From: Acidobacteriota bacterium
Lineage (GTDB): Bacteria > Acidobacteriota > UBA6911
Assembly (NCBI GenBank): GCA_963664705.1
Contig: OY761556.1
Coordinates: forward strand, 6,528,001 to 6,592,000
Length of the DNA: 64,000 bases
Direction of reading: 5' to 3'
Shown: piece after piece, positions 1 to 64,000 of the stretch
Position numbering within the stretch: the stretch's first letter is position 1
Layout: each line of letters opens with the position of its first letter
The notes under the pieces: model-generated
The model's input: only the letters and a program-made list of their open reading frames with translations
Told to the model about the DNA's origin: nothing
Database searches by the model: none
Made by a program: the position numbers and the translations under genes

Positions 1-922
1 GGAGATGCGCCGGGATGCCAATCCCCGTGTCCTTCACTTCCACGATAACCCAGGGATTATCAACCCTGGCGCTGACCTCGACCTTGCCCCCCGGCTTGTT
101 GTATTTGACGGCATTGCTGACCAGGTTCCCGATCAGCATCCCCAGGGTCGTCGCATCTCCGCGGACGGGCGGCAGCCCGGCGGCAATGTCGGTCAGGAAC
201 TGCACCTGCGCAGACGGGAGCGTGCGATGCTCCTGCACAATGCCGTCCACAATGCGCCGGAGGTCGGCGGATTCGCCGCGATTGCAGAGCGCACCCCGCT
301 CCAGCTTCGCCAGCGTCAGCCAGTCCTGGATCAGCGCGATCATTTCGCCGGTCCGGGTCTGCGAGCGGGTGATCCATTCCAGCGCCTCTGCCGGCAATTG
401 ATCGCGGGAGGAATAGAGGAGCACATCCAGGTATTGCTTGACTGCGCCCAGGGGTCCCTTCAACTGGTGCGACACCAGGGTGACGAACCGCCGCTCCGCC
501 TCTTCTTTCTGCCGGCGCAGCAGCTTGGTTTCCTGCGCCAGGCGCCAGCGTTCGCAGCCGCGGTCGATGATCAGGCGGAGTTCATTCGGGGTAAAGGGCT
601 TGGGAAGGAAATCGTAAGCCCCCATCTTCATGGCATCGACGGCCGTCTCAATCGTGGCGTACCCGGTGATGACCACGATCACAACCTCCGGATCGATCTT
701 GCGGACGATCTTGATGACCTCGAACCCGTCCAGCTCCGGCATTTTGATGTCGACCACGAGCAGGGGCGGCCGGATCTGCTTCAGGCGCTCGATCCCTTCG
801 TGCCCGTTGGCAAAGGTTTCGACCTTATACCCGGATTTCTGCAGGATCTGTTCGCACGAGAGGCGGATTATCTCGTCATCATCGATGACAATGATCACGT
901 TGTCTTGGGCGGAATTCGACAT
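1..922 (-). CDS. Hybrid response regulator/sensor histidine kinase (N-terminal receiver), 3' end outside the window
   Basis: Manual minus-strand translation from ATG at 922: MSNSAQDNVIIVIDDDEIIRLSCEQIL...LVVDIKMPELDG (receiver), then an H-box (VTLVSHQLK) and N-box (NLVSNAVKYN). Not in the ORF track because it runs off the edge. Confidence 0.85.
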   Translation of the reverse strand, partial: MSNSAQDNVIIVIDDDEIIRLSCEQILQKSGYKVETFANGHEGIERLKQIRPPLLVVDIKMPELDGFEVIKIVRKIDPEVVIVVITGYATIETAVDAMKMGAYDFLPKPFTPNELRLIIDRGCERWRLAQETKLLRRQKEEAERRFVTLVSHQLKGPLGAVKQYLDVLLYSSRDQLPAEALEWITRSQTRTGEMIALIQDWLTLAKLERGALCNRGESADLRRIVDGIVQEHRTLPSAQVQFLTDIAAGLPPVRGDATTLGMLIGNLVSNAVKYNKPGGKVEVSARVDNPWVIVEVKDTGIGIPAHL

Positions 923-1108
923 AGTCCCACCAGGGTGGTCCCGGGAATTAATCCAAATAATTGCGTTTCATGAAGATTGCTTGATCCCCGCTTTCCGCGG
1001 CACGGTATCAATAAAACGCAAAACCCCTGTCGAGTCAAGTTTTCCTTGGGCAGCAAAAATGGATTGCAGCGGCGGGCACCTTTCCTGCTATCCTGTCGAC
1101 AGCGAGGT

Positions 1109-1423
1109 ATGGAAATGGCTCAGAAGAAAAGCAGCAACATTATAATAGAGTGCCCCTGTTGCGGGGCGAACCTCACCATCGATTCGACGCTGGGCAAGGT
1201 GGTGAGCCATGAAGCGCCTCCGCCGAAACGCAGCGGCCTGGATTTGGACCATGCCGCGGCGCTTTTGAGAGAGCAGGCTGCGAAGCGCGAGGCGATTTTC
1301 AACCAGAGCAGCGCGGATGTGAAGATCCAGTCCCAGCTCCTCGAACGCAAGTTCGAAGAAGCCCTGGAAAAGAGCAAGAACACTCCCATCAGCAAACCGA
1401 CCCGCGACATCGACCTGGATTAG
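1109..1423 (+). CDS. Conserved small hypothetical protein with a CPCC zinc-ribbon-like start
   Basis: GAGGT RBS; IIIECPCCGANLTID...RKFEEAL...PTRDIDLD. Confidence 0.7.
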   Translation: MEMAQKKSSNIIIECPCCGANLTIDSTLGKVVSHEAPPPKRSGLDLDHAAALLREQAAKREAIFNQSSADVKIQSQLLERKFEEALEKSKNTPISKPTRDIDLD

Positions 1424-1582
1424 CCGAATTCCTGGAATTTGTGGCAGAAGCATAGCTCCTTTTTCTGCCACTAATTCCACGGATTGTACGGCCCGCCTGC
1501 CTCTCCCGGTACTTGCCTCTCTAGTAAAAATTGATTAGAGTAATGGTTTTCATTAACAGCTGAATGCTCTGGAGGGGAGATC

Positions 1583-1819
1583 GTGGGAGATACTGACCGC
1601 GGCGATGTGGAAATCGCCAGCCATTTATGCAAGGGATGCGGCTTGTGTATCGCGGCATGTCCTGCCGGAGTTCTGATCCAAGGCACTGCTTTGAACCGCC
1701 AGGGGTATTACGCAGTTACCTATAAAGGGTCGGGATGCACCGGCTGCGGCATCTGCTTTTATGTTTGCCCGGAGCCCGGTGCCATTGCGGTCCGCGTGCG
1801 CAAAGTGAAAAAAGGATAA
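1583..1819 (+). CDS. 2x[4Fe-4S] ferredoxin, delta subunit of 2-oxoacid:ferredoxin oxidoreductase
   Basis: [12 protein letters not shown] and [12 protein letters not shown] motifs; first gene of the operon. Confidence 0.9.
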
Positions 1820-1834
1820 GTTGGGAGGCAGTGG

Positions 1835-2899
1835 ATGCGTCATTTGCTTAAAGGAAACGATGCGGTTGTCCGGGGGGCCATTGCGGCCGGGTGTAAAGCC
1901 TATTTCGGCTATCCGATTACCCCTGCCAGTGAAATCGCGGAACAGGCATCGGTTTTACTTCCGGACTCCGGGGGCGTGTTTATCCCGGCCGAAAGTGAAA
2001 TCGGCGCTATTCAAATGATGTTCGGTGCTGCTTCTGCCGGTGTCCGGTCCATGACGGCGTCTTCCGGGCCCGGAATCAGCCTGATGCAGGAAGGTGTTTC
2101 CTACATGGCCGGGGCCTCGCTTCCCGGTGTCATCGTGGACGTTACGCGCGCGGGTCCCGGCCTGGGAAACCTCGGCGTGGAGCAGTCCGATTACCTGCAG
2201 CTGGTCAAAGGCGGCGGACACGGCAGCTATCATACGCCGGTCTTTGCCCCCAACAGCGTTCAGGAAATGTGCGATCTGACGATCCATGCGTTCGATGTGG
2301 CCGATCGCTACCGCACACCGGTTTACGTTCTTGCCGACGGCGCCCTCGGGCAGATGATGGAGCCGATCGAAATTCCTGACAGCGCGCCGGCAGAGCCGGA
2401 GAAGCCCTGGGCCGTGGTGGGGAATGCCGAAACCCGGAAGAACCTGATCACTTCCATCTACCTGGAGCATGCACGCCAGGAAATCCTCATCACCGAGCTG
2501 GAAGAGCGGTATGCGGAAATGGAAAAGAAGGAAGTCCTGTCGCAGGAGTACGCGACGGAAGATGCCCAGGTGCTGATAGTCGCCTATGGAATCAGCAGCC
2601 GGATTGCGCATGCCGCCGTTGAAATTGCCCGGGAAAGCGGATCCAAGGTCGGGCTGCTTCGGCCCATCAGCCTGTATCCATTCCCATCGACCCGGCTGCG
2701 TCAACTGGCAGGAAAAGCTTTTTCAATTCTCGTATTGGAACTCAGCAGCGGACAGCTGATTGAAGATGTCAAACTGCACGTCGGAGGAATCACTCCGGTG
2801 CAACTGCTCCGACGCACCGGCGGGATGATGCCGACGGCTGAGGATGTAGTGCAGGCGATCAAAAAAATGGAGAAAGAGTGTGTGGGAAATATCGCATAG
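1835..2899 (+). CDS. vorB: 2-oxoacid (ketoisovalerate-type):ferredoxin oxidoreductase alpha subunit
   Basis: YFGYPITPASEI, ESEIGAI, SSGPGISL and RAGPGLG motifs. Confidence 0.88.
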   Translation: MRHLLKGNDAVVRGAIAAGCKAYFGYPITPASEIAEQASVLLPDSGGVFIPAESEIGAIQMMFGAASAGVRSMTASSGPGISLMQEGVSYMAGASLPGVIVDVTRAGPGLGNLGVEQSDYLQLVKGGGHGSYHTPVFAPNSVQEMCDLTIHAFDVADRYRTPVYVLADGALGQMMEPIEIPDSAPAEPEKPWAVVGNAETRKNLITSIYLEHARQEILITELEERYAEMEKKEVLSQEYATEDAQVLIVAYGISSRIAHAAVEIARESGSKVGLLRPISLYPFPSTRLRQLAGKAFSILVLELSSGQLIEDVKLHVGGITPVQLLRRTGGMMPTAEDVVQAIKKMEKECVGNIA

Positions 2900-4298
2900 A
2901 AGACCTGCTACATTTTATGACCGGTTCGAGCGCAAGGGCGGCGATACGGAAATAACGCACTACTGCCCCGGGTGCGGACACGGCGTTCTGCATAAGATGA
3001 TCGCCGAAACCATTGAAGAATTCGGAATTCAGGATCGATCGATCCTGGTCAACCCGGTGGGATGTGCCGTGTTCATGTACTACTACATGGACGTCGGCAA
3101 TATCCAGGCGTCTCATGGCAGGGCCCCGGCCGTTGCCACGGGCGTCAAACGGGTGCGACCCGATGCCATCGTCTTTGCCTACCAGGGGGATGGCGACCTG
3201 GCGGCGATCGGCGGCAATGAAATTCTGCACGCTGCGAACCGCGGGGAACCGATCACCGTCTTTTTCGTGAACAATGGCATTTACGGGATGACCGGCGGAC
3301 AGATGGCGCCGACGACTCCTCTGGGGGAAAGAACGACCACCTCGCCCCGGGGCCGATCCTTTGGAGTTGAAGGCCCGCCCATGCGCATGTGCGAGCTGCT
3401 GGCGACCCTGGATGGCCCGGCCTACATTGAACGCGTGGCGCTGACCGATCCCAAGAACCATATGAAGGCGCGGAAGGCCGTCCGCAAGGCTTTCCAAAAT
3501 CAGATCGAAGGACGCGGGTTTTCCTTTGTTGAAGTGCTGGCCGCGTGCCCGAGCGGATGGAAGTGCTCGCCCGTGGAAGCTATTCACTGGGTGGAAAAGC
3601 ATATGTACCCGACGTTCCCGGTCAACGTATTCCGGGATATCGACCACAAGGCCGACTTCAGCGCGCAGCCGCATAGGAAATTGCCGGTCACCAAACAGGC
3701 CGGTGCCGTAGAAGAGCCGCCGGCTCCGCCGATACTCGGCGCGGTTGCCGGGGGAAAGCTGAAGGATGTTTCCTTGACGTTGAGCGGGTTCGGCGGGCAG
3801 GGCGTGCTGTTTACCGGGCTGGCCCTGGCCGAAGGCGCCGTGAGAGAAGGGCTCGAAGTGACCTGGATCCCGTCCTACGGACCGGAGATGCGGGGCGGTA
3901 CGGCCCATTGCCACGTGCGTCTGTCGAAGCATTCCATCGCCTCGCCCTGGATCAGCCGTCCCTCCAGCCTGATGGCATTCAATCAGCCGTCCATCGAGAA
4001 GTTTGCGCACGAGCTTCTTCCCGGCGGGCTGCTGTTCGTGAATTCGTCCATGGTCCAGGATCTTCCCGATCGCTCCGACATCCGTGTCCTTCGCATTCCT
4101 GCTACGGAAGCGGCCTCGGAAATGGGCAATACCAAGGCCGCCAACATGATCATGCTGGGGGCATACCTGGAAGTGACGCGCGCCGTGGAGCAGGAGTCGA
4201 TTCTGGCCGCGTTCGCCGAGCATGGCATCAAACCGAACATGCTGCAAAGCAACCGCGACGCGATCGAGCGCGGCCGAAAGCTTGCAAGCCAGTCGTAA
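2880..4298 (+). CDS. 2-oxoacid:ferredoxin oxidoreductase, fused beta (TPP-binding) and gamma subunits
   Basis: HYCPGCGHG, GDGD...NNGIYGMTGGQ (beta), then GFGGQG...PSYGPEMRGG (gamma). Confidence 0.9.
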   Translation: MWEISHRRPATFYDRFERKGGDTEITHYCPGCGHGVLHKMIAETIEEFGIQDRSILVNPVGCAVFMYYYMDVGNIQASHGRAPAVATGVKRVRPDAIVFAYQGDGDLAAIGGNEILHAANRGEPITVFFVNNGIYGMTGGQMAPTTPLGERTTTSPRGRSFGVEGPPMRMCELLATLDGPAYIERVALTDPKNHMKARKAVRKAFQNQIEGRGFSFVEVLAACPSGWKCSPVEAIHWVEKHMYPTFPVNVFRDIDHKADFSAQPHRKLPVTKQAGAVEEPPAPPILGAVAGGKLKDVSLTLSGFGGQGVLFTGLALAEGAVREGLEVTWIPSYGPEMRGGTAHCHVRLSKHSIASPWISRPSSLMAFNQPSIEKFAHELLPGGLLFVNSSMVQDLPDRSDIRVLRIPATEAASEMGNTKAANMIMLGAYLEVTRAVEQESILAAFAEHGIKPNMLQSNRDAIERGRKLASQS

Positions 4299-4336
4299 CC
4301 GTTGAGGGTTCGGAGGGGCGGCTGAAAGCCGATCTT

Positions 4337-4530
4337 TCACCCCTGCCGGGGCTCATTCTCGCGCTTATCTCTACCAGGGGTTCGCTGCGCTCACCCCTGG
4401 CTATTTTCTGACCGCCCCTGCCGGGGCTGATATGATTGCGATTCCAGGTTCCCTGGGCAAATAGTATGCCCTTCCGGGGCTGATTTGATTGCGAAATAGT
4501 ATGTAGCATCAACCGAAATAGCGGTGCTTC
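4337..4530. repeat. REP-like palindromic element (family A), unoccupied paralogue of the IS110 target site
   Basis: CCCTGCCGGGGCT...CCAGGGGTTCGCTGCGCTCACCCCTGGCTA...GATTGCGATTCC, nearly the same as the sequence on both sides of the IS at 28950-29035 and 30576-30650. Confidence 0.85.
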
Positions 4531-4744
4531 CAGTGCGCACTGCCAAAAAAAGGTCGTAACCGTTGAGGGGTGCGGGTGAAATCATCCTCCGCACCCCGGA
4601 ATCCCAACTAAAGTGTTAATACCCTCTCCCGTTCCGCACCGCAGAAATCGCTGGCCTGGACCTGCCAATTGCTCTAAAATGAGGGGTACTTCACACACAA
4701 ACGAGTGTCTGAAATATCTGGGGATTTTTCTACAAGGTGAAAGC

Positions 4745-7700
4745 ATGAATAGACAGATGGTTACCATCGATGGTAACGAGGCCGCAGCCTATGTGGCCTA
4801 CAACACCAACGAAGTTATCGCGATTTATCCGATTACTCCATCCTCCGCAATGGGAGAATGGGCGGATGCCTGGGCCGCCGAAGGCCGCAAAAATATCTGG
4901 GGCATGATTCCTTCGGTGACTGAAATGCAGAGTGAAGGAGGCGCCGCCGGTGCTGTTCATGGGGCTTTGCAGACGGGAGCCATGACGACAACGTTCACGG
5001 CGTCGCAGGGCTTGTTGCTGATGATCCCCAACATGTACAAGATTGCGGGCGAATTGACGCCCACAGTCTTCAATGTTTCGGCACGCGCCATTGCAGCTCA
5101 CGCATTGTCTATTTTTGGCGATCATAGCGATATCATGGCGGTCCGGTCTACGGGCTGGGCTCTGCTTGCGGCGAATTCGGTTCAAGAGATCATGGACCTT
5201 GGGCTGATCGCGCAGGCCGCGACTCTCGAGGCCAGGGTGCCCTTTATCCATTTCTTCGATGGCTTCCGCAGTTCGCACGAAGTCATGAAGATCGAACAGC
5301 TGACGATGGATGATCTCCGCGCCATGATCGATGACGACCTGGTTCGCGCGCATCGCATGCGCCGACTGTCCCCGGAACATCCGGTGATCCGAGGGACCGC
5401 GCAGAATCCCGATGTCTTCTTCCAGGCGCGCGAAGCCTGCAACGCGTACTACCTGGCTACGCCTGCTATCGTGCAGAAGGCGATGGATAAATTCGCCTCG
5501 ATCGTCGGACGGCAGTACCACCTGTTCGATTACGAAGGATCCCCGGACGCGGAACGCGTGATCGTCATCATGGGGTCCGGTGCCGAATCCACGCAGGAAA
5601 CCGCGGAGTTCCTGAACGCCCGCGGCGAAAATGTCGGACTCCTGAAGGTGCGCCTGTTCCGCCCCTTCTCCGGCATGGATTTGATCCGGGCGCTTCCGGT
5701 CAGCACGCGCACGATCGCCGTTCTCGATCGCAGCAAGGAGCCGGGCGCTTCCGGCGAACCGCTCTATAAAGATGTGGTCACCGCGGTGGCCGAGGCCTTC
5801 GCGGCCGGAAACCTGCCTCTGAAGAAATTCCCCAAGATCATCGGCGGCCGCTACGGACTCTCGTCCAAGGAATTTACGCCTGCGATGATCAAGGGCGTCT
5901 ACGACGAGATGCAGAAGGAAAATCCGAAGAACTATTTCAGTGTCGGGATCAAGGACGACGTTACCAATAACTCGATCGACTACGATCCGGGTTTTGAAAC
6001 CGAAGCCGATTTCTCCCGGTGCCTTTTCTATGGCCTGGGTGCGGACGGAACGGTCGGCGCCAACAAGAATTCGATCAAGATCATCGGTGAAGACACCCCG
6101 AATTACGCGCAAGGCTATTTCCATTACGATTCCCGCAAGTCCGGCACGATGACGGTCTCGCACCTCCGCTTCGGCGCCAAGCCGATCCACTCGATCTATC
6201 TTGTCGACAAAGCAAATTTCGTAGCCTGCCACCAGTTCGTCTTTCTCGAACGGTACGACATGCTGCGGGACGCAATTCCCGGAGCCACGTTCCTTCTGAA
6301 CAGCCCCTATGGGCCGGAAGAAGTATGGGACAACCTCCCGCGCAGCGTGCAGAAGCAGATTATCGACAAGAACATCAAGTTCTATGTGATTGACGGCTAC
6401 AAGGTCGCCAAGGCAACCGGGATGGGCGCTCGCGTGAATACGATCATGCAGACCTGCTTCTTCGCCATCTCCGGTGTGCTGCCGCGCGATGAGGCGATTG
6501 AGTCCATCAAGTACTCGATCAAGAAGACGTACGGATCCAAAGGCGAAGAGGTCGTTAAGAAAAACTTCAAGGCGGTCGAAGAGACCCTCGCAAATCTGTT
6601 TGAAGTAAAGGTTCCCAGGGATGTGACCAGCAAGATTGAGCGGCCGCCGGCCGTGCCTCCGCAGGCGCCTGAATTCGTGCAAACCTTTACAGCACGGATT
6701 ATTGCCGGGGAGGGAGATCTGCTGCCGGTGAGCGCGTTCCCCGCGGATGGAACATTCCCCACCGGAACCGCGCAGTGGGAGAAGCGCAACATCGCGCTCG
6801 AAATCCCTTCGTGGAATCCCGACATCTGTATCCAGTGCGGCAAATGCTCGCTCTCGTGCCCGCATGCAGCCATCCGGATCAAAGCCTACGATGAAAAGTA
6901 CCTGGCCAATGCCCCGGCGACTTTCAAATCCATGAAAGCCAAAGGCATGGATTTCGGCGCCAACATGAATTACACCATCCAGGTTGCGCCGGAAGACTGC
7001 ACCGGCTGCGGAGTCTGCGTGGAAATGTGCCCCGCGCGGAACAAAAAAGAAGTGCGGCTCAAGGCCATCAATATGGTGCCGCAGAGTCCCGTCCGGATGC
7101 AGGAAAGAGAGAATTTCGAATTCTTCCTCAACCTTCCCGAATATGACCGGCGCCTGGTTCGCCTGAGCAGCGTGAAGACGAACCAGCTTCTACAGCCTCT
7201 CTTTGAGTTTTCGGGCGCCTGCTCGGGCTGCGGCGAGACGCCGTATCTCAAGCTCATGACGCAGCTCTTCGGCGACCGCATGCTGATCGCCAACGCGACC
7301 GGATGCTCCTCCATTTACGGCGGCAACCTTCCGACGACGCCCTATACGTATAATAAGGAAGGGAGAGGACCGGCCTGGGCCAATTCGCTGTTTGAGGATA
7401 ATGCCGAGTTCGGTCTTGGTTTCCGCCTGACTGTCGACCAGCACACCAGCGTTGCCAAGGATCTGCTGCAGAAACTCGCTCCCGAAATCGGCGATACCCT
7501 GGTTACGGAATTGCTGAATGCGAAACAAACGGATGAAGCCGGCATCTATGAGCAGAGAGATCGCGTTAAAGCCCTGGTCGATCGACTGAACAGCATCGGG
7601 TCGTCGGATGCCAAGAGCCTCGTATCTCTTGCCGATTACCTGGTCAAGAAAAGCGTCTGGATCGTGGGCGGAGACGGCTGGGCCTACGATATCGGCTATG

Positions 7701-8311
7701 GCGGGCTGGATCACGTGCTTGCTTCAGGGCGGAATGTGAATATCCTGGTGCTGGATTCCGAGGTCTACTCGAATACCGGCGGCCAGATGTCGAAATCGAC
7801 GCCGCGCGCCGCGGTGGCCAAATTTGCCGCGGGCGGCAAACCGGTTTCCAAGAAGGATCTCGGGTTGCACGCCATGAATTACGGAAGCGTATATGTCGCG
7901 ACGGTCGCGATGGGCGCCAACGATGCCCAGACCATCCGCGCCTTCCTCGATGCGGAGGCTTACGATGGGCCTTCGATGATCATTGCGTACAGCCACTGCA
8001 TCGCGCACGGGATCGACATGACGAAAGGGAATCAGCAGCAGAAGGCGGCCGTGAATAGCGGACACTGGCTATTGTACCGCTATGATCCGCGCCTCGCGCA
8101 GCAGGGGAAGAATCCCCTGGTCCTGGATTCCAAGGCTCCTTCCATCCCGATGAAGGATTATGCCTACGCCGAAACACGCTACAAGATGCTTACGCTCAGC
8201 CAGCCCGAAGAGGCGAAACGCCTCCTGCAGATGGCGCAGGATGACATTGCCACGAGATACCAGTTCTATCAGCAGATGGCCGGCTTGAATTATGAGAACG
8301 GAAACGATTAG
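4745..8311 (+). CDS. nifJ: Pyruvate:ferredoxin (flavodoxin) oxidoreductase, single-chain
   Basis: AIYPITPSS, MQSEGGAAG, CIQCGKC/CTGCGVC, SGACSGCGETPY, GGDGWAYDIG; about 1190 aa. Confidence 0.97.
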   Translation: MNRQMVTIDGNEAAAYVAYNTNEVIAIYPITPSSAMGEWADAWAAEGRKNIWGMIPSVTEMQSEGGAAGAVHGALQTGAMTTTFTASQGLLLMIPNMYKIAGELTPTVFNVSARAIAAHALSIFGDHSDIMAVRSTGWALLAANSVQEIMDLGLIAQAATLEARVPFIHFFDGFRSSHEVMKIEQLTMDDLRAMIDDDLVRAHRMRRLSPEHPVIRGTAQNPDVFFQAREACNAYYLATPAIVQKAMDKFASIVGRQYHLFDYEGSPDAERVIVIMGSGAESTQETAEFLNARGENVGLLKVRLFRPFSGMDLIRALPVSTRTIAVLDRSKEPGASGEPLYKDVVTAVAEAFAAGNLPLKKFPKIIGGRYGLSSKEFTPAMIKGVYDEMQKENPKNYFSVGIKDDVTNNSIDYDPGFETEADFSRCLFYGLGADGTVGANKNSIKIIGEDTPNYAQGYFHYDSRKSGTMTVSHLRFGAKPIHSIYLVDKANFVACHQFVFLERYDMLRDAIPGATFLLNSPYGPEEVWDNLPRSVQKQIIDKNIKFYVIDGYKVAKATGMGARVNTIMQTCFFAISGVLPRDEAIESIKYSIKKTYGSKGEEVVKKNFKAVEETLANLFEVKVPRDVTSKIERPPAVPPQAPEFVQTFTARIIAGEGDLLPVSAFPADGTFPTGTAQWEKRNIALEIPSWNPDICIQCGKCSLSCPHAAIRIKAYDEKYLANAPATFKSMKAKGMDFGANMNYTIQVAPEDCTGCGVCVEMCPARNKKEVRLKAINMVPQSPVRMQERENFEFFLNLPEYDRRLVRLSSVKTNQLLQPLFEFSGACSGCGETPYLKLMTQLFGDRMLIANATGCSSIYGGNLPTTPYTYNKEGRGPAWANSLFEDNAEFGLGFRLTVDQHTSVAKDLLQKLAPEIGDTLVTELLNAKQTDEAGIYEQRDRVKALVDRLNSIGSSDAKSLVSLADYLVKKSVWIVGGDGWAYDIGYGGLDHVLASGRNVNILVLDSEVYSNTGGQMSKSTPRAAVAKFAAGGKPVSKKDLGLHAMNYGSVYVATVAMGANDAQTIRAFLDAEAYDGPSMIIAYSHCIAHGIDMTKGNQQQKAAVNSGHWLLYRYDPRLAQQGKNPLVLDSKAPSIPMKDYAYAETRYKMLTLSQPEEAKRLLQMAQDDIATRYQFYQQMAGLNYENGND

Positions 8312-8320
8312 CAGATCAGA

Positions 8321-8352
8321 GACGGGGCGAAAAAGGCCGCCCCGTCCGTTTT
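8321..8352 (+). terminator. Hairpin after nifJ, probable intrinsic terminator
   Basis: GACGGGGCG-8 nt-CGCCCCGTC followed by a short T tract. Confidence 0.5.
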
Positions 8353-8375
8353 ATCACGAGTGACTGAGGAGGTTT

Positions 8376-8744
8376 ATGCAGAAGCGGTTTCCCATGATCG
8401 TTGTAACAGTGGTAGCAGTGGTGATTTGTGTTGGCCTCGCCCTGGCGGCGCAGGCACCAAAATCGACGAAGATCGGAAAAGATCAGTGCCTGGGTTGCCA
8501 CGGGCCTTTCGAAAAGATTGCCAAGGCAACGGAGAATTTCAAGACCCCCGCGGGCGATACGTCCACGCCCCACCGGTATGTGCCGCATGACAGCCAGGAT
8601 GTTCCGGAATGCACCGAGTGCCATATCCAGCACCCGATTCCGCCGAAGGACAAGTCAGAGGTGGAGAAACCGAAAGATGTGCAGTTCTGCTATGACGGTT
8701 GCCATCATATGAAGAATTTGCAGTCCTGCAAAACCTGCCACTAG
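8376..8744 (+). CDS. Small secreted tetraheme c-type cytochrome
   Basis: Signal peptide; CLGCH, CTECH, CYDGCH (CX3CH), CKTCH; GAGGAGG RBS. Confidence 0.85.
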   Translation: MQKRFPMIVVTVVAVVICVGLALAAQAPKSTKIGKDQCLGCHGPFEKIAKATENFKTPAGDTSTPHRYVPHDSQDVPECTECHIQHPIPPKDKSEVEKPKDVQFCYDGCHHMKNLQSCKTCH

Positions 8745-8745
8745 A

Positions 8746-8838
8746 AATTGACGATTTACGATTGACGATTGACGATTTGAAAAGCGCGATTTGGTTTTTC
8801 AATCGTCAATCGTCAATCGTAAATCTAAAATCGTAAAC
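8746..8838. repeat. Inverted pair of heptamer tandem arrays, (TTGACGA)n ... (TCGTCAA)n
   Basis: Read directly between convergent genes. Confidence 0.85.
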
Positions 8839-8841
8839 AGA

Positions 8842-10047
8842 TTACTTATTCTCCAGCTTGACTAATTCAGCAATGTGCCGGCCAATCGCAATGGACGCTG
8901 TGGCCGCAGGCGAAGGCGCGTTCAGGACATGAACGGCATTCGGCGCCTCCTCAATCAGGAAATCATCCACCAGTGAGCCTGCCGACGTAACGATTTGCGC
9001 GCGCACACCCGCTCCTCCGGGGTTGAGATCTTCGTCTTTGAGTTCGGGGACAAGCCGCTGCAGTGCTTTCAGGAAGGCGCTCCGGCTCAGGGACCGGTAA
9101 AGTTCGTAGACTTCCGTGCGCCAGTACTTCCATCCCATGATCCAGAATCCTTTGAAGGCCAGCATGGACGCCATGTCTTTCAGGCTGACATTGTGGAATT
9201 TGTAGCCTTCGCGGGCGAAGGCCAGAACCGCATTCGGACCCGCTTCATAGTCGCCGGCAATCCGTTTGGTAAAATGAACGCCGAGAAACGGGAACTGCGG
9301 ATCGGGAACGGGGTAGATCAGGCCCTTGACCATGCGGCATTCGGGCCGCAGCGAGTAGTATTCCCCGCGGAAGGGGATGATGAGCGCGTCGGGATTCAAG
9401 CCCATCATGCGCGCCACCGCGTCCGAATGAAGCCCCGCGCAGTTGACGAGATTTCTGCAGCGGAAAGTGGCACCGGTGGTCTCGAGCGTGAAAGTTCCTT
9501 CTGATCGCGTGATTCCCAGGACGCGGGTCGAGCAGAAGATATTTCCTCCCGCCGCTTTGATGCGGGCTCCCATGGCATTGGAGACCTTGGTATAGTCGGT
9601 GATGGCTGTGATGGGGGAATAGAGCGCGCGCACGGCTTTGGCATGAGGCTCGATTTCCCGCGTTCGTTCCGGGCCAATGAGTTCGAGCCCCTGGATCCCG
9701 TTTGCTGTCCCTCTTTCATAGAGATTCTGGAGCCGGGGTAATTCGTCTTCCGTTGTGGCTACGATCAGCTTGCCGCAGCGGTCGTAAGGGACGCTGTTTT
9801 CTTCGCAGAACTGGATCATGAGGCGGCCGCCTTCAACGCAGAGCTTTGCTTTGTAGGATCCCGGCTTGTAGTAGATCCCGGCATGAATCACGCCGCTGTT
9901 GTGCCCGGTCTGGTGATCCGCCAGCACAGGTTCTTTTTCCAGGATTGCGAGCGAGGCTTTCGGGAACTTTGCCTGCAGGGCCATGGCTGTTGCCAGTCCG
10001 ACAATACCGCCTCCGATGATTGCAATGTCGTATTTTTGAGTCTCCAT
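8842..10047 (-). CDS. lhgO: L-2-hydroxyglutarate oxidase
   Basis: GGGIVG FAD motif, HQTGHNSGVIHAGIYYKPGS, PFRGEYY, PFLGVHFT, NAPSPAATAS. Confidence 0.92.
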   Translation of the reverse strand: METQKYDIAIIGGGIVGLATAMALQAKFPKASLAILEKEPVLADHQTGHNSGVIHAGIYYKPGSYKAKLCVEGGRLMIQFCEENSVPYDRCGKLIVATTEDELPRLQNLYERGTANGIQGLELIGPERTREIEPHAKAVRALYSPITAITDYTKVSNAMGARIKAAGGNIFCSTRVLGITRSEGTFTLETTGATFRCRNLVNCAGLHSDAVARMMGLNPDALIIPFRGEYYSLRPECRMVKGLIYPVPDPQFPFLGVHFTKRIAGDYEAGPNAVLAFAREGYKFHNVSLKDMASMLAFKGFWIMGWKYWRTEVYELYRSLSRSAFLKALQRLVPELKDEDLNPGGAGVRAQIVTSAGSLVDDFLIEEAPNAVHVLNAPSPAATASIAIGRHIAELVKLENK

Positions 10048-10065
10048 CGCGGTTCTCCCCCCGGA

Positions 10066-10130
10066 TAAAATTTCAAATTTCCGGCATCTGGAATTTGAAA
10101 TCTGAAATCCGAAATCTGGAATCCAAAATC
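10066..10130. repeat. Heptamer array (GAAATCT/GGAATCT)n
   Basis: Degenerate 7-bp periodic units. Confidence 0.75.
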
Positions 10131-11328
10131 ACAGCAGCACAACTCCTACGATAATTGTAATCACGGTCAGCGGTAAGCCAACCCTGAAATATTCCCAAAA
10201 ACTGATCGGCGCTTCCCGCCTCGATCTCTGGATGACGATCAGGTTCGCGACGGATCCGAGGACAGTCAGGTTTCCCGCCAGAGTGGAAGCCATGGCAAGA
10301 ATGAGCCAGGCTTTTTTCGGATCCGCGAGGTGAGGCACGAGCGGTTTGAAGATCAGAACTGCCGGCACATTGCTGACGAGATTCGAGAGAACAGCCGCTG
10401 CGGCGCTGAGCACGGCGGGCCGATCGAGCCCATACCCGGAGACGAAGGCCAGGGCATCGGCGGTGAGCGGTGTTTTCTCGATGCCGGCGATGACGATAAA
10501 AAGCCCCGTGAACAGGACGAGCAGGGAAAAGTCGATTTCGTGATAGATCTTTTCCGGTTTGACGCGCCGCGTGATCAGCAGCAGGGCTCCCGTGATCAGC
10601 GCTACCTTGGCAATCGGCCAGCCGACAAAGAAAAACAGGAGCATCAGGGCGGAGGCGATCAGCGATTTCCACATGAGGACCCGGTTGACGCGGATCGGAT
10701 GCCGGGTCAGGACGACTTTGTCCGATTGGTGGAATTCGCGGCGATAGAGCAGGGCGATGACCGCGAAGGTGAGGAGGAGGCTGATGGCGGCGACCGGGGC
10801 CAGCTTCGCGGCAAATTCCCGGTACGGAATGCCTGAAAAGATGCCGATCATCATGTTTTGGGGATTGCCGGTTATGGTGGCGACGCTGCCGACGTTGGAA
10901 GCCATGGCTACCGCCAGCAGGTAAGGGATCGGGTTTCGCTTCAGCGCGAGGATGATTTCCAGCACCAGCGGCGTCAGCACCAGGCACATGGTGTCGTTGA
11001 CGAAGAAGGCGGAAAAAGCTCCGGAAACAAGAATGATGGCGGCCAGGAGGGTCAGCGGATGATGCGCATGCTCGACGACCCATTCGCTCACGGCGGCGAA
11101 GAAGCCGGACAGGCGCAGGTTGGCCACGACTATCATCATTCCGAACAGGAGGATGATGGTATTGTAGTCAATCGAGGCGTAGGCTTCCTGGAGGCTCAGA
11201 ATGTTGAAGGCAACCATCAGGCTGGCGCCGATAATGGCTGCACCCGTGCGATCCACGCGAAAGCCGGGCAGTCGTCCGAGTGCAAGTACGAGATAGGTTC
11301 CGAGAAAGATAAGGGTGGCAGTAATCAC
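10129..11328 (-). CDS. ArsB/NhaD/CitMHS-type anion transporter (YbiR-like)
   Basis: Polytopic hydrophobic protein; FFVNDT, ASNVGSVATITGNPQN, LVSNVPAV, STLAGNLTVLGSVANLIV. Confidence 0.85.
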   Translation of the reverse strand: MITATLIFLGTYLVLALGRLPGFRVDRTGAAIIGASLMVAFNILSLQEAYASIDYNTIILLFGMMIVVANLRLSGFFAAVSEWVVEHAHHPLTLLAAIILVSGAFSAFFVNDTMCLVLTPLVLEIILALKRNPIPYLLAVAMASNVGSVATITGNPQNMMIGIFSGIPYREFAAKLAPVAAISLLLTFAVIALLYRREFHQSDKVVLTRHPIRVNRVLMWKSLIASALMLLFFFVGWPIAKVALITGALLLITRRVKPEKIYHEIDFSLLVLFTGLFIVIAGIEKTPLTADALAFVSGYGLDRPAVLSAAAAVLSNLVSNVPAVLIFKPLVPHLADPKKAWLILAMASTLAGNLTVLGSVANLIVIQRSRREAPISFWEYFRVGLPLTVITIIVGVVLL

Positions 11329-11333
11329 AATAT

Positions 11334-11512
11334 AAGATTCCAGATGATCTAAGATTCCAGATTAGGCTTTGAAATGTCCATTGGTATACCCTTTTGGATT
11401 CCAGATTTCAGATTTCAGATTCCAGATTAGGCTTTGAATGTCCATTGGTATACCCTAAATATACGGCATAATTCTTTTGAAATCCGGAATCTGAAATCTG
11501 AAATCTGAAATC
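11334..11512. repeat. Inverted heptamer arrays (AGATTTC)n...(GAAATCT)n containing a ~40-bp direct duplication
   Basis: AGATTCCAGATTAGGCTTTGAA(A)TGTCCATTGGTATACCCT at 11352 and 11417. Confidence 0.8.
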
Positions 11513-11532
11513 GTCGACATGGGAGGGTGCGC

Positions 11533-12618
11533 ATGAAACGAATTCTGCTGCTGGGCGCGGGAAAGGTCGGATCTCTCATTGCATGTCTGTTGACGGAAAC
11601 CGGTGATTACCAGTTGTATGTCGGCGACACCAGTGAGGACGTGGTGCGCCGGATTGAAGCATTGGGGTGCCGAAACCTGTCCGCCCATGCGGTGGATGCA
11701 AACAGCAGGGAAGCGCTGGAGCTTTTTCTGAAATCGCATCCGGTAGACGCGGTCATTTCGAGCCTGCCCTATTTCTGCAACTTTACGGTTGCGGAATTGG
11801 CCCTGCAATTCGGGCTGCATTATTTTGATCTCACGGAAGACGTCGCGGTATCCCGGCACATTGCGCGGATCAGTCCCAAATCGGGTACGGCGTTTGTGCC
11901 GCAATGCGGACTTGCCCCCGGGTTCATCAGCATTATCGCCAATGAGCTGATGAGCCACTTTGAAACGCTCGACACGGTGAAGCTGCGCGTCGGTGCGCTC
12001 CCGGTCAATCCCAGCAATGCGCTCAAGTACTCGCTGACCTGGTCGACCGATGGCCTCATCAATGAATATGCGAACCTCTGCCAGGGGGTGGAAGACGGCA
12101 AAGAAGCGGTGCTGCTGCCGTTGGAGGGGTACGAAACCATCGAGGTCGACGGCCTCCTGTATGAGTGCTTCAATACCTCGGGCGGAATTGGTACGTTGTC
12201 CGAAACCTATCGCGGCAAAGTGCAGACGATGAATTACAAAACGCTGCGGTATCCTGGGCATTGCGAAAAGATCCAGTTCCTGATGCAGGATCTCAAGCTG
12301 AGCCAGGATCGAGGGACGCTGAAGCGGATTCTGGAGAATGCCATTCCGCAGACGCTGCAGGATGTCGTGTTGATTTATGTCTCGGTAACGGGCCGGCAGA
12401 ACGGTCAGCTTTTCGAAGAGAACTATGTGAAGAAGTTTTATCCAAAGAATGTGGTCAACCGTTTGTGGTCTGCCATCCAGGTGACGACCGCCAGCGGATT
12501 GTGCGCTGTTTTTGATCTTGTGATGCAATCGCAGTCACCTCCCAGGGGATTCATGACGCAGGAGAGCATCAGGTTTGCGGACTTCATCGAAAATCGATTT
12601 GGCCGTTATTACCAATAA
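11533..12618 (+). CDS. Saccharopine dehydrogenase family / L-lysine dehydrogenase-like protein
   Basis: GAGKVG Rossmann motif, [38 protein letters not shown]. Confidence 0.85.
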
Positions 12619-12637
12619 ATCATTTCGAGGAGGCGGA

Positions 12638-12850
12638 ATGTCGAATCCGAAAGATTGCATACAGAAGAATAAGAAGAACTGCAATTGCAGTTTTGAGCCG
12701 TGTTCGAAAAAAGGAGCCTGTTGCGATTGCCTCCGCTATCATCTCGAAAGCCGGGAACTGCCGGCCTGCTGCTTCCCGAATGATGCGGAGCAGACGTACG
12801 ATCGTTCGTTCGAGCATTTCGCCCGGCTGGTTTACGAACGGCGAATCTAG
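12638..12850 (+). CDS. Small Cys-rich protein (DUF6485-like)
   Basis: GAGGAGG RBS; [21 protein letters not shown]...LPACCF...YDRS. Confidence 0.7.
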
Positions 12851-12869
12851 GCGAAAGCGACGGAGGCAA

Positions 12870-13580
12870 TTAGGGCTGGCCAGGTTGTGAGCCAGGTTCC
12901 TGGGCTTCCTTCAGGATGTCCCGAGCGATCACGGCATACTGATTGGCAAACCGATGGCCGGCATGCGGCAGGAGCACGCGCCGGACGTTGACCGGCATAT
13001 CCCTGCACGAGGATTCGCCATCCAAGGCTCCGCAGTAAGCGATAATCTTAAAGCCGCTCAGCTTTTCCAATTCCGGCAGAACCGGTCGAGAGGTTTTCGG
13101 AGGAGTTTCCGAAAACCACTGCTTGACGTGGAATTCAAAGTCGACGGTTCGAGTGGGCGCCAGCAGCGCCAGCATTGCCACCTGTTCCTGCAGGGGCCTG
13201 GAGGCTCTGGTGAGCAGGAAGGGCAGGATATTGGCGCCAAAGGAATATCCGATGGCGATGACGCGCCGTTTTTTCCATGCAGCCTGGTAGTGAGTGACGA
13301 TCCGCGCAAAATCTACCGCCGCTTTTTCGGGAGTGCGCCGGGTCCAGAAGTATCGCAGGGTGTTCACCGCGATTACGGGAATGCCGTTTTCGGCCAGAAC
13401 CCTGGCGAGCCCCTTGTCGGCGGCCTGCCATCCTCCGTCTCCTGTATAGAGAATGGCCATGGTATCGCCGGCGGTGGAGCGGGATGGGACTTCTTCGAGG
13501 CCCGGGATGCCCAGCTGGCCGGGCAGCAACATTATCGATAGAACAATAAGCGCGATTCTCAACGCGGCCTCCCTCTTCAA
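12870..13580 (-). CDS. AcvB/VirJ-family alpha/beta hydrolase (lysyl-PG hydrolase-like)
   Basis: YTGDGGW, LRYFWTRRTPE, GYSFGA nucleophile motif, GHRF. Confidence 0.82.
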   Translation of the reverse strand: MKREAALRIALIVLSIMLLPGQLGIPGLEEVPSRSTAGDTMAILYTGDGGWQAADKGLARVLAENGIPVIAVNTLRYFWTRRTPEKAAVDFARIVTHYQAAWKKRRVIAIGYSFGANILPFLLTRASRPLQEQVAMLALLAPTRTVDFEFHVKQWFSETPPKTSRPVLPELEKLSGFKIIAYCGALDGESSCRDMPVNVRRVLLPHAGHRFANQYAVIARDILKEAQEPGSQPGQP

Positions 13581-13667
13581 AGATACTTGAGAAACCCTTC
13601 GACCTCAAAGGATCAATGGAGTCCCGATTTTCTTGACATTTCGGGCGGATCACGACACGCTTAGCGC

Positions 13668-15062
13668 ATGCTCGATGCTTTGATCATAGGTGGTGGAATC
13701 TCCGGGCTGGCTGCCGCGCACTGGTCGGGCCTGGCCAATCAGCCTGGAAAATGCGAACTGTGGGAGAGCACGGACCGCCTTGGTGGTACGGTCGGGACCG
13801 ATTGCGTCGATGGATATTCAGTGGATTGGGGCCCGAACGGCTTTCTGGACCGGGAGCCGTTGACCCTGCAATTTGTCGATGAGCTGGGATTGAGGGACTC
13901 GCTGGAGCCGGCCAATCCGAAAAGCGAGAATCGATTTATTCTGAAAAACGGCGTGCTGCATCCCGTCCCGTTTTCCCCGGTCAAGATGCTGTCGACCGGT
14001 CTGCTGAGTCCCTTCGAAAAGGCGCGCGTGTTTTGTGAGCCGTTCATTGCCGGTCGGCGCGACAACGGCGACGAATCGGTGTTTGACTTTGCCGCCCGGC
14101 GAATTGGGCGCGCGGCGGCCGAGACTTTTGTCGATCCGATGGTTTCGGGCGTGTACGGTGGCCTGGCGCGCGAACTGTCTCTGCCTGCCTGTTTCCCGAT
14201 CATGCGGGAAATGGAAATGCGCTACGGCGGCCTGGTGAAGGCTCTGATTGCCCGGCAAAGAGAGAAACGCAGGGCTGCAAAACAATCGGGTGCGCCGGCG
14301 AAGAAATCGGGCGGCCCGGCGGGACCGGGCGGACATCTCACTTCCTTCAAGACGGGGTTGTACCTCCTGATCCAGAGACTGGAGGAACGGCTCGCGCCCG
14401 TTATTCGAAAGAACCGGCATATCTCGCGGATCCGGCGTGTGGAGGAGGGGTGGGAGGTCACAGACCAGTCAGGTGTCGTGGTTTATGCCAGGAACGTCAT
14501 CATTGCCTGCCCTACCTATGCCGCCGCTCCGCTGTTTAAGGATTTTGATCCGGGGCTTTCGGAGGCATTCGGAACCATTCCCTATGCACCCATTATTGTG
14601 GTGGCCTCGGGCCACCGGCGCGAAGATATCCGGCATTCCGTGGATGGATTCGGCTTCCTCATTCCACGATCGCAGCGAATCCGGACGTTGGGCTCGATCT
14701 GGACTTCCTCCATTTTTGCGGAACGGGCGCCGGAAGGGTTTGTACTGTTTCGCTCCATGCTGGGAGGCGCGGGCGACCCGTCGGTGCTGGAGCTTTCGGA
14801 TGACCAGCTGTGGGCGACGATCCGGCGCGAGCTGGATCCGGTGATCGGCATCCGAAAGGATCCGTCTTTCCTGCGCGTCTACCGGTGGGATCGGGGCATT
14901 CCCCAGTTCAAGCTGGGACATCTGGAACGCCGCGCCGCGCTCGAGAAGCGGGTTTCCGCGCACCCGGGCCTCTTTGTGACCGGCAATGCCTATTATGGTG
15001 TGAGCTTGAACGATTGCGTCAAGCTGAGCCATCGCGTTGCCCGGCAAATTACCGCTCAATAA
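13668..15062 (+). CDS. hemG: Protoporphyrinogen/coproporphyrinogen oxidase (HemY-type)
   Basis: GGGISGL, DWGPNGFL, GFGFLIP, GIPQF, GVSLNDC. Confidence 0.9.
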   Translation: MLDALIIGGGISGLAAAHWSGLANQPGKCELWESTDRLGGTVGTDCVDGYSVDWGPNGFLDREPLTLQFVDELGLRDSLEPANPKSENRFILKNGVLHPVPFSPVKMLSTGLLSPFEKARVFCEPFIAGRRDNGDESVFDFAARRIGRAAAETFVDPMVSGVYGGLARELSLPACFPIMREMEMRYGGLVKALIARQREKRRAAKQSGAPAKKSGGPAGPGGHLTSFKTGLYLLIQRLEERLAPVIRKNRHISRIRRVEEGWEVTDQSGVVVYARNVIIACPTYAAAPLFKDFDPGLSEAFGTIPYAPIIVVASGHRREDIRHSVDGFGFLIPRSQRIRTLGSIWTSSIFAERAPEGFVLFRSMLGGAGDPSVLELSDDQLWATIRRELDPVIGIRKDPSFLRVYRWDRGIPQFKLGHLERRAALEKRVSAHPGLFVTGNAYYGVSLNDCVKLSHRVARQITAQ

Positions 15063-15196
15063 CCGCGAAGGCTTTAGCGGACCTGGAGCCTTCGTGTTTT
15101 TGGGCGCGGATAGTTTTTCTGCACCAAATGTCTTATAATCTTTCCGCACCAAAAGAGGATTTCAGGACTCCTTGAACAATTGCGAAAGGGCTTAAT

Positions 15197-16501
15197 ATGA
15201 AAAGGCCAAGCATTCTGTTGATGCTGATTGTCTCCGCTGCGGTGATTGGAATGATGCCGGCCGCGCATGCAGCGTCAGCTTGTGTGGATTGCCACAAGAA
15301 TATCACCCCGAACATAGTAACCGACTGGCAGCTGAGCAAGCATGGCCAGGCCGGATTTGATTGTGCGACATGCCACGGTGACGGCCATACCTCCGCCAAT
15401 GATGTGGCCAAGGTTCAGATCCCCACGCCGGAGACCTGTGCCACCTGTCACCCCGAGAAAGTGTCGCAATACAAAGCAGGAAAGCATGCCTTTGCATGGG
15501 CATCCATGAAGGCAATGCCGACATTGCATTATCAGCCGGCCATTCTCAGCGAAGGGATGAAGGGCTGCGGTGGCTGCCATAAAATTGGAGTCAAGTCTCC
15601 CGCGGAAATCAAAGACCTGAAGAAGAGCAGCCCGGGGTTTGGGACTGCTTCCTGCGATGCCTGCCATACGCGTCATCTCTTTTCGGTTGAAGAGGCCAGG
15701 CAGCCGCAGGCTTGCCAGACCTGCCATATGGGCTTTGATCACCCGCAATGGGAAATGTATTCCACCTCGAAACATGGGACCCGCGCGGCATTGAAGCAGA
15801 GCAAGATCCTCCCCGCTAACGTCGCGGCTCCGACCTGTCAGAGCTGCCACATGCAGGGCGGGCAGCACGAAGTACGAACGGCCTGGGGATTCCTGGCTGT
15901 GCGGCTGCCCTTGCCGGAGAACGTGGTGCAGAAGGAAGATCGCATCGCGATTCTGCAGGGACTGGGTGTTTTGGATCCGACCGGGAAACCGACCGGACGC
16001 CTGGAAGCGGTCAAAAGTGTCCAGCTGGCTCGACTGACGCAGGAAGATTGGCAAAAAGAGCGGGACAAGATGATCAAAACCTGTAATCAATGCCATTCCA
16101 TCAACTTTGTAAAAGATGAGATGTCCAAGGGGGATCAGCTCATTGCCGACGCCGATCACCTGGTGGCCGAAGCGATTCGCATTGTGGCTGGCCTCTATAA
16201 GGATGGAGTGCTTGAGAAACCCAAGAATTATGCCTATTCATTCCCGGATCTGCTGACTTTCCAGGATGCGCCGACGCCTATTGAACAGAGGCTGTTTGTG
16301 ATGTTCCTGGAGCACCGGAACAGGACGTTCCAGGGGATGTTCCATAACAATCCGGATTACACCTGGTGGTATGGATACAGCGAAATGCAGCAGGATCTGA
16401 CCAGCATCAAACACATGGCTCAGGAATTGCGAAAAGACGCCAAGGGTACGGCGAAAGTTGCCGCGCCGGCGCCGCCTGCTGCCAGGAAGCCCGCGAAGTA
16501 A
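15197..16501 (+). CDS. Secreted octaheme c cytochrome, HAO-like family
   Basis: Signal peptide; 8 CxxCH motifs (CVDCH, CATCH x2, CGGCH, CDACH, CQTCH, CQSCH, CNQCH); CHMGFDHPQWEMY, HNNPDYTWWYG. Confidence 0.88.
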   Translation: MKRPSILLMLIVSAAVIGMMPAAHAASACVDCHKNITPNIVTDWQLSKHGQAGFDCATCHGDGHTSANDVAKVQIPTPETCATCHPEKVSQYKAGKHAFAWASMKAMPTLHYQPAILSEGMKGCGGCHKIGVKSPAEIKDLKKSSPGFGTASCDACHTRHLFSVEEARQPQACQTCHMGFDHPQWEMYSTSKHGTRAALKQSKILPANVAAPTCQSCHMQGGQHEVRTAWGFLAVRLPLPENVVQKEDRIAILQGLGVLDPTGKPTGRLEAVKSVQLARLTQEDWQKERDKMIKTCNQCHSINFVKDEMSKGDQLIADADHLVAEAIRIVAGLYKDGVLEKPKNYAYSFPDLLTFQDAPTPIEQRLFVMFLEHRNRTFQGMFHNNPDYTWWYGYSEMQQDLTSIKHMAQELRKDAKGTAKVAAPAPPAARKPAK

Positions 16502-16543
16502 ACCTTCCTTTATCTGACCGTGAGATTCGTGGCGTCGGTATCT

Positions 16544-17194
16544 GCCACGAATTTCACGGATTTTGAAGTGCAATGGATATCAGCTCCTTCGGGCTTGGTG
16601 CTTCACTCGCGTTGCGGGGCCTACCATAAAAGCTGAAGAGCGGCGGCAAGCCACCCGACTTGACCGAAATAGAAACCCCGTTAACCGCGAAGACCGCGAA
16701 GACCGCGAAGGAAAATATTTTTGCAGGTTTTGCGGTTATCGTTCTCGCCGGATCCAGCAGCAAAATGAGCCAAAAAATCTTTGCGGTCTTCGAGGTCTTC
16801 GCGGTTCAAATATAAAAACTAATCAACGCCATTTATTAATGGAACCTGATTTCCGCCACGAATTTCACGGATTTTGGAGTGCAATGGATATCAGCCCCTT
16901 CGGGCTTGGTGCTTCACTCGCGTTGCGGGGCCTACCATAAAAGCTGAAGAGCGGCGGCAAGCCACCCGACTTGACCGAAATAGAAACCCCGTTAACCGCG
17001 AAGACCGCGAAGACCGCGAAGACCGCGAAGGAAAATATTTTTGCAGGTTTTGCGGTTATCGTTCTCGCCGGATCCAGCAGCAAAATGAGCCAAAAAATCT
17101 TTGCGGTCTTCGAGGTCTTCGCGGTTCAAAAATAAAAACTAATCAACGCCATTTATTAATGGAACCTGATTTCCGCCACGAATTTCACGGATTT
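16544..17194. repeat. Tandem duplication of a 311/320-bp mosaic repeat unit
   Basis: Units start at 16544, 16855 and (20-bp stub) 17175; copy 2 has one extra ACCGCGAAG. Confidence 0.92.
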
Positions 17195-17202
17195 CCCCAG
17201 CC

Positions 17203-17796
17203 TTAACTCTTTGCCTTCAGGGGTGTCGTATAAAGAGAAAGCGTGTGGCTGGCGTTGTCTTCATTTGAGATCACCGTGACCGTCTTGTCGGCCACGATCC
17301 CTTCCAGATCGTAGTTGTGGCACACGATCCTGGAGCCTTTCTTTACCTTTTCAAACTGGGGCAGCAGCCTGCGGTTCATTTCCGGCAGCAGGTAAAGCGG
17401 AAACACGGTCGCTTTGCTCAGGTCGACGGTGAAGATGTCGGCCTGTTCGATCTTGACGAGATGCTCTACGTGATTCCGCGCCACATTTTCTCTCGCCTCG
17501 CCAACCCGTTCCGGATCGATATCGAAGCCTACCGCATGGCATCCATATTTCTGCGCGGCAAGAACCAGCATGCGACCGTCGCCGCAGCCGAGGTCGTAAA
17601 CGACGTCGTCCTTTTTGACTTCCGCCATCTGCAGCATTCTGGAAATCAGGTCATAGGCCGTCCCCACATAGACGACATCCGGGGTGCGCATCCATTTCGG
17701 TTTTTCATTCTTTTCGCCGGCCAGGGCGGCGCACACCCAGGGGAGCGCGAGGCCCGCTGGAATACCCTTCAGGAATTCTCTTCTGTCTTTCTTCAT
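17203..17796 (-). CDS. Class I SAM-dependent methyltransferase with twin-arginine-like N-terminus
   Basis: MKKDRREFLKG; PDVVYV, YDLGCGDGR, GFDID, LYLLP. Confidence 0.85.
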   Translation of the reverse strand: MKKDRREFLKGIPAGLALPWVCAALAGEKNEKPKWMRTPDVVYVGTAYDLISRMLQMAEVKKDDVVYDLGCGDGRMLVLAAQKYGCHAVGFDIDPERVGEARENVARNHVEHLVKIEQADIFTVDLSKATVFPLYLLPEMNRRLLPQFEKVKKGSRIVCHNYDLEGIVADKTVTVISNEDNASHTLSLYTTPLKAKS

Positions 17797-17809
17797 GGTG
17801 CTCTCCAAA

Positions 17810-18580
17810 TCAGTGAAAAATCGCCAGCATGGGGAATCTGGAGACAATGGACTGAATGCCCATGTCGGTTACGCTGCATCCGGCGGCATAGACGATGCGG
17901 AGGTTTGGCGTGGTCAGGAAATGGCCGAGGTCCCCATCATTGATATTGCAGTTCATCAGGTTCAATTCGTTCAGACGGGGCATCCCCTCGAGTTTTTCGA
18001 TCCCATCGCCGCTGACCTGCGTGTCTGAGAGGGCCAGGACTTCCAGCGTCTTCAGGTCCGCGATGGCGGCCATGTCTTCGTTGGAGATCTTGTTGCCGCT
18101 CAGATTCAGGACCGCCAGGGCCGGACTTTTGATGTTTTTGAGGAACGCGCCGTTGATTTTTGTGCGCTGGAGAGACAGCGCTTCGAGATTTTTGAGACTG
18201 GCCAGCCATTCAAGGGAGTCTCCGTTCAGGTTGACATCATGGATATACAGACGGCGAATCGTTGGGCATTTTTTCAGGTTTGCCATTCCCGAACTCGTGA
18301 CGCTTCCGCCCGCGATTTCCAGCCATTCCAGTCCCGGCAGGGACGGAAGCTGTCCCATGGCTTCGTCATTCATTTCGCCGGACAACGCTTCAATCCAGCG
18401 AACCACTCCGCGCGCGTCGTGCTGCAGCGGGACCCCTATCCGGGTCAGGGCTGCGACGGCGTCTTTTTCAGCCTTCTGCGGGGACTCCTTCCCGTACTGG
18501 CCAAAGGAAGTGCCGAGCCCGAGGACAAGGAAAGCTATTGTCATTAATCGCTTACGCCAAAATAGCAAACCCATCACCAT
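17810..18580 (-). CDS. Secreted leucine-rich repeat protein
   Basis: Signal-like N-terminus; repeated LxxLxLxxTxI/LNLSGNKI units. Confidence 0.8.
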   Translation of the reverse strand: MVMGLLFWRKRLMTIAFLVLGLGTSFGQYGKESPQKAEKDAVAALTRIGVPLQHDARGVVRWIEALSGEMNDEAMGQLPSLPGLEWLEIAGGSVTSSGMANLKKCPTIRRLYIHDVNLNGDSLEWLASLKNLEALSLQRTKINGAFLKNIKSPALAVLNLSGNKISNEDMAAIADLKTLEVLALSDTQVSGDGIEKLEGMPRLNELNLMNCNINDGDLGHFLTTPNLRIVYAAGCSVTDMGIQSIVSRFPMLAIFH

Positions 18581-18647
18581 CTCCTTTATTGAAAAATTCC
18601 CCAAATCTCACTGCCGGGAGTTTGACCCCGAAACTAATATTTGAGGC

Positions 18648-19805
18648 TTAGTCGAGCGTTTTTCGAAAGCGGAGGGCGCTCAATAATAAAATCGCCGTAC
18701 CGAAAATCGCCAGCGCCAACATGCTTTGCCAGAATGATTCTGCTCCCGTCCCCTTTAGAAACAGGTCTCTCACAATTTGCATGAAATACCTTAGCGGGTT
18801 CAAATAAGTTAAATACTGAACCGGCACCGGCATGTTTCGGATCGGGAATGCAAATCCGCTGAGCAGCATCGCCGGCATGAAAAAGAAAAACGACGACATC
18901 ATCGCCTGCTGTTGCGTATGGGAAATCGTGGAGATAAAAAGCCCGACTCCAAGGGTCGAGAGCAGAAACAGCAGCGCACAGCCGAAAAGCAGCGGGATGT
19001 TCCCCCGGATGGGGATGCGAAAGATCAGCAGCGCCGCGACGACCACCAGTGCCACTTCAATCACGCCCACCAGCGCGAAAGGCAGAAGCTTTCCCATAAT
19101 CAGCTCAAAGGGCCGCACGGGCGTTACCATCAATTGCTCCATGGTGCCGATTTCTTTTTCCCGGACGATGCTCATGGATGTCAGCATAATCGTGACCAGC
19201 GCGATGATATTGACAATCACGCCGGGGACAAAATAGACGCGGCTCTTCAGGTCCGGGTTGAACCACACGCGCGAATGGGATGTGAGCACCGGGATGACAA
19301 CGGGGACTGGCGCGCCCGTCCTGGCCGTTGGCGGATAGATGCGCATATTCTGTTGCGCAGCCTGGGCTTTAGCTGCGAACCCGGCGATGATCTGCGTTGC
19401 ATATCCGGAAACGATGGACGCCGTATTGGAATTCGTTCCATCCACAAGGATCTGGACCGAGGCGCTGCTGCCGCGTTTGACGTCCCTGGAAAATCCGGGC
19501 AGTATGCGGATCACTGTTTGTACTCTTCCGTGATCCATTGCTTCCTGAACTTCGCTATTGTTGCGTGGAATCTCTACAATCCTGAAGTAGGGGGAACCCG
19601 TGAATGCGGCCATCAGATCGCGGCTTTCGGGCGTTTGATCCATGTCCATCCAGGCGGTTCGTGCATTTTCGACATCCAGGTTTACGGCATAACCGAACAG
19701 GATGAGCTGAAGGATCGGAATTCCAAAGAGAATGGCCCGCGTGCGCGGATCGCGGAGGGTCTGGAAAAATTCTTTTTGAAAAATCTCGCGGATGCGGTTC
19801 CACAT
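18648..19805 (-). CDS. ABC-2 type transporter permease (YbhR-like)
   Basis: KEFFQTLRD, DGTNSNTA, REKEIGTMEQL, PLRYF. Confidence 0.9.
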   Translation of the reverse strand: MWNRIREIFQKEFFQTLRDPRTRAILFGIPILQLILFGYAVNLDVENARTAWMDMDQTPESRDLMAAFTGSPYFRIVEIPRNNSEVQEAMDHGRVQTVIRILPGFSRDVKRGSSASVQILVDGTNSNTASIVSGYATQIIAGFAAKAQAAQQNMRIYPPTARTGAPVPVVIPVLTSHSRVWFNPDLKSRVYFVPGVIVNIIALVTIMLTSMSIVREKEIGTMEQLMVTPVRPFELIMGKLLPFALVGVIEVALVVVAALLIFRIPIRGNIPLLFGCALLFLLSTLGVGLFISTISHTQQQAMMSSFFFFMPAMLLSGFAFPIRNMPVPVQYLTYLNPLRYFMQIVRDLFLKGTGAESFWQSMLALAIFGTAILLLSALRFRKTLD

Positions 19806-19809
19806 GGTT

Positions 19810-20946
19810 TCAGGCCACCTTCTGCCGCAATCTTTTCACGGCCACCACGAAAACAATAGCCGCGTATGCGGCAAGGAGAAGCACCTCTTTGTACAGCACA
19901 TCGATCCCAACGCCGCGCAGGAAGATCCCCTTCAATATCGTGACGTAATAGCGTGTCGGAAACAGATAGGTTACGGCCTGGACCGGGACCGGGGGCATGT
20001 TCTCAATCGCAAATACGAATCCCGACAACAAAAACGCGGGGAGAAAAGAAGTAAGCATTGCCACCTGGTATGCCAGCAACTGATTCTTCGAAATAGCCGA
20101 GATCAGGATGCCCCAGAAGAGCGCTCCAAAAAGAAAGAGGCACCCGGTCAGGACCAGGAAAATGTAGTTGCCGTGCTGCGGGACCTGGAAGACGCCCACG
20201 CCCACAAGGATAGTGACCAGCATGTCGATGATGCCGAGCGCGAAATAGGCGCTCATTTTTCCGAGCGCAATCTCCGCCGGCCGCAGCGGCGTGGACAGGA
20301 TTTGTTCCATGGTGCCTGCCTCCCATTCCCTGGCGAGGGTCAGGGAAGTGAGGAGAGCGCCAATGATCATGAGGATGAGCGCGATCAGTCCCGGGACGAT
20401 ATAGTTCTTTGATTTCAGCTGGCTGTTGTACCAGACGCGCAGCCTGGGTTCCACCGGGAATCCCGGCACATTCTGTCCCATGTGGTTCTGCGCTTCGCTG
20501 CGAATCCCGATGGAAGCGTTCTGGACGATCATGTTCGCGTAGCCAAGGGCGATGGACGCGGTATTGGAATCACTGCCGTCAAACAGCAACTGCAGCTGGG
20601 GCCTTCGGCCCAGGCGCAAATCCCTGGAATAGTCCTGCGGGATGACGATTCCGAGCATGCATTCATCTTTATCTATCTTGTCTTCAATGGTTCGATAGCT
20701 GGACACGGAACCCAGAATGTGAAAGTAGCGGGATCCCTGGAACCGTGCCACCAGCTCGCGGCTCTCGGGACTCTGATCGGAGTCATATACCAGCGAAGGA
20801 ATTCTGTCCACGTCCAGCGTGAGCGCATAGCCGAACAGCAGGATCATGAGCAGGGGCAGCGCCAGCGCCATTACCAGACTGCGAGGGTCCCGCAGTATAT
20901 GGAGAAATTCCTTCCGGGCAACCGCTTTGGTTCTCCTGAAATTCAT
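19810..20946 (-). CDS. ABC-2 type transporter permease (YbhS-like)
   Basis: KEFLHILRD, DGSDSNTA, REWEAGTMEQ; start placed at MNFRRTK. Confidence 0.9.
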   Translation of the reverse strand: MNFRRTKAVARKEFLHILRDPRSLVMALALPLLMILLFGYALTLDVDRIPSLVYDSDQSPESRELVARFQGSRYFHILGSVSSYRTIEDKIDKDECMLGIVIPQDYSRDLRLGRRPQLQLLFDGSDSNTASIALGYANMIVQNASIGIRSEAQNHMGQNVPGFPVEPRLRVWYNSQLKSKNYIVPGLIALILMIIGALLTSLTLAREWEAGTMEQILSTPLRPAEIALGKMSAYFALGIIDMLVTILVGVGVFQVPQHGNYIFLVLTGCLFLFGALFWGILISAISKNQLLAYQVAMLTSFLPAFLLSGFVFAIENMPPVPVQAVTYLFPTRYYVTILKGIFLRGVGIDVLYKEVLLLAAYAAIVFVVAVKRLRQKVA

Positions 20947-21066
20947 AAGGCTATGCTTAATTCTTTCCTCAGCCCTGTCAATAGCAAACAGGATCCTATG
21001 TGTTCTTTCAGTCTTCGGGTTCACCCATGCCGCAGGCATGGTATGCTTTTGCCAATGGAGGGACCG

Positions 21067-22476
21067 ATGGATACTGCGAAAACTCAATCATTCGTTGCAA
21101 AGATGTGGAAAGAATCGATTGTTCCGGAATTGACAGAGTACATCCGGATTCCCAATAAATCGCCTCTTTATGAACCGAAGTGGCAGGAGCAGGGCCACAT
21201 GGATCAGGCGGTTGCCCTCATCGAGCGCTGGTGTCGCCGGCAGCCCATCCAGGGATTGACATTCGAGGTAGTGCGGGAAGAAGGGCGGACCCCGCTTCTT
21301 TTCATCGACATCCCGGGCGATTCGTCCGAATGCATCCTGCTTTACGGGCACCTCGACAAGCAGCCGGAAATGACGGGTTGGCGCGACGGCCTGGGACCCT
21401 GGACTCCCGTAATCGAGGGCGATAAGTTATACGGACGCGGCGGCGCGGATGACGGCTATGCCGTCTTCTCAGCGCTGACGGCGGTCCTGGCGCTCAAAGA
21501 CCAGAAAATCCCGCACGCCCGCTGCGTGGTTCTCATCGAAGCTTGTGAAGAGAGCGGCAGCTACGATCTTCCCTTTTACATCGAAAAACTCTACGGCCGC
21601 ATCGGTGTTCCAAGTCTCATTGTCTGTCTCGATTCGGGTTGTGGGAATTATGATCAGCTCTGGTGCACCAGTTCATTGCGCGGCCTGGTTGTCGGCGACC
21701 TCTCGGTGCAACTGCTGAAAGAAGGGGTCCACTCCGGGGATGGAAGCGGAGTGGTGTCTTCGAGTTTTCGAGTCATGCGGCAATTGCTGAGCCGCCTCGA
21801 GGATGAAAGAACCGGCGAAATAATCGTGCCTGATTTTCACGTCGAGCTTCAGGCTCAGACCCTCGATCAAGCCGATCAGACCGCGCAAATACTGGGAGAG
21901 GAGGTCTTCTCGAAATTTCCTCTGCTCCCGGGTGTTCAGCCGGTCATTACCAGGCCCGCCGAGCTGATACTGAACCGAACCTGGCGCCCGGCCCTGGCTA
22001 TCACTGGAGCTGCGGGGTTGCCGTCCTTAAAAGATGCGGGCAATGTTCTTCGCCCGATGACGGCGGTCCGGGTGTCGCTGCGAATTCCGCCCGGTTGCGA
22101 CCCGGCGAAAGCGAGCGAGCGACTGAAGCAGTTGTTCGAAACCGATCCGCCCTACGGCGCTCACGTAAAATTTGAATTGGGGCAGAGCGCCGCAGGCTGG
22201 AGCGCTCCCGCGATGAAGCCCTGGCTGGCGCAATCCGTGGACCGGTCATCGGAGAACTTCTTCGGCCGGAAAGCGGCATTCATGGGAGAAGGCGGGTCCA
22301 TTCCTTTCATGGATATGCTGGGGAAGAAATTTCCGGAGGCTCAGTTCCTGATCACAGGGCTTCTCGGCCCCAATTCGAATGCTCACGGACCGAACGAATT
22401 CCTGCACATACCAACGGGCGTCAAGCTTACCTGCTGCGTTGCCCATGTTCTTTCGGACCACTTTACGAGGAAGTAA
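21067..22476 (+). CDS. M20 family metallopeptidase
   Basis: YGHLDKQP, GRGGADDG, EACEESGS, GEGGSIP, AHGPNE; start at MDTAK after GGAGG. Confidence 0.9.
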   Translation: MDTAKTQSFVAKMWKESIVPELTEYIRIPNKSPLYEPKWQEQGHMDQAVALIERWCRRQPIQGLTFEVVREEGRTPLLFIDIPGDSSECILLYGHLDKQPEMTGWRDGLGPWTPVIEGDKLYGRGGADDGYAVFSALTAVLALKDQKIPHARCVVLIEACEESGSYDLPFYIEKLYGRIGVPSLIVCLDSGCGNYDQLWCTSSLRGLVVGDLSVQLLKEGVHSGDGSGVVSSSFRVMRQLLSRLEDERTGEIIVPDFHVELQAQTLDQADQTAQILGEEVFSKFPLLPGVQPVITRPAELILNRTWRPALAITGAAGLPSLKDAGNVLRPMTAVRVSLRIPPGCDPAKASERLKQLFETDPPYGAHVKFELGQSAAGWSAPAMKPWLAQSVDRSSENFFGRKAAFMGEGGSIPFMDMLGKKFPEAQFLITGLLGPNSNAHGPNEFLHIPTGVKLTCCVAHVLSDHFTRK

Positions 22477-22516
22477 TTCCTGACCTGGGAATACAACAGT
22501 TCAAGGGGAGATAGAT

Positions 22517-23122
22517 ATGAAGGTGCTGGGACTCTCATTCAGTCCGCGGGAATATGGAAATACCGAATTGCTTTTGGATAACGTTTTTACCGGCGCCGGG
22601 CAACTGGGGGCTGAAACGGAGTTGTTCAGAGTCGCAGATAAAAAAATTGCGCCCTGTACCGGCTGCGGATCCTGCTACAAAACAGGGGAATGCCGGATTC
22701 GAGACGATATGCAGGAGCTGTATGTCAAGATGCAGGCAGCGGACGGGATTGTCTTTGGAACGCCCGTTTACTATTACAACATGACCGCGCAGGGGAAGAC
22801 GGTTATTGATAGAACCTTGGCTTTGGGGCATTCCGGCAAAGGTTTGAGAAATAAGGTCGGTGGCGTTGTGGTTGTCGGCGGCAGCCTCGGCCTGGTGGAT
22901 GCCGTCAAGGATCTCTATTTTTTCATGGTGATCCACCAGATGATCCCGGCCAATTTCATCGCCGCCTATGCTTCCAACAAGGGGGATGTCGAGAAACTGA
23001 ATAAATGCATGCAGGCTGCGACTGACCTCGGTATGCAGATGGTTAAAATTGTCGAGAGTGGTTTCAGCTATCCGGAGGAGTTTCGCGCGAATCACATTGG
23101 CTATGGCACGCACACTTGGTGA
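22517..23122 (+). CDS. Iron-sulfur flavoprotein / NADPH-dependent FMN reductase family
   Basis: SPREYGNT, CTGCGSC...C, GTPVY. Confidence 0.85.
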   Translation: MKVLGLSFSPREYGNTELLLDNVFTGAGQLGAETELFRVADKKIAPCTGCGSCYKTGECRIRDDMQELYVKMQAADGIVFGTPVYYYNMTAQGKTVIDRTLALGHSGKGLRNKVGGVVVVGGSLGLVDAVKDLYFFMVIHQMIPANFIAAYASNKGDVEKLNKCMQAATDLGMQMVKIVESGFSYPEEFRANHIGYGTHTW

Positions 23123-23158
23123 GGATTCCAGATTTCAGATTCCAGACTAAGCCGCTGG

Positions 23159-23428
23159 TAATGACATTTGCTTTGTTGCAATTGCCGTTCTCTCGCCCCT
23201 TCGGGGCTCCATTATTTTCACTGTTGTACCAGGGGTTCGCTCCGCTCACCCCTGGCTACTATCTTCCGCGCCTCCGGCGCTTAGTATATAGATGGAATAA
23301 AGACCCAGCGCGGGAGGCGCGAAAGATAGTAGCCCCGGGCGAGCTTGCGAGCCCGGGGTAATGTTTGGAGCCCAATGAGCTCTGAAGGGGCGAAAGAAAA
23401 GCGCCCGAAAAAAGAGTAGATGGCATTA
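23159..23428. repeat. REPIN/MITE-like element: inverted pair of family-A REPs bounded by TAATG(A/C)CA...TGGCATTA
   Basis: Long palindrome, paralogous to 61714-61980 and 28938 onward. Confidence 0.75.
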
Positions 23429-23485
23429 ATGGTACGAATGCCTGGTGAGGATTCCAGATTTCAGATTCCGGATTACGGATTTGCG

Positions 23486-24268
23486 TTAGTCTGGAATTTC
23501 GAAATTACGCGGCAGGTCCGCAATGGAATTCAGTACCAGGTCCGGGACAACGGTTCCTTCCAAATCTGTCGGTCTGAATTTTCCTGTCCGGACGAGTGCT
23601 CCCTTCAGGCCGGCCTTCTGAGCCCCTTCCACGTCTGTTTCAATCCCGTCGCCTATCATGAGCACTTCGCCGGCCGGAAGCCCCAACTGTTCTACTGCCG
23701 CAAGAAAAAATGATTTATCCGGCTTGCCGCAGACGATGGCTTTGCGGCCCGTTGCGTGCTCCAGGGCGGCTACAAAGGGCGCCACATCCAGCCGCAGTCC
23801 ATCATGCGCATGCCAGAAAGGAGTCATGCCCAGGGCGATCAGCACGGCGCGGGGATTGGCGTGCAGGAGGCGAAAGGCCCGGTTCAGGATGCGGTAATTC
23901 CAGGCGTCTCCCAGGTCGCCGATAACGACGTAATCGGCCCCGGTTTCCGCCTCATCAGGCAACAGATCCAGGCCTTCGAACTCGCTCAAAGCTTTGGGTG
24001 CGACAAACAGGGCCGTCCTGCCGGCCGGCTGATGCCGCAGCCAGTCTGCGGCCGCGACGCATGGCGTGCGTATCCTGTCCCTGGAAGCGTGAATGCCGAA
24101 CCGGCTCAGTTTTTGCACAAGCACATCTCTTCCGCGCGATGTCGTGTTGGTGACGAAGAGGTGCGGTAGGGCCTGGCGCTGGACCCACGCGAGCGTTTCC
24201 GCGGCTCCTTCAATCGGTTCCTCCGAATTGTATAGCACCCCATCCATGTCGAACAAAATTCCGCGCAT
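23486..24268 (-). CDS. HAD-IIA hydrolase (LHPP/TIGR01458-like)
   Basis: FDMDGVL, VTNTT, CGKP, MIGDGIETDVEG, VRTGKF. Confidence 0.88.
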   Translation of the reverse strand: MRGILFDMDGVLYNSEEPIEGAAETLAWVQRQALPHLFVTNTTSRGRDVLVQKLSRFGIHASRDRIRTPCVAAADWLRHQPAGRTALFVAPKALSEFEGLDLLPDEAETGADYVVIGDLGDAWNYRILNRAFRLLHANPRAVLIALGMTPFWHAHDGLRLDVAPFVAALEHATGRKAIVCGKPDKSFFLAAVEQLGLPAGEVLMIGDGIETDVEGAQKAGLKGALVRTGKFRPTDLEGTVVPDLVLNSIADLPRNFEIPD

Positions 24269-24343
24269 TGATTTCCCCTTTCCGGACGACCAAGTATATA
24301 ATAGTAGGTTCTGGCAAACACATGCGACTAAGGAGAGACTTGT

Positions 24344-25423
24344 ATGTCCAAAACAGATGCCATTGCCAAAATCAGGGAATTGCTGGGGGATCAGTCCGGC
24401 TATTTCCTCGACCATCAGAGCCATACTTTGAGCAAGGACCAGCTGCACCTGCCCGGTCCGGATTTTGTCGACAGAGTTTGGGTCAATAGCGATAGATCTG
24501 CCCTGGTTTTGCGCAATCTCCAGGCATTGTTTGATAATGGACGATTGCGGGGAACGGGCTATCTCTCGATTCTTCCGGTCGATCAGGGGATCGAGCATTC
24601 GGCCGGCGCTTCATTTGCTCCGAATCCGATTTACTTTGATGGCGAGAACATTGTGAAGCTTGCCATCGAGGGTGGATGCAACGCGGTAGCTTCGACACTG
24701 GGAGTTCTCGGGTCCGTATGCCGGAAGTATGCCCACAAGATTCCGTTCATTCTGAAGATCAATCACAACGAGTTCATTTCCTATCCGAACACCTACGACC
24801 AGATCCTCTTTTCCAATGTCCAGCAGGCTTTTGATATGGGTGCGGCCGCGGTTGGCGCAACCATTTATTTCGGATCCGAGGAATCGAAACGGCAGATCCA
24901 GGAAATCTCCGCCGCTTTTCATGAAGCGCATCAACTGGGGATGGCGACCATCCTATGGTGCTATCTGAGAAATTCCGCTTTCGACAAAACGAAGGAAGGC
25001 GGACCCGATTATCACGTTTCCGCGGATTTGTCCGGCCAGGCCAACCATCTCGGAGTTACGATCGAGGCCGATATCATCAAGCAGAAGTTGCCGGTGAATA
25101 ATGGCGGATACGAGGCCGTGAAATTTGGCAAGACTCATAAGAAGGTCTATTCGGAGCTCAGTTCGGAACACCCGATCGATCTGACCCGTTATCAGCTGAT
25201 CAACTGCTACCTTGGCCGCGCCGGCCTGATCAACAGCGGCGGGGCGAGTTCCGGCGCAGGCGACCTGGCAGAGGCTGTCAAAACCGCCGTCATCAACAAG
25301 CGCGCGGGCGGCATGGGTTTGATCTCCGGCCGAAAGGCTTTCCAGCGACCCATGAAAGAAGGTGTCGCCCTCCTGAACGCGATTCAGGATGTTTACCTCT
25401 GCAAGGATGTAACCATCGCCTGA
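24344..25423 (+). CDS. fbaB: Class I fructose-bisphosphate aldolase
   Basis: [35 protein letters not shown]. Confidence 0.95.
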
Positions 25424-25524
25424 TCTTGAGCGCATCGTAATTTTTCGTGAGCTTCGCGGGCATTGTTTGCGTCCGCGAAGCTCACGGATTTTTTCGAATT
25501 ACCAATATCTTTTGCTGCCACATC

Positions 25525-26265
25525 ATGTCGAACGATACGAGGGTAAAGCTTTCGGTTGTCATTCCTGCCTATAACGAGGAATTTCGTCTTCCGGACACGC
25601 TGCGTCACTCGATCGCGTTTTTAAAAAGTCAGCCCTACAGTTCGGAAATCATAGTCGCAAACGACGGTTCCACCGACGGCACGGAAAGAGTTGTCCGCGA
25701 GCAGGCGGATTCCTTTGAACGGCTGACGCTGATCCATCATCCGGATCGCGGGAACCATGGGAAAGGTGCGGCGATACGGCTTGGAATGATGGCGGCCACG
25801 GGCGCCTATCGTCTGTTCATGGACGCCGATAATTCGACCACGCTGAATCAGATCGAAAACTTCTGGCCCTGGTTTGACCGCGGATATGATGTCGTCATCG
25901 GTTCCCGGGCCTTAAAGGAGTCGGTGATTGGGACGCGACAGAACCGGCTGAAGGAAATTGCAGGGCGGATGGGGAACTGGGTGATCCGGACCTTCGCCGT
26001 GCCGGGAGTACAGGATACCCAGGCCGGATTCAAAATGCTGACCGGCGATAAAGCCGCGGTCATTTTCCCCAGGTCCACCATTGACCGATGGGGCTATGAC
26101 ATCGAGATGCTGGTCATCGCGCGGGCGCATGGATGCCGGATAGCGGAGCTTCCGATCCGGTGGATCAATGCCGAAGGAAGCAAAGTCCGGATGAGTACCT
26201 ATTTCGAAGTTTTGGGCGAAGTTTTTAAAATCCGCAGAAACCTCCACGCCGGTCTCTATAAATAA
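25525..26265 (+). CDS. GT2 glycosyltransferase (dolichyl-phosphate glucosyltransferase-like)
   Basis: VVIPAYNE, NDGSTD, GKGAA, FMDAD, DTQAGFK. Confidence 0.88.
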   Translation: MSNDTRVKLSVVIPAYNEEFRLPDTLRHSIAFLKSQPYSSEIIVANDGSTDGTERVVREQADSFERLTLIHHPDRGNHGKGAAIRLGMMAATGAYRLFMDADNSTTLNQIENFWPWFDRGYDVVIGSRALKESVIGTRQNRLKEIAGRMGNWVIRTFAVPGVQDTQAGFKMLTGDKAAVIFPRSTIDRWGYDIEMLVIARAHGCRIAELPIRWINAEGSKVRMSTYFEVLGEVFKIRRNLHAGLYK

Positions 26266-26280
26266 GCCGGGCTTCACCGT

Positions 26281-26341
26281 TTCAACGTCCCAACGTTCAA
26301 CGTCCCAACGTCTCAACGTCCAACGTCTCAACGTCCAACGT
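26281..26341. repeat. Tandem array of eight CAACGT cores with 7/8-bp period
   Basis: TTCAACGT CCCAACGT TCAACGT ... between convergent genes. Confidence 0.85.
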
Positions 26342-26353
26342 TCTTGTTGCCGA

Positions 26354-27193
26354 CTACTCCTTTTTCTTGCTGTTCAGCAGGGCACCCAGTTCGCGGGATC
26401 GTGCCGTGGCGGCTTCGACGGCATCCATGACGGTAGAGCGGAAATTGCCTTTTTCCAGCATCTTCAATCCGGCAAAGGTGGTGCCGCCCGGCGTGGCAAC
26501 GATGTCCTTCAATTCGCTTGGATGACGGCCGGTTTCCAGCAGCATCTTGGCCGCCCCGAAAACAGTCTGCGCGGCAAGAATCGAGGATTCCTTTCGCGAA
26601 ATTCCCAGTTGCACTCCGGCATCGCTGAGCGATTCGATCATGAGAAATACGAAAGCGGGGCCGCTGCCGGAGAGTCCGGTGACAATGTCCATCAGGGCTT
26701 CATTCTTGATCACCACGGCTTTTCCGACGCATTCGAAGATGGAGACGGCGCGCTGCAAATCATCCTGGGAAATGTTGCGTCCCGGGTATAGAGCCGCGAT
26801 GCCGGCAAGCACGGATGCGGGCGCGTTGGGCATGACTCGGATGATTCCCGATTGATGGTGCATTTTGGCAGCCAGTTTTTCGGTAGTGATCCCCGCGGCG
26901 ATTGAAATGAACAGGTGCCCTTCGTGGCTGGAATGGGTCAGTTCATCCAGCAGATCATCAATGTTCTGCGGCTTGACGGCCAGAATGATGATGGATGCGT
27001 TTGCGACCACTTCCACGTTCGAGGCAGTGGTGCGGATGCCGTAGGTGTTCGAGATATAGCTCAATCGATCCCGGCTTGCATCGCTGGCGATGATATCGGT
27101 TTTCTGCACTTTGCCTGATTGGATCAAGCCGCGGATCAGGACCTCGCCCATATTCCCGGCGCCAATAAATCCGACCACTTTCCCACCTAACAT
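26354..27193 (-). CDS. proC: Pyrroline-5-carboxylate reductase
   Basis: GFIGAGNMG, LAVKPQ, RVMPN, SGSGPAF, TPGGTT. Confidence 0.95.
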   Translation of the reverse strand: MLGGKVVGFIGAGNMGEVLIRGLIQSGKVQKTDIIASDASRDRLSYISNTYGIRTTASNVEVVANASIIILAVKPQNIDDLLDELTHSSHEGHLFISIAAGITTEKLAAKMHHQSGIIRVMPNAPASVLAGIAALYPGRNISQDDLQRAVSIFECVGKAVVIKNEALMDIVTGLSGSGPAFVFLMIESLSDAGVQLGISRKESSILAAQTVFGAAKMLLETGRHPSELKDIVATPGGTTFAGLKMLEKGNFRSTVMDAVEAATARSRELGALLNSKKKE

Positions 27194-27268
27194 ATCTCTT
27201 CCTCCTGTTGTCAGGCTGTTCAATCGGGCCGATGGATTGAATCCCGATTGTTTCCGGCTGACGTGGAT

Positions 27269-28804
27269 CTATTTCTTCTTCCTGACAATTTTGCAGACTA
27301 CAGCCGTGATGTCATCGATCTGGGGAAGCCCATCCTGGTAGCTGCGGACTGTCTGGTAAAGGCCGACGACGATCTGCTGCGCGGATTCGTGGCGGTGTTG
27401 CCGAACAAACTCGATGGCTTTTTCTATGCCGAAGGAATCCTGATCGGGCCTCTCCGACTCCGTAATTCCATCGGTCAGCAGCGCGAGAATATCCCCTTCC
27501 TCCAGGTCCAGCGTATTCCGGCAGCCAAATGTATGCTTGGGAAGAAAGCCGAGCGGAATATCCGTGCTTTCGAGCATCTGCTTGACGGTGCCGGACGAAT
27601 TCAGGATGAACCCCGGAGGGTGGCCGGCGCTCGAGTAGACCACCGAGCGGGTCTCAGGCTGAAGGCGGCAAAAAATCAGAGTAGCATAGCGATCCTGCTC
27701 CAGGTCCGAAACGAGCGCATTGTTCGTCAGCGATAGAATTTCGCCGAGATCGGAACTCTTCTGCGCAAAAGCGCGGAGGTAGGCGCGCAATTCAACCATG
27801 AGCAAGGCGGATCCGATGCCGTGCCCGCAGACATCACCGATGGTAATGCCGATGGAATTCCCCGGGAGCTGAATGAAATCAAAATAGTCGCCGCCGGTCG
27901 CGTCTGCCGGGAACGCGGCTCCGGCGAAATCGAATCCGTCGATCTGCGGCGTGGGCATGCTGTAGAACTGCTGCTGCACGGCCCGCGCCAGGCTCATTTG
28001 AAGCTCCTGGTCTTGCAGCTTTCTGAGCTCGGTGACGTCCTTGATCACGGTCACGAAGTGGGTGATGCTCCCGGTGGGGCCCCACATAGGGGTGATCGTC
28101 TGCTCGGCATAAAAGATCTCGCCGGACTTCTTGCGATTGGCTATGGTTCCGCGAAAGACGTTGCCGTCCAGGATGGTCGCCCAGAGCTTTTCGTAAAAGG
28201 AGTCGTCGTGGACTCCGGATTTGAGGATTCGCGGCGTGATGCCGCGCAATTCTTCCTGCGTGTAGCCGGTGGTTGCCTCAAAGGCCGGGTTGACATATTC
28301 GATGACCCCGCCGCGATCGGTGATGATAATGCTGTCGGCAGTTTGCTCCACGGCATTGGTCAACGTGTTGATGCGTGCTTCCGCCTCTTTCCTGGTTGAG
28401 ACATCGTGAAATGTCACAATGCTGCCGTGGATTTCGCCGGCTTCATTGCGCAGAGGCGTAGCCTGGGCGGAGACCCAGAGTCCTGAAAGATGTCTTTCGT
28501 TTAGAATAAAAATTTCAGTTTCAGAAACGGTCTCTCCCCGCAGAGCCCGGGCTGCGGGCAATTCTTCCGTCACATAGGGAGTAACCCCGTCTGTTTTGTA
28601 GCAGCCGTTGACTTCGGTCCAGGAATGGGGGGTTAATTCCGGCCCGCCGCTGGAGAGGAAGAATTGGGCTTTTTTATTGCAAAACAAAAATTTGCCAGCT
28701 TTGTCGGCGACGATCACTCCTTCGGTAAGGTTGTAGATCGTTGAGCGGAGAGTTTCCACTTCATCGATGAGAGGCTGTGACCGATCTCCAAACGCTCGAG
28801 CCAT
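27269..28804 (-). CDS. PAS-PAS-PP2C (SpoIIE/RsbU-type) phosphatase
   Basis: Two PAS domains; GGDYFD, IGDVCGHG, AGHPP, LTDGI, DDIT. Confidence 0.88.
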   Translation of the reverse strand: MARAFGDRSQPLIDEVETLRSTIYNLTEGVIVADKAGKFLFCNKKAQFFLSSGGPELTPHSWTEVNGCYKTDGVTPYVTEELPAARALRGETVSETEIFILNERHLSGLWVSAQATPLRNEAGEIHGSIVTFHDVSTRKEAEARINTLTNAVEQTADSIIITDRGGVIEYVNPAFEATTGYTQEELRGITPRILKSGVHDDSFYEKLWATILDGNVFRGTIANRKKSGEIFYAEQTITPMWGPTGSITHFVTVIKDVTELRKLQDQELQMSLARAVQQQFYSMPTPQIDGFDFAGAAFPADATGGDYFDFIQLPGNSIGITIGDVCGHGIGSALLMVELRAYLRAFAQKSSDLGEILSLTNNALVSDLEQDRYATLIFCRLQPETRSVVYSSAGHPPGFILNSSGTVKQMLESTDIPLGFLPKHTFGCRNTLDLEEGDILALLTDGITESERPDQDSFGIEKAIEFVRQHRHESAQQIVVGLYQTVRSYQDGLPQIDDITAVVCKIVRKKK

Positions 28805-28918
28805 TGTACGGATCCTTCTATTACAAGGGATTCACTGTAGCATGGTAGTCCGCATTTCTCATTAGTAATCAGTTGCACAAAATTCTTGGAAAACTCTCAT
28901 GAAATAGGCGTTGGACTT

Positions 28919-29035
28919 GGGAGCGCCGACGCCTCCATAATGCCATTTACTTTTTTCAATTGCCGTTCTTTCGCCCCGCTGGGGCTCATTTTTGTGCTTA
29001 TCTCTACCAGGGGTTCGCTGCGCTCACCCCTGGCT
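28919..29035. repeat. Left part of the nested REP/MITE element interrupted by the IS110
   Basis: GGGAGCGCCGACG..TAATGCCATTTAC..CCAGGGGTTCGCTGCGCTCACCCCTGGCT. Confidence 0.8.
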
Positions 29036-29126
29036 GATATGGAGTGATCGGTCAAGTACAATCAATCCGTTCCTTGTTCGTTCATTTTGGTTTTCTTCGG
29101 TTCATAAATAAATCAGCCAGTAAAAA

Positions 29127-29309
29127 GAACAGGGGATCGAGTTGGCAACAGCGACGATAATCAATCTGATATTCGCGGGTCGATAAGCACGCATGACAAC
29201 TGATTCATCGGGAGCGGCCTCACTCTACTTCCGTGGATTCTGGTTTCCCATACCAACATAGCCAGGTCGAGGTTTCTCCTTTCGAAGCCTGGAACTCGAT
29301 CTCCTGTTC
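29127..29309 (-). ncRNA. Predicted bridge RNA / seekRNA of the IS1111-type element
   Basis: 17-bp closing stem GAACAGGAGAUCGAGUU/AACUCGAUCCCCUGUUC around two internal-loop hairpins. Their loops carry CCUGGCUA + GAAGUAG (target) and UUGUC + AUAUCAG (donor). Confidence 0.8.
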
Positions 29310-29381
29310 CGTTCACTGACCGAATGTTTCCGTTATTAATCCATTGAAGAACAAAATAGCTGCAAGAGCTGGTGCCTTATG

Positions 29382-30476
29382 TCATGCAACACGACCGATA
29401 GCCCAGATAAATCCTGCCAATTCTCGACTTACCGCAACCGCGATCTTTTGTCTTTCTTTCCCTCGGTTGAGCATGCGTCGGAATTTTTGGTTCAATCGCT
29501 TATCGCAACGTTGTGCAATCTCGATAACTTCTGCCGGTAAACACTCTCGTCGTTTCTTGAGAGTTTTGCCAGCTACTGAAGAATGACGGTAGTGCCAGGC
29601 GCTTTCGATCAGCACCCTACGTAGGTGACTGTTTCCCGTTTTGGTTATCCTTCCCCGTCTTTCAAGTTCACCTGAGCTGCTTTCCGAAGGCACCACCCCA
29701 ATAGCGGCCATAAACGAAGGCGCATCGACGAACCGTCTTAAATCGAGCGCTTCTGCGATAATCGTCATCGCCGTCAGAACCTGAACACCTTTTAGCGCCA
29801 TCAAATAGCTGACTCGCTTTTGATAGTTCGGCTGTTTTGCAACTTCCTCGATTTTTTCCTGGAATTTTTTCAACCGCTCCGTCTGTTGCTCAAGCGCCTG
29901 TCGATATTCCTCCAGTACTGTTTGATCCCCATCATCCTCAAACACAAGGCTCTTAATCCATTTTAGGTGCCCAAGCGACCAGTTCTTGCCCTGCGGATAT
30001 TTCAATCCACGTCGCATCAGAAACCGTGCTAATCGATGCCGTGCTCGCTGCTGGTCTTCCAATGCGTCTTCTCGCGCGCGCACTAGATCTCGCAGACTTT
30101 CCTGTTCTTTTTGCGGGATCACAATACATGTTAGTTCTCCCGCTCGGTACAATTTGCCCAGGGCTTTCGCATCCAGCTTATCCGTTTTTACTTTTTTCCC
30201 CGCTCGTCTCGGGGTCAACGAAGGGGCCGCAACCTCACAAGAAATCCCATGTTTGGCCAAATAGCGCTGCAAATAGTATCCATTAACGCCCGCTTCGTAG
30301 ACGCACCGTACATCATCTTCAAATGCCCTTAGCTTTTTCGCTAATCGCCCCAGCCCCGTACTGTCGTTTGATACAACAAGTTCTTCTCGTGGGTTACTTT
30401 CCTGCCCGCGAAAAACTGCGACGTTTATCTTTTTTGCTGAATCATCCATCCCTACCCAAGTGATACAATCTGCCAT
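29382..30476 (-). CDS. IS110 family DEDD recombinase (transposase)
   Basis: VGMDDS, YEAG, KTDKLDA (DEDD); C-terminal VPSESSSG serine, ITKTGNSHLRRVLIESAW, VAVSRELAGFIW; GAGGAG RBS before ATG at 30476. Confidence 0.95.
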   Translation of the reverse strand: MADCITWVGMDDSAKKINVAVFRGQESNPREELVVSNDSTGLGRLAKKLRAFEDDVRCVYEAGVNGYYLQRYLAKHGISCEVAAPSLTPRRAGKKVKTDKLDAKALGKLYRAGELTCIVIPQKEQESLRDLVRAREDALEDQQRARHRLARFLMRRGLKYPQGKNWSLGHLKWIKSLVFEDDGDQTVLEEYRQALEQQTERLKKFQEKIEEVAKQPNYQKRVSYLMALKGVQVLTAMTIIAEALDLRRFVDAPSFMAAIGVVPSESSSGELERRGRITKTGNSHLRRVLIESAWHYRHSSVAGKTLKKRRECLPAEVIEIAQRCDKRLNQKFRRMLNRGKERQKIAVAVSRELAGFIWAIGRVA

Positions 30477-30575
30477 GATCGGTCTCCTCATGTTTTATGG
30501 CTCTGCAGCTTCGTCACCACGACTTCAGCTGTAACCCACGATATTACATGCTAGAGACCGATCACTCCATTATGT

Positions 30576-30897
30576 CTACAATCTGCCGCGCCTCCGGCGC
30601 TGACATGATTGCGATTCCAAGTACTCAGGGCAAATAGTGTGCAGCATCAGCCGGGATGGCGGCGTCCCCAGCATGTACTTCAAAAAAATTCCGCTGCACC
30701 TCGCTGTGCCAAGGCTGGATCCGCTAGTTAGCGCTGCAGCTGCATGATAATTGTTCTGAGCTCTGCGACGCGAGCGAAGCGCCAGGCCCGGAGGGCCGAA
30801 AGCAAGTAGCCAGCGCAGCGAACCCCTGGATTGGATTAAGCCTGTAACCAGCCCTGAAGGGGCGAAAGAAAACATCGGGAAAAATTAACTGGCATTA
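30576..30897. repeat. Right part of the interrupted REP plus a further family-A half ending in TGGCATTA
   Basis: CTACAATCTGCCGCGCCTCCGGCGCT...; GCGCAGCGAACCCCTGG...GCCCTGAAGGGGCGAAAGAA. Confidence 0.75.
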
Positions 30898-31013
30898 GCT
30901 ATCTTGCCGGCAAGGGGCGTGGCTGCTTGCATGGTGCTGACGCTGCGTTTGCGATTTTGTGTAATTTTGCGTTGGTGGTTGTAGGGATTCTGTTACAATC
31001 ACGGGAACGCTGC

Positions 31014-31112
31014 GGAGGTGAATCTGGCCTGGTGGCTGGCCTGGACTTCAAATCCAGTTGTGGTTTACCGGAAGGTAGGCTAGGTGGGTTCGATTCCCAT
31101 GCACCTCCGCCA
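31014..31112 (+). tRNA. selC: tRNA-Sec (anticodon UCA)
   Basis: CTGGA-CTTCAAA-TCCAG anticodon arm, 6-bp D stem with 4-nt loop, 9-bp variable arm, GGTTCGATTCC T loop, G73 and encoded CCA. Confidence 0.95.
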
Positions 31113-31230
31113 CATTTGCTCCCGATCCCTGTTTGCTAAATCGCGCAAAATATACTTGTCCTGACTGCAAACATGCCTGGGTCGGGAATGAATGCCTGTC
31201 CGGCTTCGCAACAACTTTCGCGGCTGCAGC

Positions 31231-31416
31231 TTAATAAATCCACTCGGGTTCGCAGAGACTCCCTTCGCTGGCAGCGGTTCTTCCGCAACCTTTGCATACA
31301 AACCTGGAGTCCTTGATCAGAGTCTTCAGGTCCTGCAATCCTGAGTCGGACGAAATGTCTATTTCGCAAATCAACTTATCATCCGATTGGTCCCGGTAAT
31401 TTTTCTCTTCAGACAT
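31231..31416 (-). CDS. Small hypothetical Cys-motif protein
   Basis: GGAGGT RBS; FVCKGCGRTAASEGSLCEP. Confidence 0.7.
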   Translation of the reverse strand: MSEEKNYRDQSDDKLICEIDISSDSGLQDLKTLIKDSRFVCKGCGRTAASEGSLCEPEWIY

Positions 31417-31620
31417 TGGGTACCTCCCTAAAAACGCCTCCACTCTCTGGCTGCAGGCTGCGCCAAAAACGTCATGTGAAACTAACTTTCATATAAAATA
31501 TAAAACTAACGTAGTCAATAAGTAATACTATGTAAACGCATTTCAGGTGGGCAGGCGATGGCGCTCTCTGTAAGCAGCGGGAGGTTGCTTCGTGGAAGCG
31601 GCTTAGCCTTTGTCCGCAGT

Positions 31621-31920
31621 CTAATCCAGTGAATCGCCAAAATATGCGCGGTGAGCAGGGCAACGGCATTTTTTGTCCCACGGCTCAGCACATTGCCGGA
31701 TCAGCCGCACTTTTTCTTCTCCCGCTGATTTGGCTAACGGCCCCCTGAGGCTGGACTCCGCCTCTCCGAGGAAACGGTCGTAGTAAACCTCCACCGTATA
31801 GGCGCCGCAGTCGGGGCAGAAAAAATAGGAATCAATGATTTCATCGCCCAGGATGCCGCCGGAAATCGAGGCCAGCGGCTTTCCGCTCAGCGCTTTCCCG
31901 CATTGAAGGCAAGCGATCAT
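31621..31920 (-). CDS. Hypothetical Cys-rich (probable zinc-binding) protein
   Basis: CLQC, CPDC and C...CRCPAH; purine-rich RBS. Confidence 0.7.
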   Translation of the reverse strand: MIACLQCGKALSGKPLASISGGILGDEIIDSYFFCPDCGAYTVEVYYDRFLGEAESSLRGPLAKSAGEEKVRLIRQCAEPWDKKCRCPAHRAYFGDSLD

Positions 31921-31948
31921 ACTTCCTCTTCCTTCCGGAAAAAGTTGT

Positions 31949-32590
31949 TTAGCGCTTTTCCAGCTTGAACCAGGTCATGGCGTCATAGGGTACCTTGCCC
32001 GCCGGCTTCGGACCTTTGTATTGAGGAACGTCGCGAAATCCGCCGACCAGCACTTTCTCGACGCTTGCGGCGGCAATCCTGTATCCGGAGGCAGCGAGCG
32101 GTTCATCCAGGCTGGCGGTAATTTCCCTTCTCGAAAGTATGTTTTTTACATACCTGTTGATATCCATGGATACCGGTTTCCCGCGTCTCCGGTCCCACAT
32201 CCGGTCCCGGTAGGCGTTGGCGGCCAGATACTCGCTCAGCCATGGGTATTCGATGAGGCGGCCAATGAATATCGACGTATAGGTGCCGTTCAGCTTTGGA
32301 GGATCGGCAGGTTCAAAGGCCTTTTTCAGGATGGACTGCATTTCCTCCTTCGAACAATGGCATGCGGAATCTTCCGGCTGGATCCTGAGCCGCAATGTGT
32401 GGGATTCATCATCGGCCTCGACGCGGAAGCTGCATTGGCCCGATTCCACCGACAGGATAAGCCGCTCCTGGTGGGCGGCGAATGCAGGCCAGGATTGGAA
32501 GAACAGGAAAATCGGAATACAAAGGAGCAGAAGCATAACGGCAATGAGCCTTTCCCGGGTGCGGGAAATCCAATCCGTTTCGATTTGCAT
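31949..32590 (-). CDS. Hypothetical exported protein
   Basis: Hydrophobic N-terminal segment ending AFAA; open ~210 aa; start uncertain. Confidence 0.6.
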   Translation of the reverse strand: MQIETDWISRTRERLIAVMLLLLCIPIFLFFQSWPAFAAHQERLILSVESGQCSFRVEADDESHTLRLRIQPEDSACHCSKEEMQSILKKAFEPADPPKLNGTYTSIFIGRLIEYPWLSEYLAANAYRDRMWDRRRGKPVSMDINRYVKNILSRREITASLDEPLAASGYRIAAASVEKVLVGGFRDVPQYKGPKPAGKVPYDAMTWFKLEKR

Positions 32591-32722
32591 GCCAGGATTG
32601 TTGGGCAGGCTTGTGTAACTGTCAAGCTTTCGGTTTTGAATCGCGTATAATAGCGGCAACGTGATGCCATCCACCAACATTTAGGGAAGGCGCGAGTGTC
32701 TGTAGAACAGGAGGGAACGGAT

Positions 32723-33958
32723 ATGGATGAATACGGGCAAATGACGCGGCGGTCCTTTGTTCAAATGAGCGGCGCGACGGTAGCGGCGCTCGGCATTTCA
32801 TCGACAGGGCCTGCGAATATTGCGGAGGATCCTCAATTGAAAGAGGCGATCGCCGGACTGAATTATCTGACGCCTGTCGAACGTGCATTCATCCTGGACA
32901 AAGGGAAAGCGGGGGTCGCGAAACTTCCGCCGGAGAAGATTCGGGAGATCGGCCAGGATCCGGAAACGTGGTCATTGGAAGTTATGCCTGATCCGGCCGG
33001 CAACTGCGTTGTGGAGCGGGCCTTTTCCCGCGAATCGGGAACGGCGCTGAACTGGAGCGCGCTGATGAAGCTGGCGGAGAAGCATGCCGTCCGGTTCCTG
33101 CATGTCTGCACGTGCACGAACGGCAGCGATCCTTTTCATGTGAGCCTGTGGGAAGGGATCCCCTTGCGGGAGATAGTGTGGCTGGCCGGGCCCAAAGAGA
33201 ATGTTCGCCGGGTCTCGTATGAGAGCTATCACAACGAAAACCCGACGTTTAAAAGCTCTCTATCGATGGGGCAGGTGCTGGAAACGCCGCCGGGGGTAAT
33301 GCCTGCCGTCCTTGCGTACAAAATGAATGGTCAGATTATCCCCGCCTCGCACGGCGGGCCGGTGCGGATGATCGTGCCCGGGGCATACGGCAGCAAGTCC
33401 ATCAAATGGCTCCGGCGCATTGTTTTGACCGGCGAATTCAAGGCCGCCGAAACCGATGCCGAACCTCCCTTCAACAATGATCCGGAGAATGCGCTGAAAA
33501 CGCGCGCCAGGTTTATCCATGCTCCCAAGGAAGTCTTCTCGGGAAAACCGGTTGCGATAACAGGGATGGCGCAGATCGGCATATCCGGCCTGGACAGGGT
33601 TCAGTATTGCGTGCGATCCCAAAAGGACGGATGGCCGGCCGATGATCCTTACCGATCCAGGGCGGACTGGAAGGATGCCTCGATACTGCCGCCACCGGCC
33701 GATTGGGGCGGCGGGCTCCCGGAAGGGAAACTGCCACCGACGAATCAGACGGATCCCGTGACAGGCAAGCCGCTCCAGTGGCCTCTGCCGTATACGATCG
33801 TGCATTGGGCTGCCCTGATTCCCGGGCTGGCTGCCGGCACCTACGATCTATGCTGCCGCACCATTGACAAAAACGGCATCGCCCAGCCGCTGCCTCGAAC
33901 GTTGCCGAAAACGGGATTTAACGAAATTCATACCGTGATTCTCACCGTGAAACCTTGA
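32723..33958 (+). CDS. Tat-exported molybdopterin-dependent oxidoreductase (sulfite oxidase family)
   Basis: MTRRSFV; CTCTN, WEGIPL, LAYKMNG, HGGPVRMIVPGAYGSKSIKWL. Confidence 0.85.
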   Translation: MDEYGQMTRRSFVQMSGATVAALGISSTGPANIAEDPQLKEAIAGLNYLTPVERAFILDKGKAGVAKLPPEKIREIGQDPETWSLEVMPDPAGNCVVERAFSRESGTALNWSALMKLAEKHAVRFLHVCTCTNGSDPFHVSLWEGIPLREIVWLAGPKENVRRVSYESYHNENPTFKSSLSMGQVLETPPGVMPAVLAYKMNGQIIPASHGGPVRMIVPGAYGSKSIKWLRRIVLTGEFKAAETDAEPPFNNDPENALKTRARFIHAPKEVFSGKPVAITGMAQIGISGLDRVQYCVRSQKDGWPADDPYRSRADWKDASILPPPADWGGGLPEGKLPPTNQTDPVTGKPLQWPLPYTIVHWAALIPGLAAGTYDLCCRTIDKNGIAQPLPRTLPKTGFNEIHTVILTVKP

Positions 33959-34129
33959 GGCAAAGAGCATTTTTCGGCCCGGGGCTGTGGCAAAAAGTAA
34001 ACGGGGGGACGTCCCCGATTTCGTTTTACTCTGAGTTGAGAATCCAGCAGAATAGCCTTCAAAACAATAGGTTCGGCGGCTTAGACGACCTGTATAGAGT
34101 CATCATCCAACTCGATTCAAGTAGGACCA

Positions 34130-37100
34130 ATGGACAATAACCTGATTGAAAGAGAATCCCCTCCGCGGTGGTTGATCGGTATCGTTGTGGGCGTTTTCCT
34201 GATTGTGGCAATCGGCGGTTCGCTGTTTTATCTCCAGCAGCGCGATCGAATGCGCCACCAGGTGGAAGATCAGCTTTTGACGCTTGCCCGCCTGAAAGCA
34301 AGTGAAATTGCTCAGTGGCGGGCGGCGCGTATGCACGATGCATCTGTGCTTGCGGGCGATCCATTTTTCGTCGAGACCGCCTATTCGTGGATTCAGAATC
34401 CGGATCCGAAAATCAGCCGGAAGATACTCGAGCACTTTCGCACGATCAAGTCTGAATATGGTTACTGGAATGTGCTCCTGACAGCCCCGGACGGGAGGAA
34501 CCTGCTGATCCTTGAAGGGCCGCCCGGCACGGCGCTTGGCGAAAGCGCCGCCGCATCTCTGGGAGAGGCTTTGCGCAGCAAACGCGTAGTGATGACGGAT
34601 CTGATCCCCAGCGAAGGGGTGCTCCCCGTGCGGCTGGATACGATTGCGCCTCTCACTTTGCGCTCTCCTTCCGGCGACGTTCCGTTCGGCGCGCTGGTCC
34701 TTGTCAGTAATGTCCAGGATTTTCTGTACCCGGTTATCCAGTCATGGCCGGTTCCTTCGGCAAGCTCCGAAAGCCTGGTTGTCCAGCGCGATGGCGACTC
34801 TGTTTTGTTTTTGAATGAGCTGCGTCATCGAAAGGGCACCGCGCTGAAGTTGAGGATACCGCTAAAACAGACCGATGTTGCCGCCGTGAAGGCGGTTTTG
34901 GGGCAGGAGGGGATTGTAGAGGGCCTTGATTACCGCGGCGTCAAAGTCATTGCCGCTCTTCAGCCGGTGGCGGGTCCCGGCTGGTTCCTCATCTCCAAGG
35001 TGGATGAATCGGAAGCCATGGCTACATGGCGTTTTCGATCCCTGCTCATTATCGGATTTAGCATTGCTCTCCTGATTGCTACGGCTGCCATTGTGCTGGC
35101 CGTGTGGCAGCGCCTCATGAAAGCCAGCTACCAGCTTCATCTGAAAACCGAGAAGGCGCGACAGGAGGCGGAACAGAGATATGGGACCACGCTGATGTGC
35201 ATCGGCGACGGAGTCATTGTGGCCGACCCGCTGGGGCTTGTGACCATGATGAATCCGGTAGCGGAAGGGCTTACGGGTTGGGTGCAGTCCGATGCGCAGG
35301 GGAAATCCATCGAGACTGTCTTTTCTATCTGCAATGAATATACCCGGAAGGTGGTGGATAACCCCATCCGGAAAGTCCTCGAGTGTGGCCGCACGGTAGG
35401 CCTGGCCAATCACACCATCCTGATATCCAAATCCGGTGTCGAGTATCCGATCATGGATAGCAGCGCCCCGGTCCGGGAAGCGAATGGCGACCTCATCGGA
35501 ATCGTACTGGTTTTCCGGGATCAAACCGAGGAACGCAAGGCTCAAAAGTTGCTGCAGATCGAGCACGACAACCTCAAAGCGATCTTGCGCGCTTCTCCGG
35601 TAGGGCTCCTGGTTTTTGACGAATCGGCCCGCATAACCACGGCCAGCCCCGATGCGGAGCACCTGTTCCATAAAGATCTGAGGTCGGGAGAAAATCCGCG
35701 GTGTGGCGAGTTTTTGGGCTGCTGCAATCACTTCAACTATGAGGAAGGCTGTGGAACTTCCGAGCCCTGTGCCAACTGCCTGATCAATCGTGCAATTCAG
35801 GAGGCATTGCAGGAAGGGAAGGGAGTTCACAATCAGGATTGTGTATTTGAAAAGCAGGTCGGTGAAAACAAAGAAACTCTGTTTCTGTCATTTGGGGCAG
35901 AACCGGTTGTTCTTGATGGCCGACGCCACGTCGTCGTTGCGATTCAGGATATCTCTCCGCGGCGCCAGATGGAAATTCAATTGCAGAAGAATCACGACCT
36001 GATGAACGAAGTTGGCGAAACGGCGAAAATCGGAGGATGGGAGCTGGATCCGGTTACGAGGATCGGGACCTGGACTCAGACGATGTACGATATCTTCGAG
36101 CTTCCCAAGGGACAAAAACCGGGCGTTCATGATGCGCTGTCTTTTTACCATCCGGAAGACAGGCCAAGGATTTCCGCTGCGATCAACGATGCGATATATG
36201 AAGGCAAACCTTACGATATGGAGCTCCGGTTTATCACTGCGAAGGGGAGACAGTCGTGGGTTCGATCTCAATGCAAAACCTTTTTCGAAAACGGGAAGCC
36301 CGCGCGGCTGGTTGGGATTTTGCAGGATATAACGAGCCAAAAGCAGGCTGCCCTGGAGCTGAAGGAAAAAACGGAAGAGATTGAACGCTATTTTTCCACC
36401 GCCCTCGATTTGTTCTGTATTGCGGATTGCGACGGCAGATTCAAACGCCTCAATCACGAATGGTCCAAACTCCTCGGGTATCGCCTGGAGGAAATGGAAG
36501 GCCGCTCCCTGCTGGAGTTCGTGCATCCGAATGATGTGGCGGCAACCAGGCAGGCGCTATCCGATCTGAATCAACGAAAAACCGTTCTTAATTTCGTGAA
36601 CAGATGTGCGGCGTCCAATGGATCGTGGCGCTGGCTCGAGTGGAGAGCTTCTCTGAGTGGCGGCGATATTTATGCGGCCGCCAGGAATATTACGGATCGG
36701 ATTCTTGCGGAACAACAGAATGAGAAACTTGCCCAGCAGTTGCAGCAGGCCATGAAAATGGAAGCGGTCGGGCGCCTGGCCGGCGGTGTGGCGCACGATT
36801 TCAATAATCTATTGACGGGCATTGGCGGCTATACGGATTTAATCATCTCCAATCTGGATGATGGCGATCCCCTTCTGCCCGACCTGAATGAAATCAGGAA
36901 AGCCACCGACAGTGCGGCGGCTCTTACCCGGCAGTTGCTGGCATTTTCACGCAAACAACTGATCGAGCCCAAGGTGTTGAGCTTGAATCAACTGGTATCC
37001 GGTCTTCAGAAGATGCTGCTGCGGTTGATTGGGGAGGATATCGAATTGCGGACCACGTTGAAGGAGGATTTGACCTCAGTCCTGGTTGACCCGGGGCAAT

Positions 37101-37876
37101 TTGAGCAGATTCTCGTCAATCTGGCGGTGAATGCCCGCGATGCCATGCCGAACGGCGGAAAGCTGATTATTGAGACAGCCAATGTCGCGCTGGATAACGA
37201 GTACTGTTCGATTCACCCGGATGCCAAGCCTGGACGTCACGTGATGCTGTCCGTTTCCGACACCGGATGCGGCATGAGCGAAGAGGTCAAAGCGCACGTT
37301 TTCGAGCCTTTCTTTACCACAAAACAGAAGGGGCGGGGGACGGGATTGGGATTGGCGACCATTTACGGTGTCGTCAAACAATCGGGCGGCAGTATCGAAG
37401 TGTATTCGGAGCTTGAAAAGGGGACGATATTCAGGATCTATCTGCCGGCAGTCGATGAAGTTCCGCAGCATCTCAATATCGAGAAATCCAAGGACGCATC
37501 CATGCCAAAGGGAGATGAAACGATCCTGCTGGTGGAAGACGAGAAGATCGTGCGGGATCTTGCGGCCAAGCTGCTGAAACGCCTGAATTACAATGTCCTG
37601 TATGCCTCGAACGGAGAGGAAGCGCTCGAAATCGCACGGAATCATGAAGGGGTGATTGACCTGATGATTACCGATGTGGTCATGCCCGGAATGAATGGCC
37701 GTGAGCTGGCCGATCATTTGCTGCAGGTCAGGCCCGAAATCAAAGTCCTGTTCTGCTCCGGGTATACGGAGAATGCCATTGCCCACCATGGAATCATTGA
37801 TAGAGGGCTGAATTTTATAGGGAAGCCATATTCTTCGAACGATCTGGCGAAGAAAATACGTCAGCTGCTGGAATAG
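34130..37876 (+). CDS. Membrane hybrid sensor kinase (Cache-like, multiple PAS, HisKA, HATPase, receiver)
   Basis: 2 TM segments; [42 protein letters not shown]. Confidence 0.92.
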   Translation: MDNNLIERESPPRWLIGIVVGVFLIVAIGGSLFYLQQRDRMRHQVEDQLLTLARLKASEIAQWRAARMHDASVLAGDPFFVETAYSWIQNPDPKISRKILEHFRTIKSEYGYWNVLLTAPDGRNLLILEGPPGTALGESAAASLGEALRSKRVVMTDLIPSEGVLPVRLDTIAPLTLRSPSGDVPFGALVLVSNVQDFLYPVIQSWPVPSASSESLVVQRDGDSVLFLNELRHRKGTALKLRIPLKQTDVAAVKAVLGQEGIVEGLDYRGVKVIAALQPVAGPGWFLISKVDESEAMATWRFRSLLIIGFSIALLIATAAIVLAVWQRLMKASYQLHLKTEKARQEAEQRYGTTLMCIGDGVIVADPLGLVTMMNPVAEGLTGWVQSDAQGKSIETVFSICNEYTRKVVDNPIRKVLECGRTVGLANHTILISKSGVEYPIMDSSAPVREANGDLIGIVLVFRDQTEERKAQKLLQIEHDNLKAILRASPVGLLVFDESARITTASPDAEHLFHKDLRSGENPRCGEFLGCCNHFNYEEGCGTSEPCANCLINRAIQEALQEGKGVHNQDCVFEKQVGENKETLFLSFGAEPVVLDGRRHVVVAIQDISPRRQMEIQLQKNHDLMNEVGETAKIGGWELDPVTRIGTWTQTMYDIFELPKGQKPGVHDALSFYHPEDRPRISAAINDAIYEGKPYDMELRFITAKGRQSWVRSQCKTFFENGKPARLVGILQDITSQKQAALELKEKTEEIERYFSTALDLFCIADCDGRFKRLNHEWSKLLGYRLEEMEGRSLLEFVHPNDVAATRQALSDLNQRKTVLNFVNRCAASNGSWRWLEWRASLSGGDIYAAARNITDRILAEQQNEKLAQQLQQAMKMEAVGRLAGGVAHDFNNLLTGIGGYTDLIISNLDDGDPLLPDLNEIRKATDSAAALTRQLLAFSRKQLIEPKVLSLNQLVSGLQKMLLRLIGEDIELRTTLKEDLTSVLVDPGQFEQILVNLAVNARDAMPNGGKLIIETANVALDNEYCSIHPDAKPGRHVMLSVSDTGCGMSEEVKAHVFEPFFTTKQKGRGTGLGLATIYGVVKQSGGSIEVYSELEKGTIFRIYLPAVDEVPQHLNIEKSKDASMPKGDETILLVEDEKIVRDLAAKLLKRLNYNVLYASNGEEALEIARNHEGVIDLMITDVVMPGMNGRELADHLLQVRPEIKVLFCSGYTENAIAHHGIIDRGLNFIGKPYSSNDLAKKIRQLLE

Positions 37877-37913
37877 GATTTTGCATTCGGTTATGTTCGC
37901 GGCAATGCTGCCT

Positions 37914-38098
37914 TCGGAGGGCGGTGGCTTGCCACCGCCTTCTGCTGACATGGTTTTCAAAGGCGGCAGCAAGCGGCCGCACTCCAAGGTTCAGTGGCAA
38001 GCACAGCGCCGAAGGCGCGCCAGAAAGTAGCCCGGGGTGAGCGCAGCGAACCCCTGGAAAAAGATCAGGAAAGACGGAGCCCCGGCAGAGGCGAAAGT
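37914..38098. repeat. REP cluster: GGAGGGCGGTGGCTTGCCACCGC/GCGGCAGCAAGCGGCCGCACTCC pair plus a family-A half
   Basis: Palindromes between convergent kinase genes. Confidence 0.7.
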
Positions 38099-38256
38099 AT
38101 TGTTCGCCCAAAACAAGAGTTGTTCATTGCGGAACACTTCGGGAAGAACTATTCTCCATCGGGCCTCCGGCCCTCACTACCCAATCCGAAGACTGAATTA
38201 GTCAGCATATTTCGGATCGTGCGATGACTGGATCCGTTATTTGTCAGCGAAGCCGG

Positions 38257-40230
38257 TCAAGGCAGCTTCGAAGGTCTCTCCTGCCGCTTTTCCATAACAC
38301 GGCGGATTGCCAGTCCAACGCTTCCAGGCTGAATGGGTTTTTGAACGAATTCCCAGACTCCGGACAGTTTGCCCTGGACCTCTCTTGCTGATTTGGCAAA
38401 CCCGCTGCAAAGGACGAGTGGAATGTCCGGGCGAATGGCATAGATGCGGTCGGCCAATTCTGTCCCAGTCATTTTGGGCATCGTCAAATCGGTCACCACG
38501 ACATCAAAATCATCGGCGTGGGATTGAAAATGCTCGATGGCTTCCAAAGGATTTGAGAAAGCCATTACCCGATAGCCGAACTTTTCCAGACCATTCCGAT
38601 TGATTTCAGCGATGTCCGTTTCATCATCCACAAACAGGACCCGTTCAGTGCCCAGGGGTTTTGCAGGCTCGATCTCATCAAACCCTTCCGAATCGGAGCG
38701 AAGGCAAATCGGGAAGAACAGCTCAAATCTGGTCCCTTTGCCCAATTCGCTGGATACATCGATCGTGCCTCCATGTTGTTCAATAATGCTGTCGACAATG
38801 GCCAGGCCCAACCCCGTTCCTTCCCCGGACGCTTTGGTGGTGAAATACGGTTCGAATATTCTCTGCAGGGTTGTGGCGCTCATGCCGATTCCATCGTCCT
38901 TCACGGTGATTACCGCGTGTTTCCCCGGCATCAGACGCGGGTGGGCGGATATCATGGCGGGGGACAGATCTCTTTCCTCCAGCGAAATCTCAATAACGCC
39001 GCCGGTGTCCCGCAATGCGTGGTAGGCATTCGTGGAAAGGTTCATAAGCACCTGGTGAACCTGTGTGGCATCGGCCAGCACCAGGCCGCAGGGGGAGTCA
39101 AGCCTGCAATTGAGCTCGATCGTGGCGGGGATCGAAGCTCTCAGCAGATTGACCGCTTCCTGAATGAGCGGCTGCAGGCGGATGGGGCGCTTCTCTCCCT
39201 CCGTCTGGCGGCTGAAGGTGAGGATTTGTTTGACCAGGTTCTTCGCCCGGGTACAGGCTTTCAATATTCCGCCAATCTCGCTTCGGATGTCCTCGTTGTC
39301 CTCAGGGGCATCTTCCTGAATCAACTGGGCAAATCCAATGATGACGCTCAGGATGTTGTTGAAGTCGTGCGCAATGCCTCCGGCCAGTGTCCCGATGGCC
39401 TGCATTTTTTGAGCGTGGCGCAGCTGTTCTTCCAGTTGAATTTCCTGCGTGATGTCTCGTTTTACCGAGACGAATTGCACGATCTCTCCTTCCGAATTGC
39501 GTATCGGATAAACGGCCGCCTGGTCATGGTAAAGAGATCCATCCTTGCGCCTGTTGGTAATGCGGCCGCTCCAGGTTGAGCCGCTGGAGATCCGGTCCCA
39601 CATGTTCCTGTAAAAGAAGGCATCGTGTTTACCGCTTTTCAGGATACGAGGGTTCTGGCCGATGACTTCCGCAAGGGTGTAGCCGGTGACGCGCTCGAAG
39701 GCGGCGTTTGCGTACTGGATGATGCCCCGCTTATCCGTGATGACAACAACTTCGTTCACATGTTCAATTGCGCGGCTCAACTGTTTCAGCGCTACGGTTC
39801 GTTTTTCGACCAGGGCTTCCAGATGCTCCCGGTATCGCTGGTTTTCCTGTTTAAGCCTCTTGCGCTCCAAAACTTTTTCAATGGAATAGACCACCATCGA
39901 CAGGTCGGAAATCGGCTTCATCAGATAATCGGCGGCGCCCAGGTGCAGCGCGCGAACGGTATCCTGAATCCGGCCAGTACCGGAAATAACGATGAATGGG
40001 AGATCCGGGTGATCTTTGCCCTCCGAGGCGAGGACTTCAAAACCGCTTGCCTGGGGCATGCTCAGGTCCAGGAGTACGATGTCGGGGATATTGCTGTGGA
40101 TGAGCTTGAGACCCTCCTTGCCATTTTCTGCTGTCTGCACCTGGAAATTGCGGTCTTCCAGGTAAGCTTCGAGGCTCTCGCGAATAGATGGGTCATCGTC
40201 AATAATCAGGACACTCGGGTTTGGTTCCAT
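38257..40230 (-). CDS. Hybrid kinase: receiver-PAS-HisKA-HATPase-receiver
   Basis: IIDDD...LDLSMP; GGIAHDFNN; GTGLGL; FVDDE...TDLTMP. Confidence 0.92.
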   Translation of the reverse strand: MEPNPSVLIIDDDPSIRESLEAYLEDRNFQVQTAENGKEGLKLIHSNIPDIVLLDLSMPQASGFEVLASEGKDHPDLPFIVISGTGRIQDTVRALHLGAADYLMKPISDLSMVVYSIEKVLERKRLKQENQRYREHLEALVEKRTVALKQLSRAIEHVNEVVVITDKRGIIQYANAAFERVTGYTLAEVIGQNPRILKSGKHDAFFYRNMWDRISSGSTWSGRITNRRKDGSLYHDQAAVYPIRNSEGEIVQFVSVKRDITQEIQLEEQLRHAQKMQAIGTLAGGIAHDFNNILSVIIGFAQLIQEDAPEDNEDIRSEIGGILKACTRAKNLVKQILTFSRQTEGEKRPIRLQPLIQEAVNLLRASIPATIELNCRLDSPCGLVLADATQVHQVLMNLSTNAYHALRDTGGVIEISLEERDLSPAMISAHPRLMPGKHAVITVKDDGIGMSATTLQRIFEPYFTTKASGEGTGLGLAIVDSIIEQHGGTIDVSSELGKGTRFELFFPICLRSDSEGFDEIEPAKPLGTERVLFVDDETDIAEINRNGLEKFGYRVMAFSNPLEAIEHFQSHADDFDVVVTDLTMPKMTGTELADRIYAIRPDIPLVLCSGFAKSAREVQGKLSGVWEFVQKPIQPGSVGLAIRRVMEKRQERPSKLP

Positions 40231-40239
40231 GGTGGTCCC

Positions 40240-40632
40240 TCACGAGGTTTGGGTCGTTTCCAGGAGTAGTTTCAGTGCCGCTTCCATCTCGTCAATTTTC
40301 AAGAGAGGTTTGTGAAATACCCTTTTGTTCACGGTCGGGCAAGTCAGTAAATCCGGGGGCAACCTGTAGTCCAGGGATCCCGTAAAAACCAGGAAGATCA
40401 GATCCGGCATCACGCTCATGGCCTGCCGGATAAACATGTCTCCGGTCATTCCCTTCATTCGAATGTCGACGACAGCGGCATGCACCATGCATTGATGAAG
40501 CTGTTCCAGTGCTTCTTCGCCGTTGGTGCAGGAGAGAACCTTCCACCCGCGGTCCTCAAACAGGGCTGAAAGGCTCAAACGGATGGAGTCGTCATCATCA
40601 AGCACCAGCAGCACGGGGTCGGTGGCATTCAT
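40240..40632 (-). CDS. Single-domain response regulator
   Basis: LVLDDDD, VVDIRM, FHKP. Confidence 0.85.
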   Translation of the reverse strand: MNATDPVLLVLDDDDSIRLSLSALFEDRGWKVLSCTNGEEALEQLHQCMVHAAVVDIRMKGMTGDMFIRQAMSVMPDLIFLVFTGSLDYRLPPDLLTCPTVNKRVFHKPLLKIDEMEAALKLLLETTQTS

Positions 40633-43439
40633 GGTGTTCCTCGATTTTCTGCTTTTGGAAGACGCGTGATGAAGCGCGTTCCTTTGCCGGGCTCCGATTT
40701 CACACTGATCTGGCCCCCGTGATTTTCCACTATAATGAAGTAGGAAACGGAAAGCCCCAGACCGGTTCCTTGCCCGGCGGGCTTGGTGGTAAAGAAGGGT
40801 TCGAAAACGCGTTTCCTCACCTCCTCCGGCATCCCGGGGCCATTGTCCTCCACTTCAATGCATACCATTCCTTTGTCATAGGCTGTGCGCAATATAATCC
40901 GGGGACTGGCCCTCATCGCTCCCTGGTCCATGGCTTCATGCATAGCCTGGGCACTGTTGCGGAGCAGGTTGAGCAACACCTGCTGGATCTTTTGCGGCTC
41001 ACATAGAACGGGAGGTACATCGGAGGCATATTGTCGGATGATTTCGATATTTCGAAAATCATAGTTCTTTTTTAAATCATAGTCGGTTCTCGCCAGCTCA
41101 ATCGTCTCATCCAACAGGCTTGAAGCATTGGATGCCGAGCGCGTGGAATCGCTTTTCCTGCTGAAGCTGAGCATGTTTTGCACGATACCGGCCGCGCGCA
41201 ATCCTGAATCCTGAATGGTATGGAGCATTTTCGGAATTCCGCGTGCCTCCGCGTAGGCACGAAGGTTTTCAAGCGACAACCCGCAGGTCTCGGCCGCATT
41301 TTGGTTGGCAGGCAGATCGCCGAGGAGACGATCCTGCAGTACCAGCGCCGTTTGCATCATGCCGCCCAACGGGTTGTTGATCTCGTGGGCCAGACCGGCC
41401 GCCAGCCCGCCCACGGAGAGCATCTTTTCACTTTGCACCATCATTTCCTCCATGCGGACCTTCTCCGTGACATCGTCCAGCCGGATCACGGCTCCTTCCA
41501 CTCCGTTGGCGACGAGGGGGAAAATGGTCAGATCTTCATAGCGCACTTCTCCCTCTTCATGGTAGGGACGTCGCGTAATCTGTTTGGACGTGCGCTCCCG
41601 TATGGCTTTCAAAACCTCTGCTTTTTGATCGGCCAGCCGCGGGAAGACGCTTTCCAGCTGCTGTCCCATGACAGAGTTCGCGGCAAGCCCGGTCTGGCTT
41701 TCGGTGTGCCGATTCCACTGGGTCACATTTCCCTTTTCATCAACGCCAATGAGTACGGAGGGCATGGAGTGAATGATGTTTGCCAGGTAGTTGCGGAGCC
41801 GCTTCAGTTCCTGTTCTTCCTGTTTGCGCGCGGTAATGTCATTCAGAGTCCAGATGGATCCTTCGTCCAGGTTTTTGGTAATGGCTTGACCGGTAATGCT
41901 GCACCAGATGAAAGATCCATCCCTTTTCTTCATGAGAACTTCGGTAGAATAAATGCCTCCGTTTACAAGCTGGCGATATCCCTCCTGCTGCACCCTGGCG
42001 GATTCTTCCTCGTTTGCATAGAAGGAGGACATGTGTTTTCCAAGCAGGTCGTCCGGCGCGTAGCCGAATTGCTGAGCGAAGGCGGGATTGACCCACTGTA
42101 TCTTGCGATCAATCAGGTGGCAAATCCCCATGCTGATGGTGTTGAGAATGGTCCGTTGCTGATTGGCCAGTTGACGGGACTGCTCCATCGCTTGTTTTTG
42201 CTCGGTGATGTCAAAATGAATTCCAACGGTGCGGAGAGGGTTTCCCGAAGAATCGCGGGAAACAAGCCTGCCTCGGTCCAGTATCCAGACCCAGGAGCCG
42301 GACTTGGCGCGGATTCGGTGTTCCACGTTGTAGTATTCCGTTTTGCCGCGCAGATGATCGTTCGCGGCCTGCCTCATTTCCTCGAGATCATCGGGATGCA
42401 TGAGCTCGTTCCAGCCTTGGAGATTGGGTCGAACTTCTCCCGCGCTATACCCGAGGCTCTGCATAAACCTCTCTTCGTCTTTGACCTCCTCTGTCTGATG
42501 ATTCAGGTCCCAGCAGTTCATGCCGGCGGCTTCAAGGGCCAGGTTAAGTCTCTCTCCCGCTTCCCGCGCGGCGGCCTCGGCCCGCTTGCGTTCGGTTGTG
42601 TCCACGCAGGCGAGCTGCACTGCAGGTTTGTTGTTGAAGTCGATGACGGTGACCACTGTTTCCGCCCAGAACTCGGTTCCGTCTTTCCGGATGCCGCGGT
42701 ATTCATACCTGGACGGCACCGGTTTATTTGCCAGGCGGTCGGCGTAACGGTTTTTGAGGGTCTGCCTGTCTTCCGGACTGATGATGGTCCATTCGTTTTC
42801 CTCGGAAGCGGACAAAAGCTCCTCGACGGTGTATCCGGCCATTTCGGCGAAGACTCTGTTGCAAAAGACGAGGCTTCCATCCTGCAAGATAGCCAGTCCC
42901 TGCAAGGAGTTTTCCACCAGCGCCCTGTATTTGGCCTCGGATTTTTTCAGATTTTCGGACTCTGTTTTCTGTGTGGTAATGTCAATGCCGGTTGTCAGCA
43001 TGCAGGGCTGATCATTGACGCCAATTCGGATGGCCGAAAGCAGGATGGGAAATGCCGTTCCGTCCTTCCGGAATGCGGTCAATTCGACATTCGGCATTTT
43101 CTCTTCCTGTGTCAATTGCTGAACCAGCACCGCCGATTCCTGCGATCCGGCCAACAATCCCAGTTCATCCAGGCCATGCCCGACAAGTTCCTCCCGTTCG
43201 AAACCGCTCATCCGGATAAAGGCATCATTCACATCGATGACCTTTTTATCGTTGAGCGAAACAACCGACATGGGATTGGGCGCTGAGTGAAAAAGCACCT
43301 GAAAATGCTCTTTGCCTTCCTGGATCGTTTTTTCCAGTTCATTGCATCTTTCTTTGTATCTTGTCAGCTCTGTTGTGCGGCGAGCATTCTTCGCGTCCCT
43401 TGGCATAGATACGCATCTCCCGGGCAGGCCCACACTCAT
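40629..43439 (-). CDS. Multi-PAS sensor histidine kinase
   Basis: About 5 PAS domains; [23 protein letters not shown]; start uncertain. Confidence 0.9.
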
Positions 43440-43628
43440 GCATCTGATTTTTTTATGAAGGTATTATGGCTGCTAGCCTACCATATCTTTGTCTTTTTCG
43501 CCACGGGACGGGAAGGAGTCTGGGATGGGATGCAAATAGAGCGTATAAGCGGATTCTGGCCCTGCGGGCGCCGGCTTGCCTGACATCGCATTCACGAAAT
43601 CAAACAAGCCGGCAATTCCGGCAAATTC

Positions 43629-45821
43629 CTAAAAATCGCTAAGGATGGCTTGTTCTGCATTTTTGCCGATGCCATTCCATGGGTTGGGATGGAGTTCCGG
43701 CTTTGCGTGGCTGCGCGCACGTTGTCGTCCTGGCTGAAGGGAGGACTGAGCTGAGCCGGTGCGTTGGAATTCCGCAACCATACTCTTCATTTCTTCCGCT
43801 TGGCCCGACAGTTCCTCGGCTGCACTTGCCGACTCCTCGGCATTCGCGGCCACCTGTTGCGTTACCTGGTTCATCTGCTCAACCGCGGTGTTGACCTGCT
43901 CCACTCCCAGGCTTTGTTGTTCCGATGCGGCGGCAATTTCAGCCATGACCGCGCTGACGGAGTTTACCTGCGAGTTGATTTCGTTCAGGTTCCTCAGGAC
44001 TTCCTGGTTGATCGAGACGCCCCATTCGGCGTTCTTTACCGATTCCTCAATCATGTTTGCCGTGTTCTTGGCTGCCTCGGCGCTACGCATGGCGAGGTTG
44101 CGGACTTCCTCTGCGACGACCGCGAACCCTTTGCCGGCATCACCCGCCCGTGCCGCTTCCACGGCTGCGTTCAACGCGAGCAGATTGGTTTGAAATGCAA
44201 TCTCATCGATGGTCTTCACTATCTTTGCGGTGGAATCGGAGGATGCTTTGATCCGGTCAATGGCATCGGACAGCCGTTTCATGCTTTCGACGCCTTTGTC
44301 CGTGGTAGATCGTGTGCCATCCGAGAGTCCGCGTGCCTCTCTTGCATTTTCTGCATTGCGTTTCGTCATCGACGCCATTTCCTGCAGGCTGCTCGATACC
44401 TCCTCGAGCGAACTGGCCTGTTCGGAGGAGCTTTGCGACAGGGTCTGGCTGCCTGATGAAATCTGGCTGGAAGCGGAAGCCACCTGGTCCGCTGCCAGAG
44501 CGACTTGTGTGAGCGCTTCGTCGAGGTTTCCGATAAGAACATTGATGTTTGACTTCATTGTCTCGAAGACGCCCTTGTAGTTGCGGTGGACGCGAGCGGT
44601 CATGTCCTTGTTTGCCGCGGCAAGCAGCGCCGCGCCGCCATCCTCTTCAATGAGGGACCTCAGCGTCTCGATACAGAGGTTCAGGCTGCTTTTGATGTTA
44701 TTGAAATCGCCGTTGTAGGTTTCGGTGATTGCCGGCGGGATGTCGCCTTTGCTGATGCGGTCGATATAGTTGGAAGCCATCTGCAGGGGGCCGACAACGG
44801 CATCCAGCGTTGCGTTGAATCCGGAAACCATGCGCCGATACCCGCCTTCGAACTGATCGGCTTTGCCGCGGTTGGCAAGATTGCCGGCCTGGGCGCTCTT
44901 GATCATGCCATTGATTTCATCCGTTACTTTGCGCAGATTGGCCATGGCCGCTTCGAATGAACCGATCGTTGATTGTGTCCGGTCGATGATCCCGTTCATG
45001 CTTCGTGCCAGTTCCCCTACTTCGTCCGAGCTGTCTATCTGCAGAGGTTCAATACTGGACACCATTTCAACGTCGAGATTCCCATGGGCCATCGCTTCGC
45101 TAGCCTTGCCGAGCTCGGCGATACAGGTGCTCTGCAATTGCTCCGCCCGTGCGGCAACCTGCTTTATGGGGTTTGCAATCACGCGCGCAATCCACAGCCC
45201 AAGTCCGATCGCCACGCCCATGCCGATGACGAGGATTATCAGAGCCTGTTGCGTGCCGTGTTCGGCGGTTGCGATGTTTTGATCCGAGGTCGATTTGGCT
45301 TCGTCCGTGTTCATCTGGACCATCTTGTCCACGGCGCTCACCGCCACATTCGCCGTAACCAGGAAAGGACCTTTCATGTAGGCCAGCGCTTCCACACGCC
45401 TGCTGTTATTCAGCATGTCGGCGAATACTCCGAACTGTTCACCATATCGCTTGATGCTTTCCAACAGTGTCGTGCAATTCTCTTTGTCTTCCTTTGAGGT
45501 TGTGCCGGATGCATACTCCTTCAGCATCGCCTCAATTTCCGCGATGGTTTCGTGAACCTTTGCATACTGCTTTTCCCGTTCTTCCTTTGTTTCGGCGAGC
45601 AGCGAATCCCTGACCATGACGCGCAATTTCTGGAGATTCTTGGCCGTTTGTGCCGCTTTGCCGAGTGGGATCACATTATCCCTGTACATGGCGGTATCGG
45701 CGTTCTTCAGCGCGGTCAGTTCCGTGATGCCCATGTAGCCGACGATTCCTGCAACAAGCGCCATCAGAAGCGAAAAGCAAATCAGCTTCGAGGCGATTTT
45801 CATGTTATAGAACCACTTCAT
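43629..45821 (-). CDS. Methyl-accepting chemotaxis protein with 4HB sensor and multiple HAMP domains
   Basis: 2 TM; [37 protein letters not shown]. Confidence 0.95.
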
Positions 45822-45850
45822 AAAGATCTCCTTCAATCCACTCCAAGGCT

Positions 45851-46390
45851 TTAATTGATGACTGCGTCTCCGGATGCCGGTGAGGTATTGCCGACTCCGG
45901 CCGATAATACGCGATCAATATCCAAAAGAATTTTGACCTTGCCTTGCGACTTGCCTATTCCGAGGATGTAGTCCGTGCATGCATTTGCGGCAAACGACGG
46001 GGCATCCTCGATGCTGTCGCCCGGTATATTTGAAACTTCCGATACGCGGTCCACGACAATTCCAATGTCGACTCCCTCCACATGCACTACGATGATGCAG
46101 GTTTCAGCGGTGGTGTCCTGCGCAGGCATGCCGAACCGCCGCCGGAGATCTACAATTGGGATTACTTTGCCGCGCAGATTGATAACTCCGCGGATAAACT
46201 CCGGAGTTCTGGGTACACTGGTGATTCCCATCATTCCGATAATCTCGTGCACCTTCAAAATCGCAATTCCATATTCCTCGTCCGCCAGGAAAAAGGTCAG
46301 GAACTTGCCGCCCCTGGTGCCGGCGTTGGGATTCCCGTCTGCATGACTTTGATGTGTCGAAATATCGGATGTGGTTGATAGCGTGGGCAT
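45851..46390 (-). CDS. cheW: Chemotaxis coupling protein CheW
   Basis: [35 protein letters not shown]. Confidence 0.92.
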
Positions 46391-46552
46391 TTGTCTACTC
46401 CTGGTAACACTTCCTTCAAGACAGCCAAAGCGGGGCGTTCGGCTTAGGAATGGGTCCTGGAGTCATTGGGTGACCTTCGGTTTTCCGGTCTCCGAAGCTC
46501 CTTGAATCCACTGCCGTAATTCAATACCCGCCAGGGAGATACAAAAGATGCT

Positions 46553-46579
46553 TTATCGATAATCTCGCGAGCGTCTGTA
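46553..46579 (-). promoter_or_regulatory. Possible sigma-28 (FliA) promoter for cheW-mcp
   Basis: Minus strand TACA-N15-ATCGATAA versus consensus TAAA-N15-GCCGATAA. Confidence 0.4.
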
Positions 46580-46719
46580 TAGGGAATTTGCCACCTGCGG
46601 CGGAGTTGCGACGAACCTTCAACCTGGTGTCTTTGTTGGGTTTCGGGGCCGGATGGCCGGAAATGGGCTATGTTGGCAGAATGCTGATAAACTGTTGGTA
46701 TTTCAATAAATACGTCGTG

Positions 46720-47379
46720 CTAGGTCTCTTCCGAAATGACCTGAACCTTTCGCGTCAGTTCCACAAGGCTTTGGCATTGCATCTTTCGCAGGATGCTGGC
46801 GCGATGGATATCCAGTGTTTTCCGACTGATGTTGAGCTCGGCGGCAATGGATTTGTTGTTTAGCTTGCCGGTGGTCAGTTTTTCCATGACCTCACGCTCT
46901 CTTGGGGTCAGGAGTGATAGCAGCGCGAGAATCTCCTGACGCCGGTCGTTTTTCTGCCTTGTCGTTGCGTCGAGCGCTATGGCCTGTCCAATCCGATCCA
47001 GAAGGCATTGATTGTCGAAGGGTTTCTCGAGAAAGTCCATGACGCCGGCTCGGACCGCACGCATTGCCAGCGGGACGTCACCGTAACCGGTGATAATAAT
47101 GATGGGAGTTGGGATTTCCCGTGATGCCAGGTATTCCTGCAGCTCGAGTCCTCCCATGCCCGGCATTCGGATGTCGGAAATAATGCATCCCGGGCGAACC
47201 GGGTCAAAGGAATGAAGAAAATCCGTGGCTGATGCAAAAGCCTCAACCATGTGCCCGGCGTTTTTTAGCAATAACACCAGGTATTCGCGCATCAAAGGAT
47301 CATCATCGATAAGGAAAACCGTGGGTTTTTGAGCCTCATCCGCTACCTTGTCTGGCGCAGTTGCGCTTTCTTGCACCAT
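46720..47379 (-). CDS. FixJ-type response regulator (receiver + LuxR HTH)
   Basis: IDDD, SDIRMPGM, DFLEKP, LTPREREV; GGAGGT RBS before the chosen ATG. Confidence 0.88.
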   Translation of the reverse strand: MVQESATAPDKVADEAQKPTVFLIDDDPLMREYLVLLLKNAGHMVEAFASATDFLHSFDPVRPGCIISDIRMPGMGGLELQEYLASREIPTPIIIITGYGDVPLAMRAVRAGVMDFLEKPFDNQCLLDRIGQAIALDATTRQKNDRRQEILALLSLLTPREREVMEKLTTGKLNNKSIAAELNISRKTLDIHRASILRKMQCQSLVELTRKVQVISEET

Positions 47380-47669
47380 GGGGAACCTCCCAAATCCTGT
47401 CTGGTTTTGGATCTGCGGCACTCACAAACTTGTTTGCCTGGTTCCATTTCCATCAAGCGTGCGCGCAGCACGGGTCGATCCGGAGGTTGCACTAAATTTG
47501 TACGGGTACGTTCCAGGGTGACCATAATTAAGGTCCCGGTTGCGCAAGCTTTTGCGCATATTATTTATCTTTTCCGGGCAATAAGCAAAAGGTAATCGAA
47601 GCATTGCCGTGGACCGCTATGGCAGCGGCTATGTTCTTGCTCTTTGCCTGCGAGCGGCCAATTCCCGAC

Positions 47670-48040
47670 GTTTTTCTTTCGCCCCTGCCCGGGGCTTGTT
47701 TATTCTGCAATCGAGAACCAGGTATTCGCTACGCTCACCCATGGCTATTCGCTATCGGGCCTCCGGCCCTTGCCACCCACTCCGAAACCTGAATTGGACC
47801 ACATATTTGGGATTGAACCACGACTGGATCCGCTATTTATCAGCATTCCAGGAATTAGCACGCTGGTATTTCCCCGCAATCGGTCGGTCAACATAAGCAA
47901 AGCGCCGAAGTTTAAGCCGGCCAGGGGTGAGCGGAGCGAACCCCTGGGCCTAGGATCAGGAATAATGGAGCCCCAGCAGGGGCGAAAGAAGGGCAATTGC
48001 AAAAAAGTAAATGGCATTCAGCGGGACGCCGGCGCTTCAG
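47670..48040. repeat. Inverted pair of family-A REPs ending in AAAAAAGTAAATGGCATT
   Basis: TTTCGCCCCTGCCCGGGGCT...; GGGGTGAGCGGAGCGAACCCCTGG...GCCCCAGCAGGGGCGAAAGAA. Confidence 0.75.
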
Positions 48041-48156
48041 GTGGGTCCCATTGTCATTCCAAGCGTAGGCCGGCGTATCCAGCAAGGTGGGGATGTGCGG
48101 GAGGCGGGGCCAATATTGGCTCCGCCTCCCGCCGGAGATAGATCGGGCGAGGCGGA

Positions 48157-49446
48157 CTACTTGGCTTGCGCGCCAACCACAATACACTTCAGACTTTTGT
48201 GGTCTCTGATCAGAAGCTTGCCGTCGGCAAGCGCGATCGGTGCCCAGTTTTCGCCTGCTTCGAGCAGCTCAGCACTGGCCAGCGGCTTGAAGCCCGATGG
48301 ATCCGGATCGACAAGATAGAGCATCTTGTTGCCGTCAACGGCAAGCAGCATTCCGTCGGCGAGGATTACGCCGCCTTTATTGAAGGCGGGCGCGTCGCCC
48401 GTTTTCCACTTTATTTTGCCGTCCATTCCCATGCACACCAAGCCATCGCTTCGTTCGTTGATGGTGTAGGGGCCATAGAAATTGTCTTTATACAGAATCG
48501 GCGGTTGCGTGTGAGCTCCGAAGTCGACCGTCTTGAACAGCTCCGCTACGTTGTAGCTGCCGTCCTGCTTCTTCTCAATCTTTATCATGGCGGCTCCCGC
48601 GCTGTATCCGCCGGTGATCAGCATCCGTCCTTCGCCCGCATCCACCGCGTGTGGAACCGGAATGGCGCATTGCCAGTTGCCATAGGTCCACAGGACTTTT
48701 CCGCTGAGAGGATCGAGGCCATTCACGCTGCCGCCGCTGGTATTACGGCCAAACCCCGTTCCTGCCATGATCATCACCAGGTGGTCTTCCCGACCGACTT
48801 TTACGATCGATGGGCTGACATACCCGGCAGCGCCGGACAAAACAGGGGATTTCCATTTCAGTTCGCCGTTCAGTTTGTCATAGGCGACCACCGTGGTCTG
48901 CGGAGTCTGCGGAGCTACAATCAGCAGATTGCCATACACCAACGGATTCTGGGTTATTGCCCACCGGGGCAGCTGAGCGCCGCCGAAGTCTTTCCAGATA
49001 TTTTTATTCCAGACGGGATTGTGCGTGGTTGCGTTGATGCAATAGAGATCGCCCTGCTGCCCGCAGGTATAGATGTTGTTGCCGTCCACGGCAGGCGTGC
49101 TTCTGGAGCCCGCATGGTCGACTTTTCCCGGAGCATTATAGGCAAAATTCCAGAGTTCCTTGCCGCTGGAGAGCTCGAAGACCCGTAGATTGTCTCCGAC
49201 CTTGTCGTCCCGGTCGAGCAGGTACACCTTGCCGGCACTGACGGCGGGGCCGCCGTAGCCAATTCCCACAGGGGCTGTCCAGAGGGTTTTGGGGCCTTCT
49301 TTGGGCCAGCTTCGCAGCAATCCCTTTTCCGTGGAGGTGCTGTCTCTTTTGGGCCCAAAGTATCCCGGCCAATCCGCGGCAAAAGCGCAAGCCACGGATA
49401 ATCCGATGAGTATGGTTATGAGTCTTATTTTAGCTTTCATACGCAT
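48157..49446 (-). CDS. PQQ-like beta-propeller repeat protein, secreted
   Basis: Signal peptide, ADWPGYFGPKRD, repeated W-docking motifs. Confidence 0.85.
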   Translation of the reverse strand: MRMKAKIRLITILIGLSVACAFAADWPGYFGPKRDSTSTEKGLLRSWPKEGPKTLWTAPVGIGYGGPAVSAGKVYLLDRDDKVGDNLRVFELSSGKELWNFAYNAPGKVDHAGSRSTPAVDGNNIYTCGQQGDLYCINATTHNPVWNKNIWKDFGGAQLPRWAITQNPLVYGNLLIVAPQTPQTTVVAYDKLNGELKWKSPVLSGAAGYVSPSIVKVGREDHLVMIMAGTGFGRNTSGGSVNGLDPLSGKVLWTYGNWQCAIPVPHAVDAGEGRMLITGGYSAGAAMIKIEKKQDGSYNVAELFKTVDFGAHTQPPILYKDNFYGPYTINERSDGLVCMGMDGKIKWKTGDAPAFNKGGVILADGMLLAVDGNKMLYLVDPDPSGFKPLASAELLEAGENWAPIALADGKLLIRDHKSLKCIVVGAQAK

Positions 49447-49521
49447 AGCTCCTTTTTGGTGAAGCAGGATTTTATCAGTATTCGCAAAACTTTGCTCGGG
49501 ATTGCGGGGCCCCGGATACCG

Positions 49522-50946
49522 CTATTTTTCAGATCCGGCCGTACCTGCCCCGATAGCGTAAAGATCGGTAGGGGTCATGATATACAGGACCCCGTTGGCC
49601 GGGACCGGCGTGCTATAGACAGAGTTCCCCATATCGATCTCAGCGATTTTTTTCATTTCTGTTCCTGCTTTCATGATGGCAACATCTCCGTCCTGATCGC
49701 CGAGATAGACCTTCCCATCCGCCACCAGCGGTGAACCCCAAACGGGGGCCATCATGTCATAGGTCCAGTAGGCAGCCCCGGTTTTGACATCCAGGCAGTG
49801 CAGGATCCCCTTGAGATCGGAGATGAAAACCAGTCCGTCGGAGACCGCAGCAGTCGAAATGGATCGGTTGATTTTGTCGTATTGCCAGACTCTGCCTGAC
49901 TCCGTAATGTCGCCCCGCTGAGTCGGATTAATGCAATAAGTGTGTCCGACTCCGTTGCCGCTGTCCGGATCCTGCCCCACGCTCATGAACACCTGGTTGC
50001 CGCTGAATGCCGGTGTGGAGATGCCGTAATTGCGGGTCTTGGGCCAGGCTGCGGTTTTAGGATTCAGATCGAATTTCCAGAGATGCTCTCCCGTGCGCGC
50101 ATTGAATCCATAGACCCAGCCATCTCCGCCGGCAAAAACGGCCTGCATCATTCCATCAACCATGCCAAGCGATGGAGAAGACCACTGACCCCGCAGGATG
50201 TTTCCGCCCGGGGAATTGTCCTGCCATACGACCTTCCCGGTGTTTTTGTTGATGGCGATGAAGCTGGGAGCCTTTGGCGCGGGGATTTTCTCGTCGCTTG
50301 CGCCGTTGGAGGTTTCAATAAATACCAGGTCTTCCCAGATAACGGGGGATGAGTTGGCCATATTGCGCGGATATACGCCCAATTCCTTCATCATATCCAG
50401 CTTCCAGATGATGTCGGCATCGGTTGGCCCTTTGCGCGTTTCATCCTGGAAAGGCCCATCGTTTTTTCCATCCAGGAATCCTTCCGTATCGAGACAGACA
50501 AGCTCCGCGCGGTTGTTGACGTAGTAAAGCCGTTTTCCTTCCACGAAGGGAGAAGAGCAGACGCCCTGTTCCGGGAAGTCGTTATCCGATCCCGAGTCAA
50601 GCTTGTCGGAAACGGCTTGCCAGAGAAACTTGCCGTCGGACTCGCGGAAGCACATGAGCACTCCCTTGTCTCCATCGATCTCAGGATTTCTGGGATTGGC
50701 ATTGTTGGTGCCCAGGTAGATCTTGCCGTCGGCTATCACGGGATTTCCATAGGAAGTGGAACCGATCTGCGCCTTCCACTTGATGTTCTTTCCGGTTTTG
50801 ACGTCCCAGGATTCCGGGAGGTTCTTCATGGCGGAAACCATATTCCGCTGGGCGGTCCCGCCCCACATCGGCCAGTCTTGAGAAACCAGCGGGAAGGCGG
50901 CCATGCCGCAGAACGCGAGACTGAGAAGCTTGCTGCTGATGCGCAT
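49522..50946 (-). CDS. PQQ-like beta-propeller repeat protein, secreted
   Basis: QDWPMWGG..RNM, NIKWKAQIG, SSP motifs. Confidence 0.85.
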   Translation of the reverse strand: MRISSKLLSLAFCGMAAFPLVSQDWPMWGGTAQRNMVSAMKNLPESWDVKTGKNIKWKAQIGSTSYGNPVIADGKIYLGTNNANPRNPEIDGDKGVLMCFRESDGKFLWQAVSDKLDSGSDNDFPEQGVCSSPFVEGKRLYYVNNRAELVCLDTEGFLDGKNDGPFQDETRKGPTDADIIWKLDMMKELGVYPRNMANSSPVIWEDLVFIETSNGASDEKIPAPKAPSFIAINKNTGKVVWQDNSPGGNILRGQWSSPSLGMVDGMMQAVFAGGDGWVYGFNARTGEHLWKFDLNPKTAAWPKTRNYGISTPAFSGNQVFMSVGQDPDSGNGVGHTYCINPTQRGDITESGRVWQYDKINRSISTAAVSDGLVFISDLKGILHCLDVKTGAAYWTYDMMAPVWGSPLVADGKVYLGDQDGDVAIMKAGTEMKKIAEIDMGNSVYSTPVPANGVLYIMTPTDLYAIGAGTAGSEK

Positions 50947-51066
50947 ACACCGGCTCCGTATTCAACCCGTCAGGGCATGTATTGATATGCAGTAAAATCT
51001 ACGAATGGCGCGAAATCTTGTTTCCATTTCGCGCCATTTCGAGGGATTCCGGCTATTTTTTCCGAT

Positions 51067-52149
51067 TTATCGCAAGGATGCCATGTCGATGACAAACCGG
51101 TACTTTACATCGCTTTTCAACAGGCGTTCATAAGCCTCATTGATCTGCTGGATTTTGATCAGCTCGATGTCGGCTGTAATGCCCCTTTCGCCGCAAAAAT
51201 CGAGCATTTCCTGGGTTTCTCGAATGCCGCCGATGGTAGATCCCGCCAGGTGCCTGCGTTTCATAATAAGATTGAAAGCGGCCACGCCAGACGGCTTTGG
51301 CGGAGCTCCGACCAGGGTCATGGTGCCGTTCAGCTTCAATAATTGAAGATACGCATTCAGGTCGTGGTCGGCGGCGACCGTGTCCAGGATAAAGTCAAAA
51401 CTGCCGGCCTGCTTTTGCATTGCGCTGCCGTCTTTCGACAGGATGACTTCATCGGCGCCAAGCCGGGCTGCATCGGCGGTTTTATGTTGTGAAGTGGTGA
51501 ACAAAGCTACGTGGGCGCCAAAGGCCTTGGCCAATTTGAGCCCCATGTGTCCCAATCCGCCCAACCCGACGATTCCGACCCTTTTCCCTTTGCCCACATT
51601 CCAGTGGCGCAGCGGAGAGTATGTTGTGATGCCCGCGCAGAGAAGCGGCGCGGCGCCTGCAGGATCGAGCGCTTTGGGAACACGCAAGACAAACGCCTGA
51701 TCGACGACAATGCTGTCCGAATATCCGCCATAGGTAATGCCGCCGAGGATGCTGTCCGGACCCTCATAGGTCAGGGTCATGCCGTTTTCGCAATACTGTT
51801 CCTCTCCGGCGAGGCAACTGGAGCATTTGCGGCAGGAGTCCACCATGCACCCGACCGCAGCGACATCTCCTTCCTTGAACTTCTTCACCGCGCTGCCCAC
51901 CTTTACCACTCTTCCCACAATTTCGTGCCCGGGGACACAGGGATAGACCGTTGGCATGAAGGCGCTCCATTCATTCCGTACAGTGTGCAGATCCGAATGG
52001 CAGACACCGCAATACAGAATCTCAATCTGGATGTCCTCCGGCCGGGGCGCGCGCCGTTGCAGTGTGTAGGGTCCGAGTCCCGCCGTTGCGCTCGGAGCGG
52101 CAAATGCTTTCGAGGGGAAGGTATTTGCGTTTACATCTGTTTTTGTCAT
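51067..52149 (-). CDS. Zn-dependent NADP alcohol dehydrogenase (CAD/YahK-like)
   Basis: CGVCHSD, GHEIVG, CRKC..C...C, GLGGLG, YRFVID. Confidence 0.92.
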   Translation of the reverse strand: MTKTDVNANTFPSKAFAAPSATAGLGPYTLQRRAPRPEDIQIEILYCGVCHSDLHTVRNEWSAFMPTVYPCVPGHEIVGRVVKVGSAVKKFKEGDVAAVGCMVDSCRKCSSCLAGEEQYCENGMTLTYEGPDSILGGITYGGYSDSIVVDQAFVLRVPKALDPAGAAPLLCAGITTYSPLRHWNVGKGKRVGIVGLGGLGHMGLKLAKAFGAHVALFTTSQHKTADAARLGADEVILSKDGSAMQKQAGSFDFILDTVAADHDLNAYLQLLKLNGTMTLVGAPPKPSGVAAFNLIMKRRHLAGSTIGGIRETQEMLDFCGERGITADIELIKIQQINEAYERLLKSDVKYRFVIDMASLR

Positions 52150-52189
52150 TTTCTTCTCCAATCGTACAATTCAGTATACCGACCGAAAA

Positions 52190-52247
52190 TGATTTCAAGG
52201 AATCTGAAATTTGAAATCTGAAATCTGAAATCTGGAATCCGGAATCA
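52190..52247. repeat. Heptamer array (GAAATCT)n
   Basis: About 7 units directly after the kinase stop codon. Confidence 0.8.
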
Positions 52248-53705
52248 TCACTTCGGGAGGGTGAAATGGAAGGTGCTTCCTTTTCCCACATCGGATTGGA
52301 CCCAGATCCGGCCGCCGTGTTGTTCCACTATTTTTTCGCAGAGGGCCAGCCCAATTCCCGTTCCGGGGTATTCCTTTTTTCCATGCAACCGCTGGAATAT
52401 CAGAAAAATCCTTCGGTGATGCTCCGGTGCGATGCCGATCCCATTGTCTTGCACGGAGAGGAACCAGAAACTGTTGTCGCTGTGGCACCCGATGTGGATC
52501 TGTGGAGGAATCTCCTTTCTGCGGAATTTAATGGCGTTGCCAAGCAGATTTTGAAAGAGCTGAACAAGCTGCATTTCGTTGCCCTGAACTTTGGGGAGGG
52601 TATCGCAAGTGATGATGGCGCCGGCTTCCTGGGTGCTGGCCTGCAGGTTGGCCTCCGCGATCTGCGCGCATTTGTTCAGATCGACGGGCTGAACCTCCCG
52701 GTCTCCGCGTTCTACGCGACTATACTTCAGGAGATCCGTTATCAACTGGGACATGCGTTTGGCTGCGTCCACCACATAGCTGATATAGGTTCCGGCTTTT
52801 TCATCCAGCTGTGTTTTGTATTTCTCGGACAGAAGATCCATGAAGCCCGAAATGACGCGGAGCGGTTCCTGCAGATCGTGGCTGGCAATATAGGCAAACT
52901 GCTCCAATTGCCGGTTGGATCGTTTCAATTCCTCCGCGGCATCATGCAGAGCCTGTTCAGCTTTTTTGCGTGCGCTGATATCGGCAATGGCGCAGAGAAT
53001 AAATCTTCCCTCTATGGTTTCGACAGGGTTGAGTCCGATTTCGATCGGAATCTCCATCCCATCTTTTCTCAGTCCAAAGAGGTCTCGACCTTCGCCCATC
53101 AGCCGGGCTGCCGGGTTTTTTGCATATTCCGTCCGATGTGCGGAGTGAACGTCCCGGTATTCCCTTGGTACGAGCATCTCGACGGATTGTCCCAGCAATT
53201 CATCCCGCGTATAGCCGAAAAGACGCTCGGTTTCGCGGTTGACCAGTTGGATCGCTCCGGAATCGTCTATCATGAGTATGCCGCTGGGCGCTGCCTCGAT
53301 GGCTACACGAAGCTGATGCTCGATACGCCGGCGGTCGCTGATATCGCTAATGGAGCAGAGCAAAAACGGCCCGGCATTGGAATTTAGCTTATTCAGGCGT
53401 ATTTCGAGGGATAGCTCTGTGCCATCTTTTCGGCGCCCCGTAATGATGTGGCTCCTGCTTGCAGATGCCGCATCCTGCTCGAATTGAGCGTCAAAGATAG
53501 TGGGCGTATTTTTTAGCCGGTCCGGCAGGAGAATTTTGTACGTTTGACCGAGCAATTCCTCTCTGGAGTAGCCGAGGAGCTCCTCCAGTTCCTTGTTGAG
53601 AAGAACTATATTCCTTGTGTCATTCAGAATGAGGAGACCGCACGGCAGGTACTCGATAGCGTCTTCGGAAAGGAGATTTATGGGAAGAAATTCATTTTGC
53701 GGCAT
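52248..53705 (-). CDS. PAS-PAS sensor histidine kinase (phytochrome-like HisKA subtype)
   Basis: FAYIASHDLQEPLR, QNLLGNAIKF, GTGIGLA. Confidence 0.92.
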   Translation of the reverse strand: MPQNEFLPINLLSEDAIEYLPCGLLILNDTRNIVLLNKELEELLGYSREELLGQTYKILLPDRLKNTPTIFDAQFEQDAASASRSHIITGRRKDGTELSLEIRLNKLNSNAGPFLLCSISDISDRRRIEHQLRVAIEAAPSGILMIDDSGAIQLVNRETERLFGYTRDELLGQSVEMLVPREYRDVHSAHRTEYAKNPAARLMGEGRDLFGLRKDGMEIPIEIGLNPVETIEGRFILCAIADISARKKAEQALHDAAEELKRSNRQLEQFAYIASHDLQEPLRVISGFMDLLSEKYKTQLDEKAGTYISYVVDAAKRMSQLITDLLKYSRVERGDREVQPVDLNKCAQIAEANLQASTQEAGAIITCDTLPKVQGNEMQLVQLFQNLLGNAIKFRRKEIPPQIHIGCHSDNSFWFLSVQDNGIGIAPEHHRRIFLIFQRLHGKKEYPGTGIGLALCEKIVEQHGGRIWVQSDVGKGSTFHFTLPK

Positions 53706-53991
53706 CGCTCCAGGTTTTTCCTTCCCTGAATAACGAATTGAGTATCCTTCGAGGCGGGGCCCGAAAACAATGCGTGTTACTGCCTAGTCCGGGTTGGGCG
53801 GAACTACCCAGGCGGAATTCCAGCGTGTTTATGGGAGCTGCCTTCTCATTAAGGCCAAAATGTCAGGATGAAATGTCAGGATGAAAACTGGACGTGTGAT
53901 AAACGGAGTCTTATGATTATTTTGCTTCATTGGTTTCAATTGTCCAGGCAGCATAGAATTTGATCGTGTTCATTGCAGGGAAACTATCTGA

Positions 53992-55614
53992 ATGCATGCG
54001 CCGCGCGAACGCAGAAAAACGGATAAGCGAATTCACCAGATCGGTGCTCTCCATGCCCTGTTTGCTCAAAAATCCTCGCGTGTAGAGTATTTGCGGGCGG
54101 TTGCCGAGCTGCTCAAAGTAATCTCCGGATGTGAAAACGTCGGGATTCGTTTGCTTAACCGGCAAGAAGAGCCGCATGAAGCCGGTGTCGGATTTTCTAC
54201 AGGATTTCCGACGCCTTCGGGTGATTGCATCTGTGCCAGGCCGAGTAACGGTCTGTCCGAACAGGAAGAGTCATTTTCCCAGGGCGCTTGTATGGAACAC
54301 CGGTTTGCCTCGACCCTGGTTCTGCCCGTGCAATATCATGGGACGACGCTGGGGGTTATCCATTTTGCCGACCATCGCTCCGGGATTTTTGGCGAAGAGC
54401 TGGTGCAATTTCTGCGGGGACTTACGCCATTGATTGGCGAGGCAGCGCATCGGTTCGACATTGAGTCTGATTTGCGTCAAAGTGAGGAGCGCTATCGTTC
54501 ACTGGTCCAGGCCTCGGCTCAGATCGTATGGACAACGGATCCCAAAGGAGAAGTCATCGACGATGTTCCTTCCTGGCGTGCATTCACCGGGCAGAGTTGG
54601 GACGAGGTGCGGGGCTGGGGATGGGTGGATGCATTGCATCCGGATGATCGGGAACAGGCGGAAATCGTCTGGCGCAACGCCCTGGCAAAAGCAACCATGT
54701 ATCAGACGGAATATCGCATCCGACGGGCGAATGGCGATTATTACGATTTTGCCGTCCGCGGGGTCCCGGTGCGCGACCCGGCCGGAACGATAAGAGAATG
54801 GATCGGTGCCTGTGTCGATGTGACGGAACGCAGGGATGCCAGTCGGAAGATCCTCGACCTGAACCAATCGCTCGAACAGCGAGCCGAGCAGTTGGGAGCC
54901 CTGGCCACGGAACTCACCCTGACAGAGTTTCGGGAGCGCAAGCACCTCGCCCAGGTTCTGCATGACGAGCTGCAGCAGCTTTTGGTCGCAGGGAAGATCC
55001 GGGTCGACCTGCTCAGCCAGAATCCCGAAATACTGGCTCAAGGCGCTGGTCACCTGCAGAAATTGGATCAGGTTATCGCGGAATCCATCAAGCTGTGCCG
55101 CTCTTTGATGACAGAACTGAGTCCTCCGCTTCTGACCGAAATCGGCGTAGTCGCGGCAGTCGGTGCGCTGGCCCGGCAATTGAAGGAAACGCATGATCTG
55201 GTTGTACGCGTTGTATCGGATTATGAGATCCCCGCAGACAATGAAGGGATTTGCCTGCTGTTGTTTCAGGCCGTAAGAGAGTTGCTGTTCAATGTGGTAA
55301 AGCACTCCGGCACCAGGCAGGCCCTGATTCGGTTCAGCCGGCTGGCGGGCAATCGAGTGGAGGTTGAGGTTTCTGATCAGGGTGTTGGATTTTCCGCGGG
55401 CAATATGCGGTTCCGGAAAAGCCTCGCAACCGGCCTGGGACTTTTTGGAATCCGGGAACGCATCGTTCAAAAGGGCGGAGAAGTTGTCGTTGAGAGCACT
55501 GTCGGCAAAGGTACCCGTGTGACCATAAGAATGGGAATCCCCTCCGCTGAAAAAGAGTTCTTCCAGGAATGCAAGGATCCTGTTGCCGAAATGGATATTA
55601 TCCCGGGCAGATAG
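53992..55614 (+). CDS. GAF-PAS histidine kinase (HisKA_3/NarX type)
   Basis: ERKHLAQVLHDELQQ, ELLFNVVKHS, DQGVGF, GLGLFGIRER. Confidence 0.85.
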   Translation: MHAPRERRKTDKRIHQIGALHALFAQKSSRVEYLRAVAELLKVISGCENVGIRLLNRQEEPHEAGVGFSTGFPTPSGDCICARPSNGLSEQEESFSQGACMEHRFASTLVLPVQYHGTTLGVIHFADHRSGIFGEELVQFLRGLTPLIGEAAHRFDIESDLRQSEERYRSLVQASAQIVWTTDPKGEVIDDVPSWRAFTGQSWDEVRGWGWVDALHPDDREQAEIVWRNALAKATMYQTEYRIRRANGDYYDFAVRGVPVRDPAGTIREWIGACVDVTERRDASRKILDLNQSLEQRAEQLGALATELTLTEFRERKHLAQVLHDELQQLLVAGKIRVDLLSQNPEILAQGAGHLQKLDQVIAESIKLCRSLMTELSPPLLTEIGVVAAVGALARQLKETHDLVVRVVSDYEIPADNEGICLLLFQAVRELLFNVVKHSGTRQALIRFSRLAGNRVEVEVSDQGVGFSAGNMRFRKSLATGLGLFGIRERIVQKGGEVVVESTVGKGTRVTIRMGIPSAEKEFFQECKDPVAEMDIIPGR

Positions 55615-55946
55615 CATCTTCACCACAGATACGCCATTCGGGTAATTGTCAGACAAAAGGGCACGGCAGTACTCCCCATCTGCCGGAAAAAATTCCGGAA
55701 CCATATTTCCCTAACCTGGGATAAAATCCCATTCCAATACGCATCATGGCAATGAATCGTAACGGCGATGCCTTGTAATGAGGCCGCTGGTTTCACGGAA
55801 ACAGAAACGGAATCGACAAGAGATTTCTGATCGCAGAGCGACAGCAGGGGCCGGCACAATCCCGGTGCGGAGGCTATTCCGGCAATATACCCGGTTCATG
55901 ACTTCATGCCGAAACCAACACGAAGGTGAGGGAATAGGAGGGACGC

Positions 55947-58025
55947 ATGACAGGTGGATATACAGGCAAGATACTCAGAGTAAATCTGACCCAAAAAACA
56001 ATAAGCACTATTCCTACCGAGAAGTATGAGGAATACGGCGGCGGCCATGGAATGGGCTCTGCAATTTTTTTGGACCTGGTTGGCGACCAGCTTCCGTTTG
56101 AAGCATTTGATCCACGGAATCTGATCATTATGATGGCCCATCCATTTGCCGGCACATTTATGCCGGGTTCCGGGAGATGTGAAGTCCAGGGCCTGGGGCC
56201 TATGCTGTATCCCATTGAATGGTTTGCGCACAGCAACTTCGGCGGGCGCTTTACCTAGCAACTCAAATATGCCGGCTGGGACGGCATCGTTGTGGAAGGT
56301 GCGGCCGACAGTCCCGTCTGGATTAACATTATTAATGACAAAGTCAAGATTGAGAGCGCCGACGGTATCTGGGGGATGGATACCTGGGACACACAGGAGG
56401 AGGTTTCCCGTCGTGTCATGCCCGGCCTGAAATACGGCGAATGGGCGGCGGCAGGAGATACCTTTACGACCCAAATCCCCGCCGTCGTTTGTACGGGCCT
56501 GGCGGGAGAAAACAAGAGCCGCATGGGCGCCCTGCTGCACGGACCCGGATCCCAGGCGGCCCTGTGCGGATTTGGAGGTGTCTTCGGGTCGAAGAACCTC
56601 AAGGCGATCAGTGCCATCGGAACGGGCTCCGTTCCCATTGCAAACCCCAAAGCTTTCATGGAAGCCCGTTTGTGGTTCCGGCAGTTCTTGTATGATGTGG
56701 ATGATCCGCGTCGCAAAGATATGGTGGGCGGATTTTATTTCTGGATCAATGGCTCTCCGGCAGGAGCCAACGTAACGAATAACCCGTACTTTGGCGCCAA
56801 CGCGCTTCCTCTCGTGCCTGCGCGCGCAACCGCCTGCGCCTCCTGTCCCAGGGCATGTCGACAGCGCCTGGCCAGCGGGGACAGCAATGAATCCATATGC
56901 GCCGGAACCGCGGGTGTCCGGCTTGAAAATGCCAATCTGAAACTCACGCGCCAGGGGAACGATCTGATGCAGAAATATGGGCTCAGCCACTGGCACTTCA
57001 TGACGATGCAGGGCTATTTGCAGGATCTGTATAAGAGAGGACTCCTGGGCAAGGGAAAGAAGATTGAAACCGACCTGCCCATGGATCAGTTTGGGACGAT
57101 GGGGTTCCTGGATATGCTCATGCGGCAGATTTCCACGCGGAAAGGAATTGGCAAGGATTTGAGCGAAGGCCTCGCCAGAGCTGCAAAGAATTGGGGGATA
57201 TATGAGCCGGACCTGGCCAGCGGAGCGCTGAATCTGGCCTATTGGGGGACAACCGATCATTATGATCCCAGGACTGAAGCGGAATGGGGATTCGGTTCGC
57301 TGATGGGCGAACGAGATCTGATGCTGCACAATATCGCCAACTATCCTCTGCACTGGACGCCCGAGGCGTTCAGGATGGAGGGCCGAGAGCCTTACCTGAC
57401 CGCAGAACAGGCCGCTCAATACACCGCCGATGCCATGATTCCCTACCAGGGAGATGCTTTCATGCTGGATTACAGCGATGGGCCTACCGGGATTTATTCG
57501 GATCACAAGGTCAAACAGGTTGCCTGGGTGAAGCACTACGAGAAATTCTGGATCGGCTCCAATGGCTTTTGCGGCTGGAGATGGCCGATGTGTTTTACCA
57601 ACAATACCGTCGATTTCAGAGGCCCGACCCCCCAGGCGGAACCCCGGTTCTTCAATGCCATTACCGGAAAGAACATTACGTTTGCCGACGGGATGGAATT
57701 GGGACGCAAAATTTTCACGTTGGACCGGGCTATCTGGACGATTCAGGGCAGGCACCGCGATATGGAAGTTTTTCCGGACTATATCTACAACCAGAATTCC
57801 CGGGGTGGCTTGCTTCCGATGTACGATGAGAAGACAAAAAAATGGTCTTACTCGGCCGGTGAAGGCAGGAAACTGGATCGCGCGAAGGTTGAGGAGTGGA
57901 AGACAAAATTCTATTCGTTTGAGGGATTTAACACGGCCAATGGATGGCCGACCCGGAAGACTTTGGAAGGCATGGGCTTAAAGAAAGTAGCCGATCTCAT
58001 GCAAAGCAAGAACCGCCTTGGCTAA
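55947..58025 (+). pseudogene. Aldehyde:ferredoxin oxidoreductase (tungsten AOR family) with one in-frame TAG at 56256-56258 (pseudogene, sequence error or recoding)
   Basis: MTGGYTGKILRVNL...NFGGRFT*QLKYAGWDGIVVEG...GGVFGSKNLKAI...CASCPRAC...GWPTRKTL; ORFs 55947-56258 and 56292-58025 share one frame. Confidence 0.85.
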
Positions 58026-58035
58026 AAGTATTGGA

Positions 58036-58087
58036 ACCATGGGAGCCGACTATTGGGGCCCGTACCCGGATAGCTGGCTCCCATGGT
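58036..58087. terminator. Hairpin between convergent genes
   Basis: ACCATGGGAGCC...GGCTCCCATGGT perfect 12-bp stem with further imperfect pairing. Confidence 0.55.
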
Positions 58088-58092
58088 GAAAT

Positions 58093-58425
58093 TTAGAGGG
58101 TGTCGGTTTTAGCCGCCATGATGAAATCGTTGCGATGTAATCCCCCGATGGCATGGGTCCACCAGGTTACCGTCACCTTTCCCCACTCCGTCAGGATTGC
58201 CGGATGGTGTTTCTCGGCTTCCGCCAGCGCCCCCACCTTGTTTGTGAAGGATAGGGCTTCGGCAAAATTCTTAAAGCGGAATTCACGCTCGAGTCGTGCG
58301 ACGCCTTCGTGAATGACGGTTTTCCACGCCGGTATCTGCGGTTTCAGCTGGCAGGCTTCTTCTTCCGAAACACGCGGAGCATCTTTACGGCAGGCCATGC
58401 AATTTTCAGCGCTCAATTCACTCAT
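58093..58425 (-). CDS. phhB: Pterin-4-alpha-carbinolamine dehydratase
   Basis: [37 protein letters not shown]. Confidence 0.9.
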
Positions 58426-58493
58426 TTTTCCTCCACGCTGCAAGGCGGTTCGTGCATGCCGGGAATCCGGGGAACTCCCGAACACCTGTAATT

Positions 58494-60914
58494 CTACTCC
58501 TCGATCCGCTGCAGTATGGCGGCCAGTTCTTTTCTGGTGAAAGGTTTCTGGAGGAAGTGAGTTCCGGGTTCCATGACACCGTGGTTGGCAATGATATCGG
58601 CAGTCCATCCGGACATGAAAATGCATCGAAGCTGCGGGTACAGAAACAGCAGTTCATTGGCAAGATCGCGGCCATTCATCTCCGGCATGACCACGTCCGT
58701 CATCAGAATTTCAATACTCTCCGGGTGTTGTCTGGCTATGCGCAGCGCTTCGGCCGGGGCGCTTGCCACCAATACCGTGTGCCCGAGCTGTTCCAGCATT
58801 CGCCGGGTCAATTGCAAAATGGATAACTCATCCTCAACCAGGAGTACGGTGTTCTTTGCGGCCGGCTCCGCTGCAGATTCTTCCCGGGCGTCTTCCGGCT
58901 CTTCTTCGTAACGGGGCAGGTAAAGTTCGAAGACAGTTCCTTCCCCCGGCTGGCTGTGAACATCAATGCAACCGCTGTTTTGCTTGACGATTCCGTAAAT
59001 GGTTGAGAGTCCCAGGCCGATGCCCTTTCCAAATTCCTTTGTGGTAAAGAACGGTTCAAAGATGTTTTTCAGCGTCTCCTCATTCATGCCGGTTCCCGTG
59101 TCGCTGACTCTCAGCCGCACATAGTCGCCCGGCAGGCAGCCGTCGTGTTCTGCACAGAATTGCTCTGAAAGCTGAGTATTGACGGTCTCAATTGTCAATG
59201 TGCCGACTACCTGGATGGCATCGCGTGCATTCACCGCCAGATTGGCCATGATCTGGTCAATCTGTGAAGGATCGATGAATATCTGCCAGAGAGAGGGTCC
59301 CGGCTTCCAAATGATTTTGATGTTTTCGCCGATCAGGCGCTGGAGCATCTTGATCATTCCCGACAGGGTTGCGTTCAAATCCAGCACTTGCGGGGTTACC
59401 GTTTGTCTTCGGGCAAAGGCCAGCAGTTGCCGTGTGAGGTCGGCGGATCGCTGAGCTGCCTTCTGAATTTCCTGCAGATCCATAAAGACTGGATGCGTTG
59501 GTTCTATCTGTTCCTGGGCCAGTTCGGCATGACCCAGGATGACGCTAAGCATGTTGTTGAAGTCGTGCGCCACTCCCCCGGCCAGCCGCCCCACGGATTC
59601 CATTCTTTGGGCCTGGTAAAGCTGTGCGGAGAGTCTGGCGTTTTCCTCTTCGGAACGCTTGCGCTCATCAATATTGCGAGTGACTCCGACTAATTCCACC
59701 TTCCCCTGTTTGTTAATCAAAGCCGTTGCGGTGACTTCCGTTTGAACAACGGATCCATCCTTGCGCAGTTGATCCACCTCACTCGTTATGGAGAAGGGGA
59801 TGGCGGGATTTTTCAGGAATTTGGGCAGATAAAAGGACAGCAGTTCCTGGACCTTTTTCTGGGATTCCGGCGTAAGCGACGCTTCCATCGGTCGAGACAT
59901 GGCTTCTTCCGGCGTCCGACCGAGCAGTTTTTTCACTGAGGGACTGATGTAAGTGAAGCTTTTTGTTTCAAAATCGAGCAGCCATATTACATCTTCTATG
60001 CTATCGGCGATCAGTCGGTAACGAAATTCACTCTGTTTTAATGCCTCTTCGGTGAGCCTCCGCTCTGTGACATCCCATACCAGGCCGTTTACCCATTGGG
60101 GCTTTCCCTCGATGTCGCATACCGGGCGACCGCGGGCGATTACGAAATGAATACTCTTGTCGGGCCATACAACACGATATTCAACTTCGTAGGTGGTACC
60201 GGCGGTGAGGGTGGATTCCAGGGCCCGCTTTACCATTCCCAGATCATCCGGGTGAACGACGGAATAGAATTCATCCGCGGTGCCACCGAAAGAGAATGGA
60301 TCGAGACCCAGCAATTGACAGGTTCGCGGATCGAAATGGCGCGCCCTCTTCTGCAGATCCACTTGCCAGATGCCCATGTCGGAGGAACGTAATGCCATTT
60401 CCAGTTTTTCGTTGCTCTCGCGCAAGGCATTTTCTATCTGCTTGCGATTTGAGATCTCCTGAACCGTGCCTACGATGCGGATCGGAGTGCCATCCAGGGC
60501 ACATTGCCTCAGGCCGCGACCGCTGAGCCAGTGCAGTGTTCCGTCGGGATGAATGGCGCGGAATTCCAGATCCGCAGGTTCCTCTCCCGCTATGCAGGCG
60601 CGAATCCACTCTTGCATCGGCAGCCGGTCATTGGGATGCAGCAGCGACACCAGGTTTGCAGGGGTGGGGATAAAGGTGTCGCGGTTCACTCCGTAGAGCC
60701 GGTAGGTTTCATCCGTCCATTCGATCAGATCCGAGCCAATCGCCATGCTCCATGTACCTATCCTGGCGATGCGCTGAGATTCGGACAGGAGATATTCCAA
60801 TGGCGGCGCTGCCGTGGATGGTTGCGCGTCGCAGAGCTTCTCGGTGGCTCGTGTTCCGGGCGCCTTTGCTGATTTCGGGCTTTGCCCAATCCTATCTTTA
60901 TCCTGCATGCTCAT
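58494..60914 (-). CDS. Multi-PAS hybrid histidine kinase with receiver
   Basis: [32 protein letters not shown]. Confidence 0.92.
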
Positions 60915-61077
60915 GCCACCCCCTCGCGTTTGACATGGCCATGGCAAGGATTGCCATTCCGATTCGTTTCGATGATCTCAACTTGCCGGTATATTACATT
61001 AAGTTGTTTTAATTTACGACCTTATCCCGCCAAGTGGGAAATATCAATCGCGGCTTGGAGTTTGAGATCCTGCGGCG

Positions 61078-61569
61078 CTAATAGATTCCCAGGCTCAAGC
61101 CGGCTGCAATGGTGGCGCCGAGCTCTTTGCAGCGGTCGAGATCATTTGGACCGATAATTTTGGGTGCAAGGATTTGCTCCGGCGTTTGTGCGTGCGTGCA
61201 GATAATCAGGGGCGAGGCGACGGGCTTCAGCCTCCATCCCGTGGCAATCCGCTCGATTTGCCGCGCGGCATTTTCTCCGTCTGAACCGGCGCAGATCATG
61301 GTGGCATAGGGTCGCCCGCCGATGCGTCCGAGCACGGCATAATAGGTGCGATCGAAGAAATCCTTCATCATTCCTGCCATGGCCGCGAGATTTTCGGGCG
61401 CAGCAAAAATGAATCCGTGGGCTTCGAGCACTTCCGCCGCCCCTGCCTTGGATGCATGGATCAGGTGGACGCGCACCTCCGGCTCAGATGAAGCTGCGTC
61501 TGCGGCCGCCTGCGCCATCTGTCTTGTGCCGTCCGTCATGGTGTGAAATACAATCAGGAGTTTTTTCAC
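61078..61569 (-). CDS. Flavodoxin-like NAD(P)H-dependent oxidoreductase
   Basis: LIVFHTMTDGT, APENLAAMAGMMKDFFDR, CAGSDG. Confidence 0.82.
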   Translation of the reverse strand: MKKLLIVFHTMTDGTRQMAQAAADAASSEPEVRVHLIHASKAGAAEVLEAHGFIFAAPENLAAMAGMMKDFFDRTYYAVLGRIGGRPYATMICAGSDGENAARQIERIATGWRLKPVASPLIICTHAQTPEQILAPKIIGPNDLDRCKELGATIAAGLSLGIY

Positions 61570-61693
61570 AGGTACATACTTTATGACCTTTGATCGCTCA
61601 TGGGAAGGGATTCCCATTGGATTGGGTCGACTGCGCTGGGAGCGCGATCTCTGCGGAATTGCGGATTCCGGATTTCAGATTATGACGAGGATC

Positions 61694-62002
61694 GGGAGCG
61701 CCGACGTCCTGCCTTTTGGCATTTACTTTTTTGCAATTGCAGTTCTTTCGCCCTTCAGGGCTCCAATCCTTACGCTATTCAACCAGGGGTTTGCTCCGCT
61801 CCCTCCTGGCTATTATCTTTCGCGTCTCCGGCGCTGGCTCTTTGCTCTATCTATACTAGGTGTCCGGATACTCGAAAGATTGTAGCCCCGGGAGAGCTTG
61901 CTGGCCCGGGGCTATATTAGGGGCTCAACGAGCCCCAAAGGGGCGAGGGAAAAACGCCCGAAAAAAAGCGAATGGCATTAGCCAGGACGGCGGCGCTTCC
62001 GG
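61694..62002. repeat. Nested repeat: REP-B halves around a MITE-like element carrying an inverted family-A pair
   Basis: GGGAGCGCCGACGTCCTG [..GGCATTTAC...AATGGCATTA] CCAGGACGGCGGCGCTTCC; paralogue of 23159-23428. Confidence 0.78.
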
Positions 62003-62005
62003 TAA

Positions 62006-62794
62006 CTAGCTGATGCGTTTTGAACAAAGACGAAGCCCCGCTCCGGCGATGACCAGTAGGGCTCCGGAAAGTCCGATCAGCGGGAGGTTGCTGGCCGTCT
62101 TGGGCATTTCATGCGGGGCTGAACTGGACTGCAGTTCGGCCATGTCGTTTGAACTCTGCGCCTCCGGTTCATCCACTCTTGCCAGTGCGCCCGGCTCGGA
62201 CTGCTTCTCCTGCAGAAGCTGCATGTAATCGGTATGCTCGGCAGGCATTTCCGGCCCGACGCTGGCTGCTGCCGTGCTGGATTCGCCCGCCTGGCGTTCG
62301 TGCAGCGCTTGCATATAGCTGCTGTCCTCGGTTTCGGCAACCGCTGACGGACTTTCCTCACTCGGTTTCATCTGGCTGGGTTCAGTCCGGGCAAGCTGAC
62401 CGGGCTCAACTTTGGAATACACGAATTCGTGCCCGACTCTCCTGTCGGGATAGAACCACTCTTTGATGGCACGCGGAGCGCCGGCAGCACGATCCTCATA
62501 AACGATCAGGGTGTTCTCGGGAGCATTGTACCGGAGTTTCGGTATCGCATTGATCGTGGCGTATATCGTGCGTTCATCCGCGCTGAGAACTTGAACGATA
62601 TGCCGGTCGACCGGTGAATCGACAAGCTTGAAGATGTAGGTGCCGGCGGGAAGTACAACCCCCGGAAGTTCAACCGGCTGATCGAAGGTCAGCATTGACT
62701 TCTCATCCAAATCTCCTGCATTGGCTTTGGGCCCCATGTAAGCACCCAAAGAGATCAGGCAGGCTGCAATAAGAAGTACTCGCATGCTTTTCAT
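62006..62794 (-). CDS. Secreted protein with C-terminal LPXTG-like sorting signal
   Basis: Signal peptide; TFDQPVELPGVVLPAGTY, WFYP; C-terminal MPKTAS + hydrophobic helix + basic tail. Confidence 0.75.
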   Translation of the reverse strand: MKSMRVLLIAACLISLGAYMGPKANAGDLDEKSMLTFDQPVELPGVVLPAGTYIFKLVDSPVDRHIVQVLSADERTIYATINAIPKLRYNAPENTLIVYEDRAAGAPRAIKEWFYPDRRVGHEFVYSKVEPGQLARTEPSQMKPSEESPSAVAETEDSSYMQALHERQAGESSTAAASVGPEMPAEHTDYMQLLQEKQSEPGALARVDEPEAQSSNDMAELQSSSAPHEMPKTASNLPLIGLSGALLVIAGAGLRLCSKRIS

Positions 62795-63190
62795 ACACGA
62801 CCCCTTTCTCCAATGGTGTTGCAGATAGCTGCTGTGACTCGTTGCTATTGGCATCTTTTTTTTGCGTTCCAGGAAAGCCCGATTTTGAAAAGGTCCCTGT
62901 TTCAACCTCGGTGGCCTTTCTTGAAAACTGTATTCAACTTAGGAGATGATGTCTCGTGGGATAGGGTGTGTCAAGGGTATAAGTATTATATTTGTAATAT
63001 ATAAGAATATTATGAAAAATAATATCATTAATTATATCGAGCGGATGGCGGTTGGGTTATTGGGCGGTTAACCAAGATGCTTTGAGTCTTCGGGTCTTCG
63101 AGGTAAACTCCGGTTACGCTTTTGGTAGGCATCTTCGCTCCATAAAAGAGTTTTTCGATAGGTTGTCCTAATTTTTGAGGATACTTGGGA

Positions 63191-63529
63191 ATGAAACTGA
63201 TTATTGCGGTAATCCGGCCGTACAAGCTACAGGAAGTAAAGGATGCTCTTTCCAACATAGGGGTTGGCGGCTTGACCGTGACCGATGTTCGCGGCGTGGG
63301 GAAGCAGAAGGGTCAGATCGAGAGGTATCGCGGCTCTGAATACAAGGTGGACCTCATAGCAAAATGCAGAATAGAGGTCGCGATAGCGGATGATCAGGTT
63401 GAAGAAGTGCTCCAGACAATACGCAATGCCGCGCTGACCGGGGAAGTCGGGGATGGGAAGATTTTTGTATTGCCGCTGGAGGACTCCATGCGTATCCGCA
63501 CGGCGGAGAGGGGCGATGATTCGCTATAG
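63191..63529 (+). CDS. PII nitrogen regulatory protein (GlnB/GlnK family)
   Basis: MKLIIAVIRP, T-loop RYRGSEY, TGEVGDGKIF. Confidence 0.93.
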   Translation: MKLIIAVIRPYKLQEVKDALSNIGVGGLTVTDVRGVGKQKGQIERYRGSEYKVDLIAKCRIEVAIADDQVEEVLQTIRNAALTGEVGDGKIFVLPLEDSMRIRTAERGDDSL

Positions 63530-63614
63530 ATCCTGACAGGGATTGTTTTGCTCTGTGCCGGTAACGGCAGGCCGTCGGGAATGCAGACCTGCCGTAAGGA
63601 TGGTATTTCCCCAA

Positions 63615-64000
63615 TTATTCCGCAACGGGTTCGGTTAAGGGGAATAGCCTGCCCTCTGTCGGCTCGGATTTTGTGTTTCCGCCAATTGTCGGATTTCCTG
63701 CTACCAGGTCCTGCTCGGGATATGCGCTGACATGATGAATCGACAAATCGGAGCCCCGGAATTCCTCTTCCCGCGTCAGGCGGATCCCGACGGTGTGTTT
63801 GAGTGCAAGGTAGACGACCGAGCCGAGTGCCGATGCGTAAACGACGGCTGCGGCCGTACCGGATAGCTGAGCCAGGAAACTGACGCCTCCGAGTCCTCCC
63901 AGTTGCTTGTAGCCGAAAATGCCCGCGGCAATGCCGCCCCAGGAACCTGCAACCCCATGCAGGGGCCACACCCCAAGGACATCATCGATTTTCAGCCGTT
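63615..64000 (-). CDS. amt: Ammonium transporter, C-terminal part (5' end outside the window)
   Basis: KIDDVLGVWPLHGVAGSWGGIAAGIF...GIRLTREEEFRGSDLSIH. Confidence 0.88.
   Translation of the reverse strand, partial: RLKIDDVLGVWPLHGVAGSWGGIAAGIFGYKQLGGLGGVSFLAQLSGTAAAVVYASALGSVVYLALKHTVGIRLTREEEFRGSDLSIHHVSAYPEQDLVAGNPTIGGNTKSEPTEGRLFPLTEPVAE

Follow-up and report, generated by a model that had tools for sequence, protein, structure and literature searches.

Organization of the element and of its target repeat

The window, by which we mean the whole stretch of 64,000 nucleotides analysed here, contains an IS1111-type element of the IS110 family. The body of this element comprises 1,540 bp (29036-30575), lies between two CT dinucleotides (29034-35 and 30576-77), and interrupts a repeat formed by two hairpins. 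The features of the locus are listed below, with the basis of each in brackets.

29007-29033, plus strand: left half of the interrupted repeat (hairpin 1), the last 5 letters of which are the left target (sequence; context shared by 10 of 11 copies)
29034-29035, plus strand: core dinucleotide CT, equal to AG on the transposase strand (sequence; 11 of 11 copies; loci of relatives)
29036-30575, minus strand: body of the insertion sequence, 1,540 bp (same length in all 11 full copies)
29039-29053, minus strand: subterminal inverted repeat of the right end, 15 bp, separated from the end by 3 nt (end comparison)
29050-29055, minus strand: predicted -35 hexamer TTGACC of a circle-junction promoter (consensus match)
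29118-29320, minus strand: predicted bridge RNA, with long outer stem, multiloop, target arm, and donor arm (folding; alignment of relatives)
29164-29173, minus strand: right donor guide, the second of loop 2, AAUAUC-AG with AU as handshake letters (sequence; covariation)
29195-29199, minus strand: left donor guide, the first of loop 2, UUGU-C with AUG after it (sequence; covariation; IS621 track)
29223-29231, minus strand: right target guide, the second of loop 1, GAAGU-AG with AG as handshake letters (sequence; covariation)
29259-29266, minus strand: left target guide when read in the IS621 frame, the first of loop 1, CCUGG-CU-A (position in sequence; covariation)
29382-30476, minus strand: IS110-family recombinase, 364 aa (PF01548, PF02371; NF033542; D11, E61, D99, D102, S268)
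30556-30570, minus strand: subterminal inverted repeat of the left end, 15 bp, separated from the end by 5 nt plus the core (end comparison)
30569-30574, minus strand: predicted -10 hexamer CATAAT, 17 nt from the -35 after end joining (consensus match)
30576-30577, plus strand: second core dinucleotide CT (sequence; copies)
30578-30600, plus strand: linker and hairpin 2, forming the right half of the interrupted repeat (arranged like the intact copies)

The recombinase matched PF01548 and PF02371 in profile searches and scored 209.7 bits against NF033542, for which the cut-off is 140. Alignment and motif content indicated that its residues D11, E61, D99, D102, and S268 correspond to the catalytic residues of IS621, and the protein displays both the DEDD RuvC domain and the Tnp domain with conserved serine that characterize the IS110 family. 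Similarity to the IS621 protein itself was distant (E = 5e-7). The nearest named relatives that we found were ISSso6 (38% identity to an ISSso6-family protein over 359 aa) and ISEc45 (36%). With 364 aa, the recombinase is longer than the members of the tight IS1111 transposase cluster (330-350 aa).

The ends of the element are those of IS1111, with 15-bp subterminal inverted repeats carrying extensions of 7 nt on the left (core plus 5 nt) and 3 nt on the right. The same holds for the position of the non-coding sequence, of which 346 nt are downstream of the gene and 99 nt upstream. Joining the two ends creates TTGACC and CATAAT spaced by 17 nt, each matching the consensus in 5 of 6 letters, a promoter predicted from the sequence only. 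Among the clusters of relatives described below, the junction -10 reached 4/6 of the consensus in 42 of 72; at the -35, TTGAC was favoured by the end finder. The linear element yielded no minus-strand promoter in a promoter scan. Circle-junction patterns were absent from the genome, 183 loci, viral contigs, and four runs assembled as contigs, a form of data that drops rare forms.

The host genome (G000; 6.89 Mb in one contig) harbors 11 full copies of the 1,540-bp element, and the proteins that they encode are 98.9-100% identical, one copy bearing an internal stop. All 11 copies displayed identical ends and cores, a fixed orientation in the target, and no long terminal repeats, and a single position varied across their non-coding regions. 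Ten are inserted at one point of the two-hairpin repeat and the remaining one at a non-hairpin site. The empty site reconstructed by removing the window element occurs intact at two other places in the genome. The boundaries, CT cores, and restored site of the original prediction are thus borne out by the sequence, by the identical ends of the 11 copies, and by the two uninterrupted sites. Since the 11 junctions are identical and independent contigs span the element end to end, a chance match or an assembly artefact is ruled out as its source. This is a real and intact insertion sequence, very likely RNA-guided and probably mobile until recently.

The copies fall into two sequence types, of 3 members (including that of the window) and 8 members, which differ at 11 positions of the gene and possess the same non-coding region. 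Three further sites are common across both types, a hint of exchange between copies of the element. A lone left end of 91 nt is located in the repeat at the usual point (G000:C1, about 4126129-4126219) and runs into the remaining hairpin; it likely represents a twelfth insertion, most of which has since been deleted. A selenocysteine tRNA (31014-31108, plus strand, 70.6 bits) is found about 440 bp from the window element.

The target repeat resembles Acido-Lenti-1 (RF01687), as in both a GCUA linker connects two hairpins, and the element is inserted at the position equivalent to the CT of this linker. Unlike Acido-Lenti-1, which Rfam lists as an sRNA, the sequence found here behaves as a dispersed DNA repeat used as an insertion target. 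Matches to the family were weak at the interrupted site (30576-30601, 20.4 bits) and at a nearby intact copy (score of 23), both below the cut-off of 37, and the occupied variant of the repeat was under the cut-off wherever it was scored. In the genome as a whole, 12 intact copies were over the cut-off and 36 reached E <= 0.001, with 150 scored of about 1,448 candidates, while a pattern search retrieved 112 copies of hairpin 1. RF01687 matches below the cut-off were also detected near 3 of the 10 loci of relatives that were scanned. A second, empty copy of the repeat (30784-30829, minus strand) faces the interrupted one, and facing repeat pairs also flank several relatives (L082, L105, L163, and L173).

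Occupancy varied both with letters and with hairpins. Among hairpin sites, an element was present in 9 of 46 that end in CCTGG versus 1 of 76 that end in the one-letter variant CCCGG (p = 6e-4). Among CCTGG sites, the 9 of 46 within hairpins compare to 1 of 122 without a hairpin (p = 4e-5). This preference could stem from a structural gate, such as the one described for ISPpu10, or from counter-selection of insertions that hit genes. Recognition of the target is probably made more specific by the hairpin.

Predicted bridge RNA and covariation of its guides

The non-coding region is more stable than expected (fold z = -2.82), and 2 of 200 shuffles were equally stable. The original prediction placed in it a 17-bp stem enclosing two similar hairpins with their loops. 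The stem is recovered, with 16 of the 17 positions paired, since 29134 and 29302 form an A-C mismatch on the minus strand, and it extends beyond the proposed length, to about 29118/29320. Both loops are present as well, as arms of a multiloop and not as hairpins set directly in the stem. The four guide strings were all located at their predicted coordinates, each unique in the non-coding region. For these motifs, picked post hoc, four matches in the same order appeared in 1 of 200,000 shuffles of the region. One string needed correction: the first G of GAAGUAG, proposed to match the right target, fits none of the 11 insertion sites, while the other four letters fit 11, 10, 8, and 6 of the 11, counted from the core.

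The RNAs of 20 close relatives also adopted a predicted architecture in which an outer stem leads to a multiloop with two arms. In their alignment, 94.6% of cells were paired, compared to 39-45% when the structure was slid, and two-sided changes were observed in 21 of 51 pairs versus 12.4 in shuffles; the consensus structure derives from the same alignment, a circumstance that biases these scores in its favour. The folding energies of the two strands were nearly equal (-73.4 vs -70.6) and do not discriminate between them, hence the RNA was assigned to its strand by gene direction and guide order. No Rfam family matched the predicted RNA at E <= 1. In several relatives (L164, L122, and L146), we noticed an inverted match of 11-15 bp between a stretch of the left end and the donor-arm hairpin and guide; the corresponding regions of the window are 30512-30524 and 29188-29174.

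Relatives were collected by scanning genome and metagenome contigs, with the best 80 of 89 and the best 80 of 442 kept in the first two scans, and 137 genomes of the class. This resulted in 181 loci, 11 of which are the element's own copies. Both ends could be identified in 127 loci, and 120 of these displayed AG on both sides, a count that includes the 11 own copies and for which the core was not a search criterion. Grouping by non-coding sequence gave 73 clusters, of which 72 were analysed after exclusion of L125 (mis-called end). Guide positions were taken from the RNA alignment, blind to the target of each element, and matches were evaluated by a permutation test over the 72 clusters. Because kin share letters, we added a kinship-aware test, using edge-disjoint pairs on a quick transposase tree. 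The targets of relatives were mostly taken from a single flank.

The guides of loop 1 covaried with both strands of the target. The first guide matched the element's own target at positions 1 to 5 in 60/69, 63/69, 57/69, 58/68, and 40/67 clusters (about 18.5 in shuffles), and the edge-disjoint pairs were 16:1, 18:1, 19:1, 24:0, and 13:4. For the second guide the counts were 69/70, 63/68, 37/66, 26/66, and 20/66 (shuffled 40, 21, 17, 17, and 17), with pairs of 14:0, 18:0, 15:3, 11:4, and 5:3. From these counts, this guide would read 2-3 letters past the core. The base that follows CU in loop 1 also tracked the target (54/69 vs 39.4; pairs 7:1); it is complementary to a letter of the second guide too, and RNA-RNA pairing may be an alternative explanation. 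Six close relatives (L162, L081, L163, L085, L165, and L164) are inserted in similar hairpins whose stems differ in sequence, and their guides have changed accordingly; L083 displays one mismatch. ISSso6, which is outside the cluster set, follows the same guide rules by eye. We regard the predicted target loop as established by comparison across relatives.

Meanwhile, the guides of loop 2 covaried with the joined ends, on few independent changes, since the donor sequence varies little. At its two free positions, the second guide matched the element's own right end in 72/72 and 71/72 clusters (shuffled 64.4 and 57.3), with pairs of 4:0 and 6:0, one of the six being a half match (L081). Three further positions are fixed by the alignment anchor, and L137 and L044 mismatch there. 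The first guide matched its own donor in 50, 60, 51, 35, and 41 of 72 clusters (shuffled 46.5, 42.9, 31.1, 25.5, and 33.7), and its pairs were 1:0, 3:0, 8:0, 4:1, and 2:0. The donor-side results of 4:0, 3:0, and 2:0 have p > 0.05, and pairs are common to several positions. The left donor guide, which the original prediction had flagged as its weakest assignment, also tracks the donor (8:0 at one position), and its form with one core base is that of IS621. It has four matching letters in the window element and a poor match in several relatives. On these comparisons, the putative donor loop is well supported.

The letters that follow the right guides stand where IS621 has its handshake letters. 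Those of loop 1 matched the donor in 69/71 and 41/71 clusters (shuffled 61.6 and 26.8; pairs 2:0 and 4:0). The first of loop 2 matched the target in 14 of the 16 clusters in which it is not A (pairs 6:0), but in 55 of 72 clusters it pairs with the donor of the same element. By our count, the window element would form a single Watson-Crick handshake pair before strand exchange and a single one afterwards. IS621 has one before and three after; from this difference, a weaker insertion bias would be predicted.

Among the cross-loop controls, none of the eight was significant in the pair test, and one was significant by permutation (first guide of loop 2 against target +1, 22/71 vs 13.8, p = 2.5e-3). 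A few clusters did not fit the guide rules (L061, L135, and L060). The first target guide of L061 agrees more closely with the right flank of L135 than with that of L061 itself, and the first target guide of L135 fits neither; these are possibly hybrid elements or assembly joins. Six clusters displayed an altered second core base at the right end only, either AA (L110, L156, and L053) or AC (L049, L046, and L169), and the target guide shows a matching change at this position in L156, L053, L049, and L046.

A lack of guide-target covariation was among the outcomes that the original prediction had named as refuting it. Its recovery in both loops across the 72 clusters supports the notion of an intact, programmable recombinase-RNA pair with its own specificity.

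Proposed mechanism and alternative readings

Collectively, these findings make it highly probable that this IS1111-type element encodes a two-loop bridge RNA that guides its recombinase, with loop 1 matching the target repeat and loop 2 the joined ends. As the RNA matches change in step with targets and ends across dozens of relatives, the element very likely works like known bridge recombinases, with a target of its own. By analogy to IS621, ISEc11, and CazIS110-1, the ends would join at the core to form a circle, and the circle would build the TTGACC-17-CATAAT promoter, leading to transcription of the gene and then of the RNA. Loop 1 would open the target over about 5 letters to the left of CT and 2-3 to the right, loop 2 would open the donor junction, the serine would cut at the core, and the handshake letters would pair with the incoming strand. 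Since the RNA lies after the gene, the guides would read the strand opposite to it, which accounts for the 'reversed' order reported for IS1111, yet keeps the same register as IS621. This register, read on the plus strand, also explains the short left donor guide.

At the strand-exchange step, the same guides might serve a different chemistry, in which a single strand is copied out and the old site is kept, instead of conservative two-strand recombination. We give this possibility slightly less than an even chance. Copy-out has been reported for CazIS110-1 and, in a cell-free system, for IS621. A rejoined target was not observed in the case of ISEc11, and the eleven copies in one genome fit copying. 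Against this, the junctions left behind by excision of IS621 were found in E. coli; the sequence of the window fits both routes alike.

A further alternative concerns the role of loop 2. According to the seekRNA model, loop 1 suffices: the subterminal repeats allow the protein to recognise the ends, and loop 2 is either not needed or removed by processing. A short, target-only RNA was indeed more abundant and sufficient in ISEc11 (PMC11187229), and target-only RNA made up 90% of the bound RNA of CazIS110-1; moreover, the subterminal repeats of the window element are long and conserved, and its left donor guide is short. However, the letters of loop 2 change with the ends in independent lineages and the handshake letters track the opposite partner, which a dispensable loop would not maintain, and full transposition of CazIS110-1 required the whole RNA. 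We thus consider this model improbable for the window element. That the protein selects the repeat by hairpin shape, with incidental RNA matches, is extremely unlikely: ISPpu10 does need a target stem-loop and guide-matching sites are occupied much more frequently within hairpins than elsewhere, but one copy lies outside any hairpin and still matches the guide, hairpins with a one-letter change are avoided, guides of relatives track unrelated non-hairpin targets, and most sites outside repeats may fall within genes, from which selection would remove insertions.

Within the preferred reading, that of a two-loop bridge RNA, we tentatively put forward a broader scenario, which we hold to be possible and rather less likely than its opposite. 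The ISSso6/ISCARN28 clade would be a distinct subfamily of bridge recombinases, combining IS1111-type ends with an RNA in the IS621 register that has short guides, and gaining specificity from the DNA hairpin. Its donor-loop handshake would in most cases pair with the element's own donor, which would bring insertion and excision closer to balance than in IS621. Members near the genome of the window would have been repeatedly retargeted to stem variants of Acido-Lenti-1, itself a REP-like DNA repeat and not a small RNA. The target site suggests that an Rfam 'sRNA' without assigned function may serve as a landing site in DNA.

Comparison with known systems

The level of novelty implied by the original prediction is not supported. 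The clade is already represented in ISfinder, and the scaffold recurs in ISSso6. Moreover, PMC11208160, where bridge RNAs are predicted for 93% of IS1111 elements, shows predicted guides for target and donor in six elements, including ISCARN28. The source data of PMC11187229 label ISSso6 as IS1111, and the matrix of that paper gives it about 18-25% identity to the core IS1111 proteins, 15-19% to the IS110/IS900 block, and 43-49% to its own clade, with ISCARN28 being 44% identical to ISSso6. A copy of ISSso6 displays the same end layout, AG core, and two-loop RNA as the window element, and its guides likewise fit its own flanks, while ISCARN28 has motifs in common with the window recombinase, by eye. 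In contrast, the window element differs from the ISSso6, ISEc45, and ISCARN28 clade in its target and guide letters and in its long enclosing stem.

The element is similar to IS621 (PMC11208160 and PMC11208158) in its CT core, REP target, and order of the four guides. The left target guide carries two core bases in both, the left donor guide carries one core base followed by AUG, and handshake letters follow both right guides, according to the design track in the supplement of PMC11208160. Unlike in IS621, the RNA is located after the gene and not before it, the recombinase is distant, the subterminal repeats are long, the arms are set on a multiloop, the left guides are shorter (5 vs 7), and the right donor guide is unbroken. 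The pairing of the donor-loop handshake letter with its own donor in 55/72 clusters is a further difference, and this state lowered insertion in IS621.

The seekRNA elements ISEc11, ISPa11, and ISKpn4 (PMC11187229) also possess a downstream non-coding region, subterminal repeats, extensions of 7 and 3 nt, a junction promoter, and a top-strand match that precedes the bottom-strand match, and ISPa11 targets a REP as well. Their proteins have 330-350 aa compared to 364 aa, and the ISSso6 clade is about 18-25% identical to them. PMC11187229 reports target matches only, whereas a donor loop is evident from comparison in the window element.

In the searchable literature, to which most subscription journals, figures, and bioRxiv supplements do not belong, we found neither an experimental test or covariation analysis of a bridge RNA in the ISSso6/ISCARN28 clade, nor a link between Acido-Lenti-1 and an insertion sequence. 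Five short strings of the window element were absent from the searchable supplements of PMC11208160. Further cited literature includes PMC13626964, PMC13604230, PMC12288879, 10.1101/2025.10.25.684509, 10.1101/2025.05.14.653916, and PMC2864571, and the preprints 10.64898/2026.08.14.744561, 10.64898/2026.03.19.712850, and 10.64898/2026.08.31.748434.

The kind of system, along with a prediction for the ISSso6/ISCARN28 clade, is already in print. What appears to be new here is the support that comparison of relatives lends to a donor loop in an IS1111-type element and, likely, the role of Acido-Lenti-1 as a DNA target. On the donor loop of such elements the founding papers differ: one of them predicted it and the other found target matches only. 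The clade provides clean comparative support for a donor loop, together with a position-by-position design map that makes it directly testable, and it supplies about 70 natural sets of recombinase, guide, and target far from IS621.
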